Shown here: piece after piece, positions 1 to 64,000 of the stretch
How positions within the stretch are numbered: the first letter of the stretch is position 1
Layout of the letters: every line of letters starts with the position of its first letter
Translations under genes and position numbers: made by a program
Notes under the pieces: generated by a model
Databases searched by the model: none
What the model was told of the DNA's origin: nothing
Seen by the model: the letters and a program-made list of their open reading frames with translations, nothing else
DNA from: an uncultured virus (IMG/VR IMGVR_UViG_3300037067_020175)
Lineage: Duplodnaviria; Heunggongvirae; Uroviricota; Caudoviricetes
DNA: 64,000 nt
IMG/VR virus record: IMGVR_UViG_3300037067_020175
Direction: 5' to 3' (one strand)

Positions 1-533
1 GTCCTTGTATCACTACCGTAAGCATTCGACACAGTTAGGGTAACTGTATACGACTGGAATCCCCAATATCTCCAAGCCGGGTTCTGCATGTGGTTCTCAG
101 GCAGGTCTCCACTCTGTTCCTCTCCAAATTCCCACACCCACGATGTTGGGTTATTTGTCGATAAATCGGTGAATTGAACCGCGAGGAATTCCTGACCTTC
201 ACTGTAAACCCCCGACGTTTTATCAGCAGTGAAATTGGCAACTGGCGCGAGACCACCCGGAATGACACTATCGCACACCAAATCGGCGCAGATTATTATC
301 TGTCCAACCCGCGTTGCTTCAAAACTCGTAGTTACAACCTTCGATGCTCCGGCAGCAATCGTCTGTGAAGGACTTGTATAAAATGGGTCTCCACCCTGTT
401 CGCTGAAAACAATGTGGAACGTTTCTGTTGTTGCACCCGTGTTATTTATCGTAGAGGTACAAGTAATCGTTTCGTTCAATTCCGGATTTGTTTTTGAAAA
501 CACGATCCCGTGTTGTAAATTATCACATACCAT
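1..533 (-). CDS. CARDB-like + PKD domain surface protein (runs off window start; absent from ORF track)
   Basis: Manual translation from ATG 533 (GGTGA RBS upstream): MVCDNLQ...APVANFTADKTSG...VQFTDLSTNNPTSWVWEFG...YTVTLTVSNAYGSDTRT, a typical archaeal PKD motif set. Confidence 0.85.
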   Translation of the reverse strand, partial: MVCDNLQHGIVFSKTNPELNETITCTSTINNTGATTETFHIVFSEQGGDPFYTSPSQTIAAGASKVVTTSFEATRVGQIIICADLVCDSVIPGGLAPVANFTADKTSGVYSEGQEFLAVQFTDLSTNNPTSWVWEFGEEQSGDLPENHMQNPAWRYWGFQSYTVTLTVSNAYGSDTR

Positions 534-575
534 TTGGCTCACCAATACAGATATGTGTTGTTATGCGCATAAGAT

Positions 576-1337
576 TTATATACCTTTTGGCTCACTCTTC
601 GGGTCGTACCTGACTTCTCCACCATCGCGCGTTCTAATGCGTGTTGGTAATTTAATTTTCGATGCGAGTAACTGCAATTCTTCGAATGAAAGAGAAACAA
701 CCCCCTTCGCGTTTCCCTGCTGAAGAATAACTTCCCCGTTCAACGCATATTCCTCATTGATAATACGTTGTATTTCAAGTTCTTCCCCACGAAATACCGT
801 AACTACCTGTTCGAGTTCTTCAAGACGATTTACATCCCACTGTTCGTAACAAAGATCCAGAGATCCCTGAACGTTTTGTTTATATAACCAATAGTTGTCG
901 ATGTATCCACCAACAAGCCTACATTTTGGTTTTATGTCAATCGAGATTTTATCTACGAGTTCTTTGTATATAAGCGAATCAAGACACGTCGGGTTAATTC
1001 CGCTCGTCTGGATTGAAACCCCCATGTTGTAATTCTCTATAACCGCGCGCGCAAGCGCGCTTAGAGCATCTTCCTGCAACGTGGGTTCACCACCCGAAAA
1101 TACAACACCGCTTATCAAAGGGGATGCAATATCTATCAACCCAATAATATCTTTAAATTCCCGTATATCAGATCCTCCCATTATATCCACGTTGTGGCAA
1201 TTTCGACACCCAAGTAAACACCCGCGCAGGAAAATTACGCATGCCGACTTCCCTCTCCAGTCAACGGTGGATAATGGCACGAAGCCACCAAAATTTACGC
1301 GAATGGTATCAGCCCCTTTATAGGCAAATTCCAACAA
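576..1337 (-). CDS. nrdG: Radical SAM anaerobic ribonucleotide reductase activating protein
   Basis: GGFVPLSTVDWRGK...FLRGCLLGCRNCHN (CxxxCxxC), FSGGEPTLQ. Confidence 0.8.
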   Translation of the reverse strand: MLEFAYKGADTIRVNFGGFVPLSTVDWRGKSACVIFLRGCLLGCRNCHNVDIMGGSDIREFKDIIGLIDIASPLISGVVFSGGEPTLQEDALSALARAVIENYNMGVSIQTSGINPTCLDSLIYKELVDKISIDIKPKCRLVGGYIDNYWLYKQNVQGSLDLCYEQWDVNRLEELEQVVTVFRGEELEIQRIINEEYALNGEVILQQGNAKGVVSLSFEELQLLASKIKLPTRIRTRDGGEVRYDPKSEPKGI

Positions 1338-1831
1338 TCGGCTTTAACATCAAAGTTATTTGATGGATCATTTTCCCCCTCGCACATGAACTTTGCTTTG
1401 TGGAAGTACTCCGCAGTCGTAATATATCCGAGAATGTATGCCATCTCATAAGAACTACAATGTCTATATACCGACACGAAAATGTAATAATCAGCCTTCT
1501 GCGAATCGTTAGCTGATGCAACAGAGCATTCGTATGATGGTTGTGGGTTCACAGTCCTGTCTTTTGTTTTCACCTCAAATCGGAACCCGTCGCATACGAG
1601 ATCGTAATCATATGTATCTTCGCGACGCATCCCGGATATAGCCTGTTCTACAGCCATTTGTCCAAGATATCCAACCATATTCCCTCTTCCGCCACGTATT
1701 GAATTGTTGAGCAGTCCGAGATCAATAGCTTTTGAAGTAGCAATAAACTTCATATTTTGTGTAATCGGAACCTTTACATATCCATGTTCGTCTCTCGCAA
1801 ACCGAGAAAGTGCATATAATTTTCCCTTCAT
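1295..1831 (-). CDS. Putative PD-(D/E)XK-fold nuclease
   Basis: GYLGQMAV...YDYDL...FEVKTK motif spacing. Confidence 0.5.
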   Translation of the reverse strand: MKGKLYALSRFARDEHGYVKVPITQNMKFIATSKAIDLGLLNNSIRGGRGNMVGYLGQMAVEQAISGMRREDTYDYDLVCDGFRFEVKTKDRTVNPQPSYECSVASANDSQKADYYIFVSVYRHCSSYEMAYILGYITTAEYFHKAKFMCEGENDPSNNFDVKADCWNLPIKGLIPFA

Positions 1832-1983
1832 TGTAAACCCCTTTTACCGAGCATTTGTTCTCGCATCTTTACCGAAAAATAACAACCACGCGTGTATTTC
1901 AGTTCCCCGCACGATATTGGGAAAATTGCGCAGTCGTCCGACTCTTTTTTAGAGTGGACGCAATCGGTATCTTTCTCTTCCAT
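1828..1983 (-). CDS. Small Cys-containing hypothetical protein (51 aa)
   Basis: MEEKDTDCVHS...GLQ*; fills the gap between flanking genes with an ATGA overlap. Confidence 0.45.
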   Translation of the reverse strand: MEEKDTDCVHSKKESDDCAIFPISCGELKYTRGCYFSVKMREQMLGKRGLQ

Positions 1984-1984
1984 A

Positions 1985-3349
1985 TCACTGGCTCGCTTTT
2001 GTTATCTCGCGGAAAGCATCGTTATAAGTGTCCTTATCGATTTCAATGCCAATGAATTTTCGGAGTGTCATTTTTGAAATTATACCGTTAGTACCGGCTC
2101 CCATGAATGGGTCAAGTATGACATCTCCGGGTTTTGTGAACGCATCAACCATAGGGAGAGCTTCTTCAGCAGACTGTTGCCAGTCATGCACAGACTTCTC
2201 CCGACCACTTCCCTGAACGAGATCATTATACATCTTATATGGTTTGTGTATGGGTGGCTTCATAGCGATCATTATAGGCTTGAACCCACACATTGCTCCA
2301 ACCGGGTGAACCGCAGCGAGAAACCCAGCGTGTGCAAGCGCGCATTCCCAATAGAACTTGATCGCGTCCTTCCCGAACGAAACCCCACACTCGCGCAATC
2401 CATCGAAATATTCTGGAAGACGTACATGTCCAAGATAGGTGACAACAACACCTCCGGGTTTTAAGATACGGTTACATATCGACAGGAATGGGGCGATATT
2501 CTCTTTCCATTCTTCGACATAAGGAACATCTGTGAGAATCATGTCTATGGAGTTGTCTGCAATCTTTTCCTCATATTCGAAGAAGTCGTCGTTTATAAGG
2601 AGTATGGTGTCTGGGAGTTTCTTCATCTCTTCACCAAGACTTGCGAATTCCTCTCTCTGTTTCGCGCGCGCTGCGTTTGTTGCACCCTCTTTAACGTTCT
2701 TCACATCTCCTTCGAGAATACTTTTAACAACACGCAATTGATCTGGTTTTGAGTTCATCTTTGCTAGAAGGATGAGCTCCTTCTTACTGTTGGCAATCGG
2801 TGTATCGCGTATTAGATTACGGACTTCCTCGTCAATAGCGGTTGCAATCTGTAAATTCTCCTGCATACTTCGGAGAGATATCCCAGCATCTGCTGCAAGA
2901 ATCTTCGAAGCCGCCTTACCCTTTTTCTTTGGTTTCTGATCGGTATCACCCGACAATTCTTTCTCACGTTCGTCAAGCGCGTTTAAAATCTCTTCGCGCT
3001 CCTTCAAATGTTCCGACGTTTCAAGAGCCGTGAGATCTTTGTGGAGAAGGTTGTCGTCTATTGAGCACAGCCGGTTTAAGAGGTCGTCCTTAGGAACTAC
3101 ATTTGCCTTTATAGTTTTCCACCCAAGTTGTTTTGCTGCCGCAAGGCGATGATTACCGGCAATGAGGACATTGTTTTCGGATACGGTTATAGCGTGTTGG
3201 AGACCGATCAGTTTAAGGCTACCAGCAAGTGCAGTGACGCGTTCGTTATCTACTGGTCTACGGAGTCGCGCCGGAGAAATGATTTCCGAAATGGTAATTA
3301 TGGTCTCTGAACCACTATCACCCTCGTGTTCTTTTGATATTTGCATCAT
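1985..3349 (-). CDS. ParB/Srx N-terminal domain fused to N6/N4 DNA methyltransferase
   Basis: GLQHAITV...LIAGNHRLAAAKQLGW (ParB); DMILTDVPY and VILDPFMGAGT...FIGIEID (beta-class MTase). Confidence 0.85.
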   Translation of the reverse strand: MMQISKEHEGDSGSETIITISEIISPARLRRPVDNERVTALAGSLKLIGLQHAITVSENNVLIAGNHRLAAAKQLGWKTIKANVVPKDDLLNRLCSIDDNLLHKDLTALETSEHLKEREEILNALDEREKELSGDTDQKPKKKGKAASKILAADAGISLRSMQENLQIATAIDEEVRNLIRDTPIANSKKELILLAKMNSKPDQLRVVKSILEGDVKNVKEGATNAARAKQREEFASLGEEMKKLPDTILLINDDFFEYEEKIADNSIDMILTDVPYVEEWKENIAPFLSICNRILKPGGVVVTYLGHVRLPEYFDGLRECGVSFGKDAIKFYWECALAHAGFLAAVHPVGAMCGFKPIMIAMKPPIHKPYKMYNDLVQGSGREKSVHDWQQSAEEALPMVDAFTKPGDVILDPFMGAGTNGIISKMTLRKFIGIEIDKDTYNDAFREITKASQ

Positions 3350-3394
3350 TATGAATTATATTTGGTGTTTGAGTATAAAAAGAGTTGGATCTCA

Positions 3395-3877
3395 TTACCG
3401 CTTCAAAATCCGCCCGATTGTCTCTTCGATTCCACATTTTGTCCAATATGCGGCATTATTGAAAATTCTGTCAACAGCAATGGAAACTTCGTCTCTCGAA
3501 ACACTGTCGTATACGCGTATACGATCCGGGGATATGCTTCCACCAACACGGACGTTCCACGGCATGTATATTTCGATTTCGAGTCCAGTGACATCAACCT
3601 CGAATATAGTTGCACCCTCGTTAACATCGTCGGAAGTGTATCCATTATATATCCACCACGCGATTATCCATCGCAACGCAGTGTCGGGTTTACTTGCAAC
3701 GTAAATCGATTTCTGACAAGAGTATTCTTCCCACGCACGGGATTTACACGTTCGCAACCCTTCTTCAAGTATTGGTAATTCATTCCTCGCAAACGTCGCG
3801 TGATAGTAAATACATTGCTCTCCTTTATCACAAACGTGTGTCCTTCGTCTTACCATCAACAACAATTCAATCCTCAA
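3395..3877 (-). CDS. ADP-ribosyltransferase/Tpt1-like fold protein
   Basis: YYHAT...ILEEGLR...SIYVAS...IFEVD...GSISPDRI pattern typical of ART-like viral proteins. Confidence 0.45.
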   Translation of the reverse strand: MRIELLLMVRRRTHVCDKGEQCIYYHATFARNELPILEEGLRTCKSRAWEEYSCQKSIYVASKPDTALRWIIAWWIYNGYTSDDVNEGATIFEVDVTGLEIEIYMPWNVRVGGSISPDRIRVYDSVSRDEVSIAVDRIFNNAAYWTKCGIEETIGRILKR

Positions 3878-4097
3878 GGTTTATATATTTTTCCACACGC
3901 GGGGCTCCGCGCTTAAAGTTAAGCAATTGTTCCTTTTTAGTTAAGCACTTGTGTACAAAAATTGTGCTTTTTTTTGGCACCGAAAACGAAGGACTGAACC
4001 CGGATGGGTTTTTTTGAAAAAATGAAAAATCGGGTTATTTCCTCAATATTGGTTTGTTTTTTAAAAACAACTAAAAATTGGACGATAAAAACGAATC

Positions 4098-4360
4098 GAA
4101 TTAGGTACTCCGATTTCGAAAATAACCCCAATTTGGGTATCAAAATCGTTATTTGTATGGTAAATTGAACGTTTCAGATTTGGGATTTTCCTAAGGAATA
4201 GTACACAGTAGGCTTTAGTGGTGAAAATGACGATAATTTGAGGTTCTTTAAAGAATTTGTGATGTTTTGAAAGTTGTTTTGCGAATTCGAGTACCTAATT
4301 CGCGCCAATCGGAGATCTGTGCAACCACAATGCCCGAATCATGTGACCGAGTACCTAATT
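4098..4360. repeat. Three copies of a 12-13 bp motif (one inverted, two direct) in an AT-rich noncoding region; origin candidate
   Basis: GAATTAGGTACTC 4098-4110; GAGTACCTAATTC 4289-4301; CGAGTACCTAATT 4348-4360. Confidence 0.7.
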
Positions 4361-4454
4361 TGACTGAATTTGGAATCAGACCAATTTGCAAGGGTATTCC
4401 GACGGAGCATTGTGGGGCACCCCCCATTGTGTAATGTGTCATTGTAAACCATTA

Positions 4455-7400
4455 TTATAACCCACTGGAAGTTGACGATGGTGGATCTCCGTAGAGATCT
4501 TTGTCTGGAAGTCTGTAATACCGAACGTTATCCTCGAATGTGCTGCGCAATAGACTTGCACGAACCATGATTCCAAGTGCCTTTTTGATTTTGTCAGCCG
4601 TTAGATTTATTTTTCCTTTAGACCCGCGCATCAAATTTGATATCAGGGATTTCTCCGCTCTCTTGCCACTTTTGACAAGTCCGGGATCTTTGAGCACACG
4701 ATCTTTTATTTCCGGATCTACCAGTGCGTTTGCTTTAAACTTGGCTTCAATCTGTTCCTCGGATTCCAAAAATTCGTCCAGTTTCGATAATCTGATTCCG
4801 GACATACCACCGATATCTTTACCGGATCTCTGGTATTTATTCAGAAATAGTATGCAATAAGGGCGGTGTGATAATGGTATCGCGGATTGATCTCTGATCG
4901 AAAGATTAACAGCCCGTGACACCTTCTTTGGTATTGCAGACAACCGCGCGTGGGCTTGGTGTAGAACAGAGTCGAGTTCTTCGATATTTCCACCGGATGG
5001 GAATATTATCTGCATTTCTCGCATACTCTGCATCACGTTTGGCAAAATTTTTGAAGCGTCGGCATTACGTATAACGATTATCTTAACATCGTCCTCCTTA
5101 GTTGACATGATTCCGGGGTGGTTTATAGGATCAAATTCGTAATCCATAGTGGGAGAACATCGCAACACGCTGTTTGTTACTTCATCACTTATGATCTTTG
5201 TTATAATTACATTACATTCATAAACCATATTGGTATTGCCCTGATCTTTCCAATATTCTTTCATCGCATTCCAGTATGGAACCGCAAAGTTTAACGCATC
5301 TGCGAATATTACATCGTAGAATGGAATATCGAGACCACGCGATAGGGTAGAGTTTGAATAAAACACATTCGCCTTTCCCGTTTCCCAGTTGAAGAACTGG
5401 TCTATTTCCGTATCATCCGAACTACAAATACATCGGGATTTGAGATGTTTCTGGAGAGATTCCTGCTTCATCTTGCTTGATTCCAGTACTAAGAATGGGA
5501 CAACCGGGTTTCCGCCTTTCTCATTGTCCTTATTACTCTGAATAAGCATATTCATTAATCTATAAAACATTTTTGTTTCTGTTTTCTTCTTGTCGGACTC
5601 AAGCTTCATTATCATAAAATTTTTCGAGTATTTGAAGCTGTTTATTTCTATAATCTGACTCTCTTTTTTATAGTCCTTCCCACATGCCTCTTTTATATAC
5701 ATTTCGGATTCTGTTGCCCCGATAATAACGACGTGTTCGTAGTTTTCCTCTGGTATATAGAGAATTTCTCTATCTGCAACGAAATGTAGCGATTTTGGTC
5801 TGTTTCCAACCCAGACGAATGATATTTTACCGACATGGATGAGTGGTGCGAACACGTCGTATATATTACTATCACGACCACCATCTATCTCGCGCTCATA
5901 CTCCTGAAGTTTTTTCTTGATCTCGTGCTTTTGCTCGGATGTGTATTCGTTTGAAATATCTATAGCACGTATGGCTTCCAGTAAGTCTTCTGAATCGTCA
6001 GCGTGTTTTTTGTTTATAAAATCGGCAACGAGACCGTCTATCTGATTGAGAATGTTTATCATTCTCAGGAGTTCTTTGTCAACCCACGGTATTCGCTTCT
6101 TGTCGGATATGACTTTTTCTATAGCGTCACACGTCTGTATTTTGGATATCATTGCATTTGAACATACGAGAGATGTTCTACCAACGTGTGAAAATGACAT
6201 TATTTCATAACCCTGTGGATAGAATACTTGACATACCGGGTCTTCATCTATGATGAGTAGATTTCGATTCGCCTTCTTTACACCACGGATGTTGTCTTTG
6301 TTCATCAAGAAGAAAGGGATTGTGAAGCAATAGTCTGCTGCATTTTCTGCAAGCATGAGCATAAAGTATGGACACACATTTTTAATTGGCATAAGCAGGT
6401 CGGGTGTGAGAACGCGATATTCATCGAGTAGTTCGTATGCCGTATTGATTGCTTTTCCCATAGAAAGGAGATTCTCATCAGATCCGACAAATGGGTGGGG
6501 GCATTTTGGGCAGTTCTGGCAGTTTACTCCACCCTCACGGTTGCAACACTTGTCCTTACCGGCGAGATATACCGCAGTTTTACCTTTCGGTATATATTTC
6601 TGGAATATATTCATCGCGTGGTTGATGATTTCGTGCCGGTTGGTGCAATAGACGCCATTCCCATTCTGAGCGAGCCATAACATGGATCTATCTGTCTTCC
6701 CCAGCCGTGGTGGTGCTTTTATAAGCGTCCACCGGTGGGAATCTGGAACTGTTTGTGGGAGAACGTCGAATTCCTTTTTTCCAATATCGGTGAGGTTTTG
6801 TTCGATTACCTTTGTATAATCCGGGTTATATTTGTTAGAAGAACGCGCTTTGTCAACGGTTTGCATAAGATAATCGAGACGGAATACTTTGTCGTAAGGT
6901 CTATATCGCTGGAGAATTGACGCGCGTTGATTATCATCAAACCTATAGTAGTCAAGACGCAGCGATGTTCTGAAATCGGCTTCGGATCTACTCTTTCTAT
7001 CACCGATGTGGTCTGCTCCCTTTAGAAGATCATCGAGTTCTTTATCTTTCTTACGGATTTCTTCTATTGTCATCCCGACTTCGTTTATAAACTTAGCATC
7101 ATTCCCGATGGGGGAAATTTTATCAACTTTCAGATGAGATTTTACTTTATCCTTTTTGTAAATTTTCTGTTTGTCTTGCTCCATTATGAACCATTTCGGA
7201 AGGTTCTCACTGTTTATTTTTTTAAGCGGTCTGTCCCGAATTACGGTATACATACCGGTTGCGCCTTTTGTATGCCCTTTCTTATCGTAGTCGAGAGGGA
7301 CATAACTTCCGGGAAACAAAACGTACTGTTGGTTTGTACGAATTTCTCCAGAATCCTTTCCTTGATACATCAATTTTGGATTTGCGGCATATCCGTTATC

Positions 7401-7784
7401 AACAAAATATTTTGTAAGACCGTCATTTATAAAATATAACTGGATACCACCAGATTTTGTTTTTATTGTAAGGGTGTCGTAATGTTCAATAAGTTCGTTC
7501 ACTACCGATTCTGGTATAGAAAACTTACCTGCGGTAAGGTCTATATCCATAAAAACAACACCATCTGTGTGAGCTACGGCTGCAATGTTATAATTTTTCT
7601 TCTCGATTAATTCCCTGCCATAGTCGAAGGAAAACGTTCTTCCTTTCCAACTCATACCACCGTGTGGTGTCTTCTCGTTTTCGCGGATATCTATGAGCTG
7701 GATGTAAACATCCTTTGGCAACTCTTTAAATCGTGCAGCGGCTAAATCGAATTCACGCAGTCGGTCTTTCAGCGATATTCCCAT
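4455..7784 (-). CDS. Primase-polymerase (Prim-Pol) fused to an SF2-like helicase with a Cys cluster
   Basis: N-term FMDID, KTKSGGIQLYF, GEIR..YVLFPGS, SRSEADF; C-term APPRLGKT, GKDKCC..C..C..CPYF, LIIDED, SRGLD. Confidence 0.7.
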   Translation of the reverse strand: MGISLKDRLREFDLAAARFKELPKDVYIQLIDIRENEKTPHGGMSWKGRTFSFDYGRELIEKKNYNIAAVAHTDGVVFMDIDLTAGKFSIPESVVNELIEHYDTLTIKTKSGGIQLYFINDGLTKYFVDNGYAANPKLMYQGKDSGEIRTNQQYVLFPGSYVPLDYDKKGHTKGATGMYTVIRDRPLKKINSENLPKWFIMEQDKQKIYKKDKVKSHLKVDKISPIGNDAKFINEVGMTIEEIRKKDKELDDLLKGADHIGDRKSRSEADFRTSLRLDYYRFDDNQRASILQRYRPYDKVFRLDYLMQTVDKARSSNKYNPDYTKVIEQNLTDIGKKEFDVLPQTVPDSHRWTLIKAPPRLGKTDRSMLWLAQNGNGVYCTNRHEIINHAMNIFQKYIPKGKTAVYLAGKDKCCNREGGVNCQNCPKCPHPFVGSDENLLSMGKAINTAYELLDEYRVLTPDLLMPIKNVCPYFMLMLAENAADYCFTIPFFLMNKDNIRGVKKANRNLLIIDEDPVCQVFYPQGYEIMSFSHVGRTSLVCSNAMISKIQTCDAIEKVISDKKRIPWVDKELLRMINILNQIDGLVADFINKKHADDSEDLLEAIRAIDISNEYTSEQKHEIKKKLQEYEREIDGGRDSNIYDVFAPLIHVGKISFVWVGNRPKSLHFVADREILYIPEENYEHVVIIGATESEMYIKEACGKDYKKESQIIEINSFKYSKNFMIMKLESDKKKTETKMFYRLMNMLIQSNKDNEKGGNPVVPFLVLESSKMKQESLQKHLKSRCICSSDDTEIDQFFNWETGKANVFYSNSTLSRGLDIPFYDVIFADALNFAVPYWNAMKEYWKDQGNTNMVYECNVIITKIISDEVTNSVLRCSPTMDYEFDPINHPGIMSTKEDDVKIIVIRNADASKILPNVMQSMREMQIIFPSGGNIEELDSVLHQAHARLSAIPKKVSRAVNLSIRDQSAIPLSHRPYCILFLNKYQRSGKDIGGMSGIRLSKLDEFLESEEQIEAKFKANALVDPEIKDRVLKDPGLVKSGKRAEKSLISNLMRGSKGKINLTADKIKKALGIMVRASLLRSTFEDNVRYYRLPDKDLYGDPPSSTSSGL

Positions 7785-7925
7785 ATAAACACGCCCTCTT
7801 TTGTAGAAAGTCTTTTATACTTTCGCCGACAAACGCTATACCATATCTGGTCGTTGTCCTTCACCATTCTCATCCCCAAGTAAGTATATGTTGGCTTCAC
7901 CAGATTATTATTCTTTGCATCACAC

Positions 7926-8618
7926 TTAATCGCACCCGATTACTTGTTTTGAATTAGGGATGATCCCGTGTTCTTTTACAAGTTGTTCGATTATGTGTTT
8001 TCTGTGAAATTCCTTTGTGAGATCCAAAAACTGGTCTCTATACGAATCTAAGTCTTTTCTTGAAATTTCGTGGGTGTGCGCGCGCAGGTAAGTATTCCCG
8101 AACGTGTTCGGGTGAATAGAAATCAACATAGCGCGCTCTGGCGCGCTTCCAAGCAACTGATCATATCCACCCATCTGGATACAATGAGTTTCGTATATCT
8201 CTTTGCTTGTTTTTAAGTCTGCTAATGTATACATCCCCCCAATTGGTGCTACAAGATCGGGAGTTCCCGAATACGTATACTCGTTATCAAACATCAATCG
8301 TTCTATCTTACGTGGATACCCGATATCAAGATTGAGTTCGTCCCACATAATCTCACAGGTATCCACCTTTTCCATTGCCCCAACCGGGAGTTCATCCGGT
8401 TTAAAGTTTGGCGGTTCGAGTGTCGAAGGTGATAACTTGTTCAGGATACGATAATGAGCAAGTGTTCCTATGATTTGCGATGCTTTCATCTTCTCTACAC
8501 CGTTCTTGCCACTTGAGATTTTCCACGCTGCCAGACGCTCAGGTACAGGGAGCGTGTTCGAAATTATAGTGGTCACAGACGGATAAAGTTTGCCGCCAAT
8601 AGAATAAATATGCGAAAT
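7926..8618 (-). CDS. PD-(D/E)XK exonuclease (Cas4/RecB-like viral family); probable non-canonical start upstream of the GTG at 8576
   Basis: HIYSIGGKLYPSVTTII, GTLAH, YSGTPDLV, LADLKTS, QMGGY. Confidence 0.75.
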   Translation of the reverse strand: MSHIYSIGGKLYPSVTTIISNTLPVPERLAAWKISSGKNGVEKMKASQIIGTLAHYRILNKLSPSTLEPPNFKPDELPVGAMEKVDTCEIMWDELNLDIGYPRKIERLMFDNEYTYSGTPDLVAPIGGMYTLADLKTSKEIYETHCIQMGGYDQLLGSAPERAMLISIHPNTFGNTYLRAHTHEISRKDLDSYRDQFLDLTKEFHRKHIIEQLVKEHGIIPNSKQVIGCD

Positions 8619-9085
8619 GTGTATCAGTCCTTATTAATGACTGTATATGGGTTTTAATCATTAAAAAAGGTTTGTGTATAAACGGTATTAATTGGCGTCT
8701 TTTGTAAAACAGAGGTGAGAATTAACGTCCGGGAACCAAATGAGAACCTGATTCGGCACTGCGATTATAATTTTCCCAAATCCCCACTCTTTATATTTTG
8801 GGTCTGACAGTCGTATTCGGCGACAATTTTTTATAGAATCGAACGTTTTTTCTTTTCTTAAAGATTCATGACTGAACCGATCATTGGATTCAACCGGTTG
8901 TGGTGTTTCGCGTGCGTAATTTTCGCACGGGTCTCTACATTGCTGGCGCGCTGGTGGTTTATTGCGCCGGGTGTTTGTTCCTCTAAAGAGCTTAAGCTGT
9001 GGTATAATTGCGATTCCCCCGGAATATATGTATTGGTATACATTGCGCATCTTCCATATTGTTATTATAACGTTGTGTCGCTATC

Positions 9086-9093
9086 TTTAAATA
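9086..9093 (+). promoter_or_regulatory. Archaeal TATA box TTTAAATA (representative; also near 16269, 24795, 26178, 29388, 34112, 48432, 54808)
   Basis: Recurrent TTTAAATA a short distance upstream of starts of transcription units. Confidence 0.6.
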
Positions 9094-9148
9094 CCTTGTC
9101 ATACTATACATTATTATAACTAAAATAATTAAAATGGTATGGTGACTT

Positions 9149-9493
9149 ATGAGTGTAAAAATCAAATGCCCCGTATGTGAAGGGTGTGGAAAAGTTCCCG
9201 GAAATTTCGGTTGTGGGTGTTCGTCGTTTGACAAACAATGCCCAGCTTGTGGCGGAACTGGTATGCAAGAGATTTCGGAAGATTGTTTCAGAAAGAGATG
9301 TTATCCGTGGAGATATGTTCCATACATCCCATGCACACAACCTTATAACCCGTGGTATCAGACATCTTGGACTATTTCATCATCGGATACTACTGGTGGT
9401 GGACTCAACGGATTGAATCTGTCGCAATCGAATACCTATTGCGCGGTTCCATCGACCACAACTGCCACAACGCGCATAAAAGAAGGCGCGTAG
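9149..9493 (+). CDS. DnaJ-type zinc-finger protein
   Basis: CPVCEGCG and CPACGGTG. Confidence 0.6.
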   Translation: MSVKIKCPVCEGCGKVPGNFGCGCSSFDKQCPACGGTGMQEISEDCFRKRCYPWRYVPYIPCTQPYNPWYQTSWTISSSDTTGGGLNGLNLSQSNTYCAVPSTTTATTRIKEGA

Positions 9494-9504
9494 ATAATTT
9501 ATAC

Positions 9505-9879
9505 TTAATCTTTCAAGAACACTGCGGCAGCTAAAATTCCAACTACGAGGGCTATTCCTATAGCAACCGTTGGTGGAATTTTGTTTTCCCCGCACGATCC
9601 ATAATAGTATTCCTCGGCACCACACGTGGTTCCATTGGATAGTTTGCACGTTGACGATGCTCCATCGTATATTCCTCCGCGCGCAAGACAAAAGGATGCG
9701 TATGGTGAAAGTATATCTTGGTCTTGGTCTTCAACATCCGGGTATTCAATTGATTTTATTTTAATTCCCATAGGAATTTTTTCTGGTTCTGCGGTTTCCT
9801 TTATATTATCGGTTTCGTCCGGGACATAAACGTATATCGGCACGTTATCATCGTCGTATCCACGGAATTCCATCCCCAT
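9505..9879 (-). CDS. DUF333-like domain membrane-anchored protein
   Basis: PYASFCLARGG...CKLSNGTTCGAEEYYYGSC followed by a C-terminal TM helix. Confidence 0.65.
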   Translation of the reverse strand: MGMEFRGYDDDNVPIYVYVPDETDNIKETAEPEKIPMGIKIKSIEYPDVEDQDQDILSPYASFCLARGGIYDGASSTCKLSNGTTCGAEEYYYGSCGENKIPPTVAIGIALVVGILAAAVFLKD

Positions 9880-9892
9880 TATATCTCCGTGG

Positions 9893-10105
9893 TTATCGGT
9901 GATATCTCCGGCTCTTCTTACGCTTATCCTTATTTGTTATGAGATATGATATCCCAACAACTCCGGCGAAGAGAGCGACAACAGATATAATCCCCATTGG
10001 TTCCGGAACTTCTTCTACCGGGTTGAACCCATAAATTCCGATATTTTCTCCGAATGGTGAGGATACACTTTGTATCACCCCATCACAACTGCACGCCATG
10101 ATCAA
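9893..10105 (-). CDS. Small membrane protein
   Basis: Single TM helix followed by a basic tail. Confidence 0.6.
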   Translation of the reverse strand: MIMACSCDGVIQSVSSPFGENIGIYGFNPVEEVPEPMGIISVVALFAGVVGISYLITNKDKRKKSRRYHR

Positions 10106-10293
10106 AACCTCTTCGAATACTGTGTGAATTTGTCAGCTACAAGCCACCCGATACCAAGACCGAGAATCACCAATATTACCGATGATGTTCCACAAACAAT
10201 ATCTTCGGTCAAATCCACCTGCACCATATCGGGAACCATAGGGTCGTATGGTGGAGTGCAGATGGTTGTATCTCCTTTAGTTACGCAGCTCAT
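10102..10293 (-). CDS. Small membrane protein
   Basis: MSCVTKG... with C-terminal TM; ATGA coupling with neighbours. Confidence 0.55.
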   Translation of the reverse strand: MSCVTKGDTTICTPPYDPMVPDMVQVDLTEDIVCGTSSVILVILGLGIGWLVADKFTQYSKRF

Positions 10294-10463
10294 TGTCTCA
10301 CCCGTGATCGTATTCCTGAAGCAACATATTTGCTTCCGCGCGCAGCCCAGTTTCCAGAAATGACTCCTTCCTTGACCGCCCATTTATATGCCATAAAACC
10401 AACAACGCCGACAAGCGCTGATTTCCAGAGAACATCAATTGTCTCCCCACACGTAAACGCCAT
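10290..10463 (-). CDS. Small membrane protein
   Basis: MAFTCGE...ALVGVVGFMAYKW; first gene of a four-gene coupled operon. Confidence 0.5.
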   Translation of the reverse strand: MAFTCGETIDVLWKSALVGVVGFMAYKWAVKEGVISGNWAARGSKYVASGIRSRVRQ

Positions 10464-10660
10464 GTGAAGTCCTTTGTCGTTATCGTATTTAAACGTTGCT
10501 TGTACATTCCAAAAATACACTTTGGTTTCCCCCCAATGCAAGTGCTTTTATACTTGGAAATTCCATATGTAGTATCGAATTGTTGCGGCAGGTACGAACA
10601 CATCGGAAAGACCGATGTCCTGATTTATTCTGACAAATTCGAGGGAAAGTGCAAAGTGCT

Positions 10661-11899
10661 ATGAGCGACAAGGTTAAAGACATAGAGTTACCTGAGTTTA
10701 TTACTATGGTACTCGACAGCGACGAAACAGTCGCAAATCAGGTAAGGGAAGCGAACATTGATGCTGAGGCTATTATTGCCAAGCACAAGAAGAACATTGA
10801 CAAGTATGGTGTTTCTACCGGAACTGCATTCGCGGTTGCACGGTTGAAGGAAGCAATACTTGAAGCCAATTCTGAGTCCGTCAAAGGACTACTTGTCGGA
10901 TACCGTGACCGTTACGGGAGTAATGCCCCTGTAAGGATGCCGGTGCTGAGTTCTACCGGAGAACACACCGAAATTGTAAACTGGGGAACAACTGTAAAGA
11001 CCGGAGACTCTAAGGTAGAGATCCCATTCCCATGCATAGGATCACTTCGGGTTCTATATGACGGGGAATATAAGGGAGTTCCAAACATCCGGCTTATATC
11101 AGCAGAGAAGTTCGAGAACCTCAGCGCATCAGATGCGATCCTTCGTCTCGGAAAGATCGCGAAGTCTGCCGGTGAGATCGATGGATCTGACGAACTCCAC
11201 GTTGTCGTGGTGAAGGGAAAAATCTCTTACGTTGCGCCAGCAACAAAATGGAAGGGTAAGGAACGGGACGGAAACTGGCAGATCTGGTTACCAAACGCGC
11301 GCGACACACCTGTGATGCAGCCGGTCATGCAAATTTCTCTCGAAACTGAGGGTGGGAACATGATCCGGTCTATCTTCGAACGACAGCGGAATGGAACCCC
11401 AACCATAATGGTAGAGGACTTTATACCATTGTGTGAAGACGCTGTTAAGATGAGCACCGATCCCGTAGAACAGGCTCGGTTTTTCGGAGAAATCATTCGA
11501 GGACGTGAGGTAATCATTGTCGGGTTCGTTACGAAATATTCCCCACAACCTGAGATCAACTATATTGACCTCAATGCATATGCAATCTTCGATGCAAAGG
11601 TTGGAAAACAGACAACAATCGCAAAGAATGCGAAAGAAGAGTCTGTAGAAGACGAGACCGAGGAAGAGGCTCCTGCAAAAAAGGCATCCAAGCCAGCAGC
11701 AAAGCCATCAACGAAGAAACCGGCGGGTAAGGACGGTGCAGGTGCTGCTGACGCACTCAAGGACAAGATTCGTAAATATTGCGACGTTCTTGGAATAACT
11801 CCAAGTGATCTTACCCCTGAGAAGGTTATCGAGAATCTCGCGCAGGGTAAGAGTAAAGCATTCGTAGAATCGATTCTCGAAGAGCTCGTTGCAGAGTAG
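10661..11899 (+). CDS. Putative ssDNA-binding (OB-fold-like) replication protein
   Basis: Beta-rich core, acidic/Lys-Pro-Ala linker, position before SSAP-like and helicase genes; function inferred. Confidence 0.4.
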   Translation: MSDKVKDIELPEFITMVLDSDETVANQVREANIDAEAIIAKHKKNIDKYGVSTGTAFAVARLKEAILEANSESVKGLLVGYRDRYGSNAPVRMPVLSSTGEHTEIVNWGTTVKTGDSKVEIPFPCIGSLRVLYDGEYKGVPNIRLISAEKFENLSASDAILRLGKIAKSAGEIDGSDELHVVVVKGKISYVAPATKWKGKERDGNWQIWLPNARDTPVMQPVMQISLETEGGNMIRSIFERQRNGTPTIMVEDFIPLCEDAVKMSTDPVEQARFFGEIIRGREVIIVGFVTKYSPQPEINYIDLNAYAIFDAKVGKQTTIAKNAKEESVEDETEEEAPAKKASKPAAKPSTKKPAGKDGAGAADALKDKIRKYCDVLGITPSDLTPEKVIENLAQGKSKAFVESILEELVAE

Positions 11900-12591
11900 T
11901 GTTGGTGTTCCGGATGCCAGTGAGATCTTCCAAGAACAACGGTCTGGAAGCAATTCCAACAATACCAATATTTTTCGATAAAACGCGCCTGAAATCTGGT
12001 GGCGAATTCGATAAATATATCTACGAGATTGTATTTAAGAAGTCTGGCAAGTCTGCGCGCGGGATGGCTGTTGGTGGATACATTCACGCCATGCGACCAT
12101 ACCTAAAATCTATAAAATCGGAGATTCTCCACTACGGTCTTGTTAGTGAGAAGCGTCCGATATTATCGTGTGTTGTAAAATGCACGGTGACCATCAGCTA
12201 CAAACTTGACGAAGATGGAGATCCGATTAATATCACATTCGAAGGTATCGGTGATGGGGATGTGCAGGATGTCCCAACATCAGGAAGTCTTGTGAGAACT
12301 GTAGAAACGCGCGCGCTTAATCGCGCGCTGGAGCGCGCTTCTGGAATTTCCAAGTCAGATCTCAATAACAAGTTCGTCGGAGAAGATGAATATGGGTCTG
12401 CTGCAACAATGGAAATCGACGATGAGCCTCGCCGCAGGAAATCACCGCAAGAGTTAAAGGCTGAAAGAGAGAAGAAATATACGGACGATGGTGACGAATT
12501 AGATGATAATCAAACCCTTGATGACGGAAACGTTTCAGACATTAAGGGAGAGACCGCATCGGATTCGGAAGAAAAAGAAATCGACTGGTAA
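11899..12591 (+). CDS. Rad52/Rad22-like ssDNA annealing protein (putative)
   Basis: FEGIGDG...RTVETRALNRALERASGI plus acidic C-terminal tail ending in W. Confidence 0.45.
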   Translation: MLVFRMPVRSSKNNGLEAIPTIPIFFDKTRLKSGGEFDKYIYEIVFKKSGKSARGMAVGGYIHAMRPYLKSIKSEILHYGLVSEKRPILSCVVKCTVTISYKLDEDGDPINITFEGIGDGDVQDVPTSGSLVRTVETRALNRALERASGISKSDLNNKFVGEDEYGSAATMEIDDEPRRRKSPQELKAEREKKYTDDGDELDDNQTLDDGNVSDIKGETASDSEEKEIDW

Positions 12592-12637
12592 TGGGAAAAA
12601 ATCCCATCACCGTTTCTTCAAGATTGGTGTAAAAAGA

Positions 12638-14029
12638 ATGTCTGTATCTTTAAATCGGTGGTCAGCTCACCCATATTATTTCATAAACGGGGAACTTGAT
12701 TATCGTGTTATAAAAGCACTTACGAGCGAAATGTCGTATTTCGTTCAGGGAGCAGAGCGGTCAAATAAGTTCAAGGAAGGAAGATGGGATGGAAAAGAAT
12801 GTCTTCTTTATAAATCAAAGAAGGGTGTTTACTACTTCCCCGTAGGAATGATGGATTGTGCTAAGCGTGTATTCTCTGACTTCGAAGTGGAGTATTTCAT
12901 ACAGGATATTAAACTTGAGAACGTTCAGAAAAAATACAAACCGCTTGATCTGACGTGGACTGGTCACGAACTTTACGATTACCAGAAAAGATCTGTAATG
13001 GAAATTAAGGCAAATGAAGGCGGAACGATATGTCTTCCGACTGGTGCTGGAAAGACCCTCACCATGATACGGATCATCTATGAATACAATCTTCCGTGCC
13101 TTATCGTAGTCCACACGAAGGAGCTTCTATACCAATGGGAGAAAAACATAAAGGCGTATCTGAATGGTCGTTGTCCCGGTCTCGTTGGTGATGGTTATTC
13201 AAATTTCGATCCTATAACCATTGGCATGATGCAAACGCTTTCACAAAAGATTGTTAAAGACCACGTTACACTCGATTACCCGATTATACTGTTCGACGAA
13301 GTTCACAGATGTCCGGCTGATACGGCTTACATGGTATCAATGGCGTGCAATGCTCCCGTCCGTATAGGTGCATCAGCTACACCAACAAGGACAGACGGGT
13401 GTGAAAAGAAGATATGGGCAGCATTTGGTGAAATAAAATCGCGCATTACCGCAGGGGAGCTCATAGAACGAGGGCTGCTCGCAAAACCCGAATTTGTATT
13501 TGTAACTCCACCGAGTATCTATATTGGAAGAAAATCCCACTGGTCTGATGCATACTTGCAGGGAATTGTTATCAACGAGGGGAGAAACGATTTGATTGTA
13601 AAGAAAGCAATCGAGTATGCAAAGCAGAAGAATACCGTATACATTCACGTCGAGCGCATAGACCACGGGGAGATTCTTGCGGGTAGAATACCCGGATCTG
13701 TGTTCCTGAGCGGAAAAGACAGTACCACGAAAAGACAAGGTATCTTAAAGAAATATGCTAAAGGGGATATTCTCGTTCTTATATCAACTCTTCTTAAAGA
13801 AGGCGCAGATATACCGGGAATTAACGTATTCATAGCCGCAGGTGGAATGAAATCACCAATAGGCGTGATTCAGAAAGCTGGTCGAGCACTGCGCATTGCG
13901 CCGGGAAAAGACAGTGCCATAATCGTAGATTTCCGTGATAGTGGGCGATATCTTGCAGACCATTGGGTTGATCGATTTAATGCATATTGTGAAACATTTG
14001 GCGATTATGTTCCACATCCGGAAGGATAA
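12638..14029 (+). CDS. SF2 DEAD/DEAH helicase (UvsW/XPB-like)
   Basis: LPTGAGKT, DEVH, SATP, EGADIP, QKAGRALR. Confidence 0.9.
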   Translation: MSVSLNRWSAHPYYFINGELDYRVIKALTSEMSYFVQGAERSNKFKEGRWDGKECLLYKSKKGVYYFPVGMMDCAKRVFSDFEVEYFIQDIKLENVQKKYKPLDLTWTGHELYDYQKRSVMEIKANEGGTICLPTGAGKTLTMIRIIYEYNLPCLIVVHTKELLYQWEKNIKAYLNGRCPGLVGDGYSNFDPITIGMMQTLSQKIVKDHVTLDYPIILFDEVHRCPADTAYMVSMACNAPVRIGASATPTRTDGCEKKIWAAFGEIKSRITAGELIERGLLAKPEFVFVTPPSIYIGRKSHWSDAYLQGIVINEGRNDLIVKKAIEYAKQKNTVYIHVERIDHGEILAGRIPGSVFLSGKDSTTKRQGILKKYAKGDILVLISTLLKEGADIPGINVFIAAGGMKSPIGVIQKAGRALRIAPGKDSAIIVDFRDSGRYLADHWVDRFNAYCETFGDYVPHPEG

Positions 14030-14073
14030 CAAAACAAACCTTTTTATAGCGCGACGGCTAGCTACATTATACG

Positions 14074-14406
14074 ATGAATTCTGTTGGTTCAAGTAGTGGA
14101 GACGATAAGACCGACTGCCCAAAATGTACTCAGTTTATAGAACGTGTCGAGATGATGGCGTTCCGAGTGGACGCTATCCGATATCAGATGCAGGAAATAT
14201 CAAAGTTTCTCGCAGAGAACGAATGGGTATTTATAGAGAATGCGGAGAAGCTTCGACAAATAAAGAATTTTGATCGCGACGTAGACCAGAAGTCATTTGA
14301 AATGACAAACAGTCAGATAATACGATTCAATAGATACATTGATAAAGTAAAAAGAGCTTTAACAAGTATAGACGCTGAAGGGGAGAATTTCTCGCGCGGT
14401 GGGTAA
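14074..14406 (+). CDS. Hypothetical protein
   Basis: 110-aa ORF in operon context. Confidence 0.55.
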   Translation: MNSVGSSSGDDKTDCPKCTQFIERVEMMAFRVDAIRYQMQEISKFLAENEWVFIENAEKLRQIKNFDRDVDQKSFEMTNSQIIRFNRYIDKVKRALTSIDAEGENFSRGG

Positions 14407-14412
14407 TACATA

Positions 14413-16260
14413 ATGACATTGATGCAATGTAGTGGAACGATGGCATATGGCGAACTGTGTATTTGCGGTTCGTTTACAACAATCGATATAAAATTCCCCG
14501 ATGCTTTGGGTAGAACGGAACCAATACACTTTTATGTGAAATCTCATCCCGGAACGTCAGGATTCAGTAACAAACCGGGTGGAGAGTGCCAACAGATAAA
14601 TGACACTGATTGGGCATATGTTGGGATTTACGCTACAACCGCATCGACACATACATTCAGAACGTGCTTATCGGCTGGAAAATATTTTGTAAAATTCGAA
14701 ACCGATCACTTTTGGCTGGATGATGGCACCGAATTTAATATCTTTGATAATATCGAAGATAGACGGCTAAATCGATGCCCGTATTATCCCGGAAGTTTAA
14801 CATTGATACCAAAAACAAATGCGGCTGGAGAATACGGGTTTGATATTTTGCACGGGCTTGTGATTTGTAAAACAATCAACCCATCTACAATATCTCCATG
14901 TAAAGTAACAATAGACGGGACTGTGATAGGATATATAACATCCGATTCTGGAATTAGTATTCCACTCACACAGGGAAACCACACCGTGAAATACGAGAGA
15001 TATGGATATGATACGTATGAGGGAATGATATCTGTTTTACACGGAGATGTTTTTTCGGTGGAGCCATATATATATAATATTCCGATGACCAAGAACCCAC
15101 CCAACGCATGTGGTCAGTATGATGATAATCCGGATATTCAGTATCAAACGGATGCCAAGATGATATTCCGGTGTACCCCAACGGGAGGGACGCTTAGTTC
15201 ATATGGTCTTACGTCTGATAAAATAGTTCCCGAAGGTGGATTGGAAATCTGCATGCCATCAGGGTTCACGTGGCTGGTTTCTTACTCGAAACCGGGATAC
15301 GCTACGAAAGATATAAATGTAACTATAACAGAAGAGATGTGTGAAACTATGACAACATACCCGGTGGATGTGGATCTTGGTATAGAACTTCCAATACCTT
15401 CTTTCACTATAGAGAATGCTTACAATATCCACCCCGGAGATAATGTAAGTTTGGTCGATACTAGTACCGGTGTGATAGATTCGTGGGTTTGGGAAATATA
15501 TCAAAGTTCAAATCCAACGAACGCATCTGTATATTATTCCCCAAATGTACAATTTATAGCGCCTCCAACTGGGATTTATACGGTAAAATTGACGGTTTAT
15601 AATATATCCGGATCCGCTACAAAACAACGGGGGCTTGAGATAAAACGACCACTCGTTGTATCGGATTTCAAGGCTGTACCGACAGAAGGGTGTGCCCCGT
15701 TTACCACACAGTTCACATCACTCCAAAGTGGGACTGCGAATCACGCTTGGTCGTTTGGTGATGGTACATTTTCCGGTGATAATGAAACCATGCACCCAGT
15801 ACATACATATACAGAATCGGGTATATATACCGTATCGCTGTCGTGTATAGGTCAGGAATCGTCGGATACCGAGACAAAGCCGGGATATATAACGGTATAC
15901 GATCCCATAATGCCACCGATTGCTTCATTCGAACCATCGACAGAACGGGGAATTGCTCCGCTTACAGTAAAATTTAACAATTTACACCCAGATCCGATAT
16001 CCTGCGGGATAACCCACTATCTGTGGAGATATAATAATGGTGATGGGTGGAAAGTATTCGATGAGAGCACAAGCCCAACACGCGTGTTCGAAACTCCCGG
16101 AACGTATGATATATCGCTAACGGTTCAAAATGATGCCGGTATGGATATGCAGGTGCAAATGGGGTGTATCACCGTTACCGAGGGATCGGAATCCAGTGGG
16201 TGGTTATATGTTCTCGGAACAGTCGGGCTGGGAATACTTACTCTTTTTGGTAGTGGTTAA
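14413..16260 (+). CDS. PEGA + three PKD domain protein with C-terminal TM anchor
   Basis: GNHTVKYERYGY (PEGA); WSFGDG, GIYTVSL, PGTYDISLTV (PKD); terminal WLYVLGTVGLGIL. Confidence 0.85.
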   Translation: MTLMQCSGTMAYGELCICGSFTTIDIKFPDALGRTEPIHFYVKSHPGTSGFSNKPGGECQQINDTDWAYVGIYATTASTHTFRTCLSAGKYFVKFETDHFWLDDGTEFNIFDNIEDRRLNRCPYYPGSLTLIPKTNAAGEYGFDILHGLVICKTINPSTISPCKVTIDGTVIGYITSDSGISIPLTQGNHTVKYERYGYDTYEGMISVLHGDVFSVEPYIYNIPMTKNPPNACGQYDDNPDIQYQTDAKMIFRCTPTGGTLSSYGLTSDKIVPEGGLEICMPSGFTWLVSYSKPGYATKDINVTITEEMCETMTTYPVDVDLGIELPIPSFTIENAYNIHPGDNVSLVDTSTGVIDSWVWEIYQSSNPTNASVYYSPNVQFIAPPTGIYTVKLTVYNISGSATKQRGLEIKRPLVVSDFKAVPTEGCAPFTTQFTSLQSGTANHAWSFGDGTFSGDNETMHPVHTYTESGIYTVSLSCIGQESSDTETKPGYITVYDPIMPPIASFEPSTERGIAPLTVKFNNLHPDPISCGITHYLWRYNNGDGWKVFDESTSPTRVFETPGTYDISLTVQNDAGMDMQVQMGCITVTEGSESSGWLYVLGTVGLGILTLFGSG

Positions 16261-16315
16261 CCACTACTTTTAAATACCATAGTGTCATTGTATCATACAT
16301 TGAGATGATATAGAG

Positions 16316-17923
16316 ATGGCTATACCCCAGACGTGTTTAGAATTCGGAATTTCGGAAGGTCAAACCCTTTGCGATTCGAATTGTAATAAATTCAAATGTC
16401 AAAATGGCATACTCGTATACGTAGGAAGATGTGGTGTAGCCGAACAACAAACGTGTAATAGCTTGGGCGCAAATTGTCCATCTGGTTCTCCGAATGGGTT
16501 TCAATGCTGCGACGGATCGGAGCTGATGCAATGTGTTGTCCCAACATCCGGATGTAATTCCCCATATTGGACTGGGGTTGGTTCATGTAGTGCTCCAACG
16601 TCTTGCCCACCGAATGACGGGTGCCCCACAACTGGAGATGGGTATGACTGTTGTGGACTAAGCTATCACCAGTGGCATTGCAATAGTGGAAGTTGGCAGG
16701 ATCTCGGAAAAACAACGCTGTGCAATCCAATAACTGACAATTTGTGCCACGATTTGACACGGGCTCAGGTTTTATTCGAGAGCAGCCCCGGAGGGGTTAC
16801 GGTATCAATAACGGGTGTAGAAACTGCAACTGTTACAACGAGTGCCGGAACATATGGGGAAGTGTATAAATGTCTGAAAGCCGGTTCTTATACGCTGACA
16901 TTTTCGAAGTCTGGGTATGAAACGATGGTGAAATCGTTTTACATAAGCAATCAGGATATATATTCTACATACCCCACGGAAGCTTACGCGTCGTTGGTTC
17001 CAACAAGTACTAAATGTCCGGCGTATCTAACGTGCCCAGAATCGGATTTCTACACAAATTGCTGCGATTATGGAGATGTTTATCAATGCAACCCCGACAA
17101 AACGTGGCATTACCAAGCATCGGGCGGGTGTGGGTGCGCGGTTGGGAACAATCTTTGCCCATCCGGAAGCACGTGCAACCAGTCTAACGGCACGTGCGTT
17201 CCGAATACACAAACATGCCCGGTGTGCCCATCTGGTCAACATTGTAGTAATGCTGCTACAAACTACCAATGCGTTCCAAATGCCGTAACTCCATGCAATC
17301 CAGCCGGAGCATTTAGATGCTTAAACGGTGTATCACAGCGATGTGATGGAAGCGCGGGGTGGGTTCCCGTACAGACTTGCACGGGAACGTGCGACACATC
17401 GACTGGTAAGTGTTCAACATTACCCGGATGTACCCCAGCCGGAGGATTTAGATGTACCGGGAATATATCAGAAATGTGTAATGGGACAACGTGGGTTCTG
17501 TCAGAATCGTGTGCGGGAACATGCAACACAGCTACAGGAAAGTGTTCGTCTGTTCTATCGTGTCCATCATCGTGTCCATCTGGTCAGCACTGTAGTGGTG
17601 CATTGACAAATTACGTGTGCGTCGATAATACAACGACAACATCATCGGTGTGTACCAATGGAACTACCCGATGCAATCCAACTAATGCAAATCAGGCACA
17701 GGTGTGCATTGGAGGGGCTTGGTCAACAACATCGTGCCAGAATGGGTGCAATGTTACTACACATGCGTGTAATCCGAGTGGGACTTCTGGTAATATATCA
17801 ACTTGCTCTGGAATGAATCGAAACGGAGTGTTCGATATTTCCTGTATAATGGAAGACCAGAATAAGACACTGCTGTACGGAGCGATAGGTATTGCGGCTG
17901 TAGTTTTATTAATGCGGAGGTAA
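16316..17923 (+). CDS. Cys-rich repeat protein with PEGA-like domain and C-terminal TM anchor
   Basis: Repeated CPSGQHCS and GTTRC modules; LLYGAIGIAAVVLLMRR tail; no signal peptide. Confidence 0.8.
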   Translation: MAIPQTCLEFGISEGQTLCDSNCNKFKCQNGILVYVGRCGVAEQQTCNSLGANCPSGSPNGFQCCDGSELMQCVVPTSGCNSPYWTGVGSCSAPTSCPPNDGCPTTGDGYDCCGLSYHQWHCNSGSWQDLGKTTLCNPITDNLCHDLTRAQVLFESSPGGVTVSITGVETATVTTSAGTYGEVYKCLKAGSYTLTFSKSGYETMVKSFYISNQDIYSTYPTEAYASLVPTSTKCPAYLTCPESDFYTNCCDYGDVYQCNPDKTWHYQASGGCGCAVGNNLCPSGSTCNQSNGTCVPNTQTCPVCPSGQHCSNAATNYQCVPNAVTPCNPAGAFRCLNGVSQRCDGSAGWVPVQTCTGTCDTSTGKCSTLPGCTPAGGFRCTGNISEMCNGTTWVLSESCAGTCNTATGKCSSVLSCPSSCPSGQHCSGALTNYVCVDNTTTTSSVCTNGTTRCNPTNANQAQVCIGGAWSTTSCQNGCNVTTHACNPSGTSGNISTCSGMNRNGVFDISCIMEDQNKTLLYGAIGIAAVVLLMRR

Positions 17924-17925
17924 TA

Positions 17926-19209
17926 ATGACGAATTACTACGAACCCGGATGGTCTTGGAGAAATGACACTACACTATTTTGGATAATGCCAACAGGACAG
18001 ACGTGTCCACTTACTCCCCAGACATATCCACTTGGGAATGTTGTGTATAATGGGATTACCGTTTGTAGAAATGCAAAACTTGGGATATCTGGTGGAATTG
18101 TATTGGGGGTAGCTAATGTCTCTAAGGTTGAGATATGGATAAAGAAGAACGGCGCGAATGTACACAAGATTGTCAGTGCAGACGAAGCATATATCCTCGG
18201 ATATCAATCATACTTCAGTACATCACCATCTTCTACATCTGCTTACCAGTTCACATCTGACGGAACGTATTCCATATCTGTCCTGTATTGGATTGGTGAT
18301 AGCCCATCTCCGGGTCTTGGACTCGAAAACGATTTCGATGTGAGTTTCAACGAAGGAGATCCTGTTGTAACAGTTCAGAATTCGTTGAGTTATTTCCGGG
18401 GATATATAGACTATACCAACAGGATACAGAATGATTGTATTATAGGAGAAAATGGATTTTCCGGTGCATCGAATTGCAGGTTTGTGAAGAATACTCAGGT
18501 TGTAGCAAATATTGACGTATACATTCAAGGTGGAAATTCTCTTGGTCAGGAATACAGATCATACGTCGAGGCTTATAATGCTGGGTGGGGTAGGATATCT
18601 GAAATAAAGTCTGCCGGTGTTCTTACCCCCGGAACAAGCTGGGTTATATCAGTACCGTTCACAATAACCGATTCTGGAATTACCGGTAGGCAATACAGAA
18701 TAGTCCTATCATATCTCGGATACGACGGAGTATCCCGATATATTATGACTGATAGTTCCGTTCTTGTATCTGTTGACGAATCGTCTCCTATACAATGCCC
18801 TACAGAGTGTCAGAACGGTCAACATTGCAGCGGTGCGTCCACAAATTACCAATGTGTCGCAAATACTTCATGTCCCGTCCCTTGCCCCGCCAATACCCAT
18901 TGTAGCGGGTCTCTGACGAACTATGCGTGTGTTGATAATTCTACAACATGCACGAATGGAACCACTCGGTGCAAACCCGGAAACGCCAATATCTCTCAGT
19001 ACTGCTCAGCAGGAACTTGGGTTGACAGGTCGTGTGACAACGGATGCAATCCGGTTACAACGGTGTGCGAAACGAATACAACATCGCAATGTGATGGAAT
19101 GAATCGGGATGGTGAATTTGATATTTCGTGCATACTCGAAGACCAGAACAAGTCCCTTCTTTATGTGGGGATCGCTGCGATTGCGGCACTGGTGTTACTT
19201 AAACGGTAA
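17926..19209 (+). CDS. Ig-like + Cys-rich protein with C-terminal TM anchor (paralogue of upstream gene)
   Basis: Shares GQHCS.A.TNY.CV and GMNR.G.FDISCI.EDQNK.LLY with 16316-17923. Confidence 0.8.
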   Translation: MTNYYEPGWSWRNDTTLFWIMPTGQTCPLTPQTYPLGNVVYNGITVCRNAKLGISGGIVLGVANVSKVEIWIKKNGANVHKIVSADEAYILGYQSYFSTSPSSTSAYQFTSDGTYSISVLYWIGDSPSPGLGLENDFDVSFNEGDPVVTVQNSLSYFRGYIDYTNRIQNDCIIGENGFSGASNCRFVKNTQVVANIDVYIQGGNSLGQEYRSYVEAYNAGWGRISEIKSAGVLTPGTSWVISVPFTITDSGITGRQYRIVLSYLGYDGVSRYIMTDSSVLVSVDESSPIQCPTECQNGQHCSGASTNYQCVANTSCPVPCPANTHCSGSLTNYACVDNSTTCTNGTTRCKPGNANISQYCSAGTWVDRSCDNGCNPVTTVCETNTTSQCDGMNRDGEFDISCILEDQNKSLLYVGIAAIAALVLLKR

Positions 19210-19246
19210 CACAAACTATTTTGTTTAAAAAAAAGTTTTTTTGGGT

Positions 19247-19537
19247 TTAGTACCCGAATGAAATGATCGTGAAGATATCACCATTTGCGGATGCAGCCGG
19301 AGTTCCTTCAACCGTGTTGAGCAGTGTAGTTCCAGCAGCCCACTTCATGATACCACCAGCGGTAACTTCTCTCGTAGCTGCAATGAATCTCACAACTCTT
19401 TGAAGTGGCTTGATGTATACTGGTGTTGCAGTGGTTGCTCCAACACTTGTTACGGTAACTACCGTTTCCACAACTTTCATTCCATTTGTCAAAGTTCCGA
19501 TAACTTTATCGGTCTGGGTAAATGTAAATGCTGCCAT
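19247..19537 (-). CDS. Small beta-rich virion protein, paralogue 3
   Basis: IGTLTNGMKVV...PLQRV. Confidence 0.7.
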   Translation of the reverse strand: MAAFTFTQTDKVIGTLTNGMKVVETVVTVTSVGATTATPVYIKPLQRVVRFIAATREVTAGGIMKWAAGTTLLNTVEGTPAASANGDIFTIISFGY

Positions 19538-19542
19538 TTAAA

Positions 19543-19827
19543 TCACACTCCCACCGAGAAGATATGCAGAACGTCGTTCGTAGCATCCGCTACCGGAGTT
19601 ACTACGATTTTGTTCAGAACTGTTGTACTTCCAACAACTTCGAACGTGTCTGTTGCCGGAAGAGCTAGTCCGACGGTAAACGCAATCACTCTCTGGAGAG
19701 GCAATATCGTTATCGTTGTTGCATCTGTCCCGTTATTCGTAATTGTCAAGATCGTGTGAACGATCTTATTACCATTCGTGAGCTTTCCAAGAACGACATC
19801 GCTTTGTGTATAAGTGAATACTGCCAT
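19543..19827 (-). CDS. Small beta-rich virion protein, paralogue 2
   Basis: LGKLTNGNKIV...PLQRV. Confidence 0.7.
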   Translation of the reverse strand: MAVFTYTQSDVVLGKLTNGNKIVHTILTITNNGTDATTITILPLQRVIAFTVGLALPATDTFEVVGSTTVLNKIVVTPVADATNDVLHIFSVGV

Positions 19828-19832
19828 TTAAA

Positions 19833-20108
19833 TCACAGCCCCATCGACAATATACCGATAACTCCACCGGACATATCACCGGCAGGTGTAATCGTAATCG
19901 AATTTGATTGTGTGGCACTCTGCTCAAAGATTGCCGTAGTTGGGACAGTGCCCGGATCTTTTATACCACCAAAAAACGTGATTACGGTTTCCAATGGTGA
20001 TATAACTACTGCTGTTGCTACCGCGCTGTCTGGTACTACTTGCGTATATACCAGTTTTACACCGTTCTCAAGTTCTCCGAGAAGGGTGTGTGCCGAAGTC
20101 CATGCCAT
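19833..20108 (-). CDS. Small beta-rich virion protein, paralogue 1
   Basis: LGELENGVKLV...PLETV. Confidence 0.7.
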   Translation of the reverse strand: MAWTSAHTLLGELENGVKLVYTQVVPDSAVATAVVISPLETVITFFGGIKDPGTVPTTAIFEQSATQSNSITITPAGDMSGGVIGILSMGL

Positions 20109-20150
20109 TTTTATTCCTCCAAAAATTGTAGTGTAACTGGATTGACCAGA

Positions 20151-20960
20151 TTACATTACGTGGGTTGCTGCCATTGCAGCCGGGTTGAAGTCTGTCTCGT
20201 AGAAGCACATACCGAGTAACGGCATGTATGCAGTTCCAGTGTACAGTGGGTGGATCTGGATGTTCACACCGGTCTGGTGAGAGATCGGGATGATACCGGG
20301 TGTAGTGTACTGGAAGATTGAGCGTCCTTCCTCGATTGACTGGTTCAGGAGAGGCTGCATCTGGATAGGCGTATACTTGTCCATAAGTTCAGACTTGAAG
20401 TGGATCTGATCGATCTTCGGGGTTGTTCCGATTTCGATGATACCATCTTGGAACAGGACTACGTATGAGTGCTTGCTTGTGGTTGCACATCCTTTGTAGT
20501 ACGTGGATGACGAGTTACCGCAGATGTACTTTGATGTCCCTGCCACGAGTGGCATGTCCCATGTACGGTTCTGGGTTGTACCGATAGATCCGTCGATACC
20601 GACGTACTGGGTGATACCAACAGCAGTTGCGTCACCGTATCCGAACAGTGCTGGAGACAGGAAATCGACTGCGAGACCGCCGGACTGTCCGGGGTAGGAG
20701 TAGTTCTTGTTCTCAGGGAATGTTCCCTTTGCAATCTGTGCGAATTTGACCATTGCTTCCCGCTGTGGGCGGATGCTTGCTGCGAGCTTTGGTGATACAT
20801 TTTCAATTTTCTTTACATTCTGGTCGAAGCAGTAATATACTGCATCGCGCTCGTCTGATGCCATGTCAGCAATATCAACGAGGTCTCTTCCACCAGTGAA
20901 CACGCGGATGCCCTGTTGAGCTTCCGACGCGAACAAGTCTGGAATGCGTGCTTGTGCCAT
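20151..20960 (-). CDS. Candidate major capsid protein (helical N-terminus, beta-rich C-terminus)
   Basis: Strong GGAG RBS, C-ending codon bias (TAC/TTC/ATC/AAC) suggesting high expression, heads the paralogue operon; fold inferred. Confidence 0.45.
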   Translation of the reverse strand: MAQARIPDLFASEAQQGIRVFTGGRDLVDIADMASDERDAVYYCFDQNVKKIENVSPKLAASIRPQREAMVKFAQIAKGTFPENKNYSYPGQSGGLAVDFLSPALFGYGDATAVGITQYVGIDGSIGTTQNRTWDMPLVAGTSKYICGNSSSTYYKGCATTSKHSYVVLFQDGIIEIGTTPKIDQIHFKSELMDKYTPIQMQPLLNQSIEEGRSIFQYTTPGIIPISHQTGVNIQIHPLYTGTAYMPLLGMCFYETDFNPAAMAATHVM

Positions 20961-21025
20961 TTTCTATTCTCCAATGGACATCAATTGTCCGAAAGGTATA
21001 TCAGCTTTCGGGTATTATAAGTATT

Positions 21026-21226
21026 GTGACAGAAAAGAAAGGAAAGTCTGGAATTAGTGACACAAAAATAGAGATTCGTTGTCATGATAGTAAGACAAAG
21101 ACTGATTTCAAGAGGATCGCGGCTGATTTCAGAACTTACGAGGATGTCATAAAGTGGTTGAATGTAAACTATCCTATATTCTCTAAGATGGCTCCGGTTA
21201 AAGTAGTTCCGGGTGGAACACTTTAA
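21026..21226 (+). CDS. Small ribbon-helix-helix-like regulator (putative), divergent from the candidate MCP
   Basis: TKIEIRC...KTDFKRIAADFRTYEDVIKWL. Confidence 0.4.
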   Translation: MTEKKGKSGISDTKIEIRCHDSKTKTDFKRIAADFRTYEDVIKWLNVNYPIFSKMAPVKVVPGGTL

Positions 21227-21238
21227 TGGTGGTGAACC

Positions 21239-21580
21239 ATGAAAGTATACAGAATTCCCCTAAAACGTGTGTTTGCCAAGAAGAAAATTGACAAGGATGC
21301 TACGTGGAATAACGTATATGGGAAAGTGAAATGCGCGATATGCAAACAACATTTCAAAGAAGGCGAAGCATATACCCATGCAGACAATGCGTGCAGAAAG
21401 TATGCACATGTGGAGTGTGTAGAGAAACATGGTGCAGTATCGAATACAGGTAGTAAATCTAAGAAACTGCCCGGACTTCGGAAAAAGACCGGGAGACTTC
21501 CGGATCGACAGGACAAGCCGTTGGGGAAATCCATACGAGCTAAAAAACAGGACAAGAGACCAGTGCGTAGACCTGTATGA
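21239..21580 (+). CDS. Zn-finger-like basic hypothetical protein (3' part overlaps next gene)
   Basis: GGTGA RBS; CAIC...HVEC. Confidence 0.4.
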   Translation: MKVYRIPLKRVFAKKKIDKDATWNNVYGKVKCAICKQHFKEGEAYTHADNACRKYAHVECVEKHGAVSNTGSKSKKLPGLRKKTGRLPDRQDKPLGKSIRAKKQDKRPVRRPV

Positions 21581-21773
21581 ATCATACTTCTGCGAGAAAC
21601 TTCTCAAGGATATATCACAGTTAGCTACAGCCAACCGGCTCGGGTGTTGGTGCGCACCGGCGCGTTGTCATGGGGATGTTATAAAAAAATACCTTATAAA
21701 ATATCTCGACGGGTTGGAACGACAGATGACACTTGACGGTAAAGTGTTATATTATAAAGACCCTAAAAGATAG
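21429..21773 (+). CDS. DUF4326 family protein
   Basis: RIDRTSRWGNPY...LGCWCAPARCHGDVI. Confidence 0.8.
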   Translation: MVQYRIQVVNLRNCPDFGKRPGDFRIDRTSRWGNPYELKNRTRDQCVDLYESYFCEKLLKDISQLATANRLGCWCAPARCHGDVIKKYLIKYLDGLERQMTLDGKVLYYKDPKR

Positions 21774-21818
21774 ATTTATATATATGTCGATACCATTTCA
21801 CACAAGTGATGGTTTTAT

Positions 21819-22622
21819 ATGACTATAAACATTTCTACCAACGTTTCGTCAACTGCCGATAAGAAGATGAAGGTTTCTTCTACCCCATATGGGTATGATA
21901 TAGCCAAAGGGAATATGTCCGGGCACGAGCAGTTTTTCAAGACCGGATTTAATGGATCTGTAGACAATGTAGAAGTTGATTTATGGAGTGTTACAAGTGC
22001 GTATGTATTTACCAGCGTGGGAATACCAATGCAAGTTGTATCGGCAAGTACGAACGATACATCGCCGTCAGGAGCCGGTGTGCATAAAGTAAGGATATGG
22101 TATCTTAACACAGCTTTTGATGAAAAGGTTGAAACGGTTTCTCTCAATGGTACTACAGAGGTTAAAACATCTGCAAACGACATATACCGTGTGAATGCGT
22201 TTAGAGCTCTTGAAGCTGGATCCGGGGGGAAGGCTGCCGGGAACATAAGTCTCACAGACGTGAGTGGTATAATATATTACTCGCAGATAGCTACTGGTCA
22301 GACACGAGCACGAAGTTCTATCTATACCGTTCCTGCTGGAAAAACACTGTATATAACAGAGCTTACATATTCTGTGGGTCATGCATCCGGGAACAGATAT
22401 GCAAGGTTCACACTTCGCGCTACTTACGATGAGGTTGTTGGTGCTATATCTTCGTTGTTCTATCCGTACCATGAGATAGGTCTACAGGATGGCGCAATCG
22501 ATATAAATCTGAATACTCCACTCCGTTTTCCCGCAGGAACCGATGTGAAAGTTTCGGTAATAAGCGACTCTGGAACGGCAAATGCGATATGCACTGCTGC
22601 ATTCAGAGGATGGTTGGAATAA
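21819..22622 (+). CDS. Putative virion structural protein (beta-rich)
   Basis: 267-aa ORF; YTVPAGKTLYI, PLRFPAGTDV motifs. Confidence 0.55.
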   Translation: MTINISTNVSSTADKKMKVSSTPYGYDIAKGNMSGHEQFFKTGFNGSVDNVEVDLWSVTSAYVFTSVGIPMQVVSASTNDTSPSGAGVHKVRIWYLNTAFDEKVETVSLNGTTEVKTSANDIYRVNAFRALEAGSGGKAAGNISLTDVSGIIYYSQIATGQTRARSSIYTVPAGKTLYITELTYSVGHASGNRYARFTLRATYDEVVGAISSLFYPYHEIGLQDGAIDINLNTPLRFPAGTDVKVSVISDSGTANAICTAAFRGWLE

Positions 22623-22693
22623 TCTTTTTTTAGAGTTTTCACTGTAAGGCAAAAGATTTCCCCGTAATATGGGGATTAAAAATGTAGGTGTTT

Positions 22694-23092
22694 TTAGAGG
22701 ATATTGGTTTCACGTCTTGAAACCATCTGGTAAGCACCCTGTGGTACTGCCCTGACTGCGGCTCGTGGATATGCGCGTGCCTGTGCTGGGAGTCCCATAT
22801 ACGTGTTACCGAAGGTGTTGATGAGTCCTGATGTCAGGAGTGATCCACCGAATGCCATGAGTGCCATCTGGTTCAGAGGGCTGCTGACAATCTTGCGGGT
22901 CTTCATTGCGTAGACACTGAGCAAAATTGCACCTGCTCCACCAACAAGGCTAACGAGGTTCTGTGTAGTTCCGAGGTTAGCTGGGAGTGCAACGATTGTC
23001 TGGTTTGGTACGTAGTTCTTTACAAGGTAAGTTGTCAGGACACCTGCTGCTCCTGCGCCAACCATAGTCATAATCTCGCGTTCGTTAGACAT
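22694..23092 (-). CDS. Gly/Ala-rich membrane protein (three hydrophobic helices), putative virion membrane protein
   Basis: Hydrophobic segments; AFGGS motif shared with 23224-23598. Confidence 0.65.
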   Translation of the reverse strand: MSNEREIMTMVGAGAAGVLTTYLVKNYVPNQTIVALPANLGTTQNLVSLVGGAGAILLSVYAMKTRKIVSSPLNQMALMAFGGSLLTSGLINTFGNTYMGLPAQARAYPRAAVRAVPQGAYQMVSRRETNIL

Positions 23093-23164
23093 GATAACTG
23101 TGTATACGTTGACATTCTATTTAAATGTTATCTGAATCTATATATAGAAGAACTGTTTTTGTAT

Positions 23165-23200
23165 GATCGAAACCGATCAAATGCGATCAAAACTGATCAA
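23165..23200. repeat. Four GATC sites at exact 10-bp spacing
   Basis: GATC at 23165, 23175, 23185, 23195. Confidence 0.85.
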
Positions 23201-23223
23201 CTGTTAAAAAAATGTTATCGGAT

Positions 23224-23598
23224 TTATACGAGTCCGGCACCTGAAAGAATGCCTCCCGCAAGTGCTGAGCCTCCGTAGCTGACAGCAATATTCCGGATCT
23301 TCGGGTCTTTCAGGAAGAACAGACCCACACCGATAGCAGCAGCACCTGTAGCCATACCGATCAGTGCAGATGGTTTTCCAAATCCGCCTATTGCGCTCAG
23401 GTCTGGATACCATGATGGTACATTACCATCCATATACTTCTTGAGAAGAATGGTCTGTGCAGCTCCTACAGCAGCTCCACCTGCAAACATCAATGCGGTC
23501 TTTCTCTCTGGGGTCAATGCAAATTTGCTCTCACTGAAAGGTGTGAACGTTCCGGATGTGGGTAAATAGCTATCCATGTAATGGATATCGTTTGTCAT
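23224..23598 (-). CDS. Gly/Ala-rich membrane protein, paralogue of 22694-23092
   Basis: AGGAAVG...LKKY...GAAAI...SYGGSAL. Confidence 0.65.
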   Translation of the reverse strand: MTNDIHYMDSYLPTSGTFTPFSESKFALTPERKTALMFAGGAAVGAAQTILLKKYMDGNVPSWYPDLSAIGGFGKPSALIGMATGAAAIGVGLFFLKDPKIRNIAVSYGGSALAGGILSGAGLV

Positions 23599-23619
23599 TG
23601 TATAAAAATGTTTTTGATG

Positions 23620-24156
23620 TTATTGTGGCGAAGTGACATAGACTATACGATCATGACCGCGATCATCATAGTCTCTGTCTCCGCGCATTGTATTGATTTG
23701 CTGTATCAGGAATATTGCAATTATTCCATAAATCGCATATGTTACCATTGGGTTATCGGTCATAGCCCCGCCTATTTCTTTTATAGATGTTGGGATTATT
23801 ATCGTGAGAAGCCAAGCTGCAAGCACAGAAAATATTACTGATCCTACAATATACCACACTATAATCGGTACTGCCATATCGGTTGTTTCCGACGATTGTA
23901 CATTTGACTGGAACTGGACTGTTATTGTATCATTCGCGTCATTGGATTCGAAATATGTTGCTGTACATCCATTCGATTGCAATTGTGACACAATATTGTT
24001 TATTGCTGTAGTTTCCCATCCGGGGATCAATGTTTGTATTCCCTGCACCGGGTAAACGGCTTCGTATGTCCGACCCGGAACAACCACTGCACCGGAGTCG
24101 TCTTGCGTTATATATTTCGGTAATAAACTTGTAGCTTTATTACCCCAGACCACCAT
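23620..24156 (-). CDS. Membrane protein (two TM helices)
   Basis: Two hydrophobic segments in the C-terminal half. Confidence 0.65.
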   Translation of the reverse strand: MVVWGNKATSLLPKYITQDDSGAVVVPGRTYEAVYPVQGIQTLIPGWETTAINNIVSQLQSNGCTATYFESNDANDTITVQFQSNVQSSETTDMAVPIIVWYIVGSVIFSVLAAWLLTIIIPTSIKEIGGAMTDNPMVTYAIYGIIAIFLIQQINTMRGDRDYDDRGHDRIVYVTSPQ

Positions 24157-24755
24157 TATCTTCGTCTCCCGGATGGCATTAACATGGCGAGTACAATCAC
24201 GCCGCCTATAAGAATGAGTGGATTTTCAGTAACCGTCTTCATAAGTTCACAAATAATATCTCCGCTTGCACACGATGTCCCACCACATCCAGCCATAGAA
24301 GGGCAATTTGTACAGTTTGCCGATGGACATCCGGGGGTGCATGGGTTTTCGAGACATGTTGACTGATCGAGTGTTACATTTACAGTAGCCGTAGCAACAG
24401 CCGATAAGTCTGAATAGTTACCATCTATCCAATATCCCTGATCTATAGCCATAATATTGAACGTTCCGGTATCATTGAATGAAAACTGGTCGAATGTTAT
24501 TGAAGATACACCAGAATCAACACCGGTGAGACAACACACCGATGTACAATCTTTTGTTGTTATTAGTGTCGCCTGATTCCAAGATTGTGAAGGTGTCTTC
24601 ATCAGCAGGTATATATTCGTTTTTGTCCATAGAAACGGTATATTGCACGAAGAGTCGGAAATATTCTTAGCAATAGACACTGTTGCTGTAACAACACTCG
24701 CTGTTGTTATACTCGATGGATTTATTACAAGGGATGTCGGAATAACGTAAACCAT
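24156..24755 (-). CDS. Ig-like + Cys-rich C-terminally anchored protein
   Basis: CLENPCTPGCP...; ENPLILIGGVIVLAMLMPSGRRR. Confidence 0.7.
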   Translation of the reverse strand: MVYVIPTSLVINPSSITTASVVTATVSIAKNISDSSCNIPFLWTKTNIYLLMKTPSQSWNQATLITTKDCTSVCCLTGVDSGVSSITFDQFSFNDTGTFNIMAIDQGYWIDGNYSDLSAVATATVNVTLDQSTCLENPCTPGCPSANCTNCPSMAGCGGTSCASGDIICELMKTVTENPLILIGGVIVLAMLMPSGRRR

Positions 24756-24824
24756 TTTATTTCACCATTGTATCTACTTATGCAATCGGTATATTTAAAT
24801 ATATCCCAGACCTTACTGATACAC

Positions 24825-25067
24825 ATGGTTGCAGTTGAAGGGTATGTGGTGGATAATAACGGGAATCCCGTAGAAAACGCCACCGTTACTATACCGACTC
24901 AGGGTTTATTTGCACTTTCTGATGATAATGGATATTTTGTTATGAATGGGGTTTCTCCCGGAATACACACTGTATACGCTATTCAGAGATTTTACGAAAA
25001 ATTCGGCGCAGATGTGAATATATCAGAAGATACTGTTATAACTATCACACTTGATAAACAAGTGTGA
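24825..25067 (+). CDS. Carboxypeptidase-regulatory-like beta-sandwich protein
   Basis: VEGYVVDNNGNPVENATV...SDDNGYF...PGIHTV. Confidence 0.75.
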   Translation: MVAVEGYVVDNNGNPVENATVTIPTQGLFALSDDNGYFVMNGVSPGIHTVYAIQRFYEKFGADVNISEDTVITITLDKQV

Positions 25068-25080
25068 ACGGGGTATATCT

Positions 25081-26172
25081 ATGACATCACTGTTACAGGC
25101 AAAGAAACTCGTGGAAGAGGCATTTCTAAAGAGACCGGATGTTATCGGTGTTGGTGTTGATGAAATTACATCTACCATAAAAATATACATCGATTGTGAA
25201 GAACATTGTGATGTAGAATCTATACCCGGAACAATCGGGGGATACGCCGTTGAGATAATACCCATAGGGGCATTTGAACCACTTTCTGATAATGGTTACA
25301 GGACGCTAAAGTTCAGACCGGTTGTTGGTGGGATCAGTGCTGGTCATATGAACATAAGCACAGGAACGATAGGGGCTGTAGTGAGAGATAAAATAACCGG
25401 GAATAAACTTTTACTCTCAAATAATCACGTGTTTGCAAATTCCTCATCTGAAACAAACTGTGCGGCGCGAGAGGGAGACCAGATATTTCAGCCGGGTCGC
25501 AGTGATGGTGGTGGATATGAGGATACTGTTGCTACGCTGTACAGGTGGGTTCCATTCAAGGACAATGAACCAAATCTCGTGGATGCAGCACTCGCTATTC
25601 CAATCAATCAGGATGATGCGTCTTTGTATATTCTAGCAAGTCACGACTTGGATGTAGTTCCTGTGCATAGTGCTACACCAATTACAAAACCGATAACAGT
25701 AAAGAAGTATAGCAGAACATCCGATATGGATGTTGGAAAAGTTATAGACTGGAATTTTTCTGTTGCTGTGGATTACAAAGATGGTATAACCAGAAACTTT
25801 GTAGATCAGATACTTGTAAAGATACAGACACAGGGTGGGGATTCCGGGTCGTTGCTGCTCGATGATGACAATAATGCTGTTGGTCTCATATTTGCTGGTG
25901 GGGAAGATAACTCAGGGAATTATTATGGGGTGGCAAATAAGATCAGGAACGTTCTCGTCATGTTTGGTGGTGATGTTGATATATCAGACGGGTGGTCTTC
26001 GTCAGATCCCGTTGGTGAAAAGCCGTTGTTTGTTTATGAAAATCCAGATGACAATCCCGGATCAGAACCGGTTGATAATGAACCACTCCGATCTTCAGAC
26101 GGCATATCCCTTTCTGGTCTCGCTCTTGCTGGAGCCGGGTTGGTTTTAATGTCAATTTTAGTTGGCGGGTAA
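25081..26172 (+). CDS. Trypsin-like (S1) serine protease with C-terminal TM anchor
   Basis: LSNNHV (His), VDAALA (Asp), GGDSGS (Ser); N-terminal pro-like region. Confidence 0.85.
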   Translation: MTSLLQAKKLVEEAFLKRPDVIGVGVDEITSTIKIYIDCEEHCDVESIPGTIGGYAVEIIPIGAFEPLSDNGYRTLKFRPVVGGISAGHMNISTGTIGAVVRDKITGNKLLLSNNHVFANSSSETNCAAREGDQIFQPGRSDGGGYEDTVATLYRWVPFKDNEPNLVDAALAIPINQDDASLYILASHDLDVVPVHSATPITKPITVKKYSRTSDMDVGKVIDWNFSVAVDYKDGITRNFVDQILVKIQTQGGDSGSLLLDDDNNAVGLIFAGGEDNSGNYYGVANKIRNVLVMFGGDVDISDGWSSSDPVGEKPLFVYENPDDNPGSEPVDNEPLRSSDGISLSGLALAGAGLVLMSILVGG

Positions 26173-26213
26173 AAACATTTAAATACGGGCGAGTTATATA
26201 ATCTGTCATAGAG

Positions 26214-26522
26214 TTGGTGAATAAAAAAATGGCTTGTATTACAATTACGGTTACAGCTCCGGCATCAAATCTGGTTGCCGGGGAGTTCGACGTTGAACCA
26301 AAAACGTTGGTGGTTGGGGAAACGTTTACGGTTACACAGGTTGTGTCGAACACTGGTGGATCGTCAGGGATAGCAACTGTAGATTTCAGGGTCGGTGGGA
26401 TCAACGGAACTGTGGTTGCTACTAAGACGAAGACAATTGCTGCTGGGACTTCTAGCACTCTGAGTACTGTACTTGTTGCAGATACGGCTGGTCAAATCGG
26501 AATTTGTGCAACATTGAGATGA
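26214..26522 (+). CDS. CARDB-like Ig-fold protein
   Basis: VGETFTVTQVVSNTGG...TIAAGTS; resembles the N-terminus of the 1-533 protein. Confidence 0.65.
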   Translation: MVNKKMACITITVTAPASNLVAGEFDVEPKTLVVGETFTVTQVVSNTGGSSGIATVDFRVGGINGTVVATKTKTIAAGTSSTLSTVLVADTAGQIGICATLR

Positions 26523-26528
26523 TTACCT

Positions 26529-26786
26529 ATGACTGATTCTTGTCAGATTATAACGGTAACAGTAGGAACACAATGTAGTGACATCAACCAATGCCCTGTA
26601 GGACAACACTGCTTAGAAGGCGTGTGTATACCAGACGCAATACCAGTACAACCGTGGTATACTCAGATGGGATTTATGATTCCCATGTTGGGGATCGGGT
26701 TGCTTGGTGGATATATGATGTTCGGATCTGGTGGTAACTCTGTCAAGGCAACATATCCCGGCGGGATGCCGCCAAATTTAAAATAA
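26529..26786 (+). CDS. Small Cys-rich membrane-anchored protein
   Basis: CSDINQCPVGQHCLEGVC plus TM. Confidence 0.7.
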   Translation: MTDSCQIITVTVGTQCSDINQCPVGQHCLEGVCIPDAIPVQPWYTQMGFMIPMLGIGLLGGYMMFGSGGNSVKATYPGGMPPNLK

Positions 26787-26799
26787 GGGGTATGGTATC

Positions 26800-27306
26800 A
26801 TGGCAGAACCTATAAAAAAGATAATGGTTGGGAATGTAAGTCGTGTAGTTGGCGGGAAACAGGAAGAAATGTATCAGGATGCTGTAAAACACCCGTGTTT
26901 TGATAAGAAACCGGTTATTGAAACAGATTTAGCAAATCCGGATGGAAAGCCCAATCCTCTGGATCTGAATAGTGTAGAGTCCAAGCTTCAAAGACTGGTG
27001 GATATTCAGGGAGGCGGGAATATTGGTGGTGTATACCGCGCCCTTACCATAGGTGTGCCAGCACTTGAACAAAGGTATGAAATATCTCTTGGGATTTATG
27101 CTACACAAATTATAATGCGATGTGACAAGGATATAACACTCGTACTAAATGACAAATCTTATGACAATATATTCTTGCAAGTAGCGGATTTCCCATTTTC
27201 CGTTTCGGATCTCAAATTAACAGAATCTATACACACCCTGTTTGTAACTACGGGCAATGATTTGACTACACTCAAGATATTGGCATTCGGGTCATCAAAA
27301 GTATAA
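26800..27306 (+). CDS. Putative single jelly-roll-like virion protein
   Basis: C-terminal beta domain ending IHTLFVTTG, paralogous to 27805-28233. Confidence 0.55.
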   Translation: MAEPIKKIMVGNVSRVVGGKQEEMYQDAVKHPCFDKKPVIETDLANPDGKPNPLDLNSVESKLQRLVDIQGGGNIGGVYRALTIGVPALEQRYEISLGIYATQIIMRCDKDITLVLNDKSYDNIFLQVADFPFSVSDLKLTESIHTLFVTTGNDLTTLKILAFGSSKV

Positions 27307-27348
27307 GGTTGTGGTATCATTACATCTAACGACGTTGGTGGGGAGTGG

Positions 27349-27519
27349 ATGGAAATAAAACCGAGTGATACGGAGACAACCGTCACTCTTACCAAAGCTC
27401 AGGTTTCGGATTTCGGAACAAGTAATATTGTAAAACTTGCAATAGTTATGAGCATAGTCGGTGTGATTGGGATGATATCGATTGTTTATTTATTAACACG
27501 GAAGGATGATAAAGTATGA
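27349..27519 (+). CDS. Small membrane protein (56 aa; below ORF-track cutoff)
   Basis: MEIKPSD...LAIVMSIVGVIGMISIVYLLTRK; GGAG RBS; ATGA overlap with next gene. Confidence 0.65.
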   Translation: MEIKPSDTETTVTLTKAQVSDFGTSNIVKLAIVMSIVGVIGMISIVYLLTRKDDKV

Positions 27520-27800
27520 CAGATAATGATATGGCACCAATACCATCTCCCGGACATTGGGTTCATATAGACCCATCAAATTCGGCTGCGGTCATGGCGA
27601 ATCCGACAGTTGCTCCCCAGTATATTCAGAGGATAACTCCTATGGAGACTACACCAACTTCTGGCATAGTCCTCGATCAGAAAGTTTTGATTGCGCTTGT
27701 ACTCGTACTCGGGGCTGTAGCTGGTATAATTCTGATGATGATCCTCGATAAGTACGCTTCAAAATCTGGGAAACAAGAGTTTGATTACTACAGAGGATAG
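27516..27800 (+). CDS. Small membrane protein
   Basis: VLIALVLVLGAVAGIILMMIL. Confidence 0.65.
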   Translation: MTDNDMAPIPSPGHWVHIDPSNSAAVMANPTVAPQYIQRITPMETTPTSGIVLDQKVLIALVLVLGAVAGIILMMILDKYASKSGKQEFDYYRG

Positions 27801-27804
27801 ATAA

Positions 27805-28233
27805 ATGCCGCGAATAGGGGATGTAATTCAGACTTCTGATGGGAAAGTTTTGCAGATGGTTCCGAGAACTATAGATGATGGAGAAATTACCATAGGAACT
27901 CTCGCAAAACTGCTGGATCAGATAAATGTGAATCTGTCTATTCTTATCGATACCGAACGGTGGGTTGGAAAATATAATGCAATCACGGATCAAATTGATG
28001 CGAATACATCTGTTTCCGAATATAAGTTCAATTTCCCCCCACGGTATATCAAAATTAATGCGGATCAGCCAATAAAGGTGCAAATAAATGACATTGGAAA
28101 TCCCGTTATAGATATATCGGCAGCAGAATACCCATATGTGATTTCAGATATAAAACCCGGACTTGCAATACGATCTCTGTTTGTTACAACCGGGTCGCTG
28201 TTAACTAATATCACTATATTGGGAATGGGATAA
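27805..28233 (+). CDS. Putative single jelly-roll-like virion protein
   Basis: IRSLFVTTG; paralogue of 26800-27306. Confidence 0.55.
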   Translation: MPRIGDVIQTSDGKVLQMVPRTIDDGEITIGTLAKLLDQINVNLSILIDTERWVGKYNAITDQIDANTSVSEYKFNFPPRYIKINADQPIKVQINDIGNPVIDISAAEYPYVISDIKPGLAIRSLFVTTGSLLTNITILGMG

Positions 28234-29375
28234 TGGCAAACCAATGGTATATTCAATCCGGACAAATGGTTGGGAATTTCGGTGCTGGGGCTCCGGCTGG
28301 GATTCCTGTAGGGGGTGGGGTTGGATATCCAGACATCATTCTCGAAGGATCTGCAACTGATGTTTGCGATACAAAATCTGAGTTGATGTCGGCTTGTACA
28401 TCAACGACATCCGGAGACATCATATTTGTTCCAAATGGAACAACTATAGATCTCACTGGAGAAAGCCAATTAACGATAAATGCTGGCGTTACTGTTGCTT
28501 CCGATAGGGGAAATGCATCGCATAGTGGCGGGATTATTAAAAAGACCACATACACCGCAGATGACTGGACTGGTCGGATGTTTGACGTTGGTGGAACTGC
28601 GGTTAGAGTTACCGGAATAATTCTTGAGGGGCAGATGCTTCCCGATTCTGAAGAGCCACTGATATCGGAGGGTAATTATACACGCGGGATACTTAATTAT
28701 AATGGTTACACCAATCTGGTTGTAGACAATTGCGAACTTAGGGGGTGGTCGTATGCTGCTGTACAGACCCACATTTGCCCAACTGTTGGCAGACCTGTTG
28801 TAAAGTATAATTGGATTCACGATAACATAGCTCGTGGTGAAGGATATGGAATGGAGGTGTGGGGAGGAGATGCTCTTTTTGAATATAACTTGTGCGATTA
28901 TAACCGTCACTCTATAACAGGAACCGGAATGTCCGGTGAAAAATACGAGTGTTGTTACAACGTGTTCTTAGGGAATGGTTCCCCAATTGGAGGATTCCAT
29001 GTGGACGTTCACGAATCGATTGATGGTGAAGGCGAATCGTATAATTATTCTGGTGAAGAATACCACACGCACCACAATACCGTTTACGACATAGGGGGGT
29101 TGAGTATAGACCAAATGGGGTTTGTTCACGTAACGTGCGACCCTGTTGTTGGTCATTATATAAATGATAACATTATAGAAACAAATTGGGGAGGAATATG
29201 GCAAAACGCGAACGATGGACTCACGATTGCCAATTATGGTGGACAACACGGTGTTATAAATCAGACGCAATATCGTGGTTCTTCTCAGGTTCGCGTCTAT
29301 TGTACCGATAATAAATGGCGGGGCACTGATTATGAGGATAATACCGGCATATTGTGGTATGACGTAGCAGTGTGA
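28233..29375 (+). CDS. Right-handed beta-helix (pectin-lyase-like) protein
   Basis: GVTVASDRG, VDNCELRGW, NWIHDN, NRHSI. Confidence 0.75.
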   Translation: MANQWYIQSGQMVGNFGAGAPAGIPVGGGVGYPDIILEGSATDVCDTKSELMSACTSTTSGDIIFVPNGTTIDLTGESQLTINAGVTVASDRGNASHSGGIIKKTTYTADDWTGRMFDVGGTAVRVTGIILEGQMLPDSEEPLISEGNYTRGILNYNGYTNLVVDNCELRGWSYAAVQTHICPTVGRPVVKYNWIHDNIARGEGYGMEVWGGDALFEYNLCDYNRHSITGTGMSGEKYECCYNVFLGNGSPIGGFHVDVHESIDGEGESYNYSGEEYHTHHNTVYDIGGLSIDQMGFVHVTCDPVVGHYINDNIIETNWGGIWQNANDGLTIANYGGQHGVINQTQYRGSSQVRVYCTDNKWRGTDYEDNTGILWYDVAV

Positions 29376-29427
29376 TTTTACACAATATTTAAATACTTTT
29401 CTCGTATACTTATCACATAAGTGGAGA

Positions 29428-29838
29428 TTGCCGATGATTATAACTAACAATACAGGAATACCTCCGGGAAATTTTGTCTATGAGCGCAGGGCTTCTACGA
29501 TTGCAGAACCTGTTCCCGGACTTGCAACTGGATACCGATTGTTGCATTTTAGAAAACCGAGAGACCGCGACAAGTTGTTAGTTTACTCTGTAGGTACAGA
29601 TCAACATCTCGGAAGTGTATACACATGGAAAATAGACGGTGTTGAACTCCCAATATCTGGGGAAGCGCGTGTAGGTTCAATAGAGAACCCGTTCGTGTTT
29701 CCAGAGCCTTTAATAGTTACGGATTCTATAGAACTTTACATTGACAATACCAACGCGGTGGAATACCCACGTGTGGATTCTTCCGATCCGGATGCTGAAT
29801 ATTCATACGAGTGCGTGATCTGCGGGAGATATATATGA
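29428..29838 (+). CDS. Hypothetical beta-rich virion protein
   Basis: TTG start with GGAG RBS after a TATA box. Confidence 0.55.
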   Translation: MPMIITNNTGIPPGNFVYERRASTIAEPVPGLATGYRLLHFRKPRDRDKLLVYSVGTDQHLGSVYTWKIDGVELPISGEARVGSIENPFVFPEPLIVTDSIELYIDNTNAVEYPRVDSSDPDAEYSYECVICGRYI

Positions 29839-32438
29839 GTAATTTGGGTTCGCCTAAAGCCGCGAAAGAAAATCTAAGAATATCGGGAAATGTGGTAGTA
29901 GCCTCCGTATCTGTAGATATGTCCGGCGGGACTATTTCGGGAGCGTATGTTGTAATATCGGGAGGGGTAACAACCACTGTAAATTCGGGATTGTATCTGG
30001 CGTCTGGACTTTATCTCGCGTCCGGAATCGGGGTGGTTGCTCAAACGAGTATGTCCGGCGGATCTATTTCCGGAGCGTATGTTGTAATCTCCGGCGGGGT
30101 TACCACAACTGTGAATTCCGGACTTTATCTGGCATCTGGACTTTATCTCGCGTCCGGAATTAGTGTGGTTGCTGGAATGAGCATCTCTGGGGGTTCTACC
30201 TCTGGGCAGTTTGTAATTGCAAATACATCGGGATCTACGGTAATTTCAAAAATATCTGGAGAGACCGTTACAATAGCTTCTGGTGCATATTTCGCATCCG
30301 GGCAAAGAGTTTCAACATCTGTATCGGGAAATTTTGTTGTTACATCTGGAGGAGTTGCAAAGATCTCTGGTGAAACTGTAACCGTAGCTTCCGGATTATA
30401 TCTTGCATCCGGGCTTCGTCTGGCATCTGGACATTACTTGGCTTCCGGGTTGTATCTCGCATCCGGGTTGAGTGTAGTTGCTCAAACGAGTATGTCTGGG
30501 GGATCTATTTCCGGTGTTTACGTAGTAATATCTGGTGGGGTTGCCACAACCGTAAATTCGGGTCTATATCTCGCATCAGGACTTTACCTCGCGTCTGGTT
30601 TGAGTGTAGTAGCCGGAATGAGTATCTCCGGAGGGTCTATATCAGGAGCTTATGTTGTTATATCCGGAGGTGTGACCACAACGGTCAATTCGGGGTTGTA
30701 TCTTGCTTCTGGGCTTTATCTGGCATCCGGATTAAGCGTTGTCGCCGGGATGAGTATTTCCGGGGGATCTATTTCCGGAGCTTATGTGGTAATATCGGGA
30801 AATGTTACCACGAGCGTATCAGGTAGTTCTGTATTTGCATACATCTCTGGCGGGTCTGTCGTAATGGATATGTCCGGTCAGACGATGCTTATATCGGGAA
30901 CAGTTGAGATTGCTTCCGGATCTTATCTCGCATCAGGACTGTGGCTCGCATCAGGACATGCGGTAGTCACATCCGTTTCTGGAAATGTGGTCTACACTTC
31001 TGGCGGGGTTGCAAAGATATCCGGTGAGACGGTAATTGCGAAAGTTTCTGGAGAAGTTGTAACTGTATCTTCTGGAGCTTATCTCGCATCGGGGCTGTGG
31101 CTCGCATCAGGACATAGGGTTCTTACGTCTGTTTCTGGAAACTTCATACTCACATCGGGTGGAGTATCGAAGATCTCCGGGGAAACTGTTATTGCAAAGG
31201 TTTCGGGAGAGACTGTAACTGTAGCTTCTGGGTTGTATCTGGCATCCGGACTGAGTGTGGTAGCCGGGATGAGTATGTCGGGTGGTTCAATCTCCGGAGT
31301 GTACGTGGTAATTTCTGGTGGGGTTTTAACATCTGTATCAGGAAATGTGATCACACTCAATTCTGGAGCTTATCTCGCATCTGGTCTATGGCTCGCATCT
31401 GGAAACCGGGTTGTTACTTCCATATCGGGGAACTTCGTACTCACATCGGGTGGGGTTGCAAAGATATCCGGTGAGACGGTAACTGTAGCATCCGGTCTGT
31501 ATCTCGCATCAGGACTTTACCTCGCGTCTGGTTTGAGTGTAGTAGCCGGAATGAGTATCTCCGGAGGGTCTATATCAGGAGCTTATGTCATATCCAACAC
31601 ATCGGGGAGCTCGGTCTTCGCGTATATATCTGGTGGGTCTGTTGTCATGGATATGTCCGGTCAGACTATGCTCATATCTGGGTCTGTTAATATTGCTTCG
31701 GGGGCTTATCTCGCATCCGGTCTGTATCTTGCATCTGGTTTGAGTGTAGTAGCTGGAATGAGTATCTCCGGTGGGTCTATATCTGGAGTATATGTTGTTA
31801 TTTCAGGTTCTATCGTATCAAGTGTATCAGGAAATGTGATAACGGTAAATTCGGGATCGTATTTTGCATCCGGGTTATATTTCGCGTCTGGTCAGCCGGT
31901 TGCAATATCCGGTCAAACTGTTACTGTAGCTTCCGGGTTGTGGCTTGCTTCCGGAATAGTAGTGATGGCGAAGAACTCAGGTCAGGTTGTAACTGTTGCA
32001 TCCGGGGCTTATTTTGCGTCCGGGTTGTACTTGGCATCAGGACAATGGCAAGCATCGGGACAAAGTGTGAATGCGTTTACCAGTGGATATGCAGGAGTAA
32101 TTATCGAAACTGTTCCATTTTCATATGTATACCTGAGCGGTGGTGCAAGTGGATATTGTTCTACATACATTGCTACAACAAAACCGACATTTATACAGTC
32201 TGTGGAGTTCCACGGAACGTCTGCCACATTAGTTTCTTGTGCGTTATCCGTATACAAATATTGTGCTGTTGGTGGATACAGTTCTATGATTGTTACACAG
32301 AATATGCAGAATGTATTCGATATGGAATATATCCCATCGGGAACTCCGATATCTCTCATGTCTGGAGATGGTATTTCCATGAGATTCCCGAATTCGAATG
32401 CGGTTGCATGGAGAACAATGATTATTCTTGGGAGATAA
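29835..32438 (+). CDS. SG-repeat fibre-like protein
   Basis: Dozens of xSG-terminated 5-8 aa repeats (SGLYLA, SGETVTVA, SGGSI); small C-terminal globular domain. Confidence 0.8.
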   Translation: MSNLGSPKAAKENLRISGNVVVASVSVDMSGGTISGAYVVISGGVTTTVNSGLYLASGLYLASGIGVVAQTSMSGGSISGAYVVISGGVTTTVNSGLYLASGLYLASGISVVAGMSISGGSTSGQFVIANTSGSTVISKISGETVTIASGAYFASGQRVSTSVSGNFVVTSGGVAKISGETVTVASGLYLASGLRLASGHYLASGLYLASGLSVVAQTSMSGGSISGVYVVISGGVATTVNSGLYLASGLYLASGLSVVAGMSISGGSISGAYVVISGGVTTTVNSGLYLASGLYLASGLSVVAGMSISGGSISGAYVVISGNVTTSVSGSSVFAYISGGSVVMDMSGQTMLISGTVEIASGSYLASGLWLASGHAVVTSVSGNVVYTSGGVAKISGETVIAKVSGEVVTVSSGAYLASGLWLASGHRVLTSVSGNFILTSGGVSKISGETVIAKVSGETVTVASGLYLASGLSVVAGMSMSGGSISGVYVVISGGVLTSVSGNVITLNSGAYLASGLWLASGNRVVTSISGNFVLTSGGVAKISGETVTVASGLYLASGLYLASGLSVVAGMSISGGSISGAYVISNTSGSSVFAYISGGSVVMDMSGQTMLISGSVNIASGAYLASGLYLASGLSVVAGMSISGGSISGVYVVISGSIVSSVSGNVITVNSGSYFASGLYFASGQPVAISGQTVTVASGLWLASGIVVMAKNSGQVVTVASGAYFASGLYLASGQWQASGQSVNAFTSGYAGVIIETVPFSYVYLSGGASGYCSTYIATTKPTFIQSVEFHGTSATLVSCALSVYKYCAVGGYSSMIVTQNMQNVFDMEYIPSGTPISLMSGDGISMRFPNSNAVAWRTMIILGR

Positions 32439-32990
32439 TTGATGCCAATACTGATAAACGGGGTGGATTCAACATCTATCCCAAAAAGATCTATATTTTT
32501 ATCTGCGCAAGGTGGAATTCCAACGACAACCGCAGGGTGTGCTGCTGCAACTCAGGTTGAATCTTCTTCAAACAAAGTGAATTACTATAATCTGGCATTC
32601 GATAAAGATACGGTAGAATATGCAGAATGGAATTTTGTAATGCCGGATAACTACGATGGTGGATCAATTACAGCGAGGTTTTACTGGACTGCTGCATCAG
32701 GAAGTGGAAGTGTGATATGGAGAATTGCCGGGAGCGCATTCGCGGATAGTGATGCTATAGATATGGCGTTTGGGACTGCGGTGTCAGTAACCGATACGTT
32801 ATTAACTGCTCTCGATATTCACATATCTTCTGAGTCAAGTCCGTTCACACTTGCCGGAACTGTTGCAGGTGGAGAATATGTTGCAATTCGTGCGAACCGG
32901 TTTGCATCCGATGGAAGTGATGATTTGAGTGTGGACGCATTATTACTTGGAATAAAATTGCGATATGGTACAAATTATTGGAGTGACTAA
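32439..32990 (+). CDS. Putative virion beta-sandwich protein
   Basis: AFDKDTVEYAEW...MPDNYDGGSITARFYW. Confidence 0.6.
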   Translation: MMPILINGVDSTSIPKRSIFLSAQGGIPTTTAGCAAATQVESSSNKVNYYNLAFDKDTVEYAEWNFVMPDNYDGGSITARFYWTAASGSGSVIWRIAGSAFADSDAIDMAFGTAVSVTDTLLTALDIHISSESSPFTLAGTVAGGEYVAIRANRFASDGSDDLSVDALLLGIKLRYGTNYWSD

Positions 32991-33009
32991 AATTGTACGG
33001 AGTTTTCGA

Positions 33010-34092
33010 ATGGAAAATAAAGTAATAAATAACTATATTGTGAGTGGGGAGTCTCCGATATCGGATACGATTTCCACAAAACCGAAAAACGAACATTCCG
33101 ATATAAAATCTTCGGCATTTAGAGATAAATTCGAAAAGATAAAATTACCATTCGATTATTCTGATGGGAAATATACGATCACTATTAAAAAAGTAGAAAT
33201 GAAGAACGGTGGGATTGGAGTATGGTATTATGCTACACGCGATGGAAAATCGGTTGCTGCTCACTCTCCGCATTGGACATATAATATTCCGGTGTTAAAA
33301 CGAGTATCAACTGTTCTTACAAGTGATGTCAAAGGGGTAAAAACATTTGACCATACTCTAAAGGAAGATATTCTACAGGTATGGGTCGATGGAATGGTGC
33401 GGTATCTTGATAACTGCCCATTGGGAGAACCGATAGGGGATGATGTTACCGATGTCTATGCAAGTGTAAGCGCTCATTTTTCGTGGTATGGGGATGCAGT
33501 ATTCTCAACTCCAAGAAACATCACTACAGGAGGTATATCGACAGGAGATAATTACGTTGGGTGGGGGTCTAGCACCACTTCGAACCAATTTAGTGGATTT
33601 TGGAGAACGGGACTGACTTTCAATACGAGCAGTATAGGGACAGATTCTATATCTGCGGTAACGTTTAAAGACTACTGTATCTATGGTGTAGTTGATCTCG
33701 GTTATAATAGTTATGGATTGACTGCATTTACTCCAGACAATGCCTCATCATATACTGGCACGGATATGAATAATTTTGCTGATACAAGATTTGCTACGGA
33801 TTTGGTTCCCGGCACCGATCTTTTCGATAGTCAGTATAATACATGGACGCTCAACGCATCCGGTATTGCCAATATCAATAAGACTGGTAACACGACCATA
33901 TTTTTGCGCGATGGGTGGGATATTGACAATTCGTTTGGCGGGTCGTGGGGAAGCGAGTATTACTCTGCGGCGATGTTCAACACAGTAGAGGGAGCTGTGG
34001 ATCTCCCGTACCTCAGCATCACTCACGCACCATCTGTAAATATTTCCAAACAGGGGGTTTCTTTCGGAAGTGCGAATATGATGTGGATTTAA
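33010..34092 (+). CDS. Putative virion/adhesion protein
   Basis: RTGLTFNTSSI...PYLSITH, resembling DNRLRE/CBM96-type domains. Confidence 0.55.
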   Translation: MENKVINNYIVSGESPISDTISTKPKNEHSDIKSSAFRDKFEKIKLPFDYSDGKYTITIKKVEMKNGGIGVWYYATRDGKSVAAHSPHWTYNIPVLKRVSTVLTSDVKGVKTFDHTLKEDILQVWVDGMVRYLDNCPLGEPIGDDVTDVYASVSAHFSWYGDAVFSTPRNITTGGISTGDNYVGWGSSTTSNQFSGFWRTGLTFNTSSIGTDSISAVTFKDYCIYGVVDLGYNSYGLTAFTPDNASSYTGTDMNNFADTRFATDLVPGTDLFDSQYNTWTLNASGIANINKTGNTTIFLRDGWDIDNSFGGSWGSEYYSAAMFNTVEGAVDLPYLSITHAPSVNISKQGVSFGSANMMWI

Positions 34093-34170
34093 AAATCTTT
34101 TTGTAAGAATATTTAAATACTTTAGAATAGTATACACACTTGCTCAAGAGTGTGAGCGGAGTTTGATAGA

Positions 34171-34968
34171 ATGGCAGTAACAGATAAGGATGGTCTCGTA
34201 AAAGACAACGAGCTGCTCGTGGTATATATCCCATCGAGCAATAAAGCACTTGTTTTCAGGGTTATTTCCCGACAGAACAAGGGGTTTGAGAAATTTGACT
34301 ATGGTGCACTCCCAACTACAGCGGGGGATGTTCTATCTACCTATGATGGTGGAGTAGCAACCGTTGGTATATCTGGAGAGATGCCGCCACGATCATATGT
34401 AAATGGTAAGAAATTCCCATATACAGGGGTATACGACTCAACCGATATGTGGTTCGTTCCATTCACATGGACAGACCGTGTATATCACGTGAAGACGAAG
34501 ATCAAGCCGGGGTTCCTGAGGGTAGGGTTACAGATCCCGTCGGGTGTCAACCAGAGCCGTTTCCAGAAGGAACGCGTCGTCGGTGGAGCAGATACCAATG
34601 CTGGATTCGGTTACAATCTCGGAGAAATCGAAACGGTTCACCTTCCGGAAATCCATTATGGATACTCGTTCGGCAACGACTCCAATCTGCGATTAAGAAC
34701 CGGTGTTCATTTCACGTATGGAGAGTATATCGTAAAGATTCCAAACAGTCCATCGCTTATCTGTGACGTTCTGTCACGCACGTATCCTGCGCACTGGGTT
34801 GGTCTTCCAATCTCGACTGTGGATGCGAGCATCACACAGGGTCTCCGAAAGACTTGGGGATTCGATGGGTTCACGGTGTACCCAAACATTCAGCGCCAGA
34901 CAGCAATTGACGAATACACTTCGATTCTTGGTAGTTCGGAAGTGTGCAACCGTGGGGTGTTAATGTGA
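34171..34968 (+). CDS. Putative major/minor virion protein
   Basis: 265 aa, own promoter, biased codon use. Confidence 0.55.
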   Translation: MAVTDKDGLVKDNELLVVYIPSSNKALVFRVISRQNKGFEKFDYGALPTTAGDVLSTYDGGVATVGISGEMPPRSYVNGKKFPYTGVYDSTDMWFVPFTWTDRVYHVKTKIKPGFLRVGLQIPSGVNQSRFQKERVVGGADTNAGFGYNLGEIETVHLPEIHYGYSFGNDSNLRLRTGVHFTYGEYIVKIPNSPSLICDVLSRTYPAHWVGLPISTVDASITQGLRKTWGFDGFTVYPNIQRQTAIDEYTSILGSSEVCNRGVLM

Positions 34969-35429
34969 CATCAGAATTATTCATGATACACGCAACAACG
35001 TGTTCGGACGCTACATATACGCTCCAGTCGTCAGCGATTGTTAACTTCTCAGGTGCGATGTATCTTGCGAGCGACCTGTGGAGTGGATTTGTAACAAATA
35101 CTGCGGGAACTCTTGCTGTTGCAAACAACTCGATCCGCATCCCGAAGGGAACTGCGTTCAAGATCTGGGAATCTGCAATCTATGGTCAGGTTGGCGGAAC
35201 TGTAGCAGTTCAGGCATCGGCTGACAGTGGAGCAACGTGGATGGTTGTCGGTGTTGACAGCAATGCAACATCCGGTGGGGTTACCAGAACAAATCGTGCT
35301 GGAAGACCACTCGTAATCGAAGCTCACGATTCGAACAAACTTGTTCGTTTCAACGGTCATACAAATACGAATGCCACAACCGGTCAGTTATTTGCTGATT
35401 ATGCTGTGGAGATTGTTGAAATCAACTAA
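34965..35429 (+). CDS. Putative jelly-roll-like virion protein
   Basis: IRIPKGTAFKIW...GRPLVIEA; followed by a T-tract terminator. Confidence 0.5.
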   Translation: MTSELFMIHATTCSDATYTLQSSAIVNFSGAMYLASDLWSGFVTNTAGTLAVANNSIRIPKGTAFKIWESAIYGQVGGTVAVQASADSGATWMVVGVDSNATSGGVTRTNRAGRPLVIEAHDSNKLVRFNGHTNTNATTGQLFADYAVEIVEIN

Positions 35430-35486
35430 TCTTTTTTTTTATTTCCGATATACATATATTAGTGGACTGCTAATAACTATTTTAGT

Positions 35487-35801
35487 ATGACTACAATAAA
35501 TGTTGACGATGAGACACATGGGGTTATCATAACACTACAAAGTGTACTCACACTTATGTCGGGTGATAAACCGTCAATATCAGAAACGGTTAAGTATGCA
35601 GCATCGAGCATTCTAAGTGGGGCTACATTTACCATAGGTGGGAGAACTCACATCGAATGTCGTGGAAACGAGGATACTTCGGTTTTAACAACTACCACCA
35701 ACGGGTATAATTCAGAAACGTTATCAAACACGTGCAATTATTCATCGTGTGGTAATACGGGGTTGTCTTCCGGAATATTTTTCACCCGGAGTCTAATGTA
35801 A
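35487..35801 (+). CDS. Ribbon-helix-helix-like regulator (putative)
   Basis: MTTINVDDETH...SISETV. Confidence 0.5.
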   Translation: MTTINVDDETHGVIITLQSVLTLMSGDKPSISETVKYAASSILSGATFTIGGRTHIECRGNEDTSVLTTTTNGYNSETLSNTCNYSSCGNTGLSSGIFFTRSLM

Positions 35802-36526
35802 TGCCAGCAGCATGGGAGCTTATCAAACCTGTTGATGCGAATGGTCAACCAATTCCACAACGATTGCTCGCTGTGTGTATTCCCCACACCGGAGAAGTTT
35901 CGAGTGAGTGGGCTATGAAGCTGAGAGAGATCCAATTTCCGGCAGGGACACAGCTTTTTATGTCTCGCGGAATGCCGATTGATGTAACTCGCGAAACTAT
36001 GGTTAAATCTGCACTTGATCAGGGGTTTGAATGGATTTTCTTTTTGGACAGCGATGTGATACTGCCCCCAAACGCATTCGAGAATCTGTTTTCGCATCAC
36101 CTTCCTATTATAAACGGGATGTATAAGGCAAAGAAGCCGGGTGGATTTTTCTGGGCTGTGTGGATGAAAGTGAAGACACCTGATAATAAAGAAGCATTCG
36201 CACCCGTAGCTACGTGGACTGGAAGAACAATCGAATGTGATGTGATCGGGACTGGGTGTATGCTTGTACATAGAAGTGTATTCGAGAAGATCCGAGCCAC
36301 ATATCCACACATACCGTGGTTTTTCTGGGCTAAGGAGAGAAGTTCTGAGATTCTCGATGCCATGAAACTTCCAGATCCGCTGCTGAGAGAGGTATCAGAA
36401 GACTTTTTCTTCTGTCTGCTTGCAAAGAAATGTGGATATCAGATAATTGTGGATACAGATGTGAAGTGCAAACACATATCCGTTGTAGCCATAGGTGAAG
36501 AAACAGTATCATTACCGGGGGTGTGA
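35801..36526 (+). CDS. GT-A fold glycosyltransferase (GT2-like)
   Basis: FFLDSD, GTGCMLVHRSVFEKI, SEDFFFC. Confidence 0.85.
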   Translation: MPAAWELIKPVDANGQPIPQRLLAVCIPHTGEVSSEWAMKLREIQFPAGTQLFMSRGMPIDVTRETMVKSALDQGFEWIFFLDSDVILPPNAFENLFSHHLPIINGMYKAKKPGGFFWAVWMKVKTPDNKEAFAPVATWTGRTIECDVIGTGCMLVHRSVFEKIRATYPHIPWFFWAKERSSEILDAMKLPDPLLREVSEDFFFCLLAKKCGYQIIVDTDVKCKHISVVAIGEETVSLPGV

Positions 36527-36527
36527 T

Positions 36528-37214
36528 ATGAAACGAATTATTGGTAGAAAAATGGTAGATGATCAGACAAAGGTGTATGGATCGTTCAAAGTTCAGACAT
36601 TGAATTTGGAATTGGTAGATGATGCTGCTTCCGCTTTTAGATTCCGTTGGGCTTCTGATATAATAGATACTCTGCGTGCATCCGGATTAATAACAACGCG
36701 CGCTCTCGATATAGGAACGCACAACGCGTTTATGGCTGCTATCATTGCCAAAAAATCTTTGAATCCGGATGATCCCGATAGTCCCACAACTATCGTAGAT
36801 GCGATAGAATCTCACAATGAATCATACATTGCCGCAGCAAATCTTGCACAACAGGCGCGCAATAAAGGATTAAAACTCGATGTCCACAATGTTACATTTG
36901 ATGATTTTAACACCGAATCGACATACGATGTGATCACAGCGTTTGAAATACTTGAGCACACGAAAGACCCAATGTTCTTCATAGAGAAGGTGTACGACCT
37001 GCTCGAAATAGGGGGGCATCTGCTTCTCACTGTCCCGGAAGAGCACGGGAGGTTTGGACTCGGTGATAAAAACTGCTGGCACTATTGGACAGCAACAGTA
37101 CAATCGGTGATATCGACCATGTTCTATGACGATAGGAAGTGGAGAATCAAGCAGTGCTTCGATCACGATACACTATTGCACCTAATGGTTCAAAAAACAA
37201 CATATCAGGCGTGA
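36528..37214 (+). CDS. Class I SAM-dependent methyltransferase
   Basis: ALDIGT, YDVITAFEILEH, GGHLLLTVP. Confidence 0.85.
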   Translation: MKRIIGRKMVDDQTKVYGSFKVQTLNLELVDDAASAFRFRWASDIIDTLRASGLITTRALDIGTHNAFMAAIIAKKSLNPDDPDSPTTIVDAIESHNESYIAAANLAQQARNKGLKLDVHNVTFDDFNTESTYDVITAFEILEHTKDPMFFIEKVYDLLEIGGHLLLTVPEEHGRFGLGDKNCWHYWTATVQSVISTMFYDDRKWRIKQCFDHDTLLHLMVQKTTYQA

Positions 37215-38383
37215 CAACCGTGACACTCGACTCAGAATATTACTCTGCAAAAAACCAGTCGTATGGGTTTGTGGGTGTTGGTTATCGCGATTTCTTGGGA
37301 AATGCTAATGCTGCACTTATAATTTCGGAATTGAATCCGAGACCAACCAGTGTTATAGATATTGGCGGAGCGCGCGGATACACTGCCAAGACATTATCTA
37401 CAGTTCTTGGGATACCGGTGACGGTAATGGAAAAAAGTCAACACTGTTACCACACGCGTGCAACGAACGATTTTGTTCTGCATGATATGTACGATTTCCC
37501 GTACCCATTCGAAGACAAACAATTCGATGTTGCATATAGTAACTCTGTTCTCGAACATGTGGACTATGAACACGTAGATGGTGTTATAAAGGAAATGGCG
37601 CGCATAAGCAATCGGGGATACCACGTGATTGGATTCAGACATGTTGGTGGTGATACATCCGAAACACCGACGGGGGTGTTCTTCGAGGATGGGACTCATA
37701 TAATATACGAGACTCTCGATTGGTGGAAGAAAAAGTTTGAACGACTTGTTCCGGGATATCATTTTGATATATTCAATGCATATGGTTCGGATCTAAAGTT
37801 ACGGATACCATCGCTGAGGAATGATCATAAAAGTCTTAATCTCGGATGTGGTACTAATTTGTTTGGTTCCGGGTGGATTAATGTGGACAAGTTGGATATA
37901 TCTAAAATATGCACTGATCCTCTTGTAAGCGAAACATTCGATATTACCAACAGATTGCCATATGGGGATAATTCGTGTGATTATATATTTCTTGGAAATA
38001 TCATCGAAACTCTTGAAATTGATAAAGGGGTGGCACTTATGCAGGAGTGTTACAGGGTTCTCAAAAAAGGAGGCATGGTCAGGGTATCGGTTGTTAACTC
38101 GGAGTTGCTCATGAGAAAATATCTCAACGGTGATATAGATTTTGTAAAACACATTCATGTCGGATCTGAATTATCACCGTGCGATATAATAAAATTGTCG
38201 TATGCGATGTTTGATGGGATGGGTACTGTATACGATACGTGCTTATTACGTGAGGTGCTGAAGAGATCCGGGTTTGAGAAAATGACTACGGTGAATGCAT
38301 GGAGTTCTTCTTCCCCATTCTTGTCAGCAACCACGTGTGTGTCATATCCTACGATAAGTCTGGTAATGGAGGCTCAGAAATGA
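37211..38383 (+). CDS. Tandem double SAM-methyltransferase-domain protein
   Basis: VIDIGGARG...PFEDKQFD...VLEHV; second domain LNLGCG...ECYRVLKKGG. Confidence 0.8.
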   Translation: MTTVTLDSEYYSAKNQSYGFVGVGYRDFLGNANAALIISELNPRPTSVIDIGGARGYTAKTLSTVLGIPVTVMEKSQHCYHTRATNDFVLHDMYDFPYPFEDKQFDVAYSNSVLEHVDYEHVDGVIKEMARISNRGYHVIGFRHVGGDTSETPTGVFFEDGTHIIYETLDWWKKKFERLVPGYHFDIFNAYGSDLKLRIPSLRNDHKSLNLGCGTNLFGSGWINVDKLDISKICTDPLVSETFDITNRLPYGDNSCDYIFLGNIIETLEIDKGVALMQECYRVLKKGGMVRVSVVNSELLMRKYLNGDIDFVKHIHVGSELSPCDIIKLSYAMFDGMGTVYDTCLLREVLKRSGFEKMTTVNAWSSSSPFLSATTCVSYPTISLVMEAQK

Positions 38384-38718
38384 TGGATAATATTTTCATC
38401 GGTGGCGTCACTATGGCAGATGGTAAAGGATATTGTCGAAAGTGTATGAAAGTATTCGAATATCATTATAACGGGTCTGCCGGTCTGCGCGTTGGGGAGG
38501 GCAATTGCCCCGATTGTGGTAGTGGTGAAAATCACGGGGAAGTTGTCCGTGAAGATGATGTCGAAGACGAGATAGGATTCAAGCGAAGTCTTGTGAATGG
38601 TGGTATAATTACCGCAGATGGGCAGATTCGGAACATACGTCACGAAATATCCGAACTAAACTATATAAGGAGGCAGTTTGATAAATATGATGAAGAAAAA
38701 AGGAAGGAACTGAAATGA
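38380..38718 (+). CDS. Zn-ribbon hypothetical protein
   Basis: CRKC...CPDCGS. Confidence 0.6.
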   Translation: MMDNIFIGGVTMADGKGYCRKCMKVFEYHYNGSAGLRVGEGNCPDCGSGENHGEVVREDDVEDEIGFKRSLVNGGIITADGQIRNIRHEISELNYIRRQFDKYDEEKRKELK

Positions 38719-39761
38719 AAATTGCATTGATTTCTCCACCACTTCTGCTCACCCCACCGAGAGGTTATGGTGGGCTGGAACGTGTAGTATACGATCTCGG
38801 ATGCGCGCTTGTGGAACAAGGCGAAGAGGTTACTCTCTTTGCACCACCCGGATCACATATAGATGGTGGGAAACTCGTTGAGACAGTAAGCGCGCCAGAG
38901 CGCACTGATGTCAATTGGGTGGAACTTGAGAAGACTGCGTATGAAGGATATCGGGAAAAACTTGTGGGTTTTGATATAATCCATGATCATAGTTGGTTTG
39001 GATTCCCCTACCTCGCGAAGATAGATCCAGCGTTTAAGGACTTGAAGATATGCCACACACACCACGGACACTGTGACTGGAATCCCGGTCTTGTTCCGGA
39101 ACAGATAAAACCGGTAAGTCTTATAGGTATATCCGAATTTATGATGAACGAGTATAAGTCCCGTGGATGGAATTCCAAATATGTCTATAATGGTATAGAT
39201 ATAAGCAAACATCCATATTCGGATGTTAAGGATAACAGACTCGTTTTCGTTGGGAGAATAAGTAAGATTAAGATGCCGCACGCAGCTATAAAGGTTGCAA
39301 TAGAGTGTGATATCCCCATAGATATTATAGGAGGGAGTTTTGTAGATGACAAATCGTATCTCGAAGCGATCAAGACGGAATGTGAAAATAGCAAGGGTAT
39401 TGCTACTCTCCATCTTGACTTGGATCACGCAAAGAAAGTCGAGCTCGTCCAGCACGCAAAAGCGTGCCTGATACCAAGTAAGTTTGGAGAGCCGTTTGGA
39501 CTCACTGCTGTAGAATCGATTTCTTGCGGCACTCCTGCCATTTGTTTTGATGATGGAGCATTAAAGGAGATTGTCAATACACCAAGCGTTGGATCGATTT
39601 GTAGGGACTATGATGCCTTTCTAAAGGCAGTACAGAATATAGACTCTGCAAAGTATGATCCAAAAGCATGCAGAATTCGTGCTAATTACTTTACCCGCGA
39701 GAAGATGGCTGAGCGATACACTAAATTATATAAAGAAGTTGTAGATGGTAAGGGTTGGTAA
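38715..39761 (+). CDS. GT4 family glycosyltransferase
   Basis: MKIALI...PPRGYGGLE, FVGRI..IK, EPFGLTAVESISCGTP. Confidence 0.9.
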   Translation: MKIALISPPLLLTPPRGYGGLERVVYDLGCALVEQGEEVTLFAPPGSHIDGGKLVETVSAPERTDVNWVELEKTAYEGYREKLVGFDIIHDHSWFGFPYLAKIDPAFKDLKICHTHHGHCDWNPGLVPEQIKPVSLIGISEFMMNEYKSRGWNSKYVYNGIDISKHPYSDVKDNRLVFVGRISKIKMPHAAIKVAIECDIPIDIIGGSFVDDKSYLEAIKTECENSKGIATLHLDLDHAKKVELVQHAKACLIPSKFGEPFGLTAVESISCGTPAICFDDGALKEIVNTPSVGSICRDYDAFLKAVQNIDSAKYDPKACRIRANYFTREKMAERYTKLYKEVVDGKGW

Positions 39762-39765
39762 ACTC

Positions 39766-40557
39766 TTACAAATCATATCTCGCTTGTTTTGAAGTGATTG
39801 TTCTGGAAGTGTATTCCCAAATATCTTCTACGGTTGCGCCACCACCAGTTCCAACTCCACCACCATATGGCAGAATTGCATAAACAGACGATGTGTCTGG
39901 TGTTGTAACCCATGCATCAACAATTGCAATTCTTGAAGATCCTTCATATCCATTGATTACACGTGCTTGTCCCGTTCCTGTTCCAGACACGATTACCACT
40001 TTGAGATTTGTATATGTTTCGCTTATCGGAGATGATGTCAGGGCTAGAGTTATAGATGTAGAAGTTCCACCAAGAGCCGTTCCTTCATTAATGACATATG
40101 TGCGCAGATTTCCAAGTATGCTTCCGGCTGTTCCGGCATTATACGAACCCGGAACCTGAGTGAGCCACGGATCTGTTCCAGATCCTCCCCCAGTTGCGAC
40201 AGTTTCTGATTTTACCGGCTGTGAGTATTGTACCAGAACGTTGAACGTCCCATCCGTTTGCACAAATGGATCTGAACCATCGGAAGTAACAAGAACCCCA
40301 TTAGTAACAGTGAGTTTATGACTCGATTCCTGCGGTTTCACTTTCCACCCATTTTCCAAGAAAAAATATGATGTAACGTAGATGCCTTGTCCAGCATCTA
40401 CAGGATCTCCACCGACAACACTGAATGCGTTCAGGTATCCGCTTCCAGTAGATATGATCCAGTCCTTCCAACGAGAGTAGACATCACGGACATCGAGTGT
40501 TAATGTACCCGCTGTCATCGTGATTATTTTCGTTGTTCCATCGAACGTACATCCCAT
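39766..40557 (-). CDS. Putative virion fibre/spike-associated protein
   Basis: DVYSRWKDW motif shared with the neighbour (VYSKLKELW). Confidence 0.6.
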   Translation of the reverse strand: MGCTFDGTTKIITMTAGTLTLDVRDVYSRWKDWIISTGSGYLNAFSVVGGDPVDAGQGIYVTSYFFLENGWKVKPQESSHKLTVTNGVLVTSDGSDPFVQTDGTFNVLVQYSQPVKSETVATGGGSGTDPWLTQVPGSYNAGTAGSILGNLRTYVINEGTALGGTSTSITLALTSSPISETYTNLKVVIVSGTGTGQARVINGYEGSSRIAIVDAWVTTPDTSSVYAILPYGGGVGTGGGATVEDIWEYTSRTITSKQARYDL

Positions 40558-40571
40558 TTCTCCACCTTGCG

Positions 40572-42170
40572 TTATGCATTCTGGTAGTTTCTCTCAAGCG
40601 GAGCTACAAGCGATATACTATTGGTGATAGACCTTGCGATGTTCCCGGTAGCTTTTACGAATTGTCCGGTTTCGAGACCAATACCAACTACTGTTATCGG
40701 TGCGTCGTCTGTTGGAGAGGCATTCGGTAAAGTATTACCTCGCTGGATATTCGTGTCGTAAGCGAAGGTGTGAGTTACCGTAGCATCCCCATCCACTACA
40801 GACCCCATAATCTGAGTGAGTGTCCCACCGGTATCTGCGGTTTCCGTTTCCTCAGCATGTGTGAGTGCATATGAGAAGTGAGTCCCGTCCGATGTCGCGC
40901 TTACAGTGAAAATACCATTATACCCGGATCCACCAATACCAGCGACACGCACTATATCATCAATAACAAGACCATGCGCTGTGGCAGTAGTTATTGTTGC
41001 TACGTTTGCAGCGCTGCAAGCACGGTGCGTGGATGTTACTGCGTTTGATGTATCCACGAGGATGGCATTCGATGTCCCATAATCATATCCGAGATTGCTT
41101 CCTGAGTCATCATTGGTGAAATATACCCAGTATCTGGCATCTGCATCGTTGACAAGATTGTCTCCAAAGTTGATTGTGAGCACAGCCGTGTATGGAAATG
41201 TCAGTTCGGCTCCGAGGTCATCGACAAACACCAGTCTGTTCACATCGTTGCTCAGGTAGTTGTCTATAAAAACACCGCCCTCTGTGACTGCAACCGTATA
41301 GAGCGTGTCACCAACGAATCTCAATAATGCACCGGTCTTCTTACCCGTTTGTGTTCCGGCACCATCGTCGATATCGGTAGCCTGTCTAAGCTCGTGCTGG
41401 ACAAATTCGAATATTTGTTCCGCTGTTCCGCTGTTGCCATCGATTATAACATGGAAGTCGTAGTCGGTGCCTCCGATATCTCTTGTCTGGGCAGTTCCGT
41501 ACCACGTTATTGTCATTCCGGTGTATGGCGCATTTCCTTCAACATATGTATCATCGTGAGTAATCTTAGGGTCACTTGCATTTGCAAGTGGGAAACGGTA
41601 CGCCTGATATGTCATCACGGTAGCACCGATATCGCTCAATTGTGAGAATGCATACGTTTTCTGGTAGATACGACAGTATATTTTGAAGTAGCTGCGATAA
41701 TCGAAGCTTCCGTGGGTTACATCCCCGTAAATTTTAACGGCTTGGTTTACAGCTCCGGTTAACTGGAAGTTAGCGGTGCTTCCACCACTCGACTGTAGGA
41801 AGTATGCCTGATCTGTACCTCCGATGCTGCCAAGAGATATGATACCAGCCCATTCTTCCTGAGAAACACCACCCGTGTCTTTTAAAGCCCATCCTCCGTT
41901 TCGAAGGAGATATCGTGTGGTATCATCTTCCCAGTCCCACCCGTTTACCATTTCGAATTGTTCGTCGGTAATTGGTGACATCGGGAACGGGAATTTGATA
42001 TATGTCGAACTCGATTTCCACAATTCTTTCAGCTTACTGTACACGCACTTCAGCGTAACCCCGTCACTTGTCAAAGAACCAGCTACAACCAATTGTACCG
42101 TTTTTCCCGAAGTGTCGATCACTATATTCGTTGGGTCTACAAGATCGTCAGGATCTGTTAACATTGTCAT
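40572..42170 (-). CDS. Putative virion fibre/spike protein
   Basis: Thr/Gly-rich; ATITTATAHGL..DDIV....GYNGIFTV module. Confidence 0.6.
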   Translation of the reverse strand: MTMLTDPDDLVDPTNIVIDTSGKTVQLVVAGSLTSDGVTLKCVYSKLKELWKSSSTYIKFPFPMSPITDEQFEMVNGWDWEDDTTRYLLRNGGWALKDTGGVSQEEWAGIISLGSIGGTDQAYFLQSSGGSTANFQLTGAVNQAVKIYGDVTHGSFDYRSYFKIYCRIYQKTYAFSQLSDIGATVMTYQAYRFPLANASDPKITHDDTYVEGNAPYTGMTITWYGTAQTRDIGGTDYDFHVIIDGNSGTAEQIFEFVQHELRQATDIDDGAGTQTGKKTGALLRFVGDTLYTVAVTEGGVFIDNYLSNDVNRLVFVDDLGAELTFPYTAVLTINFGDNLVNDADARYWVYFTNDDSGSNLGYDYGTSNAILVDTSNAVTSTHRACSAANVATITTATAHGLVIDDIVRVAGIGGSGYNGIFTVSATSDGTHFSYALTHAEETETADTGGTLTQIMGSVVDGDATVTHTFAYDTNIQRGNTLPNASPTDDAPITVVGIGLETGQFVKATGNIARSITNSISLVAPLERNYQNA

Positions 42171-42340
42171 ACTGTAATACCTCGTATAATGTAATTCGGA
42201 TTGGAAAGTGTTATCTCTTTTCCGAATGTTCTACGGGATACAACACCCATCGAATACCCGTCATCAAAGACTATGACACTTTGAGATTCATCTATTATAG
42301 TTCCACGGTGTTTTCCATCTGTAGTTTCTATTATCCGCAT
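42167..42340 (-). CDS. Small hypothetical protein (57 aa; not in ORF track)
   Basis: MRIIETTDGKHRG...; GGTGA RBS; ATGA overlap with next gene. Confidence 0.55.
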   Translation of the reverse strand: MRIIETTDGKHRGTIIDESQSVIVFDDGYSMGVVSRRTFGKEITLSNPNYIIRGITV

Positions 42341-42354
42341 CATGTATATATCAC

Positions 42355-45300
42355 CTACGCTGGATTCAGGTATTGCCTGTCAATGAACTGCTGTACCGGT
42401 ATTGTAAGTCCATCAGATCCTAATATCTGGTTTGTATATGAAACCGCGAGATATCCGAGAGCAAATACCCTGATGTAAACATTTATATCCCCACCAGTAA
42501 CCCACGTGTAGTTATATGTAAACGTTCCGGTAGTTACATCTTCTTGCCCGGATATCTCTACATCATCTGAGGTGCGGTACACTCGCACTTCGGTGTTGTT
42601 CTGCAACCCGGTGAGAGACAGAGTTGCATCTACAGTATCAAGTGGGTATAGGTTTGAGCTTTGTGCAGCAGCAGTGGATGTTGTATCGATTCTAAGATAA
42701 GTAATAGCATTAGCATCAGTGCCGATTGCTGTTATGCGTATTTTCATTTTAAATCCGATTGCTGGATTTATGCCACTTATAGCACTCAGATTACTGCCTG
42801 TTGCTTCCGTCCATGTACTGCTATATCCACTTCCTTTATCAATGTCGTATTCTATGGTAAAATTGGATAATGTCGCACCGGACATTGTTGGTGTTGAGTT
42901 AACAAACCCGGTATGCCCAAGTCTGAATACGCTGTCCTCCCATATTGCCTGATACCCTATTGTACCAAGTAAAATTCCACCAGCAGAATTCCATTTTGCA
43001 GTCCCAGAAACCATTGTGAAAAAAGATGTAGTTTCTGCGGTTGGCTCGTTGAATGCAAGAATATATCTTCCGGTGACATCGCCTATGAACATATCACGGA
43101 AATGTGTCCCGTATACGGATGCCTGACCGGTTGTGGTATTCTGACCACTTCTTATATTTTTTGAAATGGAGTTAAGTCCAGCGTCTATGAATGGAGATAC
43201 AGCCATTGTAGTCCAGACATATCCACCATCATACATATGTTCGTAGATAACATTCTTGTCAGAGTTGATGGTTGTAGCAGTACCGGTTCTTGTTAAATCG
43301 AGATAGATTCTTTGGACTTTAACTGTATCATTGTTTCCACCGGATACATATGGAATCCCAAGACCATATAGACTCGATCTCCATGTTCCACCACTCAGTG
43401 GTGATGCAAATGTTCCAACATTTCTAATCTTTATATTACTCGAAGCTGTGACGCTGAATATTCCGGTATACGGGTGGTTGTTTGGAGCAGTTCCTTTGTA
43501 TCCAAATGCCACACCATCCACAATAATGTTGTTGCTTTTCGTAGCAATTGTTATAGCGTATAACCCGCCAGTACTGTTAGTGAACCCGATGTAATTATCA
43601 CAATGATCGGTATCAGTTAATGTACAATTGGTTGAACCGGTCAATGTAATTCCTGAATTCAAACTGCAAAACGATGATGTAGTAATAGAGTCGCAATACG
43701 TCAATTGGATCGATTTTCCAGTTGACCGCGCATATTGGACTACTCCAGCCTTACAATTATATATATTCGTTCCTTTACAATACGACAGAAACATTGCATG
43801 ACCAGATGTAGCTGGTGCGTTTCCTCGCTCGAACTTGCAGTTTTTAATAGTCCCACCCGCGAAATTCGAAGTTTGTGTCGTACAAGCCAAAGCCAATCCG
43901 TAGCAACCATTACCACCATCGTGAATGTCGAGAGGGGATGCACATTCTGATATTATGAGTGTATCCATTATAGCAAAATGGTGGTGCTTCACGAGATAAG
44001 CCTGACCTATATTGTGATACCACTGAGAATAGATATATTCATAGTCGAGATATCCAGCACTCGTTGTGGTAATTTCCGGTCTCGATCTCACGGTAGAATT
44101 TGGAGCACTGTTTGTTGCTCTCGTAGCGGTTGCGCATTCGCGGAGAAATACATTGGGTATTCTTGTCCTTAGTCCGGAATCTGGGATAAATCCTATCGTT
44201 TGCTTTATCGTAACATTCCCGGAATCTGCCGATGCGCCATTATTGCAGACCACATCGAATGTGTCTGTAGCGACAGCAACAATTGGGTATACTCCATCAA
44301 CCCCAGATCCCGATGTGAAGTCAAGATAGACGCGATTTCCGACAGCAAGCCCGTGAGCTGCATAGGTAATACGGTATCTCGAATATACAGATACGTTTCC
44401 AGATATGCTGGCTGATTGTGCATATTTAATATTATATCCGTTTGCACCGGTTACGGCATAAATTTCGTAATTTCCGTCTACTCCAGACCCGGATGTGAAA
44501 TCGCAATAAACCACATCCCCAGTACCCAGAGTGTGTGCAGTAAATGCAATTGAAATTCCAGCTCTTACCGTAACGTTACCCCCGGTTCCACTTCCAGCTA
44601 GCGAAACTGTATATGTATATGGATCTATTACGGTTACTGTATATAACCCATCGGATGAAGTTGCATCACCAGATGTGAAATCGAGATATACCTGATGTCC
44701 GGTTTTCAACAAATGCCCGGTTGCATAGGTTACTGTTACCAGATCCGAAGCCCACGTATAGGTGCTTGAATGCGAAACTGTTGCATATGTACCATTCTGT
44801 GATGCAACATTTGCATATGTTGCCGACAGGTTGGATGATTCAGCGATCTGCATCTGCCCTGAACCAATCATTTTTACAAATTTCTGGCGTTCGTCCTGCA
44901 TAGTATATGCTGCACCTATATGCCTATATGCCCATCCATTTGCAGAACCGTTTAGTGCCGGAAAGAACCCAAACGAAGTCACCGTGCAGTTTCCACCAGT
45001 TCCGGAACCGGTTAAGGCAAAAGTAAATGTCCCGGTTGTAGGAACAGATGTGATGATATATTCCCCGTCTGTGGTTGCGTCTCCTGTAGTGAAATCTATA
45101 TCCACATTTTGATTAAGTGTGTACCCGTGGTCGGTCAGAGTAACAGTAACAACATTCGCAGCCCATGTATATGTTGATGCTCGCGGGGTTGACCTCTCTA
45201 TCCAGACTCCGGGGCAATATGTGTTTGCTCCTCCACCATTTGTAGGAACTTGCAACACTTGTTCCGCAGACCCGTTGGTATTATCCAGATAGAACCATCC

Positions 45301-45813
45301 TCCACGGATAGTGTGTTTTCCGAGACGAGGGACTGTGATATTTGCGGCAGCATCACAGACGATTTCCATCCATCCGGTCACGTCTGCTGAAAGCGCGGTT
45401 GCTCCAATTCCCGTTAACGCACCTGCTGCAAATGTGCCGGTTACTTCGCGAAATTTTATAAATCCCGTTGCTGGCATTGCAGATCCTGCGGTTGTTGGAG
45501 CACTTGTAAGGCTTGCATATACTCCGAGGATATAGCTTGCAGACACTCCAGCCTGAGTTATAGATGTTCCAATTGCTGGGACATTTCCGGTTCCGGAATC
45601 ATATGCAAGCCATCGTATATTCTGCGCATCGAATATTATTTCCCCTTCACTTATTGTCATTGACCCGAACGAACCAGTCATAGACGCTGGAGAGTAGGCA
45701 TGATATCTGTTGTCTGTTCTTACGGTTAATTTCGCACCTGAGTTTATAGTCCAAGCTTCACCAGCCGTTCTCGATGCAGAATCCAGATACGTATCCGAAG
45801 TTATAGTCGCCAT
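42355..45813 (-). CDS. Large spike/adhesin protein with four HG..G..V..DFTSG...DG.Y repeats and a beta-helix region
   Basis: Repeats visible in translation; 1152 aa. Confidence 0.7.
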   Translation of the reverse strand: MATITSDTYLDSASRTAGEAWTINSGAKLTVRTDNRYHAYSPASMTGSFGSMTISEGEIIFDAQNIRWLAYDSGTGNVPAIGTSITQAGVSASYILGVYASLTSAPTTAGSAMPATGFIKFREVTGTFAAGALTGIGATALSADVTGWMEIVCDAAANITVPRLGKHTIRGGWFYLDNTNGSAEQVLQVPTNGGGANTYCPGVWIERSTPRASTYTWAANVVTVTLTDHGYTLNQNVDIDFTTGDATTDGEYIITSVPTTGTFTFALTGSGTGGNCTVTSFGFFPALNGSANGWAYRHIGAAYTMQDERQKFVKMIGSGQMQIAESSNLSATYANVASQNGTYATVSHSSTYTWASDLVTVTYATGHLLKTGHQVYLDFTSGDATSSDGLYTVTVIDPYTYTVSLAGSGTGGNVTVRAGISIAFTAHTLGTGDVVYCDFTSGSGVDGNYEIYAVTGANGYNIKYAQSASISGNVSVYSRYRITYAAHGLAVGNRVYLDFTSGSGVDGVYPIVAVATDTFDVVCNNGASADSGNVTIKQTIGFIPDSGLRTRIPNVFLRECATATRATNSAPNSTVRSRPEITTTSAGYLDYEYIYSQWYHNIGQAYLVKHHHFAIMDTLIISECASPLDIHDGGNGCYGLALACTTQTSNFAGGTIKNCKFERGNAPATSGHAMFLSYCKGTNIYNCKAGVVQYARSTGKSIQLTYCDSITTSSFCSLNSGITLTGSTNCTLTDTDHCDNYIGFTNSTGGLYAITIATKSNNIIVDGVAFGYKGTAPNNHPYTGIFSVTASSNIKIRNVGTFASPLSGGTWRSSLYGLGIPYVSGGNNDTVKVQRIYLDLTRTGTATTINSDKNVIYEHMYDGGYVWTTMAVSPFIDAGLNSISKNIRSGQNTTTGQASVYGTHFRDMFIGDVTGRYILAFNEPTAETTSFFTMVSGTAKWNSAGGILLGTIGYQAIWEDSVFRLGHTGFVNSTPTMSGATLSNFTIEYDIDKGSGYSSTWTEATGSNLSAISGINPAIGFKMKIRITAIGTDANAITYLRIDTTSTAAAQSSNLYPLDTVDATLSLTGLQNNTEVRVYRTSDDVEISGQEDVTTGTFTYNYTWVTGGDINVYIRVFALGYLAVSYTNQILGSDGLTIPVQQFIDRQYLNPA

Positions 45814-45823
45814 TACAATTCAC

Positions 45824-46306
45824 CTACAATTTCACATCTTCTCTCTGTTTTGTCCCATATTCTTTCATTGTTGAAATTATACGGACTGTCGCGGTATTAC
45901 CGGTATCGCATTTAATGAATACTTTCTTTATTTTTGGAGCGCGCATGTCTATTTGAATAGAATCACCGGAGTCAAGTGTTGGGTCTCGTGGGATTTGGGT
46001 GAGATAATACAGACCGTCATTTTCTCCATATTCGTTTACATATAGATGTATCGGGTCTGCACCATCGTTGAATAATGTCATTGCAATCCACGGGAGAGAT
46101 GGCATCACGTCCGGATTAAGTTCCAATAAAGAATCTGTGACATCAAACTCATACTTCTTTACAAGATCTGGTATACTATCTTTCATTACAGCTAATTGTT
46201 CGTAAAGAATACCAGCTATATCGTTCAGGAGCTGCGTCTGAATAATAGTAGGGACATATTCTCTCTCCGATAAGAGAATGTCCATTCCCTGTTTCCTATC
46301 TGCCAT
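45824..46306 (-). CDS. Putative jelly-roll-like virion protein
   Basis: PWIAMTLFNDG...IKKVFIKC; layout like 26800 and 27805. Confidence 0.5.
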   Translation of the reverse strand: MADRKQGMDILLSEREYVPTIIQTQLLNDIAGILYEQLAVMKDSIPDLVKKYEFDVTDSLLELNPDVMPSLPWIAMTLFNDGADPIHLYVNEYGENDGLYYLTQIPRDPTLDSGDSIQIDMRAPKIKKVFIKCDTGNTATVRIISTMKEYGTKQREDVKL

Positions 46307-46307
46307 T

Positions 46308-46616
46308 CTAATGCACCTTTCTTGAGATTGTGATTACCCGTTCGCGCCCGAGCCAATCAGTCCACCTTATATTTTCTTCGTTCTCCACTACGGGTTTGTT
46401 AGATTTAAGGATGTCTTTCGCAGTTAATCCGGGGATATCCTTGTAATAATCACGATGTGATCCAAACCCTGCAAAATCCGGAGATGTCGATGAGGTAGGA
46501 ACAATCGACGATACTGATTGCACATTACGGTTAACGAATATCTGGTATACTACAAATCCGACAACGAGAAGTATAGCTCCACCAGCTACGTAAGTAAAAA
46601 TATCGTCGGTCTCCAT
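46308..46616 (-). CDS. Membrane protein with N-terminal TM
   Basis: VAGGAILLVVGFVVYQIF. Confidence 0.6.
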   Translation of the reverse strand: METDDIFTYVAGGAILLVVGFVVYQIFVNRNVQSVSSIVPTSSTSPDFAGFGSHRDYYKDIPGLTAKDILKSNKPVVENEENIRWTDWLGRERVITISRKVH

Positions 46617-46655
46617 TGTATGATACTTGCGCAAAATAGTATTTAAAGGTTATGT

Positions 46656-47255
46656 TTACTTTTTCTGGTAAAGGGATTCCATAGTATTTGTGATTTCTAT
46701 AAGATTGTTGAAAGCTTCGACCTCGTAACCATCCAACCTGAGCTTCCCTATTCCGTCTATGAGGTCTTTGGTCTCATTCAGGTACATGCGCACGAATCCG
46801 CTTTCGAATCCTTCCATATCCATGAGATTGTCTATGCGGTCACAAATTTTAACCAGAACAGCAAAACGCGGAGTGTGGCTGCTTATGAGTCTCTTGATAC
46901 AGTCCTTGTTCTTAACAGAACGTGGGTGCAGGTCGTCGTTCTTTGTCAGCGCGAGCACGGCATCCGTGATCTGAGTCTTCTCTATATCAGTGAGATGCAT
47001 GTCGTTCATGGCTTGGTTGTATATCGCACGACCTTCATCCCCGCAATCTTCGAGGATATCGTGCATCCATGCTGCGATTGCTGAGTGGTATGCCGTAGGG
47101 TTATAGAATATCACCAGTTGCGCAACCCGCGCAGGGTGGACTATATACGGTACATTCTGGTGCTTCCTTACCTGTCCGTCATGGGCAAGTGCCGCAGCAG
47201 TTGAAGCGACCTTTAACGCTTGTATGTATTTAAATGATTTTACCATTGTTTTCAC
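46656..47255 (-). CDS. HD-domain small alarmone hydrolase (Mesh1/SpoT-like)
   Basis: AHDGQVRK..PYIVHP..V...AAWMHDILED...VKICDRIDNL. Confidence 0.85.
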   Translation of the reverse strand: MKTMVKSFKYIQALKVASTAAALAHDGQVRKHQNVPYIVHPARVAQLVIFYNPTAYHSAIAAWMHDILEDCGDEGRAIYNQAMNDMHLTDIEKTQITDAVLALTKNDDLHPRSVKNKDCIKRLISSHTPRFAVLVKICDRIDNLMDMEGFESGFVRMYLNETKDLIDGIGKLRLDGYEVEAFNNLIEITNTMESLYQKK

Positions 47256-47265
47256 CTACTTGTGA

Positions 47266-47340
47266 TTCTCCCGGTCAGATTTGAACTGACGTTTTCGGGG
47301 TCAAAGCCCAATGTGATTGACCAGACTACACTACGGGAGT
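47266..47340 (-). tRNA. tRNA-Gln(TTG)
   Basis: Cloverleaf; loop CT-TTG-AC; A1.A72 mismatch. Confidence 0.85.
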
Positions 47341-47344
47341 GAAA

Positions 47345-47417
47345 CGTCTCTGGCGCGGCTTGAACGCGCGACTTCACCTTCGCAGGGTGATAGTTTGTCC
47401 ATCTATCCTACAGAGAC
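47345..47417 (-). tRNA. tRNA-Arg(GCG)
   Basis: TCACC CT-GCG-AA GGTGA; archaeal-type anticodon. Confidence 0.9.
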
Positions 47418-47420
47418 ACA

Positions 47421-47509
47421 TGCAGCCGACGAGGATCGAACTCGTTCCTCTTGGTATCTTCCTTTTTCAAGTTGGAAGCCAAGTATGCCACCGTTGACAC
47501 CCCGACTGC
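47421..47509 (-). tRNA. tRNA-Gly(TCC) with 17-nt BHB intron (47456-47472)
   Basis: CTTGG CTTCCA|ACTTGAAAAAGGAAGAT|A CCAAG; strict BHB at 37/38. Confidence 0.9.
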
Positions 47510-47514
47510 TCTAA

Positions 47515-47586
47515 TGAGGTCACCCGGATTTGCACCGAGGTGTAAACGTTCCAAACGTCCACGGATAACTTCTACCTCATGACCCC
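47515..47586 (-). tRNA. tRNA-Pro(TGG)
   Basis: GGACG TT-TGG-AA CGTTT; T-loop TGCAAAT. Confidence 0.85.
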
Positions 47587-47682
47587 TTGTATTACTAAAT
47601 CTCAGTGAGAGAAGTATATAAATCTATGCGGTATAATGTAGGAAAGTAAACGAAAAAGAGAGTTTTTGGGTTATGTCGCGCA

Positions 47683-48345
47683 TCATTTGACGACAATAAA
47701 CCTTCTAATGGTCTTGGTCACACTCCCACCATCGTTTGTGACCATAAGTGATATGTCATATCTCCCGGTTAAAAACACCCGTGTATCTACGGAGGATTCG
47801 CTGAATATTTTCCATCCGGATCCGTCATTATACTTCCACATATAATGAACGATCTCCCCGTTAGTTGTAGGGACAATCGATGTGGATGTTAACTTAACGG
47901 TAAGTGGGGAATACCCATATTGTGGAGAAGCTGTGAATGATACCTTAGGGATGTAATCTGTTCGTATGTATGCAGACTTGACCAAAGAACTCTCTCCACA
48001 ACCGTTGGTAACGTTCAACCGTATATCATACTGACCGGGGTTGAACTTCATCGAAGGGTTTTCTAAAGTAGAGAATTGAATCCACACTCTATCCGATGGA
48101 GCCACATCGTGGCTCCTGAAAGACCATTGGTATTTCAAGTATGTCCCGGTAGAATCGCTTGTAAACTTCACATATAACGGGGAAAACCCAGATGTTGCCG
48201 AAGATGAGAACTCTGATATAGGTTCTACACATACGGCAGGTTGTGTTGGTGGTCTCGAATAGTGGCGAGCTGATGCCGGGAGAATTGCAAATCCGGCGAT
48301 CAATACAAGTGCGATAAGAACCGCAAAAATGTGTTTCCTTTGCAT
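47683..48345 (-). CDS. Secreted double-PKD protein
   Basis: Signal peptide MQRKHIFAVLIALVLIAGFAILPASA; two PKD motif sets. Confidence 0.85.
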   Translation of the reverse strand: MQRKHIFAVLIALVLIAGFAILPASARHYSRPPTQPAVCVEPISEFSSSATSGFSPLYVKFTSDSTGTYLKYQWSFRSHDVAPSDRVWIQFSTLENPSMKFNPGQYDIRLNVTNGCGESSLVKSAYIRTDYIPKVSFTASPQYGYSPLTVKLTSTSIVPTTNGEIVHYMWKYNDGSGWKIFSESSVDTRVFLTGRYDISLMVTNDGGSVTKTIRRFIVVK

Positions 48346-48463
48346 AGTTTATCACCATCATTTCTATTTTCGAATATATATAAACACTTGCATTTTGTCC
48401 AAATGTAGTTTTGGGTATATGCTGGCAAATCTTTAAATATTCACGGAGTCATTATAACATATC

Positions 48464-50401
48464 ATGGCATTGTCAATGGGTGGGAATTTAGGCACTATTC
48501 AGGAAGATATTTATATTTACCAGAATTCTACACATACGATGGCTGAATATAATGGTGCTGTAATATCCACATCGCTCATAAGTCTACTGCGCGACGATGT
48601 GGTATTTGCGGCTGCTTTGGACGCATGCCCGGAGTATGGGATAGTCAAAATCCGTGGGGATTTTACATTCGCGTCTACGGTTACTGGGACGAAATCGGTT
48701 ACAATAATATCCATCGGTGGGTCTATTACGATTCCATCGTCTATGAACCACTACGAGGGATTATATGCAACTCAGGATCACCGCGCGTTTGTTTTTACCG
48801 GAACGACATCTCTCCCTATAGTATTAACATCAAATGCTGACAAGTATGCGACAAGCTTAACCATAGAATCCACCAATGGTCTTACTGGTGGTCAACTTCT
48901 ATACATAGGTGATACGTCATCGTATGACGGTTTCTCTTCGTTTCTGAATGGTGAAATTTGCGAGATAGGGTCTATCACGAGTACAACCGTCTGTGCAATA
49001 AACTCTCCAACTCAGTGTGCATACACTACAGCCAACTCCGCATATGTTATTCCAGCCACCCCAATTTCGGTACATCTCGTAGATATCAAATTTGTCGGGA
49101 CTATTTACAATTCATTTGCTGTAGACTTTGTATATTGCAAAAACAGCTCCGTAAAAGGATGTACATTTGATACCATCACATTTTGTTGTGTGAGAGTTGA
49201 CAACTGCTATAATGTGGATATATCTGGAAATGGATTTTCACATTGTTCTTTTAACTACGGGTATGGGATTGTAATATATAAAGGGTCTAAGTTCGTAGAC
49301 ATCCATCACAATCATTTTTCTCCGATGCTAAACGCAATTACATCCGGTCTTATTTCATACAGTGGCGGATCTCTTCCGGGGATACCAAGTGAAATACGAA
49401 TCTATGAGAATACTATAATTGTTGCCCCGATTTACACGCAGCTTGCATATACCCAATATATATATAATAATGTTATAAAAGGGTCTGCGATTACTGGAGG
49501 TGGATTGGATCTTCTTATCGAGGGGAATACATTCTACAAATGCAATACCGTTTTCGTACCAAATCTCTATATAAGTGGGAAAAAATTGACAATCAGAAAT
49601 AACCGTGTGTTTTTTGATGAAGTATCCGACTGTATTATTTCTGCAACTTCCGGTGGTGCTACGAGAAATTATACGTCAATGGATATAGAGGGTAATGAGT
49701 GTTGGGGTGGAAATATTGCTAAACTATCATCAACACCTATATCCACTCTTGTAATACGGAATAATACTATCAATTCTGTTACTGCAACGAATATTGCAGG
49801 AGCAAATCACGGGATATCAGTGAATGGGGGAGCAACCAACATTTACCCCGACACGTGCGTTGACGGGAACTTTATAACCGGTGTTGGGGGTAACGGAATA
49901 TCCCTTACGAATGTAATTGGAACGTGCCGAAACAATCATATTTACAATCCGGGTAGAATTGGTGCAGGTACTAATTATGGGATATTATTAACACAAACCA
50001 CAACCGGGTTGTGTAATGTCTTATGTGGTGGGAACAGAATTGAGAGTGCGTCATCAGATTTCATGACGTATGGTATTGGGGAAGCTGTTGCTGATGCTTC
50101 TAAGGTTACAAATACTATACCAAATAACTACATATTGAACGCAGTGACATCAAAATATCTCGTCGCTGGTACATATACCGGTGGGATGGAAAAATCTGGT
50201 GTTACGGCAAGCGTCGCGTGGAACGGAACGATTGCTCACGGACTCGGTACAACTCCGAAGTGGGCTATAGTAACGCCATCGACAGCAAGTGAATTTGCTT
50301 CAGTTACTACACTCGATGCAACAAATATCACCGTGTCAGTCAAGAAGCATGATAATACAAATGGAACCACACAGACTCTTTACTGGTCTTGTGGTCTTTA
50401 A
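48464..50401 (+). CDS. Right-handed beta-helix tailspike-like protein
   Basis: Stacked I..N.I repeats; C-terminal IAHGLGTTP. Confidence 0.75.
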   Translation: MALSMGGNLGTIQEDIYIYQNSTHTMAEYNGAVISTSLISLLRDDVVFAAALDACPEYGIVKIRGDFTFASTVTGTKSVTIISIGGSITIPSSMNHYEGLYATQDHRAFVFTGTTSLPIVLTSNADKYATSLTIESTNGLTGGQLLYIGDTSSYDGFSSFLNGEICEIGSITSTTVCAINSPTQCAYTTANSAYVIPATPISVHLVDIKFVGTIYNSFAVDFVYCKNSSVKGCTFDTITFCCVRVDNCYNVDISGNGFSHCSFNYGYGIVIYKGSKFVDIHHNHFSPMLNAITSGLISYSGGSLPGIPSEIRIYENTIIVAPIYTQLAYTQYIYNNVIKGSAITGGGLDLLIEGNTFYKCNTVFVPNLYISGKKLTIRNNRVFFDEVSDCIISATSGGATRNYTSMDIEGNECWGGNIAKLSSTPISTLVIRNNTINSVTATNIAGANHGISVNGGATNIYPDTCVDGNFITGVGGNGISLTNVIGTCRNNHIYNPGRIGAGTNYGILLTQTTTGLCNVLCGGNRIESASSDFMTYGIGEAVADASKVTNTIPNNYILNAVTSKYLVAGTYTGGMEKSGVTASVAWNGTIAHGLGTTPKWAIVTPSTASEFASVTTLDATNITVSVKKHDNTNGTTQTLYWSCGL

Positions 50402-50413
50402 AAACTATTTTTA

Positions 50414-50489
50414 TGGGACTGGTGCGATTTGAACGCACATCAACGCGGTTTTGGAGACCGGCACTCTTATCCAGTTAAGCTACAGCCCC
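50414..50489 (-). tRNA. tRNA-Trp(CCA), intronless, C27.C43 mismatch
   Basis: CCGGT CT-CCA-AA ACCGC; G1 is the last base of the pth2 TAG. Confidence 0.9.
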
Positions 50490-50866
50490 TACAAAAGTTT
50501 AAGGTCTTTCGTAAGTGACGTAAGGTCGTCGAGAGCCGCGCTGCCTTCCGCAAGTGGTTCAAAACCGACAGCCGTTGTTGTTCCCGGTTCGATCTGTGTG
50601 AGACCGGCATCTACAACGATTGCACTGTTAACACCAAAGGAATGTGCCTTCTGTGTGATTTTAACCATAGTCTGGAGATCAGGGACTTTCAGGACAATCT
50701 TACGCATCCCATACTTACGCCACATCTTTGAGATGTATTCTACTCCAACATCTGCACCCATAATTGCAGCGTGAGCTACTTGCACGCATTTCTTGCCGCA
50801 ATCTATCCCAAGATCGGATCGTATGAGGATTACCTGTTTGTATTCCCTGATTTCAGATGGTTTCAT
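50489..50866 (-). CDS. pth2: Peptidyl-tRNA hydrolase Pth2
   Basis: KQVILIRSDL...GK...QVAHAA...KIVLK...VDAGLTQIEPGTTT...LKLL. Confidence 0.92.
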   Translation of the reverse strand: MKPSEIREYKQVILIRSDLGIDCGKKCVQVAHAAIMGADVGVEYISKMWRKYGMRKIVLKVPDLQTMVKITQKAHSFGVNSAIVVDAGLTQIEPGTTTAVGFEPLAEGSAALDDLTSLTKDLKLL

Positions 50867-52035
50867 TATGTATACCTCTTGATTGCGACTATTCCACCGA
50901 ATGCAGTCTCTAATATATTCCCGCTTTCGGTGTTTGTCGCGATTATCTCTACTTTTGTATCAGTTTTAGAGTATCTCGACACTTTGTCGCGATAATTGTC
51001 TACATAGGTGTTTCGATTAGAAGATATTAATACTATCGCGACACTTCCATGTTCAATCGATTCTGAAATTGTATCGATACCGTATATAGCTTTTCCAGTG
51101 TCTCTCGCAAGTTCTTTGAGGAATTCGTCGAACAGTTCTTTCTGGTGTTCCGATTCGATATCGGATATCTTACCTTTAGCCGCGCGCACAAGTTCCTGTA
51201 ATCCCGATTCGTTGGTGTAACATGTGTCGAATACACCGACGATTTTCTTCCGTAGTTCGTGGTTAAGGTAGTCTCCGCGCGCGAATTCGTCTTTGGTCAT
51301 TCCACATCCGCCTATGATGATACCTTTCAGATTTGTTCCATATTGAACAAATGTGTTGCTTGCGCGTTCACCGAGGTTCGTAAAGAACCCGTGGATTGCG
51401 ATATCCCGTAACCGTTCGAACCGTTGCGCGGATTGTCCACCCTGACTATGCTTATTTGGGACGAGAGAGTCGTATGTTCCTGAAAGACGCACAGATGCGC
51501 CTTTGAGTATTCCCCACGCAGACTCGTGCAGGTCGAGAACGATGAGACCGTATGTGTCTCCAGTATCGATTAAGTCTTCAGCATCAGATGTCGCAAATTG
51601 TGAATCGCACCGATACAGGAAAGATTTGACCGGTGATGGTGGATTGAGAAGATGATACTCGAATTCAGTGCGGTCTCCGCGCGTTATAACCTCTCCGCAG
51701 AATGCAATCAGACCGTTGTCCGGTATAATCCCAATCTGTGAGAATCTGGATATAAGTGCGTTCAGTGCGTGCTGGACGCTGGTTCTTGTCTGTTTACTCT
51801 TGATGTTGCCAGTTCCTGCAATCTCGTTCCGTAGACGGTTTGCAACATCAGAAATGCGTTTTGATCCCGGAACGTAGAGGGATATAAGTTCAGTGCCGTT
51901 CCCACGTTTCTCTTTTAAGGAAGAGATCTCACTTTTGAAAATATTTCAATTTCCGTCTTCTGTCGGTTTGATATTTCCTTCACGATCTCCTATAAGATTC
52001 TTTTCTCCTTTGAGATTTCTATCGTGTTCATCCAT
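50866..52035 (-). CDS. prf1: Archaeal peptide chain release factor 1 (aRF1) with one in-frame TGA at 51948-51946
   Basis: 1170 nt in frame from ATG 52035; GTELISLY, NIKS, YRCDS, KHSQGGQSAQRF, FGGIVA; the ORF track captures only the 3' 208 aa. Confidence 0.88.
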
Positions 52036-52070
52036 AATCATTAGTGTGTGATTGTAGTATATAAATATAA

Positions 52071-52146
52071 CGCGCACGGGGAGATTTGAACTCCCGGCAT
52101 CAGAATTAGAAGTTCTGCCTATTAGTCCAAGCTATAGTACGTGCGC
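52071..52146 (-). tRNA. tRNA-Arg(TCT)
   Basis: CAGAA CT-TCT-AA TTCTG. Confidence 0.9.
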
Positions 52147-52150
52147 TCAA

Positions 52151-52221
52151 TGCACCCAGACGGTAACGCTCCGTCGCATCTCGGATGTAAACCGAGTATT
52201 CTACTTTTAAATTACGGGTGC
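52151..52221 (-). tRNA. tRNA-Val(TAC)
   Basis: CTCGG TT-TAC-AT CCGAG; atypical T-loop AGCGTTA. Confidence 0.8.
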
Positions 52222-52225
52222 TCAA

Positions 52226-52299
52226 TGGGTGCGAGGCGATTCGAACACCTACCCCCCGGATCAAAAGTCCAGTGCTCTTCCATTTGGAGCTACGCACCC
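52226..52299 (-). tRNA. tRNA-Lys(TTT)
   Basis: CTGGA CT-TTT-GA TCCGG. Confidence 0.9.
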
Positions 52300-52302
52300 G
52301 TA

Positions 52303-52378
52303 TCTGCTGGGAGAGACTTGAACTCTCGATGAATAATAGGTCTACAGCCCATCGCAATCGCCGCTATGCCACCAGCAG
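52303..52378 (-). tRNA. tRNA-Tyr(GTA)
   Basis: ATGGG CT-GTA-GA CCTAT; C1:G72/A73, no long variable arm (archaeal type). Confidence 0.9.
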
Positions 52379-52540
52379 TCTGTGGTTATTTGTTTCTTAT
52401 CAACTGCACGAGGATGTTAATTGCACATTCGTGTTCATGCTCTCCCCACCATTCACACCGGGTTTCGCTGTCATATGGGTATCCATGATTACACTTTGAT
52501 CTTTTATATAATGGACATAGACCTTCGCCATGCATGTTGA

Positions 52541-53266
52541 CTACTTCCTGTTTGTTGGCTCAAGCCATAATTCCCCGGTTCCAAATACTGCGTATTGGAT
52601 TTTTGGGAATTCGGATAGTATATCTAATGTTTGAATTGTTGAGTATTTAAACATTTTTAACAATTCGTCTTTTTTTCTGTCCATAGATATGTTGGTTCTT
52701 AACAGTTCGACGTATCTGTCGTCGTCAAGTAGTCTCTGGATCGTCGGGTCGATCTGCATTCCCTTCATAACAGAAAATCGAAGCGCGCGGATCATACGTA
52801 AAGCATCTTCAGCAAATCTTTCGCGGGGATCTCCAACGCATCTAAGATATCTGGCTCCAATATCAGCAATCCCGTGGAATGGATCTATATATGTGAGTCC
52901 TTCTGTACACGGGTATATTTGCATGGCTATTGCGTTTACGGTAAAGTCTCTCCGTGCGAGGTCGTCATAGATTGTCCCGTGATATACCACATCTGGTCTT
53001 CGTCCGTCGGTGTATGCACCTTCGCGCCTACAGAGAACAAAGTCAGCATCTCCTGTGAATCCTTCGAGATTGTTTAGTCGTGCCCGTATGGTGAGATATT
53101 CTGGCTTTTCGAGATAGATCTTCCCGTGTCTCTTGATGAAATCTCGCATTGCCTCGTAGCTTGATGCTTCTACAGAGAAATCGATGTCTTTATTTTTAAC
53201 TCCGAGGAACTGATCGCGCACAGCACCACCAACCATATATATACCTGTAACGGACATTTTGACCAA
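52541..53266 (-). CDS. Class II (bacterial-type) tRNA nucleotidyltransferase / CCA-adding enzyme, short form
   Basis: VGGAVRD...KDIDF, DLARRDFTVNA, RFAEDALRMIRALRF. Confidence 0.88.
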   Translation of the reverse strand: MVKMSVTGIYMVGGAVRDQFLGVKNKDIDFSVEASSYEAMRDFIKRHGKIYLEKPEYLTIRARLNNLEGFTGDADFVLCRREGAYTDGRRPDVVYHGTIYDDLARRDFTVNAIAMQIYPCTEGLTYIDPFHGIADIGARYLRCVGDPRERFAEDALRMIRALRFSVMKGMQIDPTIQRLLDDDRYVELLRTNISMDRKKDELLKMFKYSTIQTLDILSEFPKIQYAVFGTGELWLEPTNRK

Positions 53267-53321
53267 CTTATACTTACTTGATGGGAAACATTAATATATC
53301 TTTGTATTTAATACTCTCACA

Positions 53322-54329
53322 TTGGAGAGTTCTATGTATTTTACACCAGAAGGGCTATATGGGAATAATGTAAGTCTTACGTATTTCAGAATGGAGGGTC
53401 AGAGGACAGACGGATACAGTTCGCCGGGAGCTGATATGGAATGTATGGTCACATTCAATGCCGGGGAGTCCGGGTGCAACATTACAACCGGGTTCTGCAA
53501 CCCCGGCGCGCAGATTGCTTGGTATGTGAATGGTGTCCTGAAACAAGATACTGTCTGGTCTGGGTATAATGGTGGTCTCGGAGGATATATCGCAACATTT
53601 CGTGTAATCGCGCCTCAGTCCGGGACAATGACGGTCACTGCGGTAAGTGCAAACACGGTAACGTTTACAATACAAGTTCTTGACGATTTTCAGGATGCCG
53701 GGATCGTATCCGTATCCAACGTTTACTGTGGGAACAGTCCATATAATAATGCAAGTTGTGACGGGTCAAATCTCATAATTTACTTTTATAGAACTCCCGT
53801 AGAAACCGGGAATGGTGTCGCATACGTCGATATTTATATGGACGGTGTTCTAAAAGTGGGGAAAGTTCCAACATCATCATCTGTCGCTGGATACGATAGT
53901 CACACAATATCGTGTCCATCGGATAACGTCTCACACACGATTCTTGTAAAAGGTAAGAACGACTCTGGAGCATCTGTTGTTCTCCCATCTGGTGGAAATC
54001 CATGTCTCACAAACCCTTGTGGAGCCGGATGCCCAGACCAGTATAAATGCGGCGTGTGTGTAAACTGTGGAAATATATGTCAGGAAGATCACTGTGCAGA
54101 AGGATGCACCGACTATTACCTGTGCGGTCAGTGTGGAAATCCACCATGTGGGACATGTACAGATCCTCCATGTGGGGTTGGGTGTCCGGATTATGGCACA
54201 TCGATTTGTGGAGGTAGTGTAAGCAGTGATATCTTCACTCAGATAACAAGATTTATTACAGAGCACCCTGCGGAATCTGCGGTTGCAGGTGTGATAGCCC
54301 TAATGCTGATAATTCCTTCGAAAAAGTAG
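53322..54329 (+). CDS. Ig-like + Cys-rich C-terminally anchored protein
   Basis: CLTNPCGAGCP...; EHPAESAVAGVIALMLIIPSKK (similar to 24156-24755). Confidence 0.75.
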   Translation: MESSMYFTPEGLYGNNVSLTYFRMEGQRTDGYSSPGADMECMVTFNAGESGCNITTGFCNPGAQIAWYVNGVLKQDTVWSGYNGGLGGYIATFRVIAPQSGTMTVTAVSANTVTFTIQVLDDFQDAGIVSVSNVYCGNSPYNNASCDGSNLIIYFYRTPVETGNGVAYVDIYMDGVLKVGKVPTSSSVAGYDSHTISCPSDNVSHTILVKGKNDSGASVVLPSGGNPCLTNPCGAGCPDQYKCGVCVNCGNICQEDHCAEGCTDYYLCGQCGNPPCGTCTDPPCGVGCPDYGTSICGGSVSSDIFTQITRFITEHPAESAVAGVIALMLIIPSKK

Positions 54330-54570
54330 AAAACGCAGTAAGTGGTATACTCGCCGGGTCGAGTTCTCCCGGCAAAATATACCGAATTAATTCCTGATAT
54401 CTTCTTTTTCTCACAATTTTGGGTTCGTTCTTAGGATCGCAGCACCACGGGCAGTCTCTTCCGGGGTGGTTAATCTGCTTATATGGGTGGTGATAAATGC
54501 CACAAACGTGGCGGGTTATTCTCAAGACTTTCGGATCGTTATAGATTCTCCGTGTGTCTGACATAATCAT
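54256..54570 (-). CDS. Hypothetical protein
   Basis: 104-aa ORF with CPWCCD; 3' overlap with the convergent gene. Confidence 0.35.
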   Translation of the reverse strand: MIMSDTRRIYNDPKVLRITRHVCGIYHHPYKQINHPGRDCPWCCDPKNEPKIVRKRRYQELIRYILPGELDPASIPLTAFSTFSKELSALGLSHLQPQIPQGAL

Positions 54571-54618
54571 GTATTTGTTTTATAAAGATTTTAAACTTCC
54601 GTGTTGTCTGACATACGT

Positions 54619-54800
54619 CTTACGGGGTACTTAGGGGGTACTTACGGGGTACTTACCGGGTCTCCGGCGTGAGCTTACTGGGTATGCTTACTGGGTAGGT
54701 AGGCAGCTTACTGGGTATTTACTCGCGAATTACTAAAAAATAAGCGAATAAATATTTATTAACTCGCATATTACTCAAAAATAAGCGAGTAAATAATTTA
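54619..54800. repeat. Iteron-like tandem repeats and two imperfect palindromes in an intergenic region
   Basis: CTTA(C/G)GGGGTA-type units x4, GCTTACTGGGTA x3, then two copies of ACTCGC..ATTACT.AAAAATAAGCGA.TAAATA. Confidence 0.8.
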
Positions 54801-54835
54801 GGAATGTTTAAATAGTCGTATTACTATCGTAATGT

Positions 54836-55045
54836 ATGGCTGAACATTGTTTATGTTATAATACTGGAACCACAAATATCCAGAGTGCGTCGTTTGAAGA
54901 AGCGGCTGTATTAGATAGTGGTGTCGCTGGAATCGCAGTGTTATCTATATATTTACTCGCCGGTGCATTTTTGGTCGGACTTGGTTTTGCGTATGGATCT
55001 AATACAGCAAATTGCTTACCCACATGTGGGAAGAGATACGGGTAA
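54836..55045 (+). CDS. Small membrane protein
   Basis: TATA box at 54808; TM segment. Confidence 0.55.
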
Positions 55046-55414
55046 CCGGTACTTGTGGAATCCTATACCATTTCTTGATTTTAATATACCAGCACAAGTT
55101 TTATTACAACAGAACTCTGTGATGCCTTTTCCGATTTGACGATTATAGTGACTACTTGTTATAGGAAAGATCGTCTCACAAATATGACAAGATATCATTC
55201 TCGTAGGTAATTTTGGGTGATGAAAGGAAGCATGTGGTTTTTTGGAAGTTATCTCTAAATTTTCTATACGATTGTCTGTTTTTATACCATTTATATGATG
55301 TACTTCTTCATTTGGATGTAACTTTCTACCAAGATATGACTCCATCACTATACGATGTTCGAGAACTGTTTCTCCATCAGATGTTACTCTCGGATATGGA
55401 TTATTTCTATCCAT
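55016..55414 (-). CDS. HNH homing endonuclease
   Basis: [12 protein letters not shown]...[16 protein letters not shown]...H. Confidence 0.88.
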
Positions 55415-55445
55415 GTATATATTTTTATATCTAATTCTATTTAAA

Positions 55446-55519
55446 TGCTCCCGATGGGATTCGAACCCATGCCGAAAGGTTGAAAGCCTCTCATCGCTTG
55501 ACCGCTAGACTACGGGAGC
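55446..55519 (-). tRNA. tRNA-Glu(TTC)
   Basis: AGAGG CT-TTC-AA CCTTT. Confidence 0.9.
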
Positions 55520-55522
55520 CAA

Positions 55523-55593
55523 TTCTCGTAGGGTGAATCGAACACCCGTCTCGCCCTTATAAGGAGCGCCCACTGCCATTGTGGTATACGAGA
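55523..55593 (-). tRNA. tRNA-Ile(TAT)
   Basis: CGCTC CT-TAT-AA GGGCG; acceptor TCTCGTA/TACGAGA. Confidence 0.85.
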
Positions 55594-55595
55594 GA

Positions 55596-55667
55596 TGCGA
55601 CTACCGGAACTTGCATCCGATCTTCCTGCATGGCAAGCAGGTATCATACTACATCGATCATAGTCGC
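55596..55667 (-). tRNA. tRNA-Gly(GCC)
   Basis: CCTGC TT-GCC-AT GCAGG. Confidence 0.8.
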
Positions 55668-55670
55668 TCA

Positions 55671-55742
55671 TTCGCCCACGAGGATTCGAACCTCGGTAAC
55701 GGCTGTATCAGAACCGGAGACTAACCACTGTCCTATAGGCGA
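55671..55742 (-). tRNA. tRNA-Ile(GAT)
   Basis: CGGTT CT-GAT-AC AGCCG. Confidence 0.85.
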
Positions 55743-55745
55743 TCA

Positions 55746-55816
55746 TACACCCAGACGGTATCGCGCCGTCTTCTCCTGAATGTCAATCAGGTATTCTACT
55801 TTTGAATTATGGGTGT
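55746..55816 (-). tRNA. tRNA-Val(GAC)
   Basis: CCTGA TT-GAC-AT TCAGG; T-loop CGCGATA. Confidence 0.8.
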
Positions 55817-55820
55817 TCAG

Positions 55821-56054
55821 AGGGCTCGGTGGGGATCGAACCCACTACTTCCAGTTTTCCGGAGTGTAATCGCACGACATACGAGACTGGAGGCAGGACT
55901 TTACTGCATTTACCCACACTTTATTTTCCGTTATTGTCTCGAATCAGGGGAGTTTCAAGGTTCCCTGAGCCACATGCAGGTGGTTTTGAGATCACTCGTA
56001 TGCCGCGCGATTACCTTTACAGGACTGGCGCAGTTCCATTACTGCTCCGAACCC
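55821..56054 (-). ncRNA. tRNA-like RNA (possibly tRNA-Thr(TGT)) with a 161-nt structured insert in the anticodon loop (55857-56017)
   Basis: Acceptor GGGTTCG/CGAGCCC+U73, D stem GCAG/CTGC, anticodon stem CCAGT/ACTGG, T-loop TTCGAT; insert closed by a 20-bp helix. Confidence 0.75.
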
Positions 56055-56088
56055 TTAAATTCTCGTTGCTGGCTTAATTTCCAGCTCA

Positions 56089-56163
56089 TGCACCCGTTCG
56101 GACTCGAACCGAAACAGTTAACCGGTCTTCAGCCGGTCGCGCTCCCAATTGTGCCACGGGTGC
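56089..56163 (-). tRNA. tRNA-Phe(GAA)
   Basis: ACCGG CT-GAA-GA CCGGT. Confidence 0.9.
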
Positions 56164-56325
56164 GGTTAAAATTTCCTCATTATTGGAAGGTTAATTCCCG
56201 AATTCTTCTTCGGTGAAAAAAGTTCGGGTGCCTTCACTAAACGTTTCCCACGTCTCGCGACCTGTTATAATAACACCCGATAATGTCATACTTACCTGTT
56301 GATTCTGAATATATTTAAAGGTTTG

Positions 56326-57636
56326 TTATTCTCCTTGCGATTCCTCGATGTCTACAGACTCCGGGTCGAGCTTGATTATATCTTCCAAAACTTTGAACTG
56401 GAAACTCTTGTACTTCCAGACCTGCCACTTTGAACCATCCGCGCGCACGACAACTCCCTCTCTGATATGCTTGTCGCAGAGTGTGGAATCTCCATTCACA
56501 TGGTGGTCGTCGAGGTAGTGCAGGAGTTGTGTTGCGTTTGCGTTCTCTCCTTCTCCGGTGCCAAGTCTGAACAGGGTTCTACCGAGCTCAGGGACGTGCT
56601 TAACATCCATCTCCGCGCACCGGTGCTTCACCATGTCCCATGAGTAGTCTACTTCGTCTCCTTCATCGTTGGTGATGGTCATGCGGTAGACATAGACATC
56701 GTGGACACCCTGACCGCAACCATACGTGAAGTGAGTGGTCTTCCCATACTTCTTCACGAATTCCTTGTCCTGAAGCTTGGTGTTGTCAGCCGAAGGCATG
56801 ATGGGAGTGTGCTCAGCCGCGTATCCTACCACTTCGTAGTATACTGTTTCTCCCTTGCGGAGTTTGCCGACAAACCGGTTGTGCGCGCATTCCCGGTATT
56901 TCTCGTTGTCTCCGTAGAATCCACGGTAAGTTGCGAAATCCTTGATCACAACCCGGCGTGTGCCACCGACATACTTGTAGTTTCTGACCGGATTGATTAT
57001 GGTTCTTTTCAGGAGTCCGTTGATAATGCGTCCATACCACGCGTGCTTCTCTTCAATAGAGTTGCTGGTGCGCTGAGATGTTCCATGAACCTTCTCGGTT
57101 ATGATCAGGAACATTCCGTCCTTGAGTTCATCGAGACGGTATGCAAGCTGCTGAGTATCGGGCATCTCGTAGAACATTGGGAACTTGATCTTTTCTACGA
57201 ATTCTTTCTTCTGTGAGCGCGCATTCTGCGTCTTTGTATTCACGAACTTCTCACAGATCTTGTGACCGTTGAACTCTGTGAATGCAAGTCCGATTTCGAG
57301 TTTGTAGATGTCTATTCCCGTATATGACACACTTTCGAGTGAACAGAAGTATCCATCGCTCTTTTCCTTGCGGATTTTCTGCGTGCGTACTTTTCCATTT
57401 GGGTCGAAAAGTCCTCCTATGTTCTTACCGTCTACTACATTGCGCACGAGGTTGTTTACCCGCAGGTATTCCTCCGATAGTCTGCCATCGGCTGGAAAGT
57501 AAATTCCCACATCGTTCTCTTTGACATCGAGACCGACTACGACTTGGTTTCCGAAGCACTCACCAAGTAAAAGGCTGTGTGCGTCCGGGTGCTTTCTCAC
57601 GTTTGTGATTCTTGTTACAAATGCTGTGTATGCCAA
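56326..57636 (-). CDS. RNA ligase, DRB0094/Rnl2-like family with N-terminal OB-like domain
   Basis: ITEKVHGTS (motif I), VYYE, REGVVVR, WKYKS; N-term KHPDAHSL..GIYFPADG. Confidence 0.85.
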   Translation of the reverse strand: MAYTAFVTRITNVRKHPDAHSLLLGECFGNQVVVGLDVKENDVGIYFPADGRLSEEYLRVNNLVRNVVDGKNIGGLFDPNGKVRTQKIRKEKSDGYFCSLESVSYTGIDIYKLEIGLAFTEFNGHKICEKFVNTKTQNARSQKKEFVEKIKFPMFYEMPDTQQLAYRLDELKDGMFLIITEKVHGTSQRTSNSIEEKHAWYGRIINGLLKRTIINPVRNYKYVGGTRRVVIKDFATYRGFYGDNEKYRECAHNRFVGKLRKGETVYYEVVGYAAEHTPIMPSADNTKLQDKEFVKKYGKTTHFTYGCGQGVHDVYVYRMTITNDEGDEVDYSWDMVKHRCAEMDVKHVPELGRTLFRLGTGEGENANATQLLHYLDDHHVNGDSTLCDKHIREGVVVRADGSKWQVWKYKSFQFKVLEDIIKLDPESVDIEESQGE

Positions 57637-57656
57637 CGATTTTCACCTCGTTTGGA

Positions 57657-57727
57657 CGGGCTCAACGGGGATCGAACCCGCGAGAAGGGATTAAGAGTCC
57701 CTCATGTTACCTCTACATCATGAACCC
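57657..57727 (-). tRNA. tRNA-Lys(CTT)
   Basis: AGGGA CT-CTT-AA TCCCT. Confidence 0.9.
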
Positions 57728-57730
57728 TGA

Positions 57731-57802
57731 TACGACTACCGGGAGTTGCACCCGGACTCAAAGGCTGAGAACCTCTGTTCCTTACTGTTAGATTATAGTC
57801 GC
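57731..57802 (-). tRNA. tRNA-Glu(CTC)
   Basis: AGAGG TT-CTC-AG CCTTT. Confidence 0.85.
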
Positions 57803-57813
57803 GCATTTTTCTA

Positions 57814-57886
57814 CAGGCGCGCCGGGAGTTGCACCCGGATCGTTTGGTTCGAAGCCGAACAGGATTATCTGCTACCCCACGCACCT
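57814..57886 (-). tRNA. tRNA-Arg(TCG)
   Basis: TTCGG CT-TCG-AA CCAAA. Confidence 0.85.
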
Positions 57887-57894
57887 ACTTTGTT

Positions 57895-58102
57895 ATTATG
57901 ACGGAAGTTTTTGTACAAGTCCGTTCGTTTCCCTCCCGCGCGGGTGACTAGCCCTCCGCGTTCCACGGGAACACCGATGTGGGGTAATGAGCCCCGGTTG
58001 GCTTCACACTCAGACCTTTTCTTTCCGGGTAGCGACGAGTTGCACGCGCGCCACCAACCTACCGCGAATCGACATCGATACTACAGGTTTCGAACCCTGT
58101 AA
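57895..58102 (-). ncRNA. Unassigned structured RNA within the tRNA operon
   Basis: GC-rich; stems TACAGG/CCTGTA, TATCGATGT/ACATCGGTG, GGTTGG/CCAACC, GGTGGCG/CGCTACC. Confidence 0.5.
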
Positions 58103-58103
58103 A

Positions 58104-58177
58104 TGGACAGAGCGGGATTTGAACCCGCAGCCGCCGATTTGCAAAACCGGAAATCTGCCAATTGGATCTATCTGCCC
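58104..58177 (-). tRNA. tRNA-Ala(TGC)
   Basis: CCGGT TT-TGC-AA ATCGG; G3.U70. Confidence 0.9.
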
Positions 58178-58199
58178 AATATTAACGCGCCGAAGCGCA

Positions 58200-58271
58200 C
58201 GGACACACCGGGTACTGCCCCCGGATCTGCTGAGTGACAGTCAGCCATACTTACTTCTATACTATGCGTCC
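58200..58271 (-). tRNA. tRNA-Asp(GTC)
   Basis: GCTGA CT-GTC-AC TCAGC; G73. Confidence 0.85.
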
Positions 58272-58275
58272 AAAG

Positions 58276-58349
58276 GGTATCAGGTGGGATTCGCACCCAT
58301 CTCTGCGAGATTCACAGTCTCGTGTGCTGCTGACTACACTACCGACACC
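58276..58349 (-). tRNA. tRNA-His(GTG) with encoded G-1
   Basis: CGAGA CT-GTG-AA TCTCG; G-1:C73. Confidence 0.88.
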
Positions 58350-58350
58350 A

Positions 58351-58603
58351 CTGGTAGTGGGGATAAAGTCTCCCGCGCGCATCTTCTCCCCAGCACACGC
58401 GCGGTGTTATCGACTTGTGGTAGTCATGACTTTACTCTATAACCACGTTAGACACTCCCACTACGCTTACACGCGGGAGAACGGGAACACCTCTTGCGTA
58501 GGAATTGCCATTGCACGTCCGTTTATCTTGATGACGGTGACAGGAACGGATAAGGCACCGGGGATTTATGGCGTACCAGACCTCTCACAGATGTAAGGCT
58601 GTG
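58351..58603 (-). ncRNA. Second unassigned structured RNA within the tRNA operon
   Basis: Stems CTGGTA/TACCAG, GCCAT/ATGGC, TCCGTT/AACGGA, TCTCCCGCGTGT/GCGCGCGGGAGA; possible pseudoknot TAAAGTC/GACTTTA. Confidence 0.5.
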
Positions 58604-58605
58604 GA

Positions 58606-58678
58606 TAGTTCCCGGAAGATTCGAACTTCCGTCGCGAGATCCAGAGTCTCGAATGCTTGACCACTACACTAGGGAACT
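58606..58678 (-). tRNA. tRNA-Gln(CTG)
   Basis: CGAGA CT-CTG-GA TCTCG; A1:U72 (archaeal type). Confidence 0.9.
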
Positions 58679-58693
58679 TCTTATAGCGCAGGA

Positions 58694-58764
58694 TTCCGGG
58701 AAACGGGGTTGCGCCGCTTCTTTAAGCTTATGAGGCTTGCATGCTGCTGTTACATCATCCCGGA
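58694..58764 (-). tRNA. tRNA-Met/Ile2(CAT)
   Basis: CAAGC CT-CAT-AA GCTTA; first gene after a TATA-like box near 58795. Confidence 0.8.
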
Positions 58765-58804
58765 TCTTGTGATCATAATGTTTGATGTGGTGGTATATAA
58801 CTGT

Positions 58805-59344
58805 TTACTTTTTTCGGTTTGTGTTCTTACCTTTGTATGTGTCTGTAAATGTATGGCAATTTGGACATAACAATTCCAAATTTTCGTCGGTGTTATTTGC
58901 AGTATCCCCATCTTTATGGTGACGTTCTAACGGGATTTTCTCTCCAAGCCAAGTTGTTCCATGACACCGTTCGCATTTGTGACCGCGCGTGAGAATCAAA
59001 TAAGTCTTGGTTGCACTTATACCCGGATTCTTCCCATTGCGTATTGTATCGGATACTAAATATATAGATTTACACTTTGGAGAACAGAATGTTTTTCTTT
59101 CACATCTGGCACCACATTGTTTGCAGAATTTTCTTTTATATCCGCGAGATATGTCATTAAAATTTTTAGAACACCTGTGTGAGCAAAATTCATTCTTGCG
59201 TTTGTCGTAAGAGAGTGGGGTTTTGCAATGTTTACATAGTTTTGGATTTAGATTATACTTCTTTATACGTTCCATCATTTGCAACTTGTGAGTTATAATC
59301 GAGTTTTCGTTTCCAAGCTTCTGCCCTTCTTTAGTCCATACCAT
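58805..59344 (-). CDS. HNH endonuclease with Cys-rich N-terminal modules
   Basis: CERC...LERHHKDGDTANNTDENLELLCPNCH. Confidence 0.88.
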   Translation of the reverse strand: MVWTKEGQKLGNENSIITHKLQMMERIKKYNLNPKLCKHCKTPLSYDKRKNEFCSHRCSKNFNDISRGYKRKFCKQCGARCERKTFCSPKCKSIYLVSDTIRNGKNPGISATKTYLILTRGHKCERCHGTTWLGEKIPLERHHKDGDTANNTDENLELLCPNCHTFTDTYKGKNTNRKK

Positions 59345-59448
59345 AATTCATATTTGATTACAATCTATATAAATTTATATGTAAATTGCACTCGTTAATC
59401 AACAGTGCTATGCAAGTGTTTATAAACCCTTTCATTCAATATGAGATC

Positions 59449-59901
59449 ATGTATTACTTGGAATCTCCGGACATTCTTCCGGTAGAAGTTCAGAAAAGCC
59501 TCTATCCGAGTCTGTTTTTGGCTGGAGGGATTAGTGGTTGTCCGGATTGGCAAAGCGAGATGGTTAAGAATCTCGAACTTACAGATTTTGTTGTTATGAA
59601 CCCGCGCAGAAAAGATTTCAATGTAAGAGACCCGAATGCGGCATTTAACCAGATACGATGGGAGCATGATCACTTGCGCGCGGCTGATATGATATCTTTC
59701 TGGTTCCCAAAAGAAACGTTGTGTCCAATAACCCTCTATGAACTTGGTGCGTGGTCTATGACAGACAAGCCGATATTCGTAGGTGTCCATCCGGAATATC
59801 AGAGAAAGGTTGATGTGGAATTACAGACAGAATTTAGAAGGTATGAAGTGGAAGTGGTTTACTCACTTGAAGATCTCGCTGAACAGATTATAGAGTATTA
59901 A
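59449..59901 (+). CDS. Nucleoside 2-deoxyribosyltransferase-like protein
   Basis: LFLAGGISGCPDWQ, MNPRR, QIRWE, PITLYELG. Confidence 0.8.
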   Translation: MYYLESPDILPVEVQKSLYPSLFLAGGISGCPDWQSEMVKNLELTDFVVMNPRRKDFNVRDPNAAFNQIRWEHDHLRAADMISFWFPKETLCPITLYELGAWSMTDKPIFVGVHPEYQRKVDVELQTEFRRYEVEVVYSLEDLAEQIIEY

Positions 59902-59918
59902 CAATCGGGTGTGTGTAA

Positions 59919-60773
59919 TTGAAGAAACGTATTTTTGTTGTCACCGATATCCACGGACGTTTGAGTGCTCTTAATGAAGTTCTCGATGCGGCTGGCTTTG
60001 ATAATTCGCGGGACTGGCTAATCACGCTTGGAGACGAATGTGACGGTGGAAGTAAAACAAAAGAAGTTATAGACCGCATCCTCGAAGTAGAGAACCGTAT
60101 AGACGTGCAGGGCAACCACGATTACTACTGGTTCCGTCCGTGGGCAATGTGGGATCGTGATGGTGGGGAGTTCCGACCACCGGAAACTGCTCACTGGGAG
60201 ACGCAAGGTGGTATCTGGACTGAGAAGTCATATGGCTTCAACCCTCACAACGTTCCGCAGGAACACAAGGACTATCTGAATGCGAAGATTCCCTATTACA
60301 TCGATAAAAAGAAGAATGCGTTTGTACATGGCGGGTTCAGGCAGAATGTTGCATTATCCAAACAGGAACCGAAATCCATCGCATGGGACAGGAAACTCCT
60401 GAAATATGCGCAAAATAGTCGTGTGCGCGGTTACAATTACGTGTTCGTGGGTCACACGTCAACTCAGTTCCACAAAAAGAAATCCGTGCATATAACCGAT
60501 GAGGGACAGGAATATGTTGCATACACTCCATGCACAGAGCCGGTCAAGTTCAACAACCTGATAATGTGCGACTGTGGGGCTGGATACACCGGTAGGCTAG
60601 CTCTGGTTAACGTAGAACATCCCGGAGAATACTGGTTATCGCAGTTTCAGGTGCCTAATTACGAACCGGAAGAGGTTGAACGTTATCGCATAGATGATGA
60701 TGGGTCTGACGACACCGAAGAGTTCGTGTGGGGAACAGGGTTCAAAGATAAGTTCGTTGACAGAATGGCTTGA
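59919..60773 (+). CDS. PPP/ApaH-like metallophosphoesterase
   Basis: DIHG, LGDECDGG, GNHD, FVHGG, GHT, DCGAG. Confidence 0.88.
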   Translation: MKKRIFVVTDIHGRLSALNEVLDAAGFDNSRDWLITLGDECDGGSKTKEVIDRILEVENRIDVQGNHDYYWFRPWAMWDRDGGEFRPPETAHWETQGGIWTEKSYGFNPHNVPQEHKDYLNAKIPYYIDKKKNAFVHGGFRQNVALSKQEPKSIAWDRKLLKYAQNSRVRGYNYVFVGHTSTQFHKKKSVHITDEGQEYVAYTPCTEPVKFNNLIMCDCGAGYTGRLALVNVEHPGEYWLSQFQVPNYEPEEVERYRIDDDGSDDTEEFVWGTGFKDKFVDRMA

Positions 60774-60901
60774 AAATCGGGTGAACGGGGTTGGTAGTGC
60801 AAAACTTTATTACCATTCTCACCAAATAAGACTGTTAAGAGAGGAAATAACCAAGATAATATCGGTTAATGACAAAATAACGTATATACGGAGACTAAAA
60901 C

Positions 60902-61747
60902 TTGGTGAAGCAATTGACAGAAACATGCAATGTAAATGAAATACCAATTTTGAAACGAAGATTACAGCAGCACGATAAAGTATATATTTATCCACTCTGC
61001 GATCTTCACTTTGGAGAAAAGAAAGCTTTTGATGAGAAGAAGTTTCGTGGGTATCTGAAAATTATCGCAGAGGTGGATGAAGCATACTGTCTATTCAACG
61101 GGGATCTCATAAATTGTGGACTGCCCGGAATGACTGGTGCTGAGAGCTTCTGGAGCCAAGACCCACTCACTCCTCAGGAACAGAATGATTGCCTCGTAGA
61201 TCTTGTGCGGGAATATGATATAAAGGACAAGATCCTTGCGATTGTCGGTGGGTCTAATCACCCCGCGCGAGCAAAGAAGCTGACCGGTCACGACTATGAC
61301 AAGCAATTCGCGCAGATGCTTGGGTTAGAGCACCTGTATAAAGAACCACTGTGCATACTATTCTTGGGTGTTGGTGCTCGTAAAACAGCAACCTCGACCC
61401 ACCATAAGGGCACATCCGTGTGGTACAGTATCGTTACTACTCACGGGTGGGCTGGTGGACGACAAGCGGGTTCGAGTATAAATTCTATCAGAGAGCTTGG
61501 TGCTGTCTACGGAGCTGATTGTCTTATCACTTCCCATAGGCATCTCGATGCCGGAAGTAAAGATGAGTTCTATGTTCCGGATTATCACAATAAATGCATC
61601 AACAAGATCAAGCGCATGTATGTGAACTCAGGGACGTTCATGAAGTATACCGGATATGCAATCGGTAAAGGATTAAGACCGAATGGGACAGGGACACCAC
61701 GGATTAGATTCGATGGAACAAAGAAGGACGTGCATGTATCAATCTAA
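60902..61747 (+). CDS. Calcineurin-like metallophosphoesterase
   Basis: DLHFG, NGDLIN, GSNH, THG, SHRH. Confidence 0.85.
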   Translation: MVKQLTETCNVNEIPILKRRLQQHDKVYIYPLCDLHFGEKKAFDEKKFRGYLKIIAEVDEAYCLFNGDLINCGLPGMTGAESFWSQDPLTPQEQNDCLVDLVREYDIKDKILAIVGGSNHPARAKKLTGHDYDKQFAQMLGLEHLYKEPLCILFLGVGARKTATSTHHKGTSVWYSIVTTHGWAGGRQAGSSINSIRELGAVYGADCLITSHRHLDAGSKDEFYVPDYHNKCINKIKRMYVNSGTFMKYTGYAIGKGLRPNGTGTPRIRFDGTKKDVHVSI

Positions 61748-61753
61748 AATTTT

Positions 61754-61972
61754 TTATCGACGTGCGTATATCAAATTTATCCCGACATTTCTAACAACGC
61801 GCGTGTGAGTGTATCCCTTCTCCCACTTCAACCAGTCGCGAACGCGCGTAGTGCATCTTTCCGTGGTTGCATATGCCACGAATTTGTATCTTTTATCGTC
61901 GAAGTATCTATAAGCTGGTGTGCACTCATCCCGGTGCAGCGAGTATGCCATATAGTATATTGGTATTTGCAA
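61754..61972 (-). CDS. Hypothetical protein
   Basis: 72-aa ORF filling an intergenic gap. Confidence 0.35.
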   Translation of the reverse strand: MQIPIYYMAYSLHRDECTPAYRYFDDKRYKFVAYATTERCTTRVRDWLKWEKGYTHTRVVRNVGINLIYARR

Positions 61973-62086
61973 TCCTATTTAAGTTTAACCATCATAGTAC
62001 AGTAGTAAACTGTGACATACAAAACCATTATAACCTTTAGCAGCACATATACTGATGTTACCTTTGGAAAGAAAGGTGGTGTTACT

Positions 62087-62551
62087 ATGGAAAGAAATCA
62101 TCATCATAGAAAGCCAAAGTTTTCGTTGTTTCGGTACGCCGTTCGTCTGGTGAGCAGACTCATCGGGTTACTAGCCGAGGCACTAGCCGTGTCCCTTGCA
62201 CTGTACTTGATTCTGGTATTGATCAAGCCTGAGCCACAAATTGGTATCGTAAAGGGAAACGTATTGCTCGGAGCCGAGCCTGTAGAGGGAGTAACTATGA
62301 CTCTCGTCAAGGACGAAGTTGTAGCTGCAAGTGTCCTCACGGCAGAAGACGGAAGCTTTGAATTCGATCCTGTAGCTATCGGATCGTACACTCTGAATGC
62401 ACACAAGGATGTGCCAGAGGGATACCTGACTGCAACCGAAGAGATTGAAGTCACGGGAGATGGCGTATCGGTCTCAGACTTGACACTGGAAAGATCACAT
62501 GCGTGGTGCATGCCCGGACACGGTAGATTCCACCCCATTCTTCGCAAGTAG
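62087..62551 (+). CDS. Membrane-anchored carboxypeptidase-regulatory-like domain protein
   Basis: TM then VKGNVLLGAEPVEGVTM...TAEDGSFEF...GSYTL. Confidence 0.7.
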   Translation: MERNHHHRKPKFSLFRYAVRLVSRLIGLLAEALAVSLALYLILVLIKPEPQIGIVKGNVLLGAEPVEGVTMTLVKDEVVAASVLTAEDGSFEFDPVAIGSYTLNAHKDVPEGYLTATEEIEVTGDGVSVSDLTLERSHAWCMPGHGRFHPILRK

Positions 62552-62597
62552 TGAACAATAAGTTCACTATTCGTGAACAAGTTCACTATTCGTGAAC
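62551..62597. repeat. Tandem 19-bp palindromic repeat between convergent genes
   Basis: AAGTTCACTATTCGTGAAC at 62560 and 62579; five alternating GTGAAC/GTTCAC half-sites. Confidence 0.85.
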
Positions 62598-63143
62598 AAA
62601 CATTTTTGATTCTCGTTGAAACTGTAAAAGTTCCCACTTGTTGGGTTTTAATCCTACAAGCTCTGGTCTGTTTATAGGGTTTAAACCCTTCCTAATGAGT
62701 TCCGTTGCATTTACAACAGCCGTGCACTTCTTACTCGAATGTGTGGTCTCGTAGAGTGGCAGCAGGTGTTTCGGGTCTACAACCTGAAAGTTTCCTATTC
62801 GTATGAACGGGATTTCCTCTATGAACAGGTCTAATAACACTTTCACCCGTTTCTTATCCCATTGAATGGTCTTGCCATACCTGTAGAAGTTCGGAGTATT
62901 ATACTTGGTGTAATACCGGTTGAACCCAGTCCCGCAAAGGATGTGGAAGAATTCTCTGGCTTTGCTTGGGATTATAAATAAATCGACATCTGAATGGTCA
63001 TGGTGACGTTTATCCTCGATGTGTGGTGGTGACATCATGTGCCACGCGAGCCCACCACTTACAACTACCGTATTGCCAAACCGTCTTACAGTGTCGATCT
63101 GTGCTAATAGTTTCTCTTGTTTCCATGTCATTATTTTTAACAC
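62586..63143 (-). CDS. Pol-beta superfamily nucleotidyltransferase
   Basis: SGGLAW...HHDHSDVDLF...LLDLF. Confidence 0.7.
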   Translation of the reverse strand: MLKIMTWKQEKLLAQIDTVRRFGNTVVVSGGLAWHMMSPPHIEDKRHHDHSDVDLFIIPSKAREFFHILCGTGFNRYYTKYNTPNFYRYGKTIQWDKKRVKVLLDLFIEEIPFIRIGNFQVVDPKHLLPLYETTHSSKKCTAVVNATELIRKGLNPINRPELVGLKPNKWELLQFQRESKMFVHE

Positions 63144-63238
63144 CTCTTTTGATATTACCTATTTGTAGTCTCTGTTTATAAACTCTCGCAGATCTCTTTT
63201 TATACGAAGAATGCGAATAGACTATCAAGGAGATTTAA

Positions 63239-63979
63239 ATGGCATATATGTTAGGAAAAAACCCGGCTAAACGAGACGCGCGCAATTTGCTCATGAAAAA
63301 TATTCTCACGAAAATTGTGGTGCCAACTTCGTATAATTTCGATGCAAAACACAAAGGCATTCCAACACCAATGTTCGCAAATGACAAACATGGAGATTGT
63401 GTTATTGCAGGACGTGCGCACCAGACATTACGTTTCGAGCGTCTCGAACAGAAGAACACTATTAAAATCACCGATGAAGATGTTCTGAAAGAATGGCGGA
63501 GAGAGAACGGAAATACAGAAAACGGGTTATATGTCATCGAATCACTCAAACTGTGGAGAAAAAGAGGGTGGACTGTAAACAAAAAGAATTATAAGATCAA
63601 AGCTTTTGCACAGGTTAACCCTAAGGATAAAGAAGAAATTAAGAATGCAATTTATCTTAATGTGGGTATTGGTATTGGGATGTCGATGCCGGACTCTTGG
63701 GAAAAGGAATGGGAATCTGGAAAACCGTGGGCGGATACCAGTATGTACCCGGATCCATATAGTGGACATTATGTATATATCGTTGGATACGATCCTGAGT
63801 ATCTTACATGCATAACGTGGGGAAGAAAACAAAAAATGACGTGGGGGTTCTTCCAGAAATATGTAGACGAGTCTTATGCAATAATCGATGCTCTAAATGC
63901 GAAGAAACTCAACGAAGAGAAAATCAACGAGTTCCTTGCAGATAAATCTCCTGTAGAATCCTTAATGCCGGATATCTGA
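63239..63979 (+). CDS. Papain-like (C1-type) cysteine protease
   Basis: NDKHGDCVIAG (Cys), GHYVYIVGYD (His), ITWG. Confidence 0.75.
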   Translation: MAYMLGKNPAKRDARNLLMKNILTKIVVPTSYNFDAKHKGIPTPMFANDKHGDCVIAGRAHQTLRFERLEQKNTIKITDEDVLKEWRRENGNTENGLYVIESLKLWRKRGWTVNKKNYKIKAFAQVNPKDKEEIKNAIYLNVGIGIGMSMPDSWEKEWESGKPWADTSMYPDPYSGHYVYIVGYDPEYLTCITWGRKQKMTWGFFQKYVDESYAIIDALNAKKLNEEKINEFLADKSPVESLMPDI

Positions 63980-64000
63980 TTACTATGGATGAAAAATCAT

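Follow-up and report, generated by a model that had tools for sequence, protein, structure and literature searches.

In archaea, tRNA introns are removed at a motif in which the splice sites lie in two 3-nt bulges, one on either side of a 4-bp helix to which the first two anticodon bases contribute (PMC4090602). The 2014 review that describes this motif puts the lengths of archaeal tRNA introns at 11-129 nt, and the only functional intron that it names is the box C/D RNA found in the introns of tRNA-Trp (PMC4090602). The Haloferax alpha2-type endonuclease is reported to have a strict requirement for the hBHBh' form of the motif, and the intron lengths listed in that report run from 31 to 103 nt (PMC7714728). 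Another study showed that archaeal tRNA introns are circular once excised and that the long intron of tRNA-Trp is stable (PMC3326292). Among archaeal viruses, HGTV-1 has an intron in one tRNA gene (PMC13532342) and encodes RNA ligases, a CCA-adding enzyme and RtcB (PMC8651126). Our search of one literature collection found no paper on a virus-encoded aRF1 in archaea or on long viral tRNA introns.

Here we describe a locus in a viral tRNA array that is probably a tRNA-Thr(UGU) gene with an exceptionally long, host-spliced archaeal BHB intron. The window, by which we mean the whole stretch of DNA that was analysed, is the 64,000 nucleotides of IMG/VR virus record IMGVR_UViG_3300037067_020175. 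An original prediction, made from the nucleotide letters of the window, had proposed two readings for the locus, either an unusually long BHB intron or an unspliced molecule resembling tmRNA, and the evidence that bears on both is presented below.

Results

A probable tRNA-Thr(UGU) gene with a 161-nt insert

The tRNA-Thr(UGU) gene with its insert occupies positions 56054..55821 on the minus strand (234 nt) and folds as a full cloverleaf (Table 1). The acceptor stem is GGGUUCG/CGAGCCC with one U.G pair, the D stem is GCAG/CUGC with GG in the D loop, the anticodon stem is CCAGU/ACUGG, the variable loop is AAGUA, the T arm is GUGGG-UUCGAUC-CCCAC, and the discriminator is U73. Pair 3:70 is G-C, not G.U. 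The insert of 161 nt separates the loop bases CCUGUA from A (i.e., positions 37 and 38). The complete acceptor, D, anticodon and T stems and the insert elements described in the original prediction are all in place on the minus strand, and the sequence bears out the non-canonical G8 and C33 that it had pointed to. G8, which is followed by A9, and C33 replace the nearly universal U8 and U33.

Neither default ARAGORN nor Rfam, at the gathering threshold or at E<=10, reports the Thr gene, and the intron mode of ARAGORN picks up the locus only at a lowered threshold. When the exons are joined in silico, the resulting 73-nt RNA is called tRNA-Thr(tgt) by ARAGORN at its default setting. The check by ARAGORN and Rfam that had been suggested for the locus was therefore split in its outcome, with the pre-tRNA missed at default and gathering thresholds and the computed spliced product recognized as the Thr(UGU) tRNA with U73 that had been foreseen. 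The closest of 15 comparators to the spliced product is a Thermoplasmatota tRNA-Thr(UGU), which shares 74% identity and has an identical T arm and likewise U73. That long-intron tRNAs of viral arrays are missed by default ARAGORN and Rfam amounts to a gap in annotation.

Table 1. Features of the tRNA-Thr(UGU) locus and of the surrounding window
Feature	Coordinates	Strand	Basis and remarks
5' exon, tRNA positions 1-37	56018..56054	-	Acceptor 5' strand, G8 A9, D arm, anticodon stem 5' strand, loop C32 C33 U34 G35 U36 A37; sequence, fold, computed exon split
Intron, 161 nt, canonical 37/38 position	55857..56017	-	Sequence, fold
3' exon, tRNA positions 38-73	55821..55856	-	A38, anticodon stem 3' strand, variable loop, T arm, acceptor 3' strand, discriminator U73; sequence, fold
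BHB 5' bulge (U36, A37, first intron base)	56017..56019	-	Predicted 5' splice site after A37; unpaired probability 0.92-0.99
BHB 3' bulge (last two intron bases, A38)	55856..55858	-	Predicted 3' splice site before A38; unpaired probability 0.88-1.0
Central helix, 5' strand (C32 C33 U34 G35)	56020..56023	-	Pairs with 55859-55862
Central helix, 3' strand (CCGG near intron 3' end)	55859..55862	-	Partition function
20-bp intron helix, 5' arm	55995..56014	-	Pair probabilities 0.86-1.0
20-bp intron helix, 3' arm	55866..55885	-	Pair probabilities 0.86-1.0
Two internal hairpins (CCAC/GUGG and UCAGGG/CCCUGA)	55944..55983	-	MFE and centroid structures
A-rich, largely unpaired intron stretch	55919..55936	-	High unpaired probabilities
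tRNA-Val(GAC), downstream neighbor	55746..55816	-	4 nt from Thr gene; Rfam 55 bits
tRNA-Phe(GAA), upstream neighbor	56089..56163	-	ARAGORN, Rfam
tRNA-Gly(UCC), 17-nt intron at 37/38, textbook hBHBh'	47421..47509	-	ARAGORN intron mode at default threshold; Rfam 37.1 bits; fold
RNA ligase (PF09414, PHROG 968)	56326..57636	-	Domain matches; beside array, directly upstream of Phe-Thr cluster; candidate viral tRNA repair/joining enzyme
Class II CCA-adding enzyme	52541..53266	-	Domain matches
aRF1	4-5 kb from Thr gene		NIKS and GGQ motifs present
Pth2	4-5 kb from Thr gene		Archaeal/eukaryotic type
Lambda-type metallophosphatase	in window		
Two HNH endonucleases	in window		
Primase-polymerase	in window		Weak Pfam match, below gathering
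Phage-like helicase	in window		
ParB-methylase	in window		
PKD and beta-helix proteins	in window		

The predicted splice junction is BHB-like at the canonical site

Two 3-nt bulges are predicted at the junction (pre-tRNA nucleotides 36-38 and 197-199), and in silico both are unpaired with probabilities of 0.88-1.0 in the ensemble and are also unpaired in the MFE structure. The 3' bulge (A, A, A38) abuts the anticodon stem, which provides the outer helix h with 5 bp at a probability of 0.6-0.68 in the ensemble. The inner helix h' begins with AG/CU behind the 5' bulge and continues, after a 1-nt bulge, into the 20-bp helix. Only the cut that gives the loop CCUGUAA restores a 7-nt loop together with the bulge geometry.

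The central helix can form in two registers. The 4-position register (C32-G, C33-G, U34.C, G35-C) has a probability of about 0.12, and the 3-bp register (C33-G, U34.G, G35-C), which leaves 1x3 and 3x1 internal loops, has a probability of about 0.5. The original prediction had placed a BHB at 37/38 with a U.C mismatch in its central helix; the canonical site and the two 3-nt bulges stand, whereas the mismatched register turns out to be the minor one. Because the central helix is weak, with either a mismatch or only 3 bp, the junction as modelled is BHB-like at the canonical site and not a strict hBHBh'.

Structure, copies and possible fate of the intron

RNAfold of the 234 nt gave an MFE of -86.7 kcal/mol (z = -5.18) in a structure that combines the cloverleaf with the long helix, and 0/200 shuffles folded as well. 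The 20-bp helix consists of 18 Watson-Crick and 2 G.U pairs with pairing probabilities of 0.86-1.0 in the ensemble, and both the sequence and RNAfold confirm the earlier description of a 20-bp helix in the anticodon loop that encloses hairpins and an A-rich single strand. Since the opposite strand of 56054..55821 gives an equally good fold (z = -5.29), which is usual for hairpins, the strand call rests on the T loop, the cloverleaf and the minus-strand register of the array. The intron folded by itself has an MFE of -53.7 kcal/mol, with z = -4.01 relative to shuffles.

Box C/D sRNAs have a C box (RUGAUGA) and a D box (CUGA), which form a kink-turn, and a guide that is complementary to tRNA. 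Inspection of the intron by eye revealed no pair of C and D boxes and no H/ACA design, the best C-like word being GUGAUCU (5/7), nor a terminal D box adjoining the intron helix. Rfam over 55780-56100 at E<=10 returned only noise for the insert, with no match to a group I intron or a snoRNA. ORFs inside the intron are at most 12 codons long, and elsewhere in the 64-kb window there are no repeats of the intron and no complementarity to it of >=13 nt beyond chance.

DNA contigs from public runs of five studies contain parts of the region, and no RNA run with the sequence was found among the public sequencing runs searched for the locus. The run X3 is identical to the window over its covered part. 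A contig of the run X5, 151 nt long, spans 55789-55939, including the neighboring tRNA-Val, and has two changes, of which the one at 55872 converts a G-C pair of the 20-bp helix to G.U. A contig of the run X9, 270 nt long, covers 55901-56056 with one change; its loose end, read by eye, extends to 55877, giving 180 nt in total with two changes, and shares the change at 55888 with X5. Beyond 56056, two bases past the 5' end of the tRNA, X9 continues into an unrelated flank. Because of this upstream divergence, the intron-bearing allele circulates in more than one genomic context. Neither an intron-less allele nor joints were seen in the DNA contigs of X3, X4, X5 and X9, the coverage of X4 excluding 55724-55993.

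No diverged homologue of the Thr gene was found across a series of wider searches. IMG/VR scans with the RNA ligase protein, the helix 20-mer, the aRF1 protein and the junction pattern with a variable gap returned nothing of this lineage, and a scan of IMG/VR with the T-arm/acceptor 21-mer returned only two unrelated tRNA-Lys loci of bacterial phages. The gapped junction pattern had no match in genome contigs. An alignment of the RNA ligase drew in 39 metagenome loci, of which one (L003) is identical and ends before the Thr gene, and a tRNA scan of 22 other ligase loci found none. When the 234 nt were compared by BLAST with 401 Thermoplasmatota genomes, 14 genomes had matches, all <=32 nt; twelve of these fell within the 3' portion of the gene, one within the 5' exon and one inside the intron. 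The last of these (24 nt, E about 0.009) was taken as chance, and the intron as a whole is absent from the 401 genomes.

It is possible, if unlikely, that the gene is spliced and that the intron is kept for its own sake as a 161-nt stable and probably circular RNA with a rod of 20-24 bp, two hairpins and an A-rich single strand, which would serve the element during infection, for example as a sponge, a decoy or a regulator. The length of the intron goes far beyond what a BHB requires, and its fold when taken alone is better than that of its shuffles. The copies from other studies have only 2 differences each, despite the change of flank in X9, and the change at 55872 preserves pairing in the helix. 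Excised archaeal introns are circular, and the long tRNA-Trp intron is both stable and functional (PMC3326292, PMC4090602). Weighing against a retained intron RNA are the searches reported above, in which the insert gave nothing beyond noise in Rfam at E<=10, no C/D box pair by eye, and no stretch of >=13 nt that could pair with the rest of the window more than chance would allow. Moreover, at 98-99% identity the copies are too close to separate selection from recent common descent. A bolder form of the idea, which we regard as rather unlikely, is that the host's EndA and RtcB would make the oversized intron into a product, a stable 161-nt circle with a 20-24 bp rod and exposed loops that would act during infection, for instance as a decoy or sponge, or that the supply of Thr(UGU) would be conditional on the splicing capacity of the host. 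If true, either form, functional intron RNA or conditional supply, would be the first virus-encoded functional tRNA-intron RNA in archaea.

A second intron and the demand for Thr(UGU) in the tRNA array

The window contains 24 tRNAs, all on the minus strand, which are the Thr gene and the 23 found by the union of ARAGORN (17) and Rfam (22 to 23). These 23 form five clusters between 47266 and 58764. The cluster with the Thr gene runs in the order Glu, Ile(UAU), Gly(GCC), Ile(GAU), Val(GAC), Thr, Phe, with spacers of 3-4 nt. In the gaps of the array at 57887-58103 and 58349-58605, which were checked for further disrupted tRNAs or a shared RNA, there was no significant fold (z = 0.09 and -1.21, respectively) and no convincing mutual alignment.

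There is no other Thr tRNA in the window, and tRNAs for Ser, Leu, Asn and Cys are likewise absent. Among the Thr codons of the 59 ORFs counted, ACA is the most frequent (536/1366, or 39%); as stop codons, these ORFs use TAA in 38 cases, TGA in 12 and TAG in 9. The intron call thus restores a missing tRNA to an element that would otherwise seem to be without any Thr tRNA despite its preference for ACA.

The tRNA-Gly(UCC) gene of the array is also interrupted (Table 1); here CUUC/GAAG forms a central helix of 4 bp between two 3-nt bulges, and the intron folds into a CUU-GAAA-AAG hairpin. G8 is common to the two intron-bearing tRNAs, Thr and Gly(UCC), and position 14 is also changed in both (U14 and C14) and is complementary to position 21. 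The combination of G8 with a changed position 14 in both genes looks like a shared design, not decay. Predicted tRNA introns also occur in L043, a distantly related IMG/VR contig that bears an aRF1 (28% aRF1 identity) and has 22 tRNAs by default ARAGORN, among them an intronless Thr(UGU). In the intron mode of ARAGORN, L043 also has a tRNA-Leu(UAA) with a 43-nt intron and a tRNA-Ala(UGC) with an 18-nt intron, and the MFE structure of the tRNA-Ala(UGC) intron matches hBHBh' exactly. Taken together, the Thr, Gly(UCC) and L043 introns suggest that host-type BHB introns are a recurrent feature of archaeal viruses in which the tRNA array is large, and such introns tie the viral tRNA supply to the EndA and RtcB of the host.

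These observations bear on a different and quite improbable explanation, in which the anticodon loop of the Thr gene received a short mobile or hairpin insert, with terminal inverted repeats of 20 bp, that disabled the gene and left its RNA unspliced and unused. At the DNA level, an inverted repeat that matches at 18/20 positions bounds the insert, the departures from universal tRNA positions at G8 and C33 would be signs of decay, and the imperfect BHB and the failure of default detectors to report the gene can be counted on the same side. However, all four stems are intact, and the two mismatches in the helix at the DNA level are G.U pairs in the tRNA-sense RNA. The position of the insert is exactly 37/38, both bulges are present, and no second copy of the repeat occurs in the 64 kb. 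G8 is found in Gly(UCC) as well, and the altered position 14 matches position 21 in both genes, which is not what decay would suggest. Finally, the gene is the sole Thr tRNA of a window in which ACA is the top Thr codon, and the locus is conserved in runs of other studies.

Alternative products of the locus

At the lowered thresholds ps80 and ps60, the intron mode of ARAGORN proposes that the product is instead a tRNA-His(GUG), with a 159-nt intron at 36/37 and a loop, CUGUGAA, in which U33 is restored. We consider this very improbable, as the D and anticodon stems would have to be spaced by two nucleotides, the stem would end in a C.A mismatch, and the cut sites are outside the two bulges. 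The proposed product also has no G at -1 and has U at position 73, whereas the tRNA-His of the window (58276-58348) encodes G-1 and C73, and the product of the 37/38 cut is already a tRNA-Thr by ARAGORN at the default threshold.

In tmRNA, the tRNA-like domain is without an anticodon arm, and a G3.U70 pair defines charging with alanine. We give next to no credence to the second reading of the original prediction, an unspliced tmRNA-like RNA (tRNA domain plus long helix) that serves in ribosome rescue with aRF1 and Pth2, since its superficial architectural resemblance to tmRNA, the location of the aRF1 and Pth2 genes 4-5 kb off and the tmRNA drawn by ARAGORN -m when forced at ps60 are set against the lack of a tmRNA call by default ARAGORN, the report of 'Tag not identified' in the forced call, an Rfam tmRNA match confined to the 17-nt T arm (7.4 bits vs a gathering score of 84), the complete 5-bp anticodon stem and BHB, a 3:70 pair that is G-C and not the G.U alanine identity pair, and the lack of a plausible tag reading frame. 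As for the suggested link to ribosome rescue, both aRF1 and Pth2 are real genes, but at that distance they sit among other translation genes and tRNAs, and nothing ties them to the Thr RNA.

The surrounding element and its possible host

Because aRF1, Pth2, a CCA-adding enzyme and an RNA ligase are encoded, the element looks, from its gene content, like a large virus or virus-like element of an archaeon. Neither a capsid protein nor a terminase was identified in the window, so the designation as a virus rests on phage-like replication and accessory genes. The cellular archaeal context assumed in the original prediction was not upheld; the window instead resembles a large archaeal virus or mobile element. 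The CCA end is not encoded by any tRNA gene in the window. A 380-aa protein was considered as a capsid protein and rejected, as it is a beta-helix protein, and no assignment was reached for a 532-aa protein. Sequence and profile searches with the RNA ligase against PDB found no relative, and neither the aRF1 nor the 380-aa protein had a match in a collection of phages and archaeal viruses.

The closest cellular aRF1s are those of Thermoplasmata and Methanomassiliicoccales, with 35-45% identity, and this similarity to Thermoplasmatota may be a weak hint as to the host. Other aRF1 proteins of the viral clade are encoded on contigs of 57-220 kb. An EndA with two tandem domains in one frame is present in 2/5 of the Thermoplasmatota genomes searched, and we take this tandem-domain enzyme to be of the stricter two-domain type, as Haloferax alpha2. 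Because that type is stricter, cleavage of the Thr junction by such an EndA is uncertain.

The surrounding element, with its 24 tRNAs, aRF1, Pth2, CCA-adding enzyme and RNA ligase, is probably more interesting than the intron. As a separate observation, the aRF1 gene of the element has an in-frame TGA, and the element and this TGA may merit more attention than the intron.

Discussion

Of the readings considered here, the one we hold to be likely is that the locus is a tRNA-Thr(UGU) gene whose unusually long BHB intron is spliced by the host. The original prediction had offered this reading first, and it is favored by the bulges at 37/38, the call of the product as Thr, the register of the gene within the array and the second BHB intron in Gly(UCC). 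Several points count against it and leave some uncertainty, namely the imperfect central helix, the strict need of the Haloferax-type EndA, the presence of G8 and C33, the misses by default tools, and a length beyond 11-129 nt.

If the gene is spliced, then minus-strand transcription of the polycistronic array would give a precursor that is divided at the 3-4 nt spacers into single pre-tRNAs, to which the element's own CCA-adding enzyme would add CCA. The host EndA would then cut in the two 3-nt bulges, after A37 and before A38. The most likely role of the 20-bp helix is that of a very stable inner helix h', which would hold the weak BHB in shape. Joining of the exons may be accomplished by the host RtcB or possibly, after healing of the ends, by the RNA ligase of the element. 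By analogy with other archaeal tRNA introns, the intron would be released and probably circularized. The mature tRNA would be expected to read ACA, which is the commonest Thr codon of the element. At 161 nt, the intron lies outside the range of 11-129 nt given in the 2014 review (PMC4090602), and the gene is therefore a natural substrate for examining how long an intron archaeal endonucleases accept and to what degree the central helix may be imperfect.

Several known systems share features with the locus. In the bacterial SsrA tmRNA, as here, a long helix connects to the acceptor and T arms and surrounds a structured insert. The locus differs from tmRNA in that it has an anticodon stem and a D arm, and it is without the G3.U70 pair, the tag frame, the pseudoknot series and a match to the model. 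The metazoan tricRNAs are excised at a BHB-like motif with a stabilizing helix and form stable ligated circles (PMC4536317); those RNAs are eukaryotic, whereas circularization of the Thr intron is presumed. The processing stems of archaeal pre-16S and pre-23S rRNA likewise place a long helix beside a BHB, and the part that is excised is circularized (PMC3326292, PMC7714728). In the Thr gene, by contrast, the excised part would be 161 nt and the flanks are tRNA exons.

HGTV-1 is similar in being a large virus of archaea that combines many tRNA genes, one of them with an intron, with a CCA-adding enzyme and RNA ligases (PMC13532342; PMC8651126). We found no sequence relationship between HGTV-1 and the element described here when the aRF1 and the 380-aa protein were searched against the collection of phages and archaeal viruses. 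The window also differs in that its intron-bearing tRNAs number at least two and in that it encodes aRF1 and Pth2.

The closest likeness is to the canonical BHB introns of archaea, such as those of the Haloferax volcanii tRNA-Trp (103 nt) and tRNA-Met (75 nt). In common with these, the Thr intron is at 37/38, with two 3-nt bulges, a central helix that involves bases 34-35 and an inner helix formed by the intron, and splicing would leave a tRNA of standard length. It differs from them in its length, which exceeds the range given in the 2014 review (PMC4090602), in its mismatched central helix, in its 20-bp inner helix and in containing no recognizable box C/D RNA, and the gene sits in a virus-like element, not in a cell. 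The locus thus probably belongs to a known kind, the archaeal BHB tRNA introns, to which it adds a case of unusual length in a viral tRNA array.

tRNA genes

The tRNAs of the window element fall into two coexisting structural classes. The T loop lacks a UUC (T-Psi-C) start in 9 of the 24 tRNAs (for example, UGCAACU, CGCGAUA and GGCAGUA), and several of these nine also lack GG in the D loop, hence the division into two classes. ARAGORN missed five of the nine.

Features of the window discussed in the text
Feature	Coordinates	Strand	Remarks
tRNA-Thr(UGU)	56054-55821	(-)	161-nt intron at 37/38
tRNA-Gly(UCC)	47421-47509	(-)	17-nt intron at 37/38
tRNAs without UUC T loop	58694-58764, 58276-58348, 58200-58271, 57814-57886, 57731-57802, 55746-55816, 55596-55667, 52151-52221, 47515-47586	(-)	
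tRNA-Trp(CCA)	50414-50489		just downstream of aRF1-Pth2
Array gaps without gene call	57887-58103, 58349-58605	(-)	217 and 257 nt
HNH endonuclease genes	55016-55414, 58805-59344	(-)	flank tRNA clusters
RNA ligase (PF09414, PHROG 968)	56326-57636	(-)	adjoins array
Metallophosphoesterase, lambda-phosphatase type	59919-60773	(+)	near RNA ligase
CCA-adding enzyme, class II	52541-53266	(-)	PolyA_pol head domain
aRF1 gene	50866-52041	(-)	in-frame TGA at 51946-51948

The two intron-bearing tRNAs share a departure from the universal U8-A14 pair. Both have G8, U8 being present in all 22 others, and A14 is replaced by U14 in tRNA-Thr and by C14 in tRNA-Gly(UCC). In each of them bases 14 and 21 are complementary, so the D stem can lengthen to 5 bp or more. 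The tRNA-Gly(UCC) intron forms a textbook hBHBh' (strict bulge-helix-bulge) motif, made up of 3-nt bulges around a central helix of CUUC/GAAG, plus the hairpin CUU-GAAA-AAG. L043, a distantly related 61-kb viral contig of IMG/VR whose aRF1-like gene product is 28% identical to the window aRF1, has a 22-tRNA array at 6825-9609 that includes an intronless tRNA-Thr(UGU) (ARAGORN default); the intron mode added two more, tRNA-Ala(UGC) and tRNA-Leu(UAA), whose introns are 18 and 43 nt long, respectively.

Each of the two array gaps opens with a short hairpin directly after the preceding tRNA, and neither significant folding (z = 0.09 and -1.21, respectively) nor convincing similarity to one another was found in them. 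The HNH genes may be relevant to shuffling of tRNA modules, a process suggested by the differing upstream flank of tRNA-Thr(UGU) in a contig from X9, a sequencing run of another study.

The RNA ligase, which has thousands of homologues (some relatives being named tRNA-binding EMAP/Myf-like), and the metallophosphoesterase might together make up a viral set of enzymes for tRNA healing and sealing; no kinase was recognised. The class II CCA-adding enzyme is of the bacterial, eukaryotic and phage type, whereas other markers of the element are archaeal.

Release factor gene

In the aRF1 gene, an upstream ATG is followed 31 codons later by an in-frame TGA, 3' of which the frame is intact over 359 codons, including NIKS and GGQ. 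Just ahead of the first aligned residue of the window aRF1, the three full-length viral-clade homologues in our alignment (P0121, P0122 and P0132) have Trp, and the upstream residues TEDGN resemble theirs. Elsewhere in the window TGA serves as an ordinary stop, ending 12 of the 59 ORFs, and a tRNA(UCA) is absent. Among the 29 viral-clade aRF1 homologues, at least 12 (P0126, P0129, P0135, P0136 and P0140-P0147) have a gene call that begins no earlier than an internal Met or Leu past the NIKS region, several of them on contigs of 57-220 kb; in these, too, the N-terminal domain may be interrupted or absent.

It is possible that the TGA is a very recent TGG-to-TGA mutation, or that it is an assembly error. 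Another possibility is programmed read-through by which the supply of release factor regulates itself, for which bacterial prfB provides the comparison case.
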